DNA of 64,000 nt, taken from assembly GCF_036971445.1 (NCBI RefSeq), contig NC_091476.1:102672001-102736000 (forward strand). Direction: 5' to 3'. The position numbers and the translations under genes were made by a program. This stretch comes from Narcine bancroftii (taxonomy: Eukaryota). Below, one piece after another: positions 1 through 64,000 of the stretch. The notes under the pieces are model-generated. The model ran no database searches. It saw nothing but the letters and a program-made list of their open reading frames with translations, and had not been told where the DNA came from. The first letter of the stretch is position 1, and every line of letters begins with the position of its first letter.

Positions 1-1860
1 CCAGATCATTGATAAAAATCACAAAGAGCAGGAGTCCCAGAACTGATCCATGTGATACTCCACTAGTCACTGACCTCCAAGAAAAATACTTTCCTTCCAC
101 TATTACTCTCTGCTTTCTATCTGCAAGCCAATTTATTTTAACCACACAACTAAGGTTCTATCAGTGTCAGTGCCGGGGTGGTGGGGGGGGGGGGGGGGGG
201 AGAGCAACCGTGGGCATTGCCCCCTCAAGTGAGGAGCTGTGTCCCCATATAGTCATGGCCATAGCTTGCCATCAGATCTTCCCCAACCCTCCCATATCAC
301 TGACATGCATCAAGCGTCAGTAGCATCTAGTGACGCTTGGCGCAATAAAAACAGTGCCTCTGCCTCCTGCATGGGGGGATGGTGTGCACATCCATCAGCA
401 GGTAGGTCCCAGCATCCAACAGAACTCCCCCCTCCCCTGAGTGAGTTTGAGCATTCTATTGTGCCCCCATCTAACATGCTAATGCCCCCCGCTACCATTC
501 ATCCTAGCGCCGACCCTGGGTTCCATGGATCACGACTTTCTGAACAAATCTCTCATGGGGGACCTTGTCAAATACCCTATGGATCATGACTTTCTGAACA
601 AATCTCTCATGGGGGACCTTGTCAAATACCCTATGGATCATGACTTTCTGAACAAATCTCTCATGGGGGACCTTGTCAAATATCCTATTAAAATCCATGT
701 AAACCTCATCTACCACCTTACCCTCATCAATTTATTTTGTTAACTTCTCGAAAAACTCAATTAGGCTCATGAGACTCGATCTTCCCCTCACAAAGCCGTG
801 TTAACTATCCTTGAGTATCCTGTACTTCTACAAATGCTCATAGATCCTATCCTTAAGAATCCACTTCAATTGTTTGCACACCACTGTTGTAAGACACACT
901 GGTCTATAATTCCCAGGATTATTCCTCTTAACTTTTTTAACAAGGGGACTATGTTTGCCATTCTCCAATCCTCTGGCACCTCCCCTGCATGTATAGAGGA
1001 CTCAAAATTCATAGCTACTGCCCCAGCATTCCCTTCCCTCACTTCCTACAGTAACCTGGAGTATACTGCATCTGGCCCCAGACACTTATCAATCTTAATG
1101 TTTTTAAGAAGACACAACACTTCCTCTTCCTTAATCTCAACACTGTCCAGCACACAAGTGAAAATCAAAGCAAAATATTCATTTAAGACCTCCCCAACCT
1201 CCTCCACCTCCAGGCACATGTGCCCTCCTTTATCCTTTAGTGGCCCCACCTTCATTCTTGTCATCCTTCTGTTCTTCACATACGCATAGAATGCCTTAAT
1301 CCTACAGGCCAAAATCTTCCCATGCCCCCTTTGACCTCTCCTAAGTCCTTTCTTAAGCTCTTTCCTGGTTACCATATATTCCTCATGAGCCCTTCCTGTT
1401 TCCTTTATGTAACATATGCTTCTTTCTTCCTCTTGACTAGTTGCCACACCTGTTCCATCAGCCACGGTTCCCTTTTCCTACCATCTTTTCATTGTCCCAG
1501 TGGGACAAACCTATCTTGAATCCAGCACAAGTGGTCCCTAAACATTCTCCACATGAGTTATGTGCTTTCTCCGTTGAAAATCTGTTTCCAATTTATTCTC
1601 GCTAGTTCCTGCCTCAACCCACAGTAATTAACTATTCCTCAATTAAGCGCTTTTCCATTTTGTCTGCTCTTATCCTTGTCCATAGTTCTGCTAAAGCTCA
1701 AGGAGTTGTGGTCACTCTCACCAAAATGCTCTCCCACCGGGAGGTCTGCCACCTGACCAGGTTCATTACCCAGAATTGGACCCAGTATGGTCCACATACC
1801 ATGTCAGGAATCTTTCTTGGACACACCTGACAAATTCAGCCCCATCTGCTGTAAGGAGGT
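1..1860 (-). mobile_element. Degenerate CR1-type LINE (ORF2 fragments), interrupted at about 160-500
   Basis: Minus-strand ORFs 504..716 (VYMDFNRIFDKVPHERFVQK) and 1046..1465 (KAFYAYVKNRR...GEVLNEYFAL...GPDAVYSRLL) are typical of CR1 RT and the region before it. They are frameshifted. Confidence 0.85.
525..686. repeat. 54-bp tandem triplication inside CR1
   Basis: ggatcatgactttctgaacaaatctctcatgggggaccttgtcaaataccctat occurs three times, giving an 18-aa repeat in ORFs 504..716 and 525..743. Confidence 0.95.
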
Positions 1861-1886
1861 GCCAGTTAAATGTAAGAAAAGCAATA

Positions 1887-2086
1887 CAGTAAAACCCCTG
1901 TTTTCTGGAATTCAAGCAAACAGCAAAATCGAAGAAGATAAATAGGTAAAAAATACATACATTTAAAATTGGAGCACCTCCGTGTTACTTCACCAATCAT
2001 GCAATACACAATCTCAAGCAATCAGAAGATACACTTATCTGTCGCCTACCAATCCCCATAAGTGCCAGATACTGGAGGTTTTACTG
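1887..2086. mobile_element. Tc1/mariner-pogo (Tigger-like) MITE
   Basis: Ends are TA|CAGTAAAACC...GGTTTTACTG|TA: 10-bp inverted termini with a TA target duplication. Confidence 0.75.
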
Positions 2087-2145
2087 TACTGACATAACGA
2101 ACACCACTTATCTCTTCAAATATTACATGCATAAGATTAACTTAC

Positions 2146-2337
2146 GTTTAACAAATACAAAAGTGGAGAACCTCTTTTGGCCATCACTGCAGGTATATTC
2201 TCCAGAGTCGGTGTCTGAGAGCGCTGTCAGTTTCACATTCCCATTGTCCATTTTCCCTGAATAGCTCACTCCATCCTTCTCCCATTCTCCAATATTTGGA
2301 CACTCCAAAGTGATTCCACCGGACATTTCCTTGACCA
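2146..2337 (-). CDS. CD3: CD3 chain (epsilon or gamma/delta) Ig-domain exon
   Basis: Bounded by ccccag| and |gtaag, 192 nt, phase 1-1. Encodes VVKEMSGGITLECPNIGEWEKDG...LSDTDSGEYTC...FVFVK, a short Ig domain with C..W..DSGxYxC. The downstream CxxC, TM and ITAM exons lie outside the window. Confidence 0.8.
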
Positions 2338-3297
2338 CTGGGGATGAAGCACATGGAAGTGACCAGCATACTGACAGTCCTATTGACTGGAAGTTGAACT
2401 CCCTGCCAGAATTCGAAGTCTGATTCTCAACTAAAATTTTCCCTCAGCTTTTCTTTTGTCTCTCCACATGGGTGAACAAGCATAGTGTAGAATTCAGGCA
2501 TAGAAGAGAAGCCAAGAAGTAAAAGGAAAAGAAAGCATCTTCTAGCTGCTTTTTAACACTAGATAAATTTGCAAGTTGAGATCTCAGAATAATCTTGTGT
2601 AACTGAATTCTTAATCTGATGATTTGTGGCTGGCACTAGATATAATAACAATGAAGGTAACAAAACTGTCAGAAAAAGAAAACTCGATCACTAAGATCCT
2701 TTGAGAACTAGGATTCCGTGTCTTTGAATAGAACTGAGGGCAGTTTTACATTTCTCGAATTTTTAAAACTGAATTCAAACTGGCCTTCGGGCACACTGCT
2801 CTAGAATTTTCATAATATTTTATAATATTCTATTATTCTAGACTGCTAATAAATAGTCTCTTTTGGTATTCAAGAATAAACAGGGAAGCCACCGTTCTGC
2901 ATCTGAAAACTTCCGGTCAGGAAATTGGATTAAATTTCTGAGTCACTTCCTTTCTCAGGTCACCAAATAGAAGTTCGGTGAATTGTGTATTTAATGCTAG
3001 GTATTATTCTTACACCTATATTTCTGATTGGCAAGCTCTGTAGCAAACTCAGAGGGAAGTGGCAAACAAAGATATAATGAAGAACTGGACAGGAGTCATT
3101 CTGACAGCTTGACATAACAGCAAAGGAAGGGCAAGAAATGAGCCACCTGCTCCCTTATCCAAGAGGTCGTGATAGGTGCAAGAAAATCAAAATGTAAAAA
3201 AAATTAAAGACTGTGGGAAACTGAGCACAAATCCTAACCTTTCATATATCCAAGTTATTTTTAATCCCAACAATAATAATAAAAAAACACATCTTAC

Positions 3298-3318
3298 CGA
3301 TCCTTTCTTGAGAAGACC
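3298..3318 (-). CDS. CD3: CD3 21-nt micro-exon (GSSQERI)
   Basis: tttctttttattcag|GGTCTTCTCAAGAAAGGATCG|gtaag, phase 1-1, in frame with the Ig exon. Confidence 0.75.
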
Positions 3319-4846
3319 CTGAATAAAAAGAAATTTAAGAAGTCAGTTATACAGGACAGCACCTATCTCATAAACATTGACAGCAATGGTATTGGGTGCA
3401 TTTACTTACACACACACACACACCTCTGCTGGTGTAACTTCCTTGGATGTGAGCAAAGTCCTTTTAGGCAATGCAACCCGACTAGTTTCTCTTTTCTCTT
3501 TCCTTTCTTACTTTTATGCTGCAAGAATATAGACCTCAAGCCGATCTTGGAATTCCGACAGATGTTACCCTCCTACAAACAACTGATTCTGTGGTAAGTG
3601 TGCTACAAGTTGGGCCACAAAAGTCTACAAATAAGACCTGAAGTTTGGGCTTGTGCTGGCAACTTTCTAAGCATTCTGTGTGTTGTATGTGAAAAAATAA
3701 ATATGAAATTTTAAGAGATAAGCAAAGCCCTATAGCCATACAAAATCATTCTTAAGATCTGGTATTTTTATTCATTGAGTAGTCTCTGAAGGGGGAAAAT
3801 GTTACATGTAGCCTAGATTGTTTTATTGCAAATGGTGCCATCATTTCCCTTTGGACAAAAGGTTTGTGCTAGTGAAAGTTTATTTGGGAACAGATATACA
3901 AGAAGTTCTCATGGAACTTTACCTGAAAAAACCATCACCAAACATCCAGGAAAGAAAAACAATAATTATTTCATTAACTACATGTTAGATTCTTCCAGCT
4001 TTAAAGCAAGCAGATCATAATGGCTTAATGTAACATAATGTACGTGTCCACATCAGGTGGCACAGAAGATCATTTGTAGTTCAAATGGAACATGCAAAAA
4101 CATTAAGGTTCCTTTATCATATCCAAGTTGTCCTTCAAATTACATCAAATGTAAACGATGCTCACATATTTAAACCTGATTTACATCTTCAAAGACTGAG
4201 TAAAATTGGGAGACCTTCATAAGATGAATAAAGTATGGGAGTCAGTATGCCAATGTTGTGCATTCTTAATTCATATCTTCCATTTCACCCTCAAGGGAGT
4301 CAATGCAGCGGTATTTAGGAGTCAGGCCTGCTGGAAAGAACAGCTTCATCTTAGCACCTACACATCATTCTGACCCATAACCAGGGCTCTCTACTTAGGA
4401 TTACACCAAGCCTATCTACACAAGAAATCAGCATGGTATTGTAGAAAACCGCGACAAAACTTGAATATTTCAGGCAGGGAGTGAATAGTTTGTTGTGTTC
4501 CATCAAGCGAGGTATTTCCCATCTCCTAACCTAGACTTTTATAACTAAGAACTGCAAGCCTTAAAATGAATATTTTTTTTGTTGTGCATAGCTGAAGCAA
4601 CATTTAGAAGCAAGTTCGACGTTCACAGGTTACTGTCAGGTCTTTTATAGAGGGAGTTCATTTCTAAGGGGTTGCCTCTGATCTCTGAGGTGATTGATGG
4701 GCAGAGGGAGGGTACATGCATTGTGGCCACATTGGAACCCACTTAGAATTGCCCGCATCTTTCAAAGCAAGTGAAACCCAGGAAGACCGGCCACAGAATC
4801 TTGAGCTCAAAGAGAGGAACAACTTTTGCTCGAAGGCCTTGTCTGA

Positions 4847-4852
4847 TTTATT
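4847..4852 (-). terminator. Candidate polyA signal for the piggyBac-derived gene
   Basis: AATAAA on the minus strand about 60 nt downstream of the stop codon. Confidence 0.4.
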
Positions 4853-4914
4853 TTCCCAGTCCTGGAGTATTGCAGCAGTCGTGGAGCAACAGTACAGGCT
4901 GGCCGGCGTGATGT

Positions 4915-6567
4915 TTAAGGAAGTGATCGATGGTAATCTTTGAAGCAACTGATTCTGCACAGAGGCACTTGGCAAAATTCGCACTTGAAGGACGTCTCCA
5001 CTGATCTGCCAGAGACGGTTTTGCGCTTCCACCGCGAGCACTCTCGGCACACTTTCTTGCGCCCCTCTATCTTCACCATGTTGTGCGCACTCGGGTTGCA
5101 GAAGGCCGCTTGGTATCTGGGGTCCACGGACAGGGGCAACCTGTCTCTCCCGCTCCCTCGTGCTGAGTAATCCCCACGGAGCAGCTTGGCCAAAGCTGTG
5201 CGGTAGCTGAGGTGGTCATAACGGATGGGCAGGGGTGGGTCATGAGATGAAATCTTGAAAATAAGCCAGCCATTGACAATGGTAATATTCAATGAGAACC
5301 ACAAGAGACATCTCCACCACTTTTTGGAAGGACGGCCTACAGGGTAGTAGCTTCTCAGTTGATCGGAAATATCAACACCCCCCATGTACTTGTTGTATTC
5401 CATCACAGCCTGAGGTTTGACTACCCCCGAGTTTGCAACCATCCTGGCATTTTGGTTGGTTGACAGGGTTGCGACTTGTCTCTTATCTTTCCAAATGGTT
5501 AACAGTAAGGAGGCTTTCTGGAAGAACCTAACTTCACCCTGTTTCTTCAGCTTCGTTTTCCTGGCTTCAGTGGAGATGCCTCGACGGTGGAGGTGCGTGG
5601 TGCCACACGCCCGTGTCCCGTGCTCCTCCAGGTGCTCCAGCAGAACGGGGCTTGTGAAGAAGCGGTCAGAGTAGACGTGGTGCTGGCGGTGGAAGTAGGG
5701 CTGGCAGAGCTCCATCACCACGTCGTGCCCCGTACCGTGTGGCGACTCCGTCCTCCGCCGTCCCGTGTATATGTTGAAGTTCAGGCAGTAGCCGGTTGCA
5801 GCTTCACACAGCATCCACACTTTCAGCCCCCACTTGGTCGGCTTGGCAGGGGCGTACTGCTTGAAATACAGCCGTCCTTTGTAAGCAACCATGGCCTCGT
5901 CGACACTCAGGTCGCGGCGCGGAAGGTAACGTTGGCCAAAGAGGGAACGCACGACCTCCATGAGGGCTCGGACTTTGTACACTGGGTCATGATTGGGGTC
6001 GGACTTGGGCAGAGCCCACCTGTTGTCTCGCAGGTGAAGGTATTGGCTTATTTTCCAAAACCTGTCCCTGGACATGGCCGAAGTGATCCACGGGCAGCGG
6101 AGGGCGGTGTCCTGGCTCCAGTACAGAGAGATGCGAGGCAGTTGTTTGATGCCCATCATTATGTTGATAGCGAAGAAAGCCTTGATTTCCTGGGATTCCG
6201 TGGGAATCCAAGACGGGTCCCTTTTGCCTGCTTTCTCTTGGCACTGTACAGCGTAGCGATTGGTTTCCTCAGCTATGGTGTCGAATAGAGTGCTTGGCCA
6301 AAGTAAACTGAAGTAATCCAGTGGACTGGCAGTGCTCGGGAGCTGGTGCTGAGGACCCGTGGGCTCGGCGAAGGCCGGTACATGAATCTCTTCAAGAGTG
6401 GAAGTCCAATCCACATCCTGACGCCCCTCTTCCTCGCCATGAACGGGCAAGCCTCTCTCCTCAAAAACATTCACACCGCTCTCAGGTTCCATTACAATGT
6501 GAAGGTCCAGAGTCAATTGGAATCTTCTTCCCCAAACCGGTTCCTTCATTGACAGAACACATAACAT
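4915..6567 (-). CDS. piggyBac transposase-derived protein (PGBD4-like), intact single-exon ORF; alternative start at 6492
   Basis: 550-aa ORF containing SVDEAM, YSDRFFTS and MGGVDISDQ (DDD triad), KPTKWGLK, and a C-terminal Cys-rich domain (VCREC...FKCEFCQVPLCRISCFKDYH). No stops or frameshifts. Confidence 0.93.
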   Translation of the reverse strand: MLCVLSMKEPVWGRRFQLTLDLHIVMEPESGVNVFEERGLPVHGEEEGRQDVDWTSTLEEIHVPAFAEPTGPQHQLPSTASPLDYFSLLWPSTLFDTIAEETNRYAVQCQEKAGKRDPSWIPTESQEIKAFFAINIMMGIKQLPRISLYWSQDTALRCPWITSAMSRDRFWKISQYLHLRDNRWALPKSDPNHDPVYKVRALMEVVRSLFGQRYLPRRDLSVDEAMVAYKGRLYFKQYAPAKPTKWGLKVWMLCEAATGYCLNFNIYTGRRRTESPHGTGHDVVMELCQPYFHRQHHVYSDRFFTSPVLLEHLEEHGTRACGTTHLHRRGISTEARKTKLKKQGEVRFFQKASLLLTIWKDKRQVATLSTNQNARMVANSGVVKPQAVMEYNKYMGGVDISDQLRSYYPVGRPSKKWWRCLLWFSLNITIVNGWLIFKISSHDPPLPIRYDHLSYRTALAKLLRGDYSARGSGRDRLPLSVDPRYQAAFCNPSAHNMVKIEGRKKVCRECSRWKRKTVSGRSVETSFKCEFCQVPLCRISCFKDYHRSLP

Positions 6568-7939
6568 TTTCTAAAATATTGTGCTGTGGGGAAAAAAAAG
6601 ATGTAATAATGAAATGTTAATTAGATCTTTCTAATGCCCCCATGCTAGTAATCAGTTTACGAATTGAGGGTGAAGGATCCTGCAAATTGTTCTTGTTTCT
6701 CTCAGACAGTTGTAGGATGTGTTCAGCTAGACAATGGAATAAAAGCACATAGTCATAGTGGAAAGGGGGAGTGATGGGCACAGTGGTCATCTGGAACTGG
6801 CTCATTCCCTCCCTGGTTTCTTCCTATACCTCAGAATATAAACGTTGACGTTCTATTTTGGAGAGGTCAAAATCAAGTAAGTTTCCCTGTTGGTATCCAA
6901 AGATCCACGGACCTGCCATGTTAATGCTCCTTGACCTGCTGAGTATTTCCAGCACCCTTATTGGCTTCTCTGGCCACCTTCAGGAGTGCTGATGCTTCTG
7001 TGCTGCACACGTGCAGAACTTTCTCTGCTCTTTCTTCTCCCAACATTTCTTCCCAGAGACCAGGAAAGTGTTTCCGTTGAATCGGGATGTTATGCCGTGG
7101 ATTTCATGGGGTCCAAAGTCAACGATGACGACTCCCACATTCATTTCTACCCGACTTCATTGTGGTGGCTCTGTCCTGGCAGCGAGACGGGGCATAGCCA
7201 GGAAACAGGGAAGAAGACTCTGAGGCGTTACCCTGATCCTACCAATACAGTGATTTTTTTTTGGATGATTGGTACAGCATTACTAATTACAGCATAATTG
7301 GTTAGATGTTGTTGAGTGCGTTGCAACGTGGGGATGCTTTTGGTGTGCTCATCTGCTAAGACCAATGTCACTTGCCTCCAATTGTTTATGCCAAAGCATG
7401 ATAAAACTGAGATAACCGTGAATATTGTGGATCGACGGTTACCAATTCCTGCCCTCTCCCGAGTCTGCAGGACACCAACTCTCTCCCCTTCATGGTACCA
7501 ATGAGCCAGATGATTGTTAATAGAAATCTGGGGGCTCACAGTGACCATGATATTAAAAAAAAAGTTTTATATTTCTAAACCGCTGAATTGGATTTATCTC
7601 GTATTTTGATTATTAACCACAAAACCTTGCCTCTATTACATGGCTGAATTACAGAATTATTACAGCACAAAAAGAGGCCCCGTGGATCTGTACGACAGCA
7701 ATAAACTTACCCCAATCCCTCATCCCACCTCTGTTCTCTCGCCAATTCCTTCCAGGAAGACACTTAACTAGGTCCCGCTTCTAAGCTACCACTGAACCAG
7801 CCTCCATTTCTGCCTGAGAGTCCATGTCACAAACCATCCAGTCACTAAAAGAAAATCCCGTCTCAGTTGATCCATTTAAACCATCTTCATTTTCTGTCCC
7901 CGAGTTCTTGATTTTATAGAGTGAGTGGTATCTTTAGCA

Positions 7940-8200
7940 AAGTATGTGATTGGGCGACGCCATGTGCTGAGCAGAGAGACTTCCCTCGGAACAGCCAAGC
8001 ACTGGGAATCGGATGGGGGCGGGCGGAGGTCGGATCTGACAGGGAGATTATACTACGCAGGCGCACCGGGCGGTGCCCCGGAGGATCCGAGAAATCGTGC
8101 CCGAAGCCGGGTCCGGAGCACGCGGGGCGGGGCGGCGCGAGGCGTGTGCGCAGGTAATGGGTTATTCCGTGCCAAACCCAGAACTGGCCAACCCGTCGTA
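7940..8200. promoter_or_regulatory. CpG-rich housekeeping-type promoter inside the CD3 intron (probable promoter of the piggyBac-derived gene)
   Basis: ATTGG at 7949-7953, YY1-like CGCCATGT at 7958-7965, GC boxes at 8015-8023 and 8124-8133, NRF1-like CGCAGGCGCA at 8056-8065. A minus-strand donor ggg|gtaagt lies at 7711/7710. Confidence 0.55.
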
Positions 8201-9082
8201 TTGGGTATACGGGTGAAGTCTTTCATTAAAAGAAACACGATTGCAAACAAGGGCTGCAGCCACGGTGGGTGTCAGTTAACATGTGAGATTTACTGTTCTC
8301 AAACCTGCATGGACAGCTGTGGGTTGAGCTACTTTTCAAAGAAGGATATCATTCAGGACATTTATTTTGCACCGTAGTCATGAAAATTAACATTAAAAGA
8401 CAGATCCGAGGAGATGCAATCAAAGCAAATTATATAAAATGCATTTTTTTTAATTTAAAAAATCGATTGACCAAACATTTTAATTCGGTGAAACGGTTTT
8501 TAAATTTGCTGGGATAGTGCTTTTTAACCACAACAGGTTTTCTAAAAAAGTGTAAACTATTTCAAGAATCGGACGATTGTCATCAACCCGGTACGTGCGC
8601 AAGGTTTAAAATGCAATTAATTTCTACCCTTGAGTGGTTTTGCACATGTCTGAATTGTTGTTTCATTTCATTTTATAAAAGTTCATAACTTTCTGCAGCT
8701 TCGTTCAGGGTGAGAGTTTCACTACGCGAAAGCCGTGCTCGGGACGGTCGGAGCAAACCGCGGAAAGTGGGAGAAACGCCGCGGGTCAGGCAGCATCCAG
8801 GGAGAAACACGGTTCCTCCACGGGGACCAGTGGCGACCCGCCGAGTCCCTCCCGCTTCTCATGGTTTGCTCCAGACACCTGCCGCTGCCTTCCTCCGAAC
8901 GTTTTCTGGCTGGAAGTTGCTTCACACCCGGCAGCAAGAAATATATCACAACCTCCCCTGAAACGGAACCAAATGTGAAGCTTCAATTCTCAATCCTTCT
9001 CCTTCTTCTAAATGGAAAGTAAATTCGGATTGATGGCGAAAATGTGGCTTTTAGTTCGTGTTCAGTTTGACATCTCACCTAC

Positions 9083-9106
9083 CCGAGGCTAACTTCAAAT
9101 ATATTC
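9083..9106 (-). CDS. CD3: CD3 24-nt micro-exon (GIYLKLASG), end of signal peptide
   Basis: aatgtag|GAATATATTTGAAGTTAGCCTCGG|gtaggt, phase 1-1. Completes the leader with an A-S-G cleavage-type end. Confidence 0.6.
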
Positions 9107-9354
9107 CTACATTTAAACGACTAAAGCACAGAGTGAACCTCCCTCATTGGTCACAATTTTAATTTTACAATTTCAGGGCAATGATAAAATGTGCAGTAAA
9201 TGTGTGTCGACATGCCTTCAATAGTCAGTGAACCATATTTTGTATTTAAGACGGCCCTGTGGTTGTTAAATTGAAGTGAAGCCGATGCAGTTTGACGGTT
9301 TTGACATTAATTGGACAAACCCTCCCCCGGTAGATTATAAAACGTTGATCTTAC

Positions 9355-9400
9355 CGAAGAACAAGCCCATTACCAACACCAGGCTCTTGTCAAGTTGCAT
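9355..9400 (-). CDS. CD3: CD3 leader exon (MQLDKSLVLVMGLFFG)
   Basis: ATG at 9400 in an aagATG context, hydrophobic stretch, phase-1 donor G|gtaag, 46 coding nt. Confidence 0.7.
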
Positions 9401-9999
9401 CTTTCCGATCCTTTATGAGGGGGGGGAAATCAATAATGGGTTATCTTACTGCAAGGACTGTAATAATCTTTCCGACGAGGTGGTGGAGTGTGAGGACACG
9501 GACGGTCGCTCGACATGGGGCTGAGGACGCGCACCTCACTGCAAGCCCCCACCCCCCTTGACATGCACAAGAGGAAATGGGGAGGCTTCAACGACTCCAG
9601 GCTCCACAGCAGACGTGATCGCGGCAGTGGGACCTGCTGAAGGAATTCTTACAATTTTGATTATTTTACATTGAAGACACCTGAAATTGAAAAGAATCAA
9701 ACCTAAAATAACGTCAACATTGACGCCGAGCTGCGGATACACCGATATACCGAGGCTCCCAAGCGCCAGCCGTCTGTTTTAAGGAGACATTTGCTCTTTC
9801 ATCCTTCTGTTCGGTGCGAGATCACGGTGTGGCGGCCAGTGTTAAACCAGTGTTAACTGCTTGGCCACTTGCAGCCTCTTCTCATTGTCCAGTGCTGAGG
9901 GGACCTGACTCGTCAGGTCGCTCGATGCCCCACTTGGGTGCCACGGGTTTAAAGGAAGGAACCCCTATATAAATAAATAGAGCCCTGTGGGCAAAGGTT

Positions 10000-10362
10000 G
10001 CAGGCCAGATCCACGAGGATGTTGCTGGGAGAAGAGGTGTTAGGAGGACGACCGTGGAGACTGGGATTCTTTTCCCTGGAGTGTACGATGTTGAGGGATT
10101 ATCTTGTACAAGTTTATGAAATCACGAGGGGCATAGATGAGGTGGATGGTCTATTTCCCAGGTTAGTGAAAACAATTACGTGTGTGATTTAAAGGGGATC
10201 TCTGAGGGCAACGTTTTCACACAGCAGGTCATGGTGGAGGTGCAAACAATTGCAAGGTCCATTGATAGGAAAGCGTGAGAGGGAATCTTGCTAAATGCAG
10301 GAAAATGAAACTAGTTTGGGGAGGTAATCAACAAAATGGGCTGAAAGGCCTGTTTCTGTGCT
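10000..10362 (+). mobile_element. CR1 3' end remnant
   Basis: ORF 9998..10192 (LGFFSLEC..LRDYLVQVYEITRGIDEVD) and the tail motif gggctgaaaggcctgtttctgtgct. Confidence 0.7.
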
Positions 10363-11239
10363 CAACCACTCATCCGAATCAGTGTTTTTGCTTCATTAAG
10401 ACCTCCTCGCACTCTTCTCCAATCAACCCCATTAATATACTTTTTAATTCTCTTCTCAATCATGGCTGCCCAACCTAACCTTTAAATGCTTGTTATGCTA
10501 CTCAAGTTAACTACTCCCAATGAAAGTCTATGGTGCTGAGATATTTCTCTTGAATTTCCTGTTGGATTTACCAGGAAATCTTGTATTCAATGGCCCTATT
10601 TCACCGACATAGAAATATCCTAACCATCTACTCTGTCATGCCTTTGCACAGTTTATATCAGGCAATTTCATAGCCTGTTCAATCTGCCCTCATTTACACT
10701 AGCTAGCTGCTACCCTTATGAATGGATGATGCTGTAAAAAAAATCAGTTCTTGAAAAGCCTTGTTGGAGACTAACAGCCCTTGTGTTCTCTCTCATGCAC
10801 TCTTATTCTTGAAGATAAGTCAAAAGATGAACATCATAACTTTATCACCATCTAGAATAAGCTCCTCAGGCATCCTGTGAAGTAAGTAATGCTCATTAAC
10901 CTTTCTCTCACTCACTGGAATGTGAAACCACCACACAATGGCTATTGTCACATTTGCCTAACCTTAGGAAGCTGTAGATAAGGCCAAGGGAAAAATTTAT
11001 CCTGACTCTGAAGAAAGCCACAATCTAATGGAAGGCAAATTGATTCTCCTAGGAGATTTAATGTCAGGATCAGAAAGGATGCAAAACCCTGGGTGGGAGT
11101 ATGGAAAGTTAATCTGATTGGAGACTGAGTGCTTGGAGTGCAGTTTTGTTAAAGCAAACATTCTGTTTCATCAGAGAAACATGGAGAAGACCTCAAGGCT
11201 CATGGCAGAATCAATGAGGTCTTCTGCTATTTACAAAGT

Positions 11240-11612
11240 AGGGAATTAAGGGATATGGGGAAAAGGTAGGTCGGTGGAGATGAACCTATCAGAACTTTTC
11301 CTTAATGACTTGATTGTTTTATTGTCATCAATAGAGGATGAGCAAATGTAAGTTCTTGGGAGTCACTATCTCGGAAGATCTTTCCTGGAACCAACACACC
11401 AATGGCATCATGAAGAAAGCCTCTACTTCCTCAGGAGTTTGCGGAGGAGCTAGTGGAGTTGTTCAAGTGAACCCGGTACGGACTTGAAGGGCCGACATGG
11501 CCTGTTTCCGTGCTGTAAACAGTTATATGGTTATATGGTTATCTAATCAGCCAGGATCACATTGAATGGCAAAGCAAGCTCATTGGGCCAGATGGCCTAC
11601 TCCTATTTCTTA
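11240..11612 (+). mobile_element. Composite of CR1 tail and Rex-like LINE fragments
   Basis: aagttcttgggagtcactatctcggaagatctttcctgg (similar to the element near 51280) followed by a CR1-type 3' tail ending in (ttatatgg)n. Confidence 0.55.
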
Positions 11613-13684
11613 TCAAATCTAGATGCAGCACCTATTAGATTATATCATCATCTGAGCATGAGAAAGCAGGGATACCTGCATCACCTACACCATTATGGGA
11701 ACCAATGACTTTGGACTGACTAGCCAACTCTATCATCTCCATTAAGTTATCAAGACCTTGCAGGCAAACTGATGACCTAAATCAATCAGAGTTGCTGAGT
11801 GACCTTAAAGTCTGGACTGCCCCCAAGTTCACCATTATCGCGACACTTGAGGTTCCTTCCAAGGGGCGATGGGAACAATGAGCTAACTAACTTCAAATGT
11901 AAGTTACTGTGGGATTGGAAACTCCACCATGAGTGCAAGGGAGAAAAAAAATCTAGCCCTATAGGCACTGAAGACAGAAACCCCATAATCTGATGACTGC
12001 TAGAGGATGGAAGGAACACTGGAGGTCCTGTAACTTGCTGGTAATTATAACAAGTGGGGATTCTTCAGGACACTGAATACCAGCTATGGCTTAAACACCC
12101 AATAGGCCAACATGCAGATACCAAGAATGAGGCAAGCTCCTCAAGGACAGAAATAGTTCTATAGCCTTGACCTTGTTCTTGCTACAAGATTCTTAGCATC
12201 ATGTCACAGCAAATGATTCATTTTAGTCTCACCACCACAAGTGACCATTAATTAAAAAAAAACATACACTACTTGAGAGTGAGAGCAACATGTCAGGAGC
12301 AGAAGGCATTCCTGCTACAGTTTGAAAAATTGGGGGAGAAGAACTTCAGCCACAAATTCACAACCTCATATCTCACATCTCGGAAGCTGAGGTTGGTACC
12401 AGGGATCTTCAGAGATGGTCCTGACCATCAGATCATCTCTGATTATAATTATCACAGAGAATCATCAGCCACAGGGGAAGAGATTGCTTTGTCAACCACC
12501 TCCTCCTGGTGGCTAACCATCTGCTCTGCAGTGTGAATGTCATCATGTATTCTAGAGGCACAATGGACAACAGAAATACAGGAAGCTGCACCAATTATTT
12601 TACATCCTGTTTTAATACCGCATGAAAACATTTTAATAGGTCAGTCAAGAGGGACTGTTGAACAACCTCAAAATTAGCTGCCCTCATCCATTTGTGTCCA
12701 TTTAACATTTGCTTCATTATGGTGTGCAGGCCATTATTTTAACCAATGGGTCCCACAACCACCCCAACCTCACTGTAGAGGACTGTTAAGCAAGGCTGTA
12801 TTATTGTCCTAATGCTTTGAGTTGAAATTTCTTGCTGCTGTGCTGCATTTCACCAACAAATTGCCAGGACCACTCTGCACTGTGAGGAGAGCAAGAGGCT
12901 TCCAATTATGTGGCTCCTCAAAATGTTCTGAATCCCTTTTAAAAAGTACCTTCAGAACTGTATCAACCATAGTAATGAGGAAACATAGCAGCCAGTTCAT
13001 GGAGAGCAAGATCCATACCTACAACAGCACAATAGGTGGCTATTTTATTAATGCTAATTGAAGGTGGTATTGGCCAGGCTACCAGGTAGAAATCCCTATT
13101 GTTCTTCAGAATAGTGACATAAACAGGGAAAGTGGAGCATACATTAGTTTAATGCCTCTTTTCAAACACAGCCACAGAGAAATCATTCTTCAGAACCTCT
13201 GGTGAACTGCTGTACTCCTGATTACCTGGTTCCGCCCTTGTGGTCCCTACCTCTTTTGACCCGTATAAAGCCTCTAACACCTTGACCCTTCCCCAGAAAG
13301 CCTGGGTCATGGCCCAGGATGAGGTCCCTGTCCATGTGAACAAAAGCTTGTAAATCAATGACTCAGTCTCAGCCTCTCGGGTTATTTACTGCGCATCAGA
13401 ACCGCAGTGGAAATGTCTACCTTGATTATGCAATCAAATTATCAAAGTGGTATTTTACATGAGGCAAGAGTGGTACTTGCTAAAAGGAATTGCAGTACAC
13501 AGCACTCTTATATAAAGGTTTTAGATTTGGCAAACCCTGGTAATCTGTAACAAAGGAGCCCTGAATAATGAACCAGCATTGACACCTGACAGTGCCCTCT
13601 CTCTCAGGTGAACCAGTAGTAAACTTACTCTCTTGTTCAACCACAATTAAATTGCAGCTCAGATTTCATTAAGCCTTTCAAACT

Positions 13685-13753
13685 TAAACAAACCACCCCC
13701 CCCCCCCCACATTGAGCAGTTAAATATGGCTTGTGAGAAAGTGCCATAGCAAC
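13685..13753 (+). promoter_or_regulatory. Ciliary-gene promoter motifs (forkhead core and RFX X-box-like site)
   Basis: TAAACA at 13685-13690 and GTGCCATAGCAAC at 13741-13753, about 170-240 bp upstream of the SAXO-like ATG. Confidence 0.5.
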
Positions 13754-13921
13754 AGGTGTACACTAAAGAGATTGGAATATAATTGACTACAATTAAGGAC
13801 TACTGACAAACCACAGCCAGGACATTCTTCTTGAACATTCTCTGGGACTCTTCAAAAAGATTTGCTCAGTTTCTGAGGAACTCTTCTTTAGGAACACATT
13901 CAAAACAAAATATTAATTAAA

Positions 13922-14001
13922 ATGGCCCTGAATTGTTTGAGAAAATTAGAAGACCTGAAGTTTCCAGAGTTTTCGTGCCTCTGCGAGCTATGTGATTGTG
14001 G
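13922..14001 (+). CDS. SAXO/FAM154-like gene exon 1 (MALNCLRKLEDLKFPEFSCLCELCDCG)
   Basis: aaaATGG start, CxCExCxCG motif like the SAXO1/2 N-terminus, donor GG|gtaaga (phase 2). Confidence 0.8.
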
Positions 14002-14777
14002 GTAAGAGAGTTTTTCCAATATTGATCTGGTTAAAAAGGTATTTATAAATCTTGCAATATTTTATTTCAGCTCAAACTTATCACAGCGCAGGGAGCACTT
14101 CTGAAGTGTAATCCCTATTGTAAAGTTGTAAAGTTCTGGCCTTCTGCATCATAAATGGATTTGCAAGAAACATTACTACATTTTGTTTTGGCATATTCCA
14201 CTACTTTTAAATGTATCCTTCCATCCTTCAATCCCCAAAATTCATTTTTTTCCCCAACCTCATCTTTTCTAACCAATTTGAGTTTAACATTTCCTTTCTT
14301 CTCCCACCCCTTGAATCACAATCCCATGTCTTTAATCTCAATCCCGCTCTATCTTCACCAAACTCTACTTCTCCAGAAACCTTACCAGCTCACCTTAATT
14401 ACAGCTTTTCTAACATAACCTGTTGTACCTTCACTGTATCCCTTCTACCTGAACCCCAATTGTTACCTTCTATTCCAATCATAACTTCCATCCAAACCCT
14501 ATCCCTTCTATCTCACCAAAGTGTCAGGAGTTCAATGTTCAAGAGTACTTCCATATCATCGAAGTTCAACCCCAGTCTGTGCTGAGGTAGCTGTTACTGA
14601 ACACCATAATTGACATCACAATACGAGTATCATCTCAGAACAATTAGTCTCACCTCCCAAGTTCAAGTCAGGGTTGATTAAGGCAGGGATCCAATTCTGA
14701 TCACTACCCATTTGCTGGTAAGTGTCAATGGATTGTTTATCTTGACAACAGTGTCCCATTTGGAATACCCTAGAAGT

Positions 14778-15290
14778 TAGAACCATATAACATTACAGCA
14801 CAGAAACAGGCCCTTCGCCCCTTCTCATCTGTACCAAACTATTTTTCTGCCTAGTCCAATTGATCTACACCCAGTCCATAGCCCTCCAAACCCCTTCCAT
14901 CTATGTACCTGTCCATAGACAATTCAATGGAAATGTTTATGATAAGCTGTTATGCTAGCCAAATCCTGGCAGTCTTGGAACAGAAGAGAAAAACCCCTTC
15001 CATCTATGTACCTGTCCAAATTCTTCTTAAATGTTAAAATTGAGCCTGCATTCACCATTCAACTGGCAGCTCGTTCCACACTCCCATCCCTCTGTGTGAC
15101 AAAGTTCCCCCTTAACTTTTCCTCTTTCACTCTTAACCCATGTTCTCTGGTTTGTATCTAACCTCAGTGGAAAAAGCCTACCTACATTTATTCTGTCTAT
15201 ACCCCTCATAATTTTTAATACCTCTATTAAATCTCCCCTCATTCTTCTACACTTTAACCTATTTAAACTTTCCCTAACACTCAATTCCTG
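14778..15290 (-). mobile_element. CR1 3' end (contains a templated insertion)
   Basis: ORF 15027..15284 (RRMRGDLIEVLKIMRGIDRINVGRLFPL) and the tail acagcacagaaacaggcc. Confidence 0.8.
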
Positions 15291-15744
15291 AATGGAAAAA
15301 ACCCCTCTCGGTTCTTACACTTGATTAACAGTCCTTTGAATGAGGGTGTTGGGTAGTCAATTCCTTCAAGAATGGAGAAAAGAAATTTTAGAACTACAAA
15401 ACAGTAAGGATTGCGATTTAAAGTTTGTTATTGAGCATGTTGAGGCCTGGGGGAATGACTGGCACTACTCACTCTATTCTTTTTACTCCAGTTTTGCAGA
15501 GGCCACAGTGACAGTGCTTGTACTCAACTCTCCTTCTCAAGGATTGTGGAAGGGTTAAGGTGGGAATTAGAGAGAACTTTTGTGCCTGAGTGAAAGGTGT
15601 CCAAAACAGCTGAGAATGCTTGTGTGCTGACACAGGTTATCCTTTATAATACTGGAAATTGGAATTTCTCTTCTGTTCCAAGACTGCCAGGATTTGGCTA
15701 GCATAACAGCTTATCATAAACATTTCCATTGAATTGTCTATGGA
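14912..15744. repeat. 80-bp perfect inverted repeat pair (14912-14991 and 15665-15744)
   Basis: tccatagacaattc...cagaagagaaa is the exact reverse complement of tttctcttctg...tctatgga. Confidence 0.95.
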
Positions 15745-16446
15745 TCATACCCTTTCACTTCCATTCTGACTACCCCTGCACCATCCCATTCACTCTGCAT
15801 GAGCCTAAATAAAGGCCTTTAGGTCTAAAAGGCTCTTTCAACCTTAAACTTTTACTGTGATCAAGAAAGGATAAGGAAATCATGAACTTGTAGGCTTGTT
15901 AGCCCAACATCTATCATTGATAAAATACTTGAATCCATTTTTTTGGAATTTAGTAGCAGAATACTGAGAAAATCATAATTTGGTTTTCTGAAAGGGGAAA
16001 GACATTATTAATGTTGATAGAGGATTAGTTATCTAACGTCAAGGTGGATAAGCCAATTTCAGGTTGGCAATCTGTAACTGGTGAGCTGCCATAGGGGTCA
16101 TATGGGGATTTATCATTTCAAAATCTATTATTGACATAGCTTAAGAGTATATTCTTTGCAAGTTTGCTGATGAGACAGATAGCAAGGAGATTATTTTCAT
16201 ATACATAATGTATAGATACAAAATTTTTACTTGCTGAAGTCACACAGTTATGCAAGATACACTAACTGCAACAGTATAAAACATACCAAGGCAGAAAGAG
16301 AGATTATAAATATAAAAGGTGAGATATATATTCACAGTTGTATTTAGTGCAAGAAAATAAGTAACTTTTCTTTAGTGCAAACAATTTTTTAGTGGTTGTG
16401 GTTAGGGTTAAGGTAGGACAGGGAGGTTCAAGAGCCTTATTTATAC

Positions 16447-18993
16447 GTTTTTTTTGTAATTCTTTATTTATCACACTATGAACCATATCAACCAATATAT
16501 TTACAGATGCATCTCTTTAAATATTCACAGTGACATTTTCTCTTTTTTTCCCCCATCCCTCCCTTCCCCCTTCCCACCCTCCAAAAACAGTAAATATTAG
16601 ACATACAAAATACAATAAAACAATATCTTTATACAAAAGGAATACAAACAAAAAAGACGGATCATCTACTTATTCACATTAAATCTGATCGTGTTTATCT
16701 TCTTATCATTTTAGGTGGTGGTGGTCCGAGGCCTGCTCTTTCTGTTATGTTCCATAGATGGTTCCCAGGTTCTTGCAATCATTCTAACTTTGTCTTTCAA
16801 ATTATATGTGATTTTTTTTCCAATGGGATACACTTAAACTTGGTTATATATTCCATTAATGTTTATAGACATGTGGTCCAACGTGGTTATCTTATATCTT
16901 CATTTTCACTTCTTTTCTGCCTCTTCACCACCACCATCCCTTTTTTTCATTACTGTTTTTTAAGTATTCCTTTTTAATCTCAATATATGACAATGCATTT
17001 AAGACATGAAATACCCCAACAATCCTCACAAGCAATAACCCTTTAACCCCAAATGAACCTCCCCTCCTTGGATTGCCTTCTGTCACTTGACGGCAACCAC
17101 AACTCCCCTTTCCATTCGGTTTGCGATCTTACTCGCAAGTGTCAACCGATTTCGCAGCGACCATTATTCTCCCATTTCCATCCCCCCAGAGAACACTATA
17201 CATATAACAAAGCTCTCTTTTTTTCCTTCTTCCCTTTCTCTTATCCATCTTTAAATTTTTATATATATATTTATTCATTATCTTTACTTTATATTTTTAC
17301 ATATTTTTATATATTTTTTTGCCAGTCATCCTTCTTGTCACTCCTCCTCCTCTCTTCTCCTGTCCTCCAAATTCTTGGGCTTTCTTTGGATCTGAAAACA
17401 GTCTATTCTGTTCCCCAGGAATGAATACTTTGTGTACTGCTGGATGTTTTAATATAAAGTTATACCCTTTCTTTCATAAGATTGTTTTCACTGTGTTGAA
17501 TTCCTTCCTCTTCTTTAAAAGTTCGAAGCTTATGTCCAGGTAAAAAAATATTTTTTGTCCCTTATATTCCAATGGCTTATTGTCTTCTCTAACATTCTTT
17601 CTTGCCTACTCCAGTATGTTTTCTCTTGTCGTATATCTTAGAAATTTTACCAATATGGATCTCAGTTTTTGATGTGGTGGCGGTTTCGGTTCTAGCGCTC
17701 TATGCGCCTTTCAATTTCTATTTCTTCATGTGAATCTGTCGTTCCCAGCACAATCGGGATCCATCCTTTTATAAATTCCTTCATATCTGACCCTTCTCTG
17801 CCTTCTTTCAGACCAACTATTTTTGTTGTTTTGCCTACTGTATTTTTGCAATACATCAATTTTTTGTGACAATAAATCTTGTGTCTCTTTAATTTTTTTC
17901 ACTCTCTTCCAACTTCCCTCTTTAATCGTTTATCTCCATTTCTACAGCAGCTTCTTGTTCCTCCACATTTTCTACTCTTTTCCCTATTTCAGTCATGACC
18001 AACTCTAAGCTTTGCATTCTGTCTTCAGCTCTTTTCATTTTTCTTTTGATTGAACTAAATTCTAATGATAGCCATTCTTTTAATGACCTCATTTGTTCTT
18101 CGAAAAAGGCTTTATCTATTTTGTCCTTCTATTTTACCTTCTTTCCTTTGAAATTCTTGGTTTTCTTCCTCCTCTTCTTCTGTGTCTGTATCTATGTCTG
18201 TGTTGTCTTCTTCTCTTCTCTGTATCTGTATATCTTCATCCTTCTCTGGTGAGCTGCTTCTGTATCCTTGCTGGGCCTCCAACTGCTGTCTCCTGTTGTT
18301 GGGCCTCCTGCTGTAGGTCGACACGTTGATGTACCTCCCGGTGCAGGTCGACCTGTTGCTGGGCCCCCTGCTGCAGGTCGACCTGTTGCTGGGCCCCCTG
18401 CTGCAGGTCGACCTGCTGCTGGGTCTCCTGCCGGTTGCTCCATTGCCGCTCACCCTCTTCCAGCCCTTCATTCTCTTTCTCACCACTCTTCTTTTCTTCT
18501 TTCTTGTTTACTTCCCCCAGCCAAATGACCCGATACTGGGCATCTCTCAGCTGGCCGCTCTTCAGCTGAGTTCCCCCTCCCGTCGGCGTTAACCTTTTCT
18601 TTTACTTGTGCATGTGCAACTCTTTGTGCATGTGTAGTTGTGCACCACTTCTTGGCTCTGAGAGCCATTTTTTGGAGTCCGCCGGTTGGGAGGACACTGC
18701 TCCTCTGGGGACACACCGTAGATCGGCTGTTCCTCTCCACGGTGGCTCTCTGCTCCAACATGCAGGTAAGACCTTCTTCTTTCTTCTCCAGTGATTTTCC
18801 TTCTTCCCTTTTCTCTGTTATTCTTACTTTTTCTCTTTTGGGTGCCATCTTCTATCTCTTCTCTGTAACTTAATCTTTCTCTTCCTGTATTTTATGTTTA
18901 TTGAGCTCTGCTTTTTCACACTTTTTTTTCCTTTTCTCTGGAGAGGGCTGGTTCCATCCGACCAGCAACTACTCCATCATGTGACTCCCCTCC
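16447..18993 (-). mobile_element. L1-clade element with ORF1 and an almost entirely deleted ORF2
   Basis: PolyA/AATAAA end at about 16448-16470. ORF1 starts MAPKREK at 18848 and has L1 ORF1-type C-terminal motifs at about 17390-17650 (YKGQKIFFYLDISFELLKKRKEFN). Flanked by a near-TSD, tatttatac (16438-16446) / tatttaaac (18994-19002). Confidence 0.8.
18292..18430. repeat. 30-bp tandem repeat in L1 ORF1
   Basis: cctgttgctgggccccctgctgcaggtcga, about 4.5 copies. Confidence 0.85.
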
Positions 18994-19518
18994 TATTTAA
19001 ACTTGTTGAGGAAAAAATCTTGAACCTGGGTGGTGCTGAACTTTTCAGGCTTTCCTGCACCATTTGCCTGAAGGAAACAGTGAAAAGAAATTGTGATCAG
19101 GTTGATGAGGATCCTTTATGGCATTGGCTGCCTTCTTGAGGCAGCGTCTCATGTAGATATCTTCAATGGAATGGAGGTGGGTGACAGTGATGGACTTGGC
19201 TAGGTTTGCCACTTTCTGGTTCCTACATCATTCATTTCCAAACCCTGCAGGTAAGTACAAAGTTACATTAGTTTAATGGGGGGAAACCTTGCAAAGCTAC
19301 TGTACAGAAGGATCTGGGTGACTTCATGAATCACATTACAACGTTAATAAGAAATGAGATGGAAAGTTGGCCTGAGCAGTAAAGGCATGATGTATATAAA
19401 GTAGGTAATTGTCTTTACAAATGATAAGGGTTGAAAACGTATGAATTATCTGGTGTTAGTCCGTTAATAGTTCCAAGTAGTTAGAGCTCCCTGATAAATT
19501 CTTCCTTCTCTCCTTTAG

Positions 19519-19628
19519 TCAACACAAATACCATCAGAATTGCAAGAAGAACCAATCAATTCAGAGACGCTCAGTGAGTACAGACTGGCTCCTAACCAAC
19601 TATCAATCGTCCTTCACACGACCTTTGA
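19519..19628 (+). CDS. SAXO-like exon 2 (QHKYHQNCKK...WLLTNYQSSFTRPL)
   Basis: ttccttctctcctttag| ... |gtaaga, phase 2-1, open, and continues the Cys/His motif. Confidence 0.8.
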
Positions 19629-20355
19629 GTAAGAACTAGTATTTCACAGTAATGTGGCAGGACATCTGCACTTTATCTTGGTTGGGTGGTATTTTCTTTC
19701 TCTTGGGCTTTTAGGAACCAGCTGAATGGATCCAAGAGCTGGAGATAGGACTCAAATAGATTTCAGTCAAAGGGGCAGAGAATCACACAATCACCTCTCA
19801 ACACTGGGCAGATTGGTGGTCTCAGATCATCGAATAATTCCCGTGCCCTCCCAATTCTTGTTTTTTGGGATACATTTAACAAAGGAAGACATTCTTTGCC
19901 ATCTGCTGAACCTTAAATGGGTGCAGAAGACACTATTAATTCAACTGCCTTTGCCTTCTTCATGCTGCCAAGCTTAGGACAGCCAGCTTTTAGGACTTAC
20001 TGGGAATATCCAGGAATGAATGATGTTTCTTGGATGCTACTGTGAACAAACTCTTTAAAACAACTACAGAGGTATTGAAGAAAATTCTTTTTTTGGTAAT
20101 TTTTCCTTAATTATGAAAAGAATTCCTATTTGTGATTGTAAATTTTATTTTTATGGACTTCATATGCTCTCTTTATGAAAATAACTTGTATTTAATAAAT
20201 GATTAAACATTGCACCACAGAGGTGCAATGAATTAAAATGTATTTATCCCACAAGCAGTGAGAATGCTGAATGACCAAAGGAACTGCTCATATTGACCAT
20301 CCAAGACCCTCATATTCACAAAGCAACATTTATTTATCTGTCTATATAAACACAT

Positions 20356-21539
20356 GGCTGTGTTCTGGCACCAACCCTCTTTTCAATTTTCTTCAGCATG
20401 ATGCTGAACCAAGCCATGAAAGACCCCAACAATGAAGACGCTGTTTACATCCGGTACCGCACGGATGGCAGTCTCTTCAATCTGAGGCGCCTGCAAGCTC
20501 ACACCAAGACACAAGAGAAACTTGTCCGTGAACTACTCTTTGCAGATGATGCCGCTTTAGTTGCCCATTCAGAGCCAGCTCTTCAGCGCTTGACGTCCTG
20601 CTTTGCGGAAACTGCCAAAATGTTTGGCCTGGAAGTCAGCCTGAAGAAAACTGAGGTCCTCCATCAGCCAGCTCCCCACCATGACTACCAGCCCCCCCAC
20701 ATCTCCATCGGGCACACAAAACTCAAAACGGTCAACCAGTTTACCTATCTCGGCTGCACCATTTCATCAGATGCAAGGATCGACAATGAGATAGACAACA
20801 GACTCGCCAAGGCAAATAGCGCCTTTGGAAGACTACACAAAAGAGTCTGGAAAAACAACCAACTGAAAAACCTCACAAAGATAAGCGTATACAGAGCCGT
20901 TGTCATACCCACACTCCTGTTCGGCTCCGAATCATGGGTCCTCTACCGGCACCACCTACGGCTCCTAGAACGCTTCCACCAGCGTTGTCTCCGCTCCATC
21001 CTCAACATCCATTGGAGCGCTCACACCCCTAACGTCGAGGTACTCGAGATGGCAGAGGTCGACAGCATCGAGTCCACGCTGCTGAAGATCCAGCTGCGCT
21101 GGATGGGTCACGTCTCCAGAATGGAGGACCATCGCCTTCCCAAGATCGTATTATATGGCGAGCTCTCCACTGGCCACCGTGACAGAGGTGCACCAAAGAA
21201 AAGGTACAAGGACTGCCTAAAGAAATCTCTTGGTGCCTGCCACATTGACCACCGCCAGTGGGCTGATAACGCCTCAAACCGTGCATCTTGGCGCCTCACA
21301 GTTTGGCGGGCAGCAGCCTCCATTGAAGAAGACTGCAGAGCCCACCTCACTGACAAAAGGCAAAGGAGGAAAAACCCAACACCCAACCCCAACCAACCAA
21401 TTTTCCCTTGCAACCGCTGCAATCGTGTCTGCCTGTCCCGCATCGGACTGGTCAGCCACAAACGAGCCTGCAGCTGACGTGGACTTTTTTACCCCCTCCA
21501 TAAATCTTCGTCCGCGAAGCCAAGCCAAAGAAGAAGAAG
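20356..21539 (+). mobile_element. RTE-clade LINE, 5'-truncated, with an open 359-aa C-terminal ORF
   Basis: ORF 20398..21477 contains LLFADD, FTYLG and the C-terminal CNRCNRVCLSRIGLVSH. Ends in a (GAA)n tail. Confidence 0.93.
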
Positions 21540-22305
21540 TATGTGTGTGATTTTTCTGTCAGTGTGTTATGTCTAGTTGTATGTCTGCATGTTTGGCACT
21601 GAAGTCAGGAGAACTCCATTTTGTCAGGTTGAACTTGTGCAATCAAATGACAATAAACTTGACTTAACACCCAGACACATAGAGGGAGAGACAACCGAAA
21701 GATTGGCCCAGTGGATAAGTTTAAAGTACATCTCAAAGGAAACAAGAGGTGGATTGATAGTTAGAGGAAGGTGCAATGAACATCCAGGTTGTGCCACATC
21801 CTGAATGGGAAGAATGTAAATGCTTTGATGAGGTGTAAGGCTGGAGTTGTTCACAGGGATATATTTGAAATTGTACCAAAGCTGTAATAATTGGACCTTA
21901 CAATTTCTTATTATGTCTACAATGTAACATTAATAAAAGGCAGAGTATTTAATCCTCAGCCAACATCATTAGGGTATTTCTGATGTTGAGATTTGCTGTC
22001 CACAACTAAGGAAATTAATTGACAACATTGACCACAGCCCAAAAATACTTCAGTAAGTTGAAAAACATTTTGGGACACCTCCAGATTGAAAAAAATAGTA
22101 CATTACTGTATAATGAAATCAAAATATGTAGGTCAGACATCATCTGTGTTTTTTTTCTCTTCACAAATGCTTCCTAATCTTGTTTATTTTGGATTTCAGG
22201 CAGCTGACCTTTTAAACATTTTCACCACATGATCTTTCTTGAAATTTTTTTCTTATGTATTAACGAGTAATGGAGACTCAAGAATTCTCTTTAATTCCAA
22301 CTCAG

Positions 22306-22442
22306 ATGTCCTGCCCCGTAGCAGCAAGAGACCATTACGCACTCCGCCACACTCCAACCCACCAGCCATGCAATGGGAAACCACCCAGCATTCAGAATTT
22401 GGGCCAAAAGTTCTGAAGGAACAAGCAAAACCGGGCGATGGG
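22306..22442 (+). CDS. SAXO-like exon 3 (VLPRSSKRP...MQWETTQHSEFGPK...GDG)
   Basis: ctcag| ... |gtaagt, phase 1-0, with an Mn-like TTQHSEF motif. Confidence 0.8.
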
Positions 22443-23814
22443 GTAAGTAGACGGTGTCTGCACTGAGCTAACATTCATTGTGTTTACTTTTTATTCTGGG
22501 AGACGATCTAGAGTCACAAGAGAATGGAATGGCAAAAGGGAAAGCAGCTGGTTTGCATGGAGCAGGTCCTTTAACAAAGGCCAGGGGACCAAAGGAAGGA
22601 TCAATACCTTCAGGACAAGAGAAACCAGGAAAGACCTGATCCCATTATGTAGGGCATGATGGGAAGGACTCATTCCCACAGAAAAGGGAATCTTTTATGG
22701 TACAGAAACAGAACCTTTGGTCCACTACAAACATGCTGACCATTTTACTCATCTATGCTAATTCAATTCGACTGCATTAGGAATGTATTGTGCAATGCAT
22801 TCCAGATGTCAATCACTGTAAAAAAAAAAGCAATAAAACCTATCCCTAGGATCTTCTTTAAATCTCCTACCTAGCAAGCAACCAGGTAGAATGGAATTGT
22901 AAGGATGAGGAACTAAATCAGGAAGTGGTGTTCAGGTGAGAGAAACAGGAGTTAGTAGCCTGGAACTTTAGTTGCAAAAGGGGTTAAGGTTGGAGCCAGT
23001 GCATAACATCTGAAGTAGAATATATCAGGGCTATGATGAAAGGAAATCAGAAGAGGTTTAGATACAGAAGCATCAGTTGGAAGACACAAATGTGATATGG
23101 AGAGAGTTGTAGATTAAAAGGTAGATGGAAATCATCCATCTAATAACACTTTTCTTATTTCCTGTCCAGAAATGTGCAGGAAATTAACAAAGCCGAAAGC
23201 TCCATAGATATAGTGAACAGACCACCTGTGGGTAGATTGTAGGACAGTGACTGAACAAATGAAATAAAATTAAGGTGATTTCAAACTGTTAACAGGAGCT
23301 AATGATAACAGATGAGCAGTGGGCAAAATTGTGTCCCTTAATCCTGGACACGATCTTTCATCAATGACATAACTTCAGTTCATTTGAAATTATTCCTGTT
23401 GCATACAATGTCTCATCCTGAAGCCCACAGGCTACTGCCAGGATGGACAGAGTTGATGAAAAGTAACAAGAAGGGTATAAAGTTTAGATGCTGTCTTTCA
23501 ATGGCATTTTCAATAAGGTAAATCTAAATAAAAATTTTAAAAGCATATTTTGGTACTGGGAAATAAAGCTGGAAATGCTCAGCAGATTAAAGAGTCTACA
23601 GAAGTGGAACATTTAATATCAATTTAGGTTGAAGCCCTTTGTCTTTGTCAGAGGAGCATTCTTGACCTGAAATAAACTCTTTTTCTGCAGATGCCCATCC
23701 TGCTGAGTGTTTCTAATATTGTGTGTTTTAATTCACTCTAGCCAGGATTTATTTCTGTGAAGATTATGAATTTTTTTATTATGTGGCACTTAAAGAACAG
23801 TTTGGAAACTCACA

Positions 23815-24036
23815 GTTTGTGTAGTGATTAGTGCAAGGCCTTTACAGTGTCAGCAATCAGGACTGGGGTTCGAATCCATTTTACATTCTCCCTGTATCTG
23901 CATGGGTTTCCCCAGAAGGTCTGGTTTCCTCCAACCATTCGAAACAGGGGTATAGATTAATTGGGTGTAAATTGGACAGCACAGTCTCATGCCAAAATGG
24001 CCTGTAACCATGCTGAATGTCTAAATCTAAATTTAA
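23815..24036 (+). mobile_element. tRNA-derived SINE (V-SINE/HE1-like)
   Basis: B-box GGTTCGAATCC, core attctccctgtatctgcatgggtttcc, and a CR1-like tail. Confidence 0.75.
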
Positions 24037-24105
24037 ATTAGTAAAAATTCCTAATTCTCCTCTTTTGGCCTGCTGATGGAATATTTTACAACTATTCCTA
24101 TGCAG

Positions 24106-24271
24106 GAAAAAATTCACTCTATCAACACCAAGACATTAACAAGAAAGGAATGTCCAATGACTGTCCAGAAATGTCCCAATGGAACCTTACAGTCTGGTCC
24201 ATTGAATTCCAGAAGCAAGCATTGGAAGCCAGAGACACAAGTGAAATTTGGGGAACATCTAACCACAGCAG
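24106..24271 (+). CDS. SAXO-like exon 4
   Basis: tatgcag|GAAAAA...GCAG|gtgaag, phase 0-1, open (within ORF 24076..24285). Confidence 0.65.
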
Positions 24272-24918
24272 GTGAAGCTCCCTAATTCTCTAGACTATTT
24301 CCTTTAAGCTATCTTTGTTCCTCTGTCAACAGCGCTTAGTACCTCACACTTTGGGATCTTTTGAATTAAATGTTGAGTACAATATTAGATATGTGAGATT
24401 GGATAATGAGTCCTAAACTGAAAGTGGGAAGCTTTTATTGGAGGAACATTACAGTGAATGGACTATATTGTGGGAAAAGATGGCATATTCATTTCGGTGG
24501 AAGGAATGAGAGTGGGTTTTTTCCCCAATTGTGAGAAACTAGATGTTTTTTTTATTGAGAGATCCAATTATGCTGTTGAATGAAACATAAAGGTACAATA
24601 AATAATTACGAAAGCAGGAGAGTTGTCCTTCATTGCAAAGGAACTTCAGTGCAAGAGAAAGGAGATATGAATGAAATGATGGAAGTACTCAGCAGGTCAG
24701 CCAGCATCTGGGAAGAGGACATTTTGGGTTGGTACTCTTTCACGAAAACTAGGAAGAGCTTGAAATAAACATATTTTGAGATGCAGAACATGTGGTAGTT
24801 GAAGGAGAGAATGAAAAGCAAGGTTTGCTTCAGGATGGGCTTAAATAAGTGCCATATGCACTGCAAACATAGAAAGCAAGGGCATCAGATCTTTTAACAT
24901 TCTGTTTCCATTCTCTAG

Positions 24919-25041
24919 GATTTCATTGCTCCCAATGTCAGAACAAAATTCAGCAGCCCACACGACCCACAGAAATTCCTGAGAATTTCTGCAATTTGCC
25001 AGAACGCACAAAGCCCATTGGAGATGGCTTAAAGTTTGAAG
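24919..25041 (+). CDS. SAXO-like exon 5 (GFHCSQCQ...DGLKFE)
   Basis: ttccattctctag| ... G|gtttag, phase 1-1, open. Confidence 0.7.
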
Positions 25042-26545
25042 GTTTAGCAATTAGAGCCATATGAGTGAGGTCCACCATAACAGCCCTTTGTGCACTGCTC
25101 AGAGCTTTGTACTTCTTTATTGGTTTAAGGTCAGGGAGGTAAGAACTGGACAATTATTCATCATAAAGTATTCCCATGGTCATTAAGCCATATATAATAC
25201 CTTAGGTCCTCAGCTTCAGGTACAATGCAGGATAGAAAAGGATATTACTATCTTATAATGTTTCATTAAACAACAAGTATTTATATAGCATCTCAAAGAT
25301 GCTTCACAGGCATATTATCAAACAGAATTTGACAGATCGAAGAAAGATGTTCATGATAGATTAACCAGGAAGCTAATTATAAGGAGATCAGAAGCAGAGG
25401 GGTTCGGGGGAATTCTGGTTTAGGGCTTAGATGAATTAAATGAAACCTCTTAATGATGGGCTAATTAAATTTTTGAATGTTGCAGAGTCTATGGTTGAAA
25501 GTGACAGATATCTTAAATAGTCATAGGACTGGACAGGGAGAAATAAAGAAACTGGCAGATTTGAAAACCAGGCCGAGAGGTTGTGTAACAGGGAACCACA
25601 CGTCAGCAGGGTTGAGCAAGGTTCAGTGTAAACTTATAAATGAGCAGTAGAGTTTATCTCAACTTTTGAGGATTATGAGGCTGATGAAGCGTCAGCCAGC
25701 AATACGTTGACAAGATCAGGTTGAAATTAAGATGGACATGTGCAATGGTTTCAGCAGTAAACGTGGCGAGGTAGGAGCAGAAAAAGGGAAAAAAGATGCT
25801 CATGGAAACTAGAGCAATCTTTCAGCCACAGCTAGAGGGAGGAATCAAATTTGTGAATTGGACTAAAGAAATTAATTTCAGCCTTCCCAATGCTTAGTTG
25901 AAGGAAACTTCTACAGATTCAGTGCTGTAATGTTGGACTAGCTAGAAATGACAATTTAAAAATGGCAGAGGAGTTAAAGGGGTGGTGAGGTGAAGCAGGC
26001 TGTCATTGGTGTTGTTATAGAAAGTAACATTTACTTGGAAATGTGACTACATGATGGATTTTACTTTTAGGCTTAAGGTCAACTTCCCAAGTATGAGAGA
26101 GGATATCCAGATAGTGCAAGGTTGAATAGGATTCCGAGCACCTGATAATAATGGAGCCTGTTCAATGTCTAACCCAACTGATCAACAGGATGATAGCAAT
26201 CAACATTTCAAAGGGCAGAGCAAGGTCAACAAGGTTGAGGAGTCAATCTTTACCTTGATCCCAATCACATGGCTTTAATAAGGGCTGTTTTGAACCAATA
26301 GCAGTTCTGAAATCAGCTGCAATGATTCAAGAACATGCATGATATGGGCTGCAGAGTAGCCCAGAGATCAATAAGCTTCCTCTACATTGTCCACAGGGTG
26401 GGTACACATGGATTTGAAATGGAATACTTGAATAATTTATTTATCAGTTAGACAAAGGAATTAAAAATTGCAGTTTTTTTAAGGATTATATAAGATATAA
26501 TGCATGGAATGAAATTGTTTACAATATGTTATTTTGCCACGAAAG

Positions 26546-26756
26546 GTATTCACGATTTGAATTCCACTTACCAAGTCACATTTCAGCCTTTACCTTTTGA
26601 GAGACAGCCCACAGCAGCTAAGAAGCAACCAAAGGCTAAGCCTGCTTTCATGGACATGCTCAGCAGCTATCGCAAAGATTTCACCGAACACCACCAACCA
26701 AAGATGCAGTTGATAATACCAGCACAGGACAACCTGCGAGTTAACCACCAACTGCC
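26546..26756 (+). CDS. SAXO-like exon 6 (GIHDLNSTYQVTFQP...MLSSYRKDF...)
   Basis: Phase 1-2, donor CC|gtaag, two Mn-like S/T-Y-x-x-x-F motifs. The acceptor (gaaag) is weak. Confidence 0.75.
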
Positions 26757-27973
26757 GTAAGATGAGTCCATTGATGTACATTAATACCCTAAAGACAGTA
26801 GTTATATCTTGTTTGGAGCTCATTTTCACTTTCTAGGTGGTTCTCCAGAGAAATTAACTTGAATTTCTCCACTTCCTGCATGTTAACATTTCCTTACCAC
26901 TCTACTCACAAGGAAGGTGGCACACGGGAAGAACTATCATTTCAGGTTCTTGTCTTGAGGCGCGGAAAAAAAACCAGACGTTGGATGCCGGATACCTTCC
27001 CATATATAAGTAAGATTAATGCAGTCCACAAAGGTAGGGTGGATAAATTCATAGCTAACCTACCATCCAGTGCTCACATGTATGGTGCCCAGAAGTCAAA
27101 ATATAACAAGCAAGAGAAACACTAGCTCACTTTTACTTCAAATATTGACAGGAGTATTGTAACTATTGATAGTACCTTTTAACTGGATTAGCCTCTACTA
27201 TTGCTACTTGAACACATGGCCAAAGCTTAATATGCTTATTCAATCACCATTCACTGTATTAATATTTAACATATAGACCTGTAAACTTAGTTTATCATGG
27301 ACTTCTACATTTGAGTGAATGAAGTTTAGTCAGCTGGGGCTATTGGTGATAAATTTTAATGTATTTAATAATATTTTGATGGAATGCTGAAAATTCATAA
27401 TCTAGAGCTTTGGAGTAAATTTGTCTAATTTAAGTTAATCAGGGAGTATTTGATTGAATGCGAATAGACAGGGTGATACCTTGGGGATAAGGTTGAGTGC
27501 ATTTGTATTTGTATATTTGGAGATTATTGTAAAGCATGAGTATGGAAAGTGTGCTTTCTAAGACCATTGGTTTGGTGGGTAGTGTGTGATTTCAAGGATT
27601 TTTGTGGGTCATGGGTAATATTGGGGACCAGTGCATTGAGCTGGATTCAGTTGAGGTAGACAGTCTGGGTTTTGAATATCAGGACATATGTAAGATGAAA
27701 CAACATTTCAGTATTTTTGTCAATGTTCCATGGGTTTCCCTGGTCTTTTGGAGTTTGTTTTAAAAAGTTTTTTTCCTGAAGTTGGTGGCAGACTTTTGTT
27801 TACCATCTGCTCTGGAACATGGCCCAGAAGATTCAATATGGCCCTTTATCACTTTGGAAAATGTTCCAGGATGGCTTACAAAGCTGAAGATGCATTTTAA
27901 ATAAAATTTCTGTTGCACAAAAGTACGAATGCCGTATGTTCCTTAACTCCAATGCATCTTCCCCATCCTGCAG

Positions 27974-28109
27974 TGCAGATTTCAACACAGTTCAGAGAAA
28001 TTCTTATATTGGATGGGACACGACTCGTTATCCCCGCCCCAACCTCATTAAATACAAGGATGAGTTGACTGGATTGGAAGAACCCTTTGACAGCGACACT
28101 GTGACAAAG
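27974..28109 (+). CDS. SAXO-like exon 7 (ADFNTVQRNSYIGW...FDSDTVTK)
   Basis: cttccccatcctgcag| ... |gtaact, phase 2-0. Confidence 0.8.
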
Positions 28110-28941
28110 GTAACTCCTCTCACTTTATCACCCAGGGCTTGGAGGGTTCACCACCAGTGGTTTGAAATTGGAATCCATCCACACATCCGTTTTCCTTCAA
28201 ACTATGCAATCTAACAAGAATTTATATCTGTAAGAAAGTCAGAAATTAAGAACACCTTACAAAACACATTACGTCTCCACACAGCACCAAAGTTCAGGAT
28301 AGAACCTGCATTGCTGGAGCTGCACTGCTTTACTGTGAGGTCACACAGTGAAGAGAATGGATTTCTGTGACTTAGCAATTGAGTGCATTGGTACTGGACT
28401 GGAGTTATGGGGTAGATCAATAGAGCAAGGATGATGTCTTACCTTTGCCCCTCTCCACCTGCCAAAACCCATTCCCTTATGAAAACTTGATATTTGTCTA
28501 ATCTCTGAAATTATTCAAGACCATTATCCACATATACCAGTCCACAAGTTCAATATGAAATGATAGATTGTCCCCACTGATTAATTTACATTTAGAAACC
28601 TTAGAATCAAAGTATGTTATTTGTTCCATTTCACACCTATGGCTTCCATTCAACTTTCACAATCATGGATTTACTTACAAAAATCTATTTTTGTATTCCC
28701 AACAGAAGCTTTTTCTCTCATATAACAGCTGCTTTGCCTCTCTCCAAGTCAGGTGCGGGGGATTTGTGTGCTGTGGATACTATTATCTCATTGTCTGCTG
28801 CACCTGCAACCTTTGTCGTTTCTGTATTCCATGTCACTTTGATAGTTTATCAGTCGTTAATAATGGTCTGCTTCATCTCTCCGTTTTGCAGAAGCTGGTT
28901 TTTGCCTGTTATTGTTATTTTTCTGTACTTTATCTCCTCAG

Positions 28942-29121
28942 CTTGAGTATAAAATGAAAACATTAACTAGACAGCAAGAACTCACTCGCCCCACGAAAAA
29001 GCAGGCTATCGGTGGCGAATTTGATCCAGAAACAACATTCAAAATTTCCTTCAAGGACTGGGAATCTAAGACCAGGATACGCCATGGTGATCTTTATGAC
29101 AGAGTCTATGAACCTTCACCA
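28942..29121 (+). CDS. SAXO-like exon 8 (LEY...FDPETTFKISFKDW...YEPSP)
   Basis: tttatctcctcag| ... |gtaagc, phase 0-0, with an Mn-like motif. Confidence 0.8.
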
Positions 29122-29440
29122 GTAAGCACCAAGTTAGATATAGAGTGAAGTTCCCTCTACACTATTCCATAACCACCTCAGAGCAAGGTACAACTGAGTT
29201 TAGACAGAAGGTAAACCTTTCGGTTATCAATTGGATTTTATCCCACATAATATTTCACTATAATCGTTTCCCGTAAATAGACATCTTTCAGCCCTGAGTG
29301 AGATAAATGATTTATCGGAGCATTGCACTCTGTGCTCCTGTACTTGCCGTTGAACCATAAATGTGAGGGGTTTTAAAATATGTTCCTCTCCTCTAACATT
29401 ATGCCCCAGTATTGTAACTTCATTATTGTTTGCATAACAG

Positions 29441-29556
29441 GGGAAGATTGAAAGTACATCAGTCACTGGACGAGATTTCACCCCGAAAAATGCCTGCAAG
29501 CTGATCTGCTCAGCTCTCCAGCAAAACAACACTCTTGCCCACCATGAAGCCTGCAG
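29441..29556 (+). CDS. SAXO-like exon 9 (GKIESTSVTGRDFTPK...)
   Basis: ataacag| ... AG|gtaac, phase 0-2. Confidence 0.75.
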
Positions 29557-30997
29557 GTAACATCAACACTTTAGCATAGATGCAAAGAATGCTACACATT
29601 CATACGAATGGAGTGCTGTAGTAACTGAAGTAGTCTTTCAAAGGAGACATCTAGCCATCACCCTGCTTGCCTTATAAGTGAAATAAAAAGATGTAATTTT
29701 AAAAAACAAAATGACTTAAAAATTTGCTCATTATCTTGCTGCTGTATGAAGGGCCTTGCTTTGCATAAAACGATCACTGTGATTTCTACACTTCAAAACT
29801 ACTTAAAAGTACTTCACACACTGTAAAGTATGATAGGACAAATTGAGGCCATGTAAAGAGATAAAAAATGCAAGGGGTTTTCCATTAGCCACCACTAGGA
29901 GAATGAAGGTGAGTCAGGCCACTATGCTGCCCAGGTGGAAAAATCAAGAACTGTTGAGAATAGCCAATGTTCAGACCATATGTGAAGGGAGGAGAAAAAA
30001 AAATCCCATATTCCATATTTGAACACCATTAAGAGTCCCTTCTCTGTAACTGCATGGAGGTCTTTCCAGAATATTTGCTCAATTATTCACCCTAGTCTGT
30101 GCTTCAGGTTAATGAAGGCCAAATTCAGCTAACCAAGCTGTACACTGTAATATCATGGCACTCATTAAAGACTGGGGAATTTTCCTGTTATCCTGGCCAC
30201 CAAACAAAAATATTTTTTTCTGGTTATTATTTTCCTCTTATGAAATTTCAACACAGCCACTGCATATATAATCTGCAAAACTGTAGGGAAGGCCTGGAGA
30301 TGTTGCTGCAATGGAATACACTGCAGAAGAATGTAATAAGTAATAAATGAAAGGAAATCAGAAGCACAGAAATTCCAGACAAGTCATCAAAACCATTACC
30401 AAAGCAGAGAGTAGCCTGGGCTTGATGTAGAAGGAGAAAGGACAAAAGCAAAGTTGTAATGCTAAAATATTTGTAAATCACTAGTTAAGCAACAACTGGA
30501 GTACTACAGTATTCTCAATTCTGGACTGCAGTTCAGGTAGATGTCAAAGAATTATCGGGGCATGAGGGAATTCAGATGTAGGGGAAGCTGTGATTTTCGT
30601 CCCAAGATTAAAAAATTCACACTAAGGTTAATACTGTTCAAAAAAGGTAGTTTGCCAGTTTTTCCCTAATTATTCCTGAGTCAAAAACAAAGAGCTGTAA
30701 CCAGAGGGGATTCTTAATTTAGTACAGTATGTTTTTTTAAACATAATGAGCTATCACATTCTGGATTGCACTGGCTGATAAGAATGCAGGAAGCAGATTC
30801 AGCAACACATTTCAAAGTCAATTCTATATACACATTTCAAGATTATGTGGAAAGTGCAGCAGAGAGAGAGAGACAGACAGACAGACAGACTAACAATACT
30901 TTTTGAAAGTTTCAATATATGTATAAATGGTCTACTCTGAACCTATGCCTGTTGTCATAAACTTGAAATTTTGAATGGTCATCTTTCACTTTTTCAG

Positions 30998-31103
30998 CCC
31001 ATTACCTTTCCCAATGTGCAAGCTGCAAGCCTATCTGATTCACCAGCATCTCAAGAATGTGAAAAGTTCCAACAGATCTATGCCTATGACATGCACACAT
31101 TAA
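30998..31103 (+). CDS. SAXO-like terminal exon 10 (PLPFPMCKLQAYLIHQHL...stop)
   Basis: ctttcactttttcag|, phase 2, open to TAA at 31101-31103. AATAAA at 31547-31552. Confidence 0.65.
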
Positions 31104-32284
31104 GACCACAGCTATGGCACAGGAATACCAAACAGGATAGCAACTTCATCTCACCAGAGCCTATATGAATCAAGTAACCAGCCATTTGCCTTGGATATTG
31201 TCGGAAACAGCAATGCCGAAGCACTCACCATTTTTTCCCACACCAAATGGGGAAAAAAAGCAGTTCCATCTGCATACAGGCAACTAGAAAAATCAATGAA
31301 TGTTGGCCTTACTGACATAGTGAAAGATGCATCCTTCCAGTAATATTGGATACCACGTATTCAAGACTTTTGTGAGAATACCTCCAGGATAAATCAGCAA
31401 TTATATCTTTGTTTAATATTTGCTAATCAACATGTATTTTGGGAATTTTTTAAAAAACACACAGATTTGCTCCATAAACTCAAAGTGGGCGAGCTCCATG
31501 TTGTGAGATTAATTATAGAAATCATGAACCAGGATTTTGTTCAGAAAATAAAAATATTGCTCATAGACCAAATTATCCTTTCACCAAAACCTAAAAATCA
31601 CCCAATTGATCGAGAGAAGTGTTTTATTAATGCCTTAAACTTCCTGTGATGACGGTAAAATTAAAAAAGCAGTTTCATATACCTGTATTTAATTAACCCT
31701 GGCATTATCTCTCTTTGTTATTTTTGTGTTATTTTGGGTTTTCTAAAACTGACCATACCAATGATATAATCACAAGGCAAGTTGCATATTTAAAAAAAAA
31801 TCTCAGGCAGGTTATGAGGCATTGTGATCTCTTTAACCTGCACTCACAGGTTCCATGATGGGGAAGGATATTGGTGAAAGAGTTTGCTCCACTGCCACAA
31901 TTTTTAGGTGAGCAATGTTCAAAGTGTGTATTTGGATGAATTAAAATGTCCAAATTTCAAACTAATATCACTTGAAAATGAAGTTAGCAGTAGGATACAC
32001 ACATCAGATCTTCAAAAATCAATAAAAATTCAACATTCACATGACTGTCTGTATATCAAACAGAACTATAATCACACAGTATAAACTTTATATTAAAAAG
32101 GACAAAATATTAACAGAATTTAAAAAAACTGTCATTTCTCCTGAGTTCCCACAAAAATCCAAGACCCACAGAAATCCAAGAGCAGGCATGAGGAAACATC
32201 TGTCAATGAAGTCTTTTTTTTCCATGGAGTGCTATGGTCCCAGTGTAATAATCTCCACATACAGATGACAGTATATTTAGTAGT

Positions 32285-32378
32285 TTACATATCCTCCACA
32301 CTCCATTTGTACGCTATCTCTTGCATTGCTTTCTTATCTGCCAGTCTGGCATACCGTTTCTTTTCAAACCCATTTGAC
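32285..32378 (-). CDS. BUD13: BUD13 terminal exon (SNGFEKKRYARLADKKAMQEIAYKWSVEDM*)
   Basis: Conserved BUD13 C-terminus, with a tttgcag| acceptor. Confidence 0.95.
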
Positions 32379-33529
32379 CTGCAAATTAAAAATAATAATT
32401 TTAGGTTGAAATAACTTTATGTTGTCTGAGCAACCATATGTACGACATATTTTGGTGATTCCTTCTCATCCATGCAAAGGAGGCTATCGACAGAGAATGA
32501 AATGTTTTGCAGTTATGAAAGTACTTAAATTAAGCAAGGATGAGGTCCAACGTACAGCTCCACCCATTGTTCCATCACATCTTCTTGGGCAGGTACAACA
32601 CTGATTAGATATTAAATGGGCTCCTTTCCACACTCATTTACCAAATGTTGGCTTGGCATGTTCAGCAAGGTGCTACATAGGGCATAAAGTACTAGCTAAA
32701 TGGTTTTTTCCGTATAATTCAGGTAAAATTCATGTGGACATCTTAACATCCTGGAATTCAAATTAACGGTAAAATAGTGGCAGTTGTTTATTTGAGCTGG
32801 ATTTCCAAGGACAAATGTTACTGCAGAATGATTTCAGTTTCTGATTAACTGTGGACAGTCAAAGAATGGTGCATGAACTTTGTCCACATGAATTAGCCAA
32901 ATACTGCAACTTGTAAATAGTCCTTATATGGAAGATTAAATTATTTAAGATTCTTTAAACCCAACTCAAGATACAGCCACAATCAAGGGCTCGTGAATGC
33001 ACCCCTCCAAAAGTAGAATTTATTTTTAATTCCAAGATTCATATTTACTCTGAATTAAATATCTGAAGTCTTTTCAAACCTTTTGCAGAAACAAAACATT
33101 GTTTTTTACATTTCTGCAATAATTGGAGCCATTCATCAGCTGGAGGTACAATAGAGAAATGTTTGCACATATGGTATCCCTGGACCAGTTTTCCCATGAT
33201 CCCAGTTCTTTTCTCAGTGTCTTCTTCCTTTCTCTTTAATTTTATTCACTTTTTAGCAAGCAAAGAACCTCGAGCCTACCCTGTTATTCAATTGGACTAT
33301 GGCAACATCATTTGTTCATATTCTGTGTTATTTCTTTTACTTCAATAGATCTTTGATTTTAATATTTAGAATTTGGTTTCATATGCTTTCAGCAGCAGAA
33401 GCTCTTAATCTTATTTACACAACAATTTCTCCTAGCGTTGGAATACCATGGGGTTTAAACTTTTGACACATTGTTGAAAAGTCCATTAAAGAATAAAACT
33501 CTAACTTTAAAGCAGAAATTGTACATAAC

Positions 33530-33611
33530 CTGTCAACTCCATCCCAGCGATACCCAGGGGTCAGGTTAAATCTGTTTGGAGGTGGTGCAGGGCCCTTATA
33601 TTGTGGCTTCT
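33530..33611 (-). CDS. BUD13: BUD13 exon 10 ([27 protein letters not shown])
   Basis: Hallmark [16 protein letters not shown] motif, canonical splice sites. Confidence 0.96.
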
Positions 33612-33814
33612 CTACAAGAGGAAAGAAAAACAATTTCACTTTTTAGCCATACTGCCAGAGACTAAAACCTTGTTTAAAGTCCACACAGTATTGACGATGA
33701 TGAGAGTTTATTGTTCATCACACATGTACAATGTACAAATGCAATGAAACTCTTGCTTGCTGCAGCTACACCAAATTGGGACCACTTCAATTCATTATTT
33801 CACTTAAAGCTCAC

Positions 33815-33999
33815 CATTTTTATTCTTGGCCTCCTTTTCCTTCTTCTTCCTGAGTAGCCCAGCCATTGGGTCACCATCCCTTTCTCTCTCACGTAGAAGG
33901 CGGTCCAGATCTTCGTCATCAATGTGTCGTGCAAGTGGTTTTTGCATCTCATGAAGAGCATCCTCTATGTTTTGCCTTTGCTGCTCTTTCTGAGCCATC
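33815..33999 (-). CDS. BUD13: BUD13 exon 9 (MAQKEQQ...EMQKPLARHIDDEDLD...GDPMA)
   Basis: Conserved Bud13 domain, phase 2-1. Confidence 0.95.
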
Positions 34000-34516
34000 C
34001 TGAAACAAGTCATGCCAAGAATTAATAGCACTGGAAATAGCATAGAGAAGGACGGATAATCGAGACTGAGCAAAGGAAAAGTAGAATGTGAGGGAATGTG
34101 CAGGGATAAAAGAGGCATGAAAAGTAAAAGATGTGGCTGGGGATGCAAAAACCATGGACAAGAAAGAATACTGATACCTCTAGATGCAAATGACATTGAG
34201 GAGGATAGTGGTTAGGTTGAGGGTATGGGAGAAAAATTAGACAGAGGTTGAATATGTCATTGGGAGGGAGGTGGAATGAAAAATGGTGAGCAGAAGGGGA
34301 AATAAGTGTGGGATTGGGAAGGTAAGAGAATTACAACGTAAAAGAGGGAAGAATGCAAGGAATTAGAAATCAAACTGTAAGAAAGATGTATGTTAATCCA
34401 TAATTGTGAGGAAGAAACTCCAACTGCTGTGGTATGCTGAATCTGGTATAACAGTATGACCAGAAATCACATACTCAGTACAAAGATGAGATTCATTATG
34501 GTTCTGTCGCTCTCAC

Positions 34517-34655
34517 CCTTTGCCCCATTGGGCATATTTTTCAAGTTTTGCTGCTTTCTCTGCTTCCTTCTTCTTCTGTTCAAGCCGTTCCTGATCCAAG
34601 TCCCTCTTTTTCCCTGATTTATCTCGGAACACAGTGATGGCATTTCTAGAATCAT
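34517..34655 (-). CDS. BUD13: BUD13 exon 8 (TVFRDKSGKKRD...YAQWGKG)
   Basis: Conserved motif, phase 1-2. Confidence 0.93.
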
Positions 34656-36138
34656 CTTCAAAATAGAATTTTTAAAAATGTCAGCATTTGTTTGGGAATA
34701 TTTCACCTTGACTACCAGCCACAGCTCACACTGAGTTGTTGTGCAAAGCAATTTCAAGCTATCCATTACAACATTTAGGCAGGACGACAAAGTAGCACTT
34801 GATTGGAATGACATGCACATGGGACTTTGAGTTAGTACAGGGTATGAACAACTTGGTAACAGCTAGCAATTCACTGGACCTCTCAGCTGGGAAATGCCAC
34901 AAAGCACAAGCATTTGGATACAGAGAAACAAGATGGAGAGAATCTATTCACTTTACCCTGCAGTATTGGTTGAATTCAGAAAGAGAACATGGTATTGGAG
35001 CTAAGCAAGGGTAAGGAGACTGCCTATTAACACTTCTAACAACAGCACACTTTCTCCGATTATCTCATATTTAATGTCCCAAAAATTTGAACCAAAATGG
35101 TTGCCCGTAACTGACAATAAATGTTTATCCAGTTTTTTTAATAAAAAATGTCCACTATTTCATGCTATAGAAAATCATTCCCTGCTTCAAAAATTCTGAA
35201 GAAATAACTTCAAGCTCTTAGCTGCAATTTTACATGGATAATTACTGGTCATAGATTGCCTAATTAAAGTGTAAACATTTCGTCCATTCAGAATCCTTCA
35301 TAATGTTAAAAGGCCACATTAAGTGACTATAATTTCTTCTGCTATTGTGGGAATGTCACGAATCTAATTTTATCACTATATAATTGATATTATTCACATG
35401 AATTGATGCTGTGACTTCAAATGTGGTAGGTCAGAATATTTACAGTGACTTGACCAATGCTCAGTCCAAATGTCCATTTTTGCATTCTATTATTCCATCT
35501 TTTATTTTTATTAACTAAACAGTACAATTCACCTGCATTCACGCAAAAATTCCAGAGTAACATTTATTAAAAAAGAGGAAATTTTAAAACGTGAAAGAAT
35601 TAGTATAAAGTGTCAAGAAAGTGAAAGAGAGAATAAAGAATGAAAGGATGACAGAGAGAAACTGAGAAACAAGCAATAGAAAAACAGAAAATAGACAAAC
35701 TTTAATTTTGGAGTTGATTTGCTCACAATCTTTAATATTAGCAAAACAGCATTTATTACTGTAGAAAAGTCAGTGATTTTTGGGGGTCAGATGACAAATG
35801 CACTTTTGAATTATTAAACCAACAGGCTACGAAGACCCACATTCTCTTCCCAGTCCATGATGAATAAAATGGGACAGGATTAGTGAAACTCAGTATTCCT
35901 GAGCAATATCAGCCAAGGGCTGTGATGCTATACACCTAATAGAATGTTCAGGAATTTAAACAACAGATTAAATGAAGCATCAGGCTCCATGTTGATGCCT
36001 CCACATTTGCTGATACCCTGTTCATGTTTATGGCAGGAATATAGAGACCTATAGAATCAGCAAGCTCAGGGGAACAAAGTTCTCAAAGAATCGTGTTAAA
36101 CTGCAACTGCTGGGAGTTCCCTCAAGCTGAATCGATAC

Positions 36139-36253
36139 CTGCTAAGTGCTCGGCAGCTCGCTCTCTTTTCCTCCGGTCCTCTTTCTCTTTCCTTAATGTA
36201 TCTGTCGATACCAGACCAGCCTGACCCCCAGATAGCATCTCATTCCCTTGTGA
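36139..36253 (-). CDS. BUD13: BUD13 exon 7 (MLSGGQAGLVSTDTLRKE)
   Basis: Conserved G..AGLV motif, phase 0-1. Confidence 0.9.
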
Positions 36254-39200
36254 CTGAAACACAAGATTTTGTAAGTCCATCCATTTATGTGTTAGAATCT
36301 TAAAGACAGCAAGATTAAAAATCCCCACATTCCAACAGATCAATGTTGATTTAAAGACCAGCTATTTATTCCTCTTTCCAGACTCCACCATTAGTTCTTT
36401 ACTTTAAGTGACTTTTCTGAGATAGTAACAAGTGTTTTAGATGAACACAAAATTCTCATTAATTAAATTTGGAAAAATACATCAACCCTGAATATATCAT
36501 AAATTACTGGGAATTTATCTTAAATTCTTTTAGTTTTGAAATTATCCCCAAAAAAGATTCTTCATGGCCATTCAACCTGGCTTGTTTATGCTCCATACAA
36601 ATCTCTTCCTATTCAACCCACAATCCCATTGTTAGATCTTTCTTTCCTCTTTCATGTGATTATTCCATTATATAATTAGTGCTATCTAGCTTGTGAGTAC
36701 TCTCAGGATAAAGAAAACTTTCTTCTAAATTCTCAATGTAATTTACCAGTAACAAGTGTACAACCAAATGTAAATATTGAAGGAAACACAAAATATTTTT
36801 CTTCACAAATATCCTACATACTGAAAATATGGCCTCTACCCACTTTTGGATTAGACTCCTGAGGAGCCAACACTATGCATGGCATTAGCCAGTGCCACTG
36901 CAGAGATTGCCAACAGAAGACAATTGCTGGAGTAATGGTTGGGGAAGTAGAGAGTTCTGAGATATGAGAGGGGGGAATGGGATGGCAGAGGAATAAGGAT
37001 GGTTGAAGGGAAGGTGGGGATGGAGATTTGATGGGAAGGGTTGAGTTGGTGGTCAGGCCAGTAATTGGAGGAGGTATGTGGGGAGCTAATAACAATGTAA
37101 AATTAAATGGAGGCTCCGATATGAAGGGTGAAGACCTTCTATGCATGGCAATTTTGCAGAAGTGATGCCAAACAAATGTGACCACTTTGAGCCCAGAGCC
37201 TCTGTGCATTCACATCACATAATGTATCTTTAACAATGCAAATCCATAGACCTCTGCCAAACTGAAAAATCATCAAAATTTGATGGTATAAACTCTTCCA
37301 GAATATAAAAGACTGCAGTAAGCTCAACCCAGTCTTCACTTTCACTAAAAATAATCAGCTCTTCCTTTCAAAGATCATGGTCAGTTTTACTGAAAATACT
37401 TAAGAGCCTCCAACTTTAAATCCATAAATTGAGTAAGACCCAAATATAGAAGGCCCGATAAAGAAGTTTGCAGGTGTTTTTAAATTGGTCATGTGATTGA
37501 GTGAGGTGGGAAGCTTTAGATTACAGAAAGGTATGAATGGCCTGGCCAATTAACTGGAAAGGTAGTTAAAAGATTAATTCAGAGGTAATGCATTTGGGAA
37601 GATGAAACAAGGGAAAATAAAATAAATAAGGTTTTTGAGTATCATGAAGGAGAAAGGACCTTTTGGTGTGCACCCACAGCTCTTAAAGATCGTGCAACAT
37701 ATCAATAAAAGTGGTTAAAAATGTTCAAGATCATTTTCTTGATCAGAGAATGTAACAGTCTGGTGTTTATACTGAAAATGTTTTCACTGCTCAATTGACA
37801 TCAGCTAAATAATATTGATAGCAAGAAGAAAGACTTGATAAGCTTTGGGTTGTTTTTTTTTTGAAAAATGAGGCTAAGGAGAGATTGTGTACAAGATTAT
37901 AAGGCCCCTGGGCTGGGGAAATAGAAGTACCTATTTCTTTCAGCAGAGAGATCTAAAATAAGGAGCGATTGATTCAAAGTAATTGATAGAAGGATTGGAG
38001 GATAGAGGAGAGAAAAAACCCAGATGGTACTCAGGATCTGGCGCTTATTGCCTGTATCGGTGGCAGAAACAGAAAACTTTATTCAAATACTTCTTCAATG
38101 TTCTGCACTTGAATAGTTATGACCCACAGGGCTAGCAACCTAAAGGCGGAATTAGGCTCTGTAGTCACAAATACAATGGGCCAAATGATCATTTTCTTTT
38201 GGAGACATGGGTGCATAGCAAATGTGAAAGTGGAGGACGCAATTCACATTTAGCTTACACAGGTGGTCATTGAATTATGGAGGGGAGTGCATTCCTAGAA
38301 AATTACCTATATCATAATCTTCTGTGACACAAATTCCCCCTCTTCCCAATGAATCCCATGTTATAAGCAGAGATGTGTTCCAACAGGATGATTTTCTCTC
38401 ATATTAAGCCATTTTATCAGCAATGAAAAGTGACAGGCTACCATTATTTTACAGCCAAGGCTAACATAAGACTTGGGGGGTGATGGATGAGGTTCAAGCA
38501 AAAGAAGCAACACCTTTTGTCAATTTTTATTTTAGACACTTGATACCGTTGACCAATACATTTTGAATATGACATCACCATGTCAATTTGGTTGGCAGCC
38601 ATGTGTACAAGTATAGCACTGCTGCACTTTTAATTTATGAAGCATTCTCTCTAATGTGAAAGGCTTGTGGATAAGAAAGGGTTGAGGAAGAGGGGATATC
38701 AGGGACAGGGATGGGATTCAGGACTGAGTCTTATGGAAAAAAGATAGGAGTTATAGGTTAAAGTACAGTGACTTGGTGGAAGTAAAGGCCAAAGCATTAC
38801 TTTAAGGAGCTTGCCACAGCTACCGCAGTTTCCAACAACGCAGCACATCTGAGAAAATGCCTCACAGATCAAGAGCATACTGCGCTGCATTCGGAGACGT
38901 CCATTCACATATCCTTAGAATTGAGAGGGTATGGAAGAGGGACTCAGCTGTTACTGCCAAACCAATTGCTGTCATATTCAAATATCATTGCCCCACTGTA
39001 TTGAATGACAAAAGGTAAAAACTGATAAAAATGTGTTTCTTTCACATTTTGTGTTTATTTATTTATCCCACTCACACATAATTCCATATTACAAATTGTA
39101 TTCTGTATATCAAATATTTGGGACATTATCTGTGAATTCAGAATGTGTGAATGGCAAATTTCTAAACACATCTAACTCAGGGAGTCAGTTCCAGGCAACT

Positions 39201-39429
39201 CTGTTGCTCATACAGTACTACAAACTTTAACATTCTGACCAATTATTAATCTAACCAAGTTGCCCTTTCCACAACATCAAATAAACATGGTCCTTTAACA
39301 AGACAAGCCAGTGTCTAGGGAACAGAAAGTCAAGTAAATAGGTCTGAACTAACAGACACACAGCACTTGGGGCTTACAACTCCACGCAGAAGCTGTAGTA
39401 AACTGTACTTAAGAACAAAAACAGAAGAG

Positions 39430-39925
39430 GAGTAGGTCCGATCCACTATATGATACAGCTACGTCTGATCCGATCTTGGACTTTCCTCCCGATCACCTAT
39501 AACCATCAATTCCCCAACAAAGCAAAAATCTGTTCATTGTGGTCTTTCATGTAGTCAATAATTTAGCCTTCAAAGCTTTATAAGGATTGAGAATTCTCAA
39601 CATTTACAACCCTGACAGAAAAGTTCCTTCTCACCAGTTTTAAATGGGGGACCTCACATTGCAAAATTATGCCTGTGGTTTGAGTGAAACATCCTTTCAG
39701 TGTCCACCCTATCAAGTCTCTTCAAGTTTATGTCTTAATAAAGTTATCTCTCATTCTTCTAAACACCAATGTGCATTGGTCCAACCTGCTAATCTTTTCC
39801 TCATCTCCATCTCAGGATTCAGCCCAGCAAATCTTCTCTGAACTGTCTCCATTTCAAGTATGTTGATCCTACAGAAGACCAAGACTGTATGCAGTACTCC
39901 AGGCATAGTGTTACAACTGCAGCCA
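39430..39925 (-). mobile_element. Degenerate CR1 3' region
   Basis: Resembles the CR1 at 58150-58700 (gaccaagactgtatgcagtactccagg). Confidence 0.55.
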
Positions 39926-40436
39926 TTCCTATAACACTGCCCTTAGGAACGAAAACTGAAGGGGAAATATATTCCAAAAGTTTCACTCCTAGATCTTGGC
40001 ACTTGTGTTCCAGAGTAAAATTTCAGACAGATAAAAAGCAGAGGAGTGGAAACCAGGTCAATAGATCCAATACAGAGAAACCCATTTACAGAAACAAGCA
40101 GTGGATGGAGTGGAGGGTGTGAAATATTTGATGAAAGCTTCCTTACATGCCCTACCTTACCATTTACACTCCTGCTTCAATTAACTTCAAATGGCACCAT
40201 CAACATGACTTACAGAAAATGCATGAAAAAGGACAATCCTGCTTCCTTTCAGCTATCCACTGTCAAATTTTTACAGCATTTTTAATCATCACAAAATGCT
40301 CCACCACAGCCAACAAAATTGGGAGGAACTCACATGGAAATGCCAACACTGACAAAACCAGCACCTTCAAACTTATGAAGCTTCAGTTGTCCTGGCTATT
40401 GCTAAGTCATACCAGTGGACAACCACCTGGACCTAC

Positions 40437-40708
40437 CTTTCTGCTGGGACTTAAGTCTTGACTGGCAACTTTCCCCCTCGAGGAAGTTGGCTTACAGATA
40501 GATTGCCTCTTCTGAGTGGGCAACAGATCGGAGTTTCCTGAGCCCGGCCTCTGGTCTGAGGCTTGAGACCCCAGCTTCTTTTTCCGTGGCGGTGACAGGT
40601 CAGAGTCATGACCTCCCTTTTGTGGGGGTGAAAGGTCAGAATCGGCATTTTGTCGTCTCCGTGGAGATCCTCTTGCTCTTCTGTCCTTGTGTCTCACTGG
40701 GGACACAG
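40437..40708 (-). CDS. BUD13: BUD13 exon 6 (DSDLSPPR repeats)
   Basis: ctag|CTGTG...AAG|gtaggt, phase 1-0. An alternative in-frame donor lies at about 40413. Confidence 0.85.
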
Positions 40709-41688
40709 CTAGGTATGAAATTTTCACAGTAAAAAAAAAATCAATATTCTTAAATTGTAAAATTGAAATTCTAGACAAAAGTACAAATTTGCAACATCTG
40801 GACCTCAACGTCGAGCCTTAGTCACACACGAGAGGAGCATGTTGTCAGTTAACTGTTGGGATAACTTTACATTCAACCTTCATTATACTTAGCCTCTTAT
40901 TTTTAGGAAAAGTGTAGAGAGCTTTATTCTGCATGTACTATCTGCCTTAGCATTGATTGAGATGATGGTTGCCTATTCCCAATTCAAATTCCCATCTCCT
41001 GTTGCTCTGGGCATAATACTTTAGGAAAAGCTCCATGTCTCAGAAAGAATGCAGACAAAACTTCAAATGGTACAAATGATGAGCGAGATGAGGTGTGTGG
41101 GGAGTAACTACTGTTCTGCTTAGTTCAAAGGGAACATGTGTTCAAATTTATGACTATCTGCAGAGAACGGATTCCATTGGCAAAAAAAATAACAAAGTGC
41201 AGAGCTTGGAAAATCAACCAAAGAAATGCAAGATTATTTTAATGCAGCTAGTTGTTGGAACCTAGGCTGAAACACCTGAAAGCACAGTGGAATGTAAAGG
41301 AATAGTGACTTGCAAATATGTTAAATTAATAATTGATAAATATGTAAAGCTCTTAGAAAAGAGCAGGGGAGGGACTAATTTAACAAATATTTAAAAGAGG
41401 CAGCACAGATCTGATGGGTCAGGAATTCTGTGTTCCATTCAACCTTTGGAAACAATTTTTGTCATGACAGAAAACCACAAAGGCTTTGACTGGCCTATAC
41501 TGGGATATTTTGTGCATCAGTTCACTTCCTTGCTGCACCTGCCTCAGCTTACTGGGAACCATTCAATCTTTTTCAGGCTGAAGACAGGTCAAAGTCAGAA
41601 CAGTTTTAAGATTTCTGGGCAATGAAGGGTTTAAGGATCATTGTTTCTACAAGGAACTAAAAATTAAGGGGAATTATACCACACTTAC

Positions 41689-42641
41689 CATATGACGGGG
41701 CTGTAGATTGGATTGATTTTTCTGCATTTTTCTTCCGAGGGGCTGAGAGGTCAGGAGAAGCATGGCGTCTCCTCCGAGGAGGTGAAAGGTCAGAAGAATC
41801 GTGGCGTCTCCTCAGAGGAGGTGAAAGGTCAGAAGAATTGTGGCGTCTCCTCCGAGGGGGTGAAAGGTCAGGAGAATCGTGGCGAACCCTCCGAGGGGGT
41901 GAAAGGTCAGGAGAATCGTGGCGAACCCTCCGAGGGGGTGAAAGGTCAGGAGAATCGTGGCGAACCCTCCGAGGGGGTGAAAGGTCAGGAGAATCGTGAC
42001 GAACCCTCCGAGGGGGTGAAAGGTCAGGAGAATCGTGGCGTCCTCTCCGAGGGGGCGAAAGGTCAGGAGAATCGTGGCGTCCTCTCCGAGGGGGCGAAAG
42101 GTCAGGAGAATCGTGGCGTCCTCTCCGAGGGGGCGAAAGGTCAGGAGAATTGTGGCGAACCCTCCGAGGGGGTGAAAGGTCAGGAGAATCGTGGCGTCCT
42201 CTCCGAGGGGGTGAAAGGTCAGGAGAATCGTGGCATCCTCTCTGATGGGGCGAAAGGTCAGGAGAATCGTGGCGTCCTCGCCGAGAGGGTGAAAGGTCAG
42301 GAGAATCGTGGCGTCTTCGCCGAGAGGGTGAAAGGTCAGGAGAATCGTGGCGTCTTCGCCGAGAGGGTGATGGGCCAGGAGAATCATGGTGTCCTCTCCA
42401 AGGGGGTGAAGGGCCAGGAGAATCATGGTATCCTCTCCGAGGGGGTGAAAGGCCAGGAGAATCATGGCGTCCTCTCCGAGGGGGTGAAGGATCAGGAGGA
42501 TTGTGCCACCAGTCCCGTACAGGTGAAACACCTGGAGAATCGTGACGCTGTCTTTTGGTAACTGAAGGATCAGGTGAAAGCGATCCTATGTTTTTCTTAG
42601 TAAGCCGAGAACCATAATCCATCCTTTGTCCTGGTAATGAA
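41689..42641 (-). CDS. BUD13: BUD13 exon 5 with about 21 x 13-aa (RHDSPDLSPPRRx) repeats
   Basis: cttctttttttaag| acceptor (phase 2), G|gtaagt donor, within ORF 41657..42670. Confidence 0.92.
41735..42550. repeat. 39-bp coding minisatellite
   Basis: A gagggggtgaaaggtcaggagaatcgtggcgaaccctcc-like unit repeated about 21 times. Confidence 0.95.
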
Positions 42642-43912
42642 CTTAAAAAAAGAAGCACACTTTCATACACTGAAATGTGATGTCAAGAACAAGACCTCAG
42701 AATTTTACTCAACTATTTTAATTATCTATACAACATATTCTATTATAGCTTGGCTGCAAAATGACACAACAGGTCATAAAGGCAGCATGCCTACACCCAC
42801 CTCACAGCAGGTGGCAGATTTGCATCTCTTCCCACCTTCAGCCATCAGAGGCCAGAGCAAAAATTCTCTCCAAATCATTTTTAGTTCTCTCCCTCACTTA
42901 AAAAAAATCTTTAAGCCTACCTCTTCCATGAAGAATTTATGTACCTGCTCTATTTTTCACTAAAGCTCTTTACAGCTGTATAAACAGACACAATAGAGGG
43001 GAGTGAATTAGAAACAAATCACTTCCAATTGATTGACAATGTACCTGCAGCCAAGAGGCAAACCAGCTGATCATTGATATATATGGACTATGTCTTCCCA
43101 AATCATCTACTATTGTAGCAGATTCTCCTGTTTGTTTTTCCAAGTATGCATATAACCATATAACCATGTACGGAGCGGAAACAGACCATGTTGGCCTTTC
43201 GAGTCCACACCGGTTCACTGATTTTGCGCGCCCTCTTCAGGCATTGGTCCCGGTAGATCTTCATTCAATAATGATGGGCTAATTCAATGCAGGTGGAATC
43301 TTATTGAAATTGAAAGCAAGATTGTTGTCCTGGCACCACACAACCAGATTCTTGATCTCCATCCTGCTTTCTGACTCATGGTCATCATCTTGGATCTCCG
43401 AAAATCTTATCGACTAAAACTTACCTTTATAAACATTAAGCAGTCTCAACGGATTGCAGCTACTTGAGGATGGAAGTCCCAAAGTAAATTAAGGCTCAAG
43501 AACATTACCTTCAAAGTTGGTGCAAAGAAGTGAGATATAAGGTGTAATCTTGAGACCCAGCTCACTAATGTCGTCACCCACCTGCATCAAGGAGGACACA
43601 GATAGACAAATCCTACCTGGATCTAGCGGCAGTGTCCGGAATTGAACACTAGGACTATATGGACCAGGACTTTTACTTGTATGAGCTCAATCTTTCCCAT
43701 ACAATAATCTAATCTGCTTACTTCGTATGGACTCTGACATTTCTTGAACTTTAGTCATATATTTCCTCTTCCAGTGGGAAGCTTTCCCTTACATCCATGA
43801 TACCAAAAGTAATAAAAAAATGTTCTAAAGGGAAGTGGAGCAAATAATAATTAAATATATCAGTAATAGACTACAGTCTCACCACCCATTAGTGTCTGTC
43901 ATTTAAACTTAC

Positions 43913-43967
43913 CTGCCAGTCAGTGTTTGTAAAAACAGGTCTGAGTCCTGGGTATCTGCATTTTCAT
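43913..43967 (-). CDS. BUD13: BUD13 exon 4 (DENADTQDSDLFLQTLTG)
   Basis: tttttttaag| ... AG|gtaagt, phase 1-2, links exon 3 to exon 5 in frame. Confidence 0.75.
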
Positions 43968-44990
43968 CTTAAAAAAATACACAAAGGTGTTAATGGCCTT
44001 CACACTTACATCCACCTTGTGCTTCTTTAACACTTCTTTTTAATCATATATCAGAAAAGATATAGGTTAGCCATTGATATATTCTTTTGTTCATTCTCTT
44101 AAGCTGGGAGGTTGAGGGGGAGGTAAGGAAATGACGGCGAAACACTGAATCAGAGATTTGCATTGCTCAAATGTAGTTTTCAAATAATTGGCAGCACATT
44201 GTGGCTCCATGCCTATGTTCGACCCTGAGTGGGGTTTATCTCTGTGACTACACGGGGTTTCCCCTATGTGCTGTAATTTACTTACACATCTCAAGCTTCT
44301 ACTAGTTGGTGGGTGGTAGAATCTTTGGTGAGGGGGCAGAGTAGCTAATGGGAATAAGTCACAGAAACAACCAGTGGGAGAATAGGAATGCTGTCAGCTG
44401 GCAGTCTTGATGAGCCAAATTGTCTCCTCATACATCATAATAAGATGTAGTTACAGAAGCCTTGTAGAATGTTACCGACACAAAACAAACAATCCAGCTG
44501 CAGTTCGCTGACAATACAGTGTTGATTAACCATGGAAGAGACACTATAACTTATCCTGCATTAGAGCCCCCACCATAGCAAGAGCCAGTGCCTGGTGGTG
44601 GCTTTTAATGTTATATACCTATCTGCCTGGGATGATGAATGGTATGTCAGAAGGAGAATTGGATGATTGTTAATGAATGCAGAAATATCAGAACTATTCA
44701 GATAAGGGAAAATAGGCAATGGAGCAGACAACACTGGAGTCATTAGCTAATAGAATGGCCAACAGAGCATGGAAGGCCACGCTATAAATTGTAGCACTGA
44801 GCTCAAACCCCATCAAGCCAGTTTGAAAATTTTAACTGTTTAAAAGGAACTGAACAAGTAATTGGAAAGCCCAACTAGTTCATTTTATCTTTCAGGACTG
44901 AAAAGGTGCCATCAAACCAGTTCCATTTCTGGTCTTAGTCCCACAATAAATTGACTGACCCTGAGTGATCCTTTGAAGTATCGCATAAGC

Positions 44991-45915
44991 CTGGGGTGGC
45001 CAAACTTGCTTAATGTAAGAGCCACAAACGATAAAGCTCAGATGCTTGAGAGCGGCAGGATAAAAACAAAATTCACACATACGTTTTTACTGTTATAAAT
45101 TTTATATAAATTTTAAGAAATGCATATTAAATGCAATAATATTTATTCATGCTTGAAGTTTTTAAACTGTTAATTTGTATTAGTTTCAATAATCACAGAC
45201 ACAAATATGTAAAAAAAAGGTAAACCAAAAAAAATGAGATATTTTCATCAGATTTCCACTGTACAAAATTAGTCTTATTATAATCATATTTTTTTTATGA
45301 CTAAAATACAATGCTACAAATATCAGGCTATTAAAGATGCGAGTCGGACGGACAAGGGGGGAGACTGGCAGCGCAAGTCGGGCGGGCGAGGGGGAGGGAC
45401 CGGCAGCGCGAGTCGGGCGGGCGAGGGGGAGGGACCGGCAGCGCGAGTCGGGCGGGCGAGGGGGAGGGACCGGCAGCGCGAGTTGGGCGGGCGAGGGGGA
45501 GGGACCGGCAGCGCGAGTCGGGCGGGCGAGGGGGAGGGACCGGCAGCGCGAGTCGGGCGGGCGAGGGGGAGGGACCGGCAGCGCGAGTCGGGCAGGCTAG
45601 GGGGAGGGACCTGCAGCACGAGTCGGGAGGGCAAGGGGGAGGGACCGGCAGCCCAAGTCAGGCGGGTGAGGGGGAGGGACCGGCAGCGCGAGTCGGGCGG
45701 GCGAGGGGGAGGGACCAGCAGCTCGAGTCGGGCGGCTGAGGGGGAGGGACCGGCAGCGCGAGTCGGGCGGCCGAGGGGGAGGGACCGGCAGCACGAGTCG
45801 GGCGGCCGAGGGAGACTGGCAGCGCGTCGGGCAGGCAAGGGAGACTGGCAGCGAGCCCCATATTAAAGGTCAAAGAGCCGCATACGGCTCGCGAGCCGCG
45901 GTTTGACCACCCCTA
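44991..45915. mobile_element. Non-autonomous hAT (Charlie-like) DNA transposon carrying a GC-rich minisatellite
   Basis: TIRs ctggggtggccaaac / gtttgaccaccccta, imperfect 8-bp TSD gcataagc / ccttaagc, subterminal gagccgc motifs. Confidence 0.8.
45339..45857. repeat. 35-bp G-rich minisatellite (about 14-15 copies)
   Basis: Unit gcgagtcgggcgggcgagggggagggaccggcagc. Confidence 0.95.
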
Positions 45916-46101
45916 CCTTAAGCTATTCAGCTCAAGATGGCTGTTAATATTTGGATAACCAAGGAGAGGGTAATAGATGCTGACAATTTTAATGACATTC
46001 AAATTTCTTCACTGAATTTAATTAGACAACTATTGGTTTTAACAGCATTTCAAAATCTACTATAAAATTGATGTACAATTATTTTTGTTAAAACGACATA
46101 C

Positions 46102-46186
46102 CACCTAATATTTTCCACTTATTGCTTGACCGGAATTCTTCCATTTGTTGAATAACGACTGGTCTCTCATCTATGAATTCTGCAAT
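46102..46186 (-). CDS. BUD13: BUD13 exon 3 (IAEFIDERP...FRSSNKWKILG)
   Basis: Matches the conserved AEF.DERP...FRSS.KWK motif, phase 0-1. Confidence 0.93.
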
Positions 46187-47874
46187 CTGAAAAAGTAAGG
46201 AACAAAGTAAAATATGTCAACTTTCATTTATATAGTGCCTTTAACATAGTAAAATGTTCCCAGAATTTCACAGGATCATCGTTACAAAATCTGGCATAGA
46301 GCTGAAAGAAATATTAGGACTGGTGACCAAAAACTTTGGTTAAAAGGATAAATGTTAAAGAAATTTTGAGGACAGAAGAGGGAGATGGAGGTTTAGAAAA
46401 GGAATGCTGGGTCTCACAGGGAGCACATCTGCCAATACAGGATTTGCATTAGAACTAGAAGAGTCAAATTTTTGGCAAGTTATAAGAGGATAGAAAGACA
46501 GGAAGCCAAGATGGTTATTTGAAAAGAACTTTAGCTGATACAAGTTAACAAAGTGATTGTGGATAAATGGGACAAGGTGCAATTTAGAATGAATGGAGCA
46601 GCATTTTGGATCAGCTCAGATTCCAGCACTGGCAGCCTTTGTTCTTCAAATCACTCTCTCCACCTGTATTATTTATCTTCCTTCACCTGAGCAATCTGTT
46701 TTCTTGCCTCTCTCTCCCATTGTCTGGCAGTCCTCTGTCTCAGGTTCCACCCCTTTTGATTCACCAATCCCATGTGGGGCCACTGTCACACATTCTCCCA
46801 CCCTCTCCGCTTACACAGCTTCTGTCCTGATGAAAAGCTTCAGCTCGAAATAGCGAACATTGTTTTTTCTCCCATCGATGCTGCTTAACCCACTGATTTC
46901 CTCCAGCAGATTATTTTTGGCTTTAGTTCAGCCAAGAATGCAAGGAAAGTAACGAGAAAAATCTGGTATTTCATGAGAAGGGGCAATACATTCACAAACT
47001 CAAGGGATTTGACCACAGGGAGAGAAGGTGACTAGATGGAATCACACCTGGTCCCTCCCAAAGATTCCTTTGCAGCTTTCTCACATACTAAACTGACAAA
47101 TACTGGGGATCGGATTTCCCAGCTGAGGCTCCTGCCCACAGATTGATATCAAGAGAAATGGATAAAGGAAAAAAAAGGGCAGAAAGGATAATTTTGCCAC
47201 AAGAAGCCATGTTTTCTGTCCCAAACAATTTCAGGAAAATACAAAAAAAGCTACAGTTTGTTAGACATTAAGTATAGGTCACTCTAAATTCTCTAGCATT
47301 TCTCGACAGAAACATTTCCAATTATACCCGACTGTTTAACTCTTTGAATCTTACCACATATAGCACAAAAGGCACTGGGCTCTCTATTTTTTCTTTTAAA
47401 CAGCAAATTCAATTAGTTCTACTCTAAACACATACCATTAGCTTCAAATAAATATCCAATTTCCAACTGGGCTAATATCAAATCTGCCCCTACCCTTTAA
47501 GGTGGAGCTTGCAAAATTAACTGAAGTTTTAAAAATCCTCCTTTTGCCTTTAATGCTTTTGCTTTCAACCATACAATAACATATTAAGGATTCTTTGAAT
47601 AGACCATTGGAAGAGTGGATAATTTAGAGGGCTATATTTTGGGATTGGTCAATAGATGCAGCACATTTTTCAAACCAATTCTTCTGGCATCACAGCAGCC
47701 TTCATGTGGAATATGGTCAAAATCTTATTCAATTAAAAGTAACTGACATTATTAAACAGATTTTAGCAGCAGAATTTAGCAGTGTGGTTGTGCAGTTTCC
47801 ACATCGTGAAGTACAAAATAAGCCTCACTGAAGAAAGAGAAATCTAGGAATTAAGTTGTCTACCTACTACATAC

Positions 47875-47971
47875 CACAGGAGCTTCATCATCCTCACCAG
47901 ACTCAACCTCCAGAGCCTTCTCTTCCTTCACCAAGCTCTTCCACGTCACATCATCATCCACAATCCGCATT
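47875..47971 (-). CDS. BUD13: BUD13 exon 2 (MRIVDDDVTWK...DDEAPV)
   Basis: Conserved MRIVDDDV motif, phase 2-0. Confidence 0.93.
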
Positions 47972-49069
47972 CTGTATTATGACAAGAAGAAAAGATTTTC
48001 ATCATTTTCCGGAAACCAAACAGGACAAATGCTTAGCAAAGGCAATGTTTACATGGCAAAATAAACACAAAAAGTTGCTAGCAAGAAATCAGGGCTGCCT
48101 TCTTTGAAGTTAAGATGACATTGAGGAGATTTGATAGCAGTAAAGTCATTTAAGAACTTATATGATTTATCCTTTGTTACTCTGCTTCCAGTTCCAGAAT
48201 TACCACTAAACAGAAGGGAGAGATTTAAGTAACATGGAAAGGATCCAGAAAAACATGCAGTATTTATTTACAAAAGCTGTGTATCATTCATTACATCCTG
48301 TAGCACATTGGTTGAAAGAGCAATGGTCGCATAATCAATTCTAAATACTTGAATAAAATGATTCATTTAAATGTTAATTCAATTATATAGAGTAAACATG
48401 GAGAAAGAATAGGGGAGTGTGAATACTTCAAGAATGTTCAAAGAATTAGCTGATTTGCTCCAGGTGGACTTAAAGATTGCAATAAACCCCTCATTAATCT
48501 ATGTTTATTGTTGACAATCCAATTACTCTGGCACCAAGGCCTATCTCTAAAGCTCTCTCTTCAAAAACACTTATTTAATCCTCCGAACAAGATTTTGGTC
48601 CTCCATTCTAAAATATATGGAAGATGTTCCTACGTAATGTCATTGGAAGTTTTACTGCTTACAAATTTTTCATAGCGCTATAATATGTACTGGGGCAGTG
48701 GAAAGTCATCAGATAGAATGAATCCAAACAGAAATAATTATACATTTCAAATATATTTAGATGTTTTAATACTGCAAGACTATAAAACATCATCAGTAGA
48801 CTTCTTTGGTTAAAAGATTAAAGAGCCAGAGTTTAGAAAGGGCGAGAAACAGTGATAGAATCATTTAAAAAAATGCAAAAAGGCCATTCAATCTTGTACC
48901 TTCATGCCAGTCAAAAAGGACCTGCCTCAGGAATACATTCAGATACTTTTTCAATAGTAATGAAGGTGTCACAAACAAGTCACAAAATTTGGTGTTTTGT
49001 GGCAGCATCATATTGGAAACATTCATATTATAATCATCTTACAACATTACTATAAAAAAGTAAAAATAA

Positions 49070-50600
49070 TAGTGCACAAAAAGTAAGGCAGTGCCTTTGG
49101 TTCATTGATTATTCAGGAATCTGATGGCAATGGGGAAGAAGCTGTCCTTGTGCCATTGAGTGCTTGTCTTTAGGCTCCTGATGGTGGCAGAATGAAGAGG
49201 GCATGGCCTGGGTGGTAGGGTCTTTTAAGACACCATCTCATGTAGATGTCCTTGATGGAGTGAAGTTTGGTGCCTGTGATGTCGCAGGCCAAGTTAACAA
49301 CCCTCTGGAGTTTATTCTTGTCCTAAGAGTTGGCACCTCCATGCCAGGCAGTGATGCAACCAGCCAGAATGCTCTCCACAGAACATCCGTAGAAGTTTAC
49401 GAGAGTGTTCGGTGACATGCCTAATCACTTCAGACACTTCACAAAATGTAGCTGCTGGTGAGCCTTCTTCATGATTGCATGGAGACTCCAGGAATTTGAA
49501 GTTCTTGACCTTCTCCACTACTGAGCCCTTGATGAGGGCTAGGTTGTGTTCCCTGACTTCCTCCTGAAGTCAACAATCATCTCTTTGGTTTTGCCGACGT
49601 TGAGTGCAAAGTTGTTGTCATTACACCATTCAATGAGCTGATCTATCTCCCTCCTGTACACTTCCTCATTGCTGTTTGTGATTCTCCCAACAATTGTGGT
49701 CATGGGCAAACGTAGAAAGCATTGAAATTGTGCCTAGCCACATAGTCATGGGTGTATAATGAGTAGAGCAGTGGACTAAGCACACATTCTTGGGGTAAGC
49801 CTGTGTTGAAAATCAGTGAGGAGGAGACTTTTCCAGTTCGTACTATGCTCTTCTGATGAGAAAGTCAAGGATCCAGTTGCAGAGTGGGTACAAAGGCCTA
49901 GAGTTTGTAGCTTCTTGACCAGCACTGAGCGAATAATGGTATTGAAGGCTGAGCTGTAGTTGATGAAGAGCAGCCATATGTATTAATTGCTGTTTTTGAG
50001 GTGATCCAGAGCTGAGTAGAGAGCCAGTGTTATTGCATCTGCTGTGGAGATTTCCGCCATCATCCTGGTCGCAGTGTACATTCCGTCCTAGGCTAACATC
50101 AGGCTGGCACTGGAGGGACTGAGCACTGTGATTTACAGTCATGAGACTGCACATTCTGATGTCTTCCCAATCACTGAGGGAGACTTCAATCAGGCCAACC
50201 TGAAGAAGACTCTGACAAGCAACCATCAACATGTCACATGAGACCAGGGGAACCAACACACTAGACCACTGCTTCACCACCATGAAGAACGTACAATGAG
50301 CCATATCAGAACCACACTTCGGTAAATGTGATCACCTGGCTGTACTTCTACTCCCAGCGAACAAGCAGAGACTGAAGACCACATCACAGTGGTGAAGACA
50401 GCAAAATTATGGTCAAGGGAGGCAGAGAAGCATCTGTAGGACTGCTTTGAATCAGTGGATTGGAACATATTTAAGAATTTATCCATAGACTTAAATGAAT
50501 ATGCCACAAGTGTCACTGACTTCATCAAGGCCTGTATGCCCAGGTCCACATACCGGTGGTTCCTCAACCAGAAACCCTGATGAATCAGAGAAGTCACAAC
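49070..50600. mobile_element. Degenerate Rex/Babar-like LINE fragments (minus-strand RT part then plus-strand endonuclease part)
   Basis: LCNWILDFL and VKNFKFL motifs on the minus strand, and acactagaccactgcttcacc on the plus strand near 50260. Confidence 0.65.
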
Positions 50601-50974
50601 CTGCAGAGGGCGAGAACCAAAAATTTACCAACATTTCAACCACCTCCTCCCCCCTCCCCCCCAAACAGGATACAGTGAGAAGCATTAAAACATTGATTAA
50701 AACAACTTTAATGTTGGTGTTATATGTAGATTGTGGAGATACACGTGACCTCCCTGCCTTTCTGGAATATTGTGGATTGCAGATGGTTACGTGTCCTCCC
50801 TGTCTCAAACTTATTTGGAAGTCACATTATCTATCAGATCACCCATTTGTGCACACCTTGCCATTGGTTTGTTTAAATTACCCCAGATCATTAATGTCTA
50901 GGCACCCAGATCAGAACCATATAAAACATTGAAGCTTAGCACAGTGAAGATTGATAAGAAGTTCTCCACAATCT

Positions 50975-51925
50975 TCATCAGTACAGGAGCACCACTGGAC
51001 TGTGTTCTTAGCCCCCGCTAAACTCACACTTTATACCTACGACTGTGTAGCTCAGTACGACAATAACTCCATCTACAAATTTGCTGACAATACCATGGTA
51101 GTGGGTTGTATAAAGGATGGGGATAAGTCAACATACAGGATGGAGATTGAAAACTTGACTGAATGGTGCACCAACAACAATATGGCACTCAATGTCACCA
51201 AAACTTCAGGAAAGGAAAGCCAGAGGTATACAATCCAGTAATCACTGGGGGATCAGTGGTGGAGAGGGGGAGCAAATTTAGGTTCTTGGGAGTCATTATC
51301 TCAGATGATCTTTCCTGGACCCAACACGCCAACTGCATCACGAAAAAAGCATGTCAATGCCTCTACTTCCTCAGGAGCTTGCAGAGGTTTGGTATGACAC
51401 CAGAAACCCTGGAAAATTTCTGTAGAGGTGTGGTGGAAAGTGTGCTGACCAGCTGCATCACTGTCTGGTATGGGAACACCAATATCCTGAGCATAAAGCC
51501 CTCCAAAAGGTAGTGGGCACAGCCCAGGCCATCACAAGCAAAACTCTCCCCACTATTGAGTACATCTACAAGGAACGCTGCCATCGGAGAGCAGCAGCAA
51601 TCATCAAAGACCCGCAGCACCCAGCACACACTCTGTTCTCGTTGCTGCCATCAGGAAAGTGATATAGGTGCCAGAAGATTCGCACCACCAAGTTCAGGAA
51701 CAGCTGCTACCCCTCCACCATCAAACTCCAACAACAAACTCAATCAGAAGTTCATTTAAGGTCTCTTACTTATGCACTTTATTGATTTTATTTTGTTCTC
51801 TCTGTATGGCAGTTTGTTTACATTATTTATCTGTTTACAGTTCTTTTATTTGTTGACATGTCTATGCTGTGGAGGAAAAAAGGAATCTCAGGGTTGTATG
51901 TGTACTCTGATAATAAATCTGAATT
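50975..51925 (+). mobile_element. Rex/Babar-like LINE 3' part
   Basis: ORFs 50951..51241 (LYTYDC..KFADNT) and 51163..51513 (FRFLGVIISDDLSW..KKA.Q.LYFLR), with an aataaatctga tail. Confidence 0.8.
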
Positions 51926-54026
51926 TCTTTCTCTCTGCCTTGTGGGCCAAGATCAAGACATTGCTCCATTCCAGGTTGCAACTGTGGATATCGCTGGAAG
52001 TGTCGCAGGTAAGGTGCACACTGCACTGAAGCTAAGACATTGTACTGCGATAGATCAGTACTTGCAGACATCCACACTCATGTTGGTACAGGGAACCAGG
52101 TGTGTGTGTGTGTGAAAGTCCCCATCTGTAGAGTATAGGCAGCCATTGGTATCGGAGTCTAACCTAGGTCCGATGTGAATGTCTATATCATTGTTTAATT
52201 AATATAGCAATCAAGTGCTGTCTGATGTCCTCCCCTGTTTGTGTTCTATGTGTTAATTAAAGTTATGCGTGATTGCAACACTTGTGTCCAGACTCGTCTT
52301 TCTGTGAACCCACCAAACCTGATACCCTTCCAAGCACAAATGGCGCTGCAAGCAGAGTTCAAAGAGTTTTGGCTGGACACATGTGGAGTGCTAACCACGT
52401 GGGAGATTGTGCTAATGAATGTGTGTGTGGGTGCCTTTCAGGTGCATACATTATCATGTACTTGCTCAGCAACAGGGGCAGTAGGAGGCAACCCACAGCT
52501 AGTAAAGGAACCCAGGGTCGTAATATAAAATCCCTGGGTGGACCGACGACCATTAGGCATTTAACTGTTGTGGACTGGATTGACAGATTGGACCTCGATG
52601 GAGAGAGGATAGGGCACACATGGTCTCCCTTCTGTAGGAATTGGAGTTTCCATAGGCCAGATGGAGTCGAGGGGAGCCCAATGGTTACTGATATCCCTAC
52701 TTAGGCACTAGTGGGATACTATATCTGATTTAAGTGATCAGGGCACCCAGGAAGATAGGGAGATAGAATCCCTGCAACATCACTGTTGTGCAACATGAGG
52801 CAGAGCAGACTTCCCCAGTCTGAGTAACCAACCTAGCAATAAAAGTCATGAAGGCAGCTTTCAAGCTGATTGAAATGCAGCAGCTGCAAGTAGCTCACTG
52901 GTCTGGCTGGCAGCTTGACCCAAAGTCTGAGCCATTGTCTAGCAGGGGGAAGGGATTGACAAGTGGTTAGGGGATGGGTATGTGTGGATGGATATGTGTG
53001 GATGGATGGTGAGGTCCTATACCCACCCACCCACCTCCAGTGTGTCTGAGCCTTTGCAAGCCCGACCAGAGACCACATGGTCCCAGTCTGCCATGAGGGG
53101 ACCTACCAACCCTCCAAAATGGGGAGGCAGCTGTAAATGGGGGGGGGGGGGGGAGGGGATGGCGGGAGGGGTGGGGGAGAACCTCAGGTGGGCACGTATG
53201 TGGTCACTGTGAGATTAAGGATCCCTGGACTACTCCACCAAGGAGCTTACAAGGCTAGGGGACTAATACCACCAGCATCCAGATGAACACCTAGCCATGC
53301 CGCTGCCATGGCTGTGAGATGAAGGGGGCCTCCAATGTCCACCTCACTCATCAGCAAATAGGATCAGGCGGTGAATCTGGGCCAGGTTCACTGCCCTCCT
53401 AGAATAAGATCTACATGGCCAGCCACAGTGGCACATTGTTGGCATGAGGATACAGGTTGTTATAGATTGGGCACTGATTGTGGTTATATATTTATGGGGG
53501 CACCTGAGAACACCACTTCCTAGAGAGCATAAAGGTAACTGGGCCTTGGCGGGCTATTTAGCAACCTTAGAAGGGTGGTCTTGCCCCTCATGGGGCTGGC
53601 AAGCGGGGGATATGTCCAGGAAGCCTTTACTTTCCTGGAGGCATTGGAGTACACAGGTCCCCTCACTGTGCTGAAAGGATGTTCAGTGATGTCACCCTGC
53701 CAGTGACTCAGATATGTATGCTCACTGGAGAGAGCTTTGCAGGGTTGGGGGGGGTGGGGGGGAGAAGGTGGGAAGTCCCATGGGATGAAGCTCTCTGTGT
53801 GCCATCCACTCTGACCTGGAGCAACCTCCCCTCTAGTCCTCCTCCACCAGAGATGGCCCCTGACTAATCTATCATCTGACCTCTTCCAACCCCCCCCCCC
53901 TCCACCCACCACAGGAGAAGACTACCCTTCAAGCTGCTCCTCTTCTCAACGTGAGGGTCTACAAAATGCTCATCAAAACAGACTGCTGTGATTCCATCAC
54001 TACTTTTTATAGCCTTCATGCCATCC

Positions 54027-56182
54027 TTCTTTCTTTGGCTTGGCTTCGCGGACGAAGATTTCTGGAGGGGGTAAAAGTCCACGTCAGCTGCAGGCTCTAT
54101 TGTGGCTGACAAGTCCGATGCAGGACAGGCAGACACGGTTGCAGCGGTTGCAGGGGAAAATTGGTTGGTTGGGGTTGGATGTTGGGTTTTTCCTCCTTTG
54201 TCTTTTGTCAGTGAGGTGGGCTTTGCGGTCTTCTTCAAAGGAGGTTTCTGCCCGCCGAACTGTGAGGCGCCAAGATGCACGGTTTGAGGCGATATCAGCC
54301 CACTTCCGGTGATCAATGTGGCAGGCACCAAGAGATTTCTTTAGGCAGTCCTTGTACCTTTTCTTTGGTGCACCTCTGTCACGGTGGCCAGTGGAGAGCT
54401 CGCCATATAACACGATCTTGGGAAGGCGATGGTCCTCCATTCTGGAGACGTGACCCATCCAGCGCAGCTGGATCTTCAGCAGCGTGGACTCGATGCTGTC
54501 GACCTCTGCCATCTCGAGTACTTGGACGTTAGGGATGAAAGCGCTCCAATGGATGTTGAGGATGGAGCGGAGACAACGCTGGTGGAAGCGTTCTAGAAGC
54601 CGTAGGTGACGCCGGTAGAGGACCCATGATTCGGAGCCGAACAGGAGTGTGGGTATGACAACGGCTCTGTATACGCTAATCTTTGTGAGGTTTTTCAGTT
54701 GGTTGTTTTTCCAGACTCTTTTGTGTAGTCTTCCAAAGGCGCTATTTGCCTTGGAGAGTCTGTTGTCTATCTCGTTGTCGATCCTTACATCTGATGAAAT
54801 GGTGCAGCCGAGATAGGTAAACTAGTTGACCGTTTTGAGTTTTGTGTGCCCGATGGAGATGTGGGGGAGCTGGTAGTCATGGTGGGGAGCTGGCTGATGG
54901 AGGACCTCCGTTTTCTTCAGGCTGACTTCCAGGCCAAACATTTTGGCAGTTTCCGCAAAACAGGACGTCAAGCGCTGAAGAGCTGGCTCTGAATGGGCAA
55001 CTAAAGCGGCATCGTCTGCAAAGAGTAGTTCACGGACAAGTTGCTCTTGTGTCTTGGTGTGAGCTTGCAGGCGTCTCAGATTGAAGAGACTGTCATCCGT
55101 GCGGTACCGGATGAAAACAGCGTCTTCATTGTTGAGGTCTTTCATGGCTTGGTTCAGCATCATGCTGAAGAAGATTGAAAAGAGGGTTGGTGCAAGAACA
55201 CAGCCTTGCTTCACACCATTGTTAATGGAGAAGGGTTCAGAGAGCTCATTGCTGTATCTGACCCGACCTTGTTGGTTTTCATGCAGTTGGATAATCATGT
55301 TGAGGAACTTTGGGGGACATCCGATGCGCTCTAGTATTTGCCAAAGCCCTTTCCTGCTCACGGTGTCGAAGGCTTTGGTGAGGTCAACAAAGGTGATGTA
55401 GAGTCCTTTGTTTTGTTCTCTGCACTTTTCTTGGAGCTGTCTGAGGGCAAAGACCATGTCAGTAGTTCCTCTGTTGGCGCGAAAGCCGCACTGTGATTCT
55501 GGGAGAATATTCTCGGCGACACTAGGTATTATTCTATTTAGGAGAATCCTAGCGAAGATTTTGCCTGCAATGGAGAGCAGCGTGATTCCCCTGTAGTTTG
55601 AGCAGTCTGATTTCTCGCCTTTGTTTTTGTACAGGGTGATGATGATGGCATCACGAAGGTCCTGAGGCAGTTTTCCTTGGTCCCAACAAAGCTTGAAAAA
55701 CTCATGCAGTTTGACATGCAGAGTTTTGCCGCCAGCCTTCCAGACCTCTGGTGGGATTCCATCCATGCCTGCTGCTTTGCCACTTTTCAGTTGTTCAATT
55801 ACCTTATATGTCTCATCCTGGGTGAGGACCTCATCCAGCTCTAGCCTTACGGGCTGTTGAGGGAGCTGGAGCAAGGCGGAATCTTGGACTGAGCGGTTGG
55901 CACTGAAAAGAGATTGGAAGTGTTCTGAGCATCGGTTGAGGATGGAGATCTTGTCGCTGAGGAGGACTTTGCCATCTGAGCTGCGCAGCGGGCTTTGGAC
56001 TTGGGGTGAGGGGCCGTACACAGCCTTTAGAGCCTCGTAGAAACCCCTGAAGTCGCCAATGTCCGCGCTGAGTTGGGTTCGCTTGGCGAGGCTAGTCCAC
56101 CACTCATTTTGGATCTCCCGGAGTTTGCGCTGAAGATGGCTGCATGCGCGACGGAAGGCTTATTTCTTTTCTGGACAGGACG
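54027..56182 (-). mobile_element. RTE-clade LINE, 5'-truncated, one premature stop (54822)
   Basis: ORFs 54822..56021 (NYRGITLL, ESQCGFR, DLTKAFD, GVKQGC, LFADD) and 54084..54512. A 7-bp TSD gccatcc is at 54020-54026 and 56183-56189. Confidence 0.95.
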
Positions 56183-56631
56183 GCCATCCACTGTTCTGTT
56201 AGACCAGCAAGGAGCTGTTATCTCTTATAATTCACTGAACTTTCAAGCAGACATACGACAACTGTTGCCATGGAAACATTATGATTTTACACTCAAGCTC
56301 AAAGATGACCGCATTTTTTGTTATGCACATTCCAACTGCAGCTTTTGTTATGGACCTTTTTGCCTCCACCCCCCACCCCTCTCTTTTTAATTGTGTTGTG
56401 GAAAGTGGAGTTACAGATCATTATTACAATGCTACAGTTTATAACTACAGTGTTACAGATCAAATACAGACCAAAGAAATATTGTATACAGTTTGTTTCC
56501 ACTTGAAAATGACAGTGGCCCCAGCAGCCCTCTCATGAAAGGAAACAAATACCTAATGGGGTGGGTGCTTCAGGGGCTTTTATTTAAAAATACTAATTTT
56601 GCCAATTTGCAGTCCTGACTCCTGGCTATCA

Positions 56632-57912
56632 TTTTTTTTAAACTTTATCTATGTCGTTCAAAAAAACAATTAGTACATAACATATACAACAATTAACCCT
56701 AAACATGAACGTTATTTTTTATATAGAGAAAAAAAAAAGAAAAGAACCCCCCCCCCCTCCTTCAGCCAACTCTCCTAAGGAGAGCCATAAAGAAAAATAA
56801 GAAAAAATATTTAAAAAGAATTTAAGCATACATATTAAGATCTAATCAATTTAAATTGAAATGTAAATATTCTGAATATAATAACCACTTATTAATAAAA
56901 AACTAATTATCACGTGAAACATATGTATTTTTTCCATTATTAAACAATATTTCATCTCATTATGCCATCTATTAATATCAATCATATTTGTATCTTTCCA
57001 CGTACTAGCAATACATTTTTTCGCTACAGATAAAGCTAAAAATACAAAAGCAAGTTGAAACTTATCTCATCCCAAACTTTTCAAAGGTTACAAACTACCC
57101 AGTAAAAACACTGTCGGATCTAAAAGTATTTTAATCTTATACAGGTATTCTAAAAACAATTACATTTTCTTCCAAAAAGATTGTACATGACCAAACAGCA
57201 TGAAAAAAAGTTCCAACAAAATTACCACATCTAAAACACAAATCTGATTCATGAAAACCATACTTTTTAAAATTTTTCAGGTGTTAAGTATAATTGATGT
57301 AAAAAAAATTATAGTTAATCATTGCCTAACGTGCATTTATCAATCTAGTTACACTATCATAACAAATATCTAACTAATCATCCTCGGAAAAAATAAAACC
57401 AATGTCCACTTTCCATTTACGTTTAGACCTATCCCAACCCCTTTTATCCACACCATCTTGTAATATTTGATACATAGATGAAATATAACCCTTCTCTGGT
57501 ACCTTCATAAGAAAAATCTCAAATTTAGTCATTTCAGGCAAAATCATATCTCTCTACCAAACGTACGTTTTACCAAAGATCGGATTTGGTAATAGAGAAA
57601 CAAAGAGTTCTTATCAATACCAAAACTGTCCCTCATCTGATTAAAAGATAAAAATTTACCCTCTAAAACAATCTCCTAAATTCTTCACACCTTTAAATCT
57701 CCAATGCAATAAACTTTGATTATGTATTGAAAAAGAAATAAGTTAATTATACAACGGAGTCGAAGCTGATAATTCAGCCCTAGAGCCTATCATTTTATTT
57801 TTCTTAATCCATAGCTTCATTAAATGTTTTAATAGGCACATTATATTGCTGTAACAAATTTATATTCCATCTAAACAAAAATTGATGTATTTCAAATTCA
57901 GAAATATTTGCC
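56632..57912 (-). mobile_element. Degenerate L1-clade ORF2 3' end
   Basis: CFRCGNFVGTFFHAVWSC (CCHC) at about 57185-57237, and an A-rich tail at 56632. Confidence 0.75.
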
Positions 57913-58154
57913 TGGCTATCATTACAGGGAACCAACACAGGCACTTGTGACACTAATTTAAAGGGAACATGAGCAGGAACGGCATCCTGGTATCAGATGA
58001 CAACGCAGAAAAACAGGGCGTTCCCAGGAGATATGGGTACAGCCTGGATACACGCTTGCCAGTCTGCCCCATCTCACTATGAGATAGCATGGGCGATGGG
58101 CATCTGGGCTCTGTACTTAGCACCCAAATATGAAGCCAAGGCACGGGATGCACG

Positions 58155-59540
58155 AATGAGATCATGGCTGATCTGATAATAGCCTTATCTCCACCTACCT
58201 GTCTTTTCTCCTACTATATATAAATCTATCTAACATTGTCTTAAATGTATTTACTGAGGTAGCCTCCACTACTTTAATGGGCAGCAAATTCCAGATTCAA
58301 CATCCTCTGGGAAAAGCTGTTCCTCCTCATCTCTGTCCTAAATCTATCCTGAATCTTGAGGCTATGTCCCCTAGTTCTGGTTTCCCCCCACCCAATGGAA
58401 ACAACTTATCTTCCTCTATCTTATCTATGTTTTTCAGAATTTTATGTTTCTGTAAGATCCCCTCTCATTTTTCTAAATTCCAACACTTACAGTCCCATAC
58501 AAGTCAATCTCTCCTCAGACAAATCCATCATCTCTGGAATCAACTTGGTGAACTTCCTCTGCCAACCTCCAAAGTGATTATATCCTTCCTCAAGTCAGGA
58601 GACCAGAACTGCATGCAGTACTCTGGATGCAGTCTCACCAGTACCTTGTACAGTTGCAGCATAACCTTTCTACTCCTAAATTCAATCCCTCCAGCAACCA
58701 TTCCATTTGCCTCCTTGATAGACTGCTGCACCTGCAAACCAATCTTTTGCAATTCACGTACAAGCCCTTCTGCACATCAGCATGCTGCAATCGCTTTCCA
58801 TTTAAATAATAATCTAATCTTCCATTTTTCTTTAAATATTGTACTCCATCTGTCAGATCCTCGCCCACTCACTATATCTACCTGCAGGCTCTCCATAGTC
58901 GCTGCACAATTTGCTTTTCCAATCAATTTAGTGTAATCGGTCAACTTAGATATACTCAGAATCATAATTTATTGTTATGAAATTCGATGTTTTGCAACAG
59001 CATCATAGTGCAAACATTCATATAAGCCACCTTACAACAATAAATAAAAAACTATCACTCTTCCAGATCATTAATGTATATCATGAACAGGTGTGGGCCC
59101 CAGCAGTGATCCCCGTGATCAGCACACTGATCATCATTGATTACCAACCAGAAAAACACCCCTGTGAAAAACACACTCTTTGCTTTCTATTGTTTAACCA
59201 AACCTCTATCCACGCTTTTCCATCCCACCCCCCTCCCCCCCAACTCTATTCATCCTTACCTTCCGTATGTCTTTTATGCAGCACCTTATCAAACGTCTTC
59301 TGGAAATCCAGGTAAACGATGTCCATCTGCTCCCCTCTATCTACTGTGCTCATTATATCCTCAAAGAACTCTGATAAATTTGTCAAACAGGACTTGCCTT
59401 TACCAAATCCACCCAACGGATCCATCTCACTCCTGATGCCCTGCAATTTCTTCTTCAATGATAGCATCAACTATATTCCCATCCATAGATGCCAAACCAA
59501 CTGGCCTACAGTTTCCTGCCCCTTGCCCACATCCCCTTCC
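58155..59540 (-). mobile_element. Degenerate CR1 LINE
   Basis: ORFs containing GKSCLTNLSEFFE..DIVYLDFQKTFDKV and LYKVLVRLHPEYCMQFWSP. Confidence 0.85.
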
Positions 59541-59900
59541 TAACTGGATTGACATCCACTGTTCAAAAGGGCATTGGTATTTTGTAAATACTATAACATG
59601 TACTTTTTGATAGTAAAAATAAAGAAAAGCATGTAGTATTGTCCTGTATTTCTGTACTTTATGATTAGCTGTTGAAAACAAAATTGTACGCGAGGACAAA
59701 TCCCAGGGTGAACTGTACAACAATATACAGTGCATGATGTAGAAGCTGAGGCGACAGTTAGTTAAAGGTTAAGGACAATTGGACCGCCGGTGCTGCGTCT
59801 GAACTCAGGCCGCTAGTGATCCGAAGGCAACACAATATTCAGCGGACACAGCTCCCAGCCTCGGCGATAAACAGATGCCGGGGTTTGGCGCTCTCCTTAC

Positions 59901-60025
59901 CCCCCGCCTTTGATCTTCACATTTATCTTTTTCCGTCTTGTTACAAGGCTCCGATCCCGTCGCTTTCCAGAGTGTGAGCTACTCAAATACCGCTTCAAAT
60001 ACTCTTCTTTGCTGAGGGCCGCCAT
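59901..60025 (-). CDS. BUD13: BUD13 exon 1 (MAALSKEEYLKRYLS...KGGG)
   Basis: Conserved LSK.EYLKRYLS N-terminus and GG|gtaagg donor. The 11 exons sum to 2202 nt (733 aa plus stop). Confidence 0.95.
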
Positions 60026-60135
60026 CGCAATCCCAGCCAACACCGCGCTCGTCACCTAAGCAACCGAGATGTCGTGACGTTTCACCAATCAATTGGGAGG
60101 GAGGGGTGTCGGCTGGGAAGGCGCCATCTTGGTCA
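60026..60135 (-). promoter_or_regulatory. BUD13: BUD13 promoter / 5' region
   Basis: X-box GTCACCTAAGCAAC at 60051-60064, TGACGT at 60075-60080, CCAAT at 60085-60089, ATTGG at 60092-60096, YY1 CGCCATCTT at 60122-60130. Confidence 0.65.
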
Positions 60136-61460
60136 AGGAGAAACCATCTTTGGGAAGGAGGAATTGTTTGTCTCTGGTGAGGGTCTCAGTGGCTGTAAAT
60201 CCAGGTGAGATGTACAATGGACAGATGCATCGAACTACTTGCACAGATACAAGAAATACACCAAGTACAATAATATAAAATTAATTACAAATATGTCATG
60301 AAATAAAAGAGAATACACATAAAAATACAGGGCTGCAAAATATTCACAACTATTTCTGGGGTTTTCAGGATTTATTCTGCCAGGGGACAGCCAACCTTTA
60401 TTAATTTAGGCATACAGCATGGTAGCAGGCCTTTCGGTCCATGAGTCTGTGCCACCTAATTAACCTAAACCCCCGGGATGTACCCATGGGCCAAAATGGC
60501 CTGGTACCGTGCAGTAGTCGAAATTAAAAGGTTGGCCAACCCGGTATATAGACCCTTGCATCGCAAAAGAAAATCATGAGAACGTGGAACATTTTCATTA
60601 AATTGTTTTAATACTTTAAAACCAAACTGCTGGAGAAACTCAGCGGCTCAAGCAGCAAGCGTGGAGGTGGAGGGTAGAGACCTGCATTTTTCCTCCACTA
60701 GTTTTTGCTCCACATTCCAGCTTCTGCAGTCTCATGTCTTCATTTTGGTTTAAAGCATATTGTATCCAGCCTTATCTCCATCTCCAAATTCTCAGAACTG
60801 AAACTTTAACTCTATTTTCCTTTCCACCGGTGCCACTTTCCAGTCAGAATTAGTAACCCCCTAACTTAAGATGGTGTTGGGATGCTATGTGTTGTGCTTA
60901 TGGCATATTTAACGTGAGAAAAATAAACACTGAACTCAAATGGTGCAATCCATAAGCCAGACAAGTACAAGTTCACAAAGTGATTTCAAGTGCAGAAGAT
61001 GAATGTTACAGTTTTAAATCTGTAGACAAGAAATTGGATACCATATTGTAAGCCTGTAGGGACTTGGAAAGGACATGCATGAAGAGCCTCAGAATGAGAT
61101 TTAGTCATTTGATTTTGAAGTAGATTTCAGATTTATTGTCAGAGTACATACATGACATCACAAACAACTCTGAGATTCTTTTTATATGCTGGCCAGCTAG
61201 AATTATCACTTATTGGTAGTGCAAAAAAAATTACAAAACTTACAAATGTAAACAAATAAGAAAATGTAAAGCTTAATCGTAATACAGGGAGAATTTTTAA
61301 AAAATCAATAAAATGCAAGAGTCCTTAAATGAGTTCCTGATTAATTTTGTAGTTGAGGAGTCTGATAGTGGAGGGGTTGCAGTTGTTTCTGAACCTGTGG
61401 CACCTATTCCTCTTTCCTGACAGTAGCAGCGAGAATAGACCATGTGCTGGGTGGTGTAGG

Positions 61461-61830
61461 TGTAGCCACGCACTACTCGAAAGAAGACATATAGTTAAGT
61501 TAAGCTCTGAGTTTTATTAGGGCTTAGGCTGACTTTTATACTTGCACTGTTCCCGTCGTGGTGCCCCTCGACTGACGTCAAAAATGCATAACAAAAGTGG
61601 TTTCCTGCCCGTGGGCAATCTTCTGCATAACTATGCCCTTCTTCCTGCGCGTTGTCCCTGTCTGTTGGCTCCGCAGCAAGGCCAGCGCCATTTTGGGGTC
61701 ACTGGCCTTTAAGCTACCCTTACCATTCATCCGCTTGTTCGATTGTTCGGACAAGTGCCACTGCATGGGTTATTGGCCTTTGGTTCCACTCACCACCTGG
61801 AACGCCACTGCGGCGGGCCACCCCTTGACA
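61461..61830 (-). repeat. 3' LTR of Gypsy element
   Basis: TG...CA ends and an adjacent polypurine tract (61831-61841). On the minus strand, TATAAAA at 61534-61540 and AATAAA at 61513-61518. Confidence 0.8.
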
Positions 61831-64000
61831 CCATCCCCCCCAGAACCGGCAGTATTGTCCTTGTTATTGACCTTGGTGCCCAGAGGCAAAGTCTCTGCAG
61901 CCTTCAGTGGGCTGCCTCTTCGGCGTGGTGCTGGTGTCTTGACTGGGTGTGCCGGGTCCAGATGTGCCAGTTTCAGCCTGTCTGTGGTGAAGACCTCCAT
62001 CTTGCCTCCTCGTGGCCCCATTGTTCCAGATGACCTGGAACGGACCCTCGTATGGCTTCTGAAGTAGAGAATGATGTGGACCCCTGCGAATGAAAACATA
62101 CTCACAGTCCTGCAGGTCTTTGGGTATGTTGGGCCTCATGTCTCCGTGCCTGGAAGGTGGAATTTGGGCCAGGTTGCCGACTCTTTCCTTTAGCCTGCTG
62201 AGAAATGCTGCAGTGTTGTCCAGCTGTCCGCCTGGGAATGGTATGAATTCTCCTGGGATCACCAGTGGAGCTCCATAGATGAGTTCAACTGAAGAGATGT
62301 TGAGTACCGTACAGATGCCCAACAGTGTCCTTGGTAACTCATCTCCCAGTTTGGTCCTTGGAGTCTGGTCATGAGTGTGGTTTTGAGGTGCTTGTGGAAG
62401 GGCTTCACCAACCCATTGATAAACTGTTGTGATGCAGCTGGGCACCCCATAGGGTGGCGAGGTCAGACCACAGACTAGTGGTGAACTGGGCCCCTCTGTC
62501 GGATGTGATGTGGGATGGTAACCCAAACTGTGCCACTCAGGATGAGATGAGGGTCCTGGCACACAAGGTTGTGTACGTGTCTGCCAGTGGGACTGATTCT
62601 AACCACCTGGTGAAGTGGTCGACCATCGTGAACAGAAACCCTGGGATACTAGCAAGGATCCTACTATGTCCACATGGATGTGGTTGAACCTTCGTTCTGC
62701 AGGCTTGAAGTGCAGAAGTTAGATCTTGGTGTGTTGCTGTACCTTGGTTGTTTGGCACTGCATGCATGCCTTAACCCACCTGCTGACCTGTTTCTGCAAC
62801 CTATGCCACACGTATTTCCTGGCAATCAGCTGGACCATGGTCATGATGGATAGGTGAGCCAATCCATAGATGGAGTAGAAAACCAGTTGTCCCCAAGCCA
62901 CTGGGACAATGGGTCTGACCTGACTGTGGCCACATCGCACAGGAGGGTGGTGTTACCTGTGCTGAATAGGATGTCCTGGAGCTACAGTTCCAATTAGGCA
63001 GTCCTGTATTGGGGCATCTCCTCATCTTTCTACTGCGCCTCTGCCAGTTCCAAGAAGTCTATTCCCCTTGTTAGCACATGGATACTTTCCCTGAACAGTA
63101 CATTGGCCACCATATTGTCCCTGCCAGAGGTGTGCCTTACATCTGTAGCGTATTCCAAGATGTAAGACAGGTGTCATTGCTGGCGGGCTGACCAGGGGTC
63201 CGAGATCTTAGCCAATGCAAAAGTCAGAGGCTTGTGATCTGTGAAAGCCATGAAGGACCTGCCCTCTAGGAGTTACTTGAAGTGGCAAATGGCTGAGAAC
63301 AGTGCCAATAGTTCTCTGTCGAAAGCACTAGACTTCAGTTCTGGAGGCCACAGATGTTTGCTGAAGAAAGCCAGCTGCCGCCAACTTCCTTCGATCTGCT
63401 TCTCCAGAATTCCACCAATTGCCATTCCTGAGGCATCCACCGCCAGGGCTGTTGGAGGTCTGACCTGGGATGTGCCAGGAGAGCAGCATCTGCCAGAGCT
63501 TCCTTGGCCTTCACAAAGGTTTCCACTGACTCCTCATCCCAAGTGATGTCCTTTGCCTTGCCTGCCATCCGTGTGTACAAGGGCCACATAATCTGGGCAG
63601 CTGAAGGGATGAACCTGTGATAGAAATTGATCATCCCCACGAACTCCTGCAGTCCCTTGGCCATGTTGGGTCTGGGGAACTTCTGGATGGTCTCCACTTT
63701 ACTGGGTAGCAGTGTGGCTCCTTCCTTGGTTATCCTGTGGCCCAGGAAGTCAAAGGCCTCCAATTCAAACTGGTATTTGGCTGGGTTGATCATCAGGCCG
63801 AGCTTGCTCAGTCGGGTGAGGAGGTTGTGGAAGTGCACCATATGCTCCAGTTGGTTCCTGCTCACCACCAGGATGTTGTCCAGGTACAAGAAGGTGCTGC
63901 CAGGTCTCGGCCCACAATGTCTATGAGTCGCTGCAAAGTCTGTGCAGCGTTCTTTAGCCCGAACAGCATTCAGTGGAATTCGAAGAGACCAAATGGGGTG
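61461..64000 (-). mobile_element. Degenerate Gypsy/Ty3 LTR retrotransposon (RT, RNase H and integrase fragments), continuing beyond the window
   Basis: ORF 63335..63889 (YLDNIL, FLGH, GLQEFVGMINFYHRFIP), integrase motifs (WVKACMQCQTTK; TMVDHFTRWLESVPL; LQKPYEGPF), and multiple frameshifts. Confidence 0.92.

Follow-up and report, generated by a model that had tools for sequence, protein, structure and literature searches.

Does an intact piggyBac transposase frame in an intron of a CD3 gene represent a transposon that merely looks intact or a gene of its host, and, if the latter, is it expressed together with CD3? The frame lies in the window, i.e. the whole stretch of 64,000 nucleotides from Narcine bancroftii (NC_091476.1, positions 102,672,001 to 102,736,000) that was analysed here. 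This piggyBac-derived open reading frame (ORF; 4915-6567, minus strand) is located inside the first intron of a CD3 gamma/delta-type gene and on the same strand. A sequence-only reading of the window had described 550 codons without lesions, and translation bears this out with 550 aa from Met1 and no stops. Under a simple model in which indels are ignored, the neutral probability of a stop-free ORF of this length is 6e-7 at 0.2 substitutions per site. Met26 (ATG at 6492, minus strand) is the start common to the orthologues, whose homology to the 550-aa ORF begins there; it yields a protein of 525 aa (P0002).

A Pfam search of the 550-aa ORF matched the whole PF13843 core model (1-349/349, E 9e-86). 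The Cys-rich C-terminal domain (4930-5088, minus strand), which had been called complete, is indeed recognised as the PF13842 zinc finger with 29.3 bits against a cut-off of 24. The protein thus belongs to the piggyBac superfamily by its core with a DDD triad and its C-terminal Cys-rich zinc finger. The CpG richness that had been noted for the ORF is real (o/e 0.66 versus 0.35 in the whole window), but it does not discriminate, because two LINE-like ORFs in the window reach 0.63. These belong to two similar reverse-transcriptase copies at 20350-21477 (plus strand) and 54084-56159 (minus strand), which we take to be LINEs and which are probably young. Their ORFs are long (375 aa; 245+445 aa), so the statement that nearly all other transposable elements of the window are decayed or truncated has to be tempered: not every one is badly decayed.

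A mobile piggyBac element would be expected to have terminal inverted repeats (TIRs) next to TTAA and multiple copies, and neither was found for this ORF. No TTAA-anchored inverted-repeat pair is present within 5 kb of it at any of five stringencies, in agreement with the sequence-only reading, whereas the same test recovered a pair in 12/24 free relatives used as a control. A further search showed no terminal pair either. The DNA of the ORF has a single match in the 3.3-Gb genome (G000), with no near-identical copies found, and its catalytic region, searched as protein, has one match among 12 scored candidates. PF13843 is matched four times among 11 candidates, at full length only by this gene; the other three matches are one PGBD5-like exon (27% identity) and two broken relics. 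All these counts are lower bounds for this one genome. The PGBD5-like exon (L107, G000:C15:62306225-62306647), which presumably is part of PGBD5, represents a separate gene. An identity of the window gene with PGBD5 was considered and rejected on account of the intact triad, the Cys-rich domain and this separate exon on C15. In G000, the gene is single-copy, as domesticated PGBD genes are according to the definition in the accessible part of PMC5381638.

The host locus was delineated with contigs of three runs from one study (X1-X3), which we assume to be RNA; the contigs show spliced joints. In all three runs the leader exon (9354/9355) is spliced straight to 3317/3318 and then to the Ig exon. 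The coding part of the leader exon (MQLDKSLVLVMGLFF, phase 1) occupies 9355-9400 and is single-copy; a 21-nt micro-exon of CD3 body A at 3298-3318 closes the host intron (9354-3319), and the Ig exon of body A follows at 2146-2337, identical to the annotated CD3 protein P0150 (all minus strand). The ORF had been placed on the same strand between CD3 micro-exons at 9083-9106 (minus strand) and 3298-3318. The strand and the latter exon hold, but the body A mRNA seen in the contigs does not include 9083-9106, and the peptide encoded there is missing from P0150. In contigs of X1 and X3 one base is absent at a homopolymer in the 5' part of the leader exon (9419), which reflects either an allele or an assembly error. 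Upstream of CD3 and on the same strand lies the BUD13 gene (33804-42682, minus strand), with PF09736 at 33807-34211 and an SPxRxRHD repeat exon at 41657-42682.

According to the contigs, three tandem CD3 gamma/delta-type bodies share the one leader exon. Two further 21-nt exons joined to it sit outside the window, 16 kb and 41 kb ahead of its first position (G000:C17:102655701-102655721 and G000:C17:102631215-102631235); both have AG/GT ends and are followed by their own Ig exon in frame and, farther on, by a transmembrane exon. Hemiscyllium likewise has three different CD3 bodies (P0124, P0156, P0157; isoforms X2-X4) behind one leader. The piggyBac gene separates the shared leader from the first of the three bodies. 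A single leader exon serving three CD3 chains makes the locus unusual in itself. Beyond the three minus-strand bodies and facing them is a transmembrane exon on the plus strand (G000:C17:102605386-102605505) that we take to be CD3-epsilon-like. Catshark CD3 was reportedly the subject of work by Pettinello in 2017. The accessible part of PMC6795676 mentions, by citation, two CD3 copies in catshark.

Orthologues with 71-78% identity are found in Heptranchias, Pristiophorus, Scyliorhinus torazame, Heterodontus, Hemiscyllium, the chimaera Callorhinchus and Chiloscyllium punctatum; all except Callorhinchus are sharks. The first six genera contributed one top protein match each, along with one Logan protein, and the next matches are at about 50%; the C. 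punctatum orthologue turned up as a cluster member and not as a best match. The piggyBac protein is conserved to 73-78% compared with 61-70% for CD3 body A and exceeds CD3 in 6/6 species pairs, a protein comparison that serves as a proxy for Ka/Ks and is not a dN/dS value.

In annotation records, the piggyBac gene sits at the CD3 locus in five sharks; these placements are read from the records and not from genome alignments. Four are given by accession. In Hemiscyllium the piggyBac protein is isoform X1 (XP_060702870) and CD3 isoforms carry the next numbers (871-874), in S. torazame it is isoform X1 (XP_072342411-413) with CD3 isoforms 414-415, and in Heptranchias isoform X1 (XP_067826911) with CD3 isoforms 914-918. 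The Heterodontus protein (XP_067910284) belongs to a separate gene adjacent to CD3 (285). The fifth placement comes from the Chiloscyllium gene model GCC37783, which extends from the transposase into a CD3 Ig exon and thereby fixes order and strand. Judging from the behaviour of annotation pipelines, the grouping of piggyBac and CD3 proteins as isoforms would mean that they share exons.

With these placements, the idea that the gene is still a selfish or horizontally transferred transposon of merely intact appearance can be regarded as largely refuted. Its 51-52% identity to the multi-member relatives P0010 and P0011 (the P0010 cluster has 21 members) would suit such an element; a single copy without TIRs, found at CD3 in five other species and in a clade that includes a chimaera, does not. 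Single copy, orthologues, CD3 placement in five species and RNA-type contigs speak for the domesticated host gene nested in a CD3 intron that had been postulated from the sequence.

Against this reading, the listings include CD3 body A for 20 chondrichthyan species but no piggyBac orthologue for 13 of them, including Mobula, Hypanus, Hemitrygon, Amblyraja, Leucoraja, Stegostoma, Rhincodon, Carcharodon, Cetorhinus and Mustelus. In these 13, either missed annotation or real loss may be the cause. For C. punctatum the RefSeq clusters contain no orthologue, yet the GenBank model holds most of the ORF. This suggests that the unlisted orthologues are in part annotation gaps, with losses also possible. 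A short-protein search gave no chondrichthyan fragments of the gene among its 13 matches, and a metagenome scan detected no shark orthologue DNA (best match 48%).

Trees of 63, 23, 25 and 35 rows were calculated from selected top matches, most of the non-vertebrate rows being unnamed. The chondrichthyan piggyBac proteins form one clade (100/100 in two LG+G4 trees). Since the placement of Callorhinchus varies between trees (with Heptranchias in the quick 23-row tree, support 82; basal in two, 91 and 82/81; unresolved in one), the branching inside Chondrichthyes is not used as evidence. Very likely, this is a gene of the host that cartilaginous fishes have inherited from their common ancestor. 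With high confidence we regard it as a genuine domesticated piggyBac gene of this group, one that has apparently not been described before.

The sister clade of the chondrichthyan proteins consists of lamprey and hagfish proteins (98/95 and 98/92, LG+G4); under a mixture model the vertebrate branch reaches only 92-93 SH-aLRT. The cyclostome genes (P0177, P0040 and P0105 in lamprey; P0019, P0142, P0179 and P0317 in hagfish) keep all four Asp, and their proteins are 53-58% identical to the window protein in the three cases measured. The lamprey gene, with a Gly/Ala-rich insert of about 600 aa after a YTGR motif, is common to Petromyzon and Lethenteron; in hagfish there are two paralogues, and the genes are shared between genera. 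As far as these sequences go, they hint at an origin of the gene in early vertebrates. Possibly it was domesticated once, early on, and later disappeared from bony vertebrates; two separate domestications within a single ancient family would fit equally well.

How is the gene expressed? Apart from short gaps, 4433-6313 is covered by seven contigs of X1, which show no letter differences. Coverage of the ORF comes from this one run: contigs of X2 and X3 are absent on it and those of X1 on 6314-6583, and uncovered stretches were given no weight. Contigs on 4433-4599 and 4616-4869 indicate a probable 3' UTR (4433-4914, minus strand), and AATAAA sites lie 3' of the ORF at 4847, 3879, 3822 and 3767 (minus strand). 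On its 5' side a strong 3' splice site is predicted (6584-6601, minus strand; 14/15 pyrimidines and CAG), with 6583 as the first exon base. Likely, the CD3 transcription unit uses the gene as an alternative terminal exon, with low expression. By analogy with PGBD3 in CSB, the 5' exons of CD3 would be spliced to the acceptor at 6583, although the contigs of the three runs contain no splice junction into the ORF.

Such a transcript would not encode a fusion of the CSB-PGBD3 type. Computed from the phase-1 leader and the 6583 acceptor, the joined frame stops after 27 codons, and its TGA overlaps the ATG of Met7. Consequently, the leader would provide only a short upstream ORF, no signal peptide would be attached, and translation of the unfused transposase, most likely beginning at Met26, would depend either on re-initiation or on a 5' end that lacks the leader. 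Two further searches agree with an unfused protein: no CD3 leader was found on the N-termini of orthologues in the homologue search (proteins <=963 aa), and the window has no GT at the place matching the donor of the fused Chiloscyllium model. Two observations stand against expression from CD3. The database model of the gene starts at Met26, which the 6583 acceptor does not explain, and in one of the four RefSeq cases, Heterodontus, the gene is annotated as separate.

The same intron contains a CpG island at 7940-8220 (unstranded; o/e 1.08, GC 0.63), which is a candidate rival promoter. A second one lies at 8690-8960 (o/e 0.91). The same domesticated gene could be driven by the first island (or the second), divergently from a plus-strand gene, with broad or germline expression, so that its seat in CD3 would be an accident of insertion. 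That the region yields transcripts follows from an X3 contig which starts in the 7940-8220 island and is spliced on the plus strand from a donor at 8153 to an exon at 19519. Minus-strand donor-like sites occur at 7711, 7729 and 8879, and the separate gene in Heterodontus fits as well. On the other hand, piggyBac is grouped with CD3 as isoform X1 in 3/4 RefSeq records, and the contigs include no minus-strand junction from the island. We consider transcription from an island possible, though doubtful. The location of the gene inside a T-cell-specific unit, as assumed by the sequence-only reading, is therefore correct as regards position only; its expression need not be specific to T cells, given the candidate rival promoter in the CpG island of this intron, where a first exon lies on the opposite strand.

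The exons of the plus-strand gene lie at 8124-8153, 19519-19627, 22307-22441, 24920-25040, 27975-28109, 29441-29556 and 30998-31165. Its first exon is located in CD3 intron 1 and its first intron spans the CD3 leader in antisense. The first junction only is taken from contigs, the later exons having been read by eye; no Pfam match was obtained for six of the exons.

What the protein might do depends on its active site. Alignment with T. ni piggyBac and piggyBat identifies D223 (SVDEAM, 5899-5901), D301 (YSDRFF, 5665-5667) and D399 (GVDISD, 5362-5373, including D402; all minus strand) as the catalytic aspartates, the same three as had been picked out by motif. In T. ni piggyBac we take the corresponding residues to be D268/D346/D447/D450. 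All four Asp are invariant in eight chondrichthyan proteins, and so are 183/311 core columns (59%) and 12/23 acidic residues. With six cyclostome proteins added (14 vertebrate proteins), 115/311 core columns (37%) and 8/23 acidic residues stay invariant, the four Asp among them in both cases. Since 59% of the core is equally invariant in the eight proteins, Asp invariance says little about catalysis. Of 21 columns invariant in seven TIR-bearing free transposases, 18 are retained in all eight chondrichthyan proteins, a count from which truncated ORFs were excluded and in which the first Asp is missing in one of the seven. Taken as a sequence pattern, this conservation is compatible with a kept active site without being proof of it. 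In the Cys-rich domain, H495, C507, C510, C529, C532, C537 and H546 are kept in 8/8 chondrichthyan proteins.

The residue after D301 is R302, whereas N or Q is found there in 7/7 TIR-bearing free relatives and N in T. ni piggyBac (DNWF) and piggyBat (DNYY). This Arg is not a mark of domestication, since the five nearest non-vertebrate or unnamed relatives tested carry it too. The preceding S300 is Phe in the seven other chondrichthyan proteins. An AlphaFold model of the protein is of moderate quality (mean pLDDT 67.5; <50 around D223 and just before D399). In a Foldseek search, E values <0.001 were obtained only for piggyBat (9C0F, 2e-22) and T. ni piggyBac (6X67, 6e-18), to which the sequence matches have E values of 1.6e-55 and 2e-38, respectively.

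These features let us predict a DNA-binding protein whose nuclease site is still usable. It would recognise a genomic DNA motif via its Cys-rich domain, and in CD3-expressing cells its most probable action there would be site-specific DNA binding or nicking. Our best single reading is that CD3 drives the expression of a protein which binds and possibly cuts DNA; we see the chances for and against it as about balanced. A suppressor of transposons that binds piggyBac ends or poisons incoming transposases, with no role in T cells, seems rather improbable to us. For such a function, the Cys-rich domain is fully kept, no other full-length piggyBac exists among the 11 scored candidates in G000 (a lower bound), and Xenopus KOBUTA is a precedent, as proposed in the accessible part of PMC5381638. 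However, no target family was identified, and 71-78% identity over several hundred million years, tighter than in CD3, would be unlike a defence against changing invaders.

Should the protein cut DNA, its position in CD3 and its invariant residues (DDD(D) and Cys-rich domain in the eight chondrichthyan proteins; the four Asp in all 14 vertebrate proteins as against 115/311 core columns) might point to an active programmed nuclease for lymphocyte genome rearrangement, comparable to RAG or PiggyMac. This is unlikely. Neither a substrate nor TIR-like targets were found, the gene is possibly absent in many species, and cartilaginous fishes use RAG-based V(D)J recombination. With similarly slight confidence we mention a wider scenario in which the gene was tamed once in the ancestor of all vertebrates, stayed catalytically intact in lampreys, hagfish and cartilaginous fishes, was lost in bony vertebrates and became a fourth product of the shared CD3 leader in sharks and rays, so that their T cells would co-express an active non-RAG DNA-cutting enzyme. 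If this were true, the cyclostome orthologues would be candidate nucleases of programmed DNA elimination or VLR assembly.

The literature searched, with subscription journals and supplements outside its scope, yielded no description of this piggyBac gene and none of the shared CD3 leader. The accessible part of PMC5381638 distinguishes nine PGBD groups, none of them specific to cartilaginous fishes, and its main text, taken without supplements, has 0 occurrences of shark, Callorhinchus or Chondrichthyes. The accessible parts of PMC10813416 and PMC13461360 do not describe the gene either; these sequences may appear under the name 'PGBD-like' in supplements of PMC5381638 (S1) or PMC13461360. Among the listed groups PGBD5 is the only very old vertebrate PGBD, and its catalytic triad is lost. 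Whether domesticated transposases remain active nucleases can be tested directly on an old vertebrate gene with DDD(D) and zinc finger, and the location of this one in CD3 makes a role in lymphocytes inexpensive to examine.

Compared with known systems, the gene is unlike piggyBat and T. ni piggyBac, which are free, TIR-flanked and mobile. With PGBD5 it shares the status of an ancient domesticated piggyBac of vertebrates, but PGBD5 has many introns and lacks the Cys-rich domain as well as three of four Asp (the latter according to the accessible part of PMC3902484). PGBD4, NeoPGBD and KOBUTA are, like this gene, single intronless domesticated ORFs with a Cys-rich domain; PGBD4 keeps DDDD, and databases name the orthologues 'PGBD4-like'. 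They are set apart by their taxon limits as given in the accessible published text, i.e. primates for PGBD4, teleosts/Neopterygii for NeoPGBD and Xenopus for KOBUTA. NeoPGBD has 649-682 aa and 'no ortholog in other vertebrates' (PMC5381638, accessible part). The closest parallel in arrangement is PGBD3, which in the accessible parts of PMC5381638 and PMC3902484 is described in intron 5 of primate CSB/ERCC6 with an upstream 3' splice site and a downstream AATAAA, and in that of PMC3902484 as an alternative 3' terminal exon. Here, too, an intronless piggyBac ORF lies in a host intron on the same strand, preceded by a 3' splice site and followed by AATAAA. In contrast to PGBD3, which has a D-to-N change, the present gene keeps all four Asp, and it has neither TIRs nor an in-frame host fusion at the 6583 acceptor. 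It is also about ten times older, the split of chimaera and sharks being dated near 420 Ma and PGBD3 to 43 Ma. The arrangement thus resembles that of PGBD3, except that the present gene is not fused, is far older and has kept its triad.
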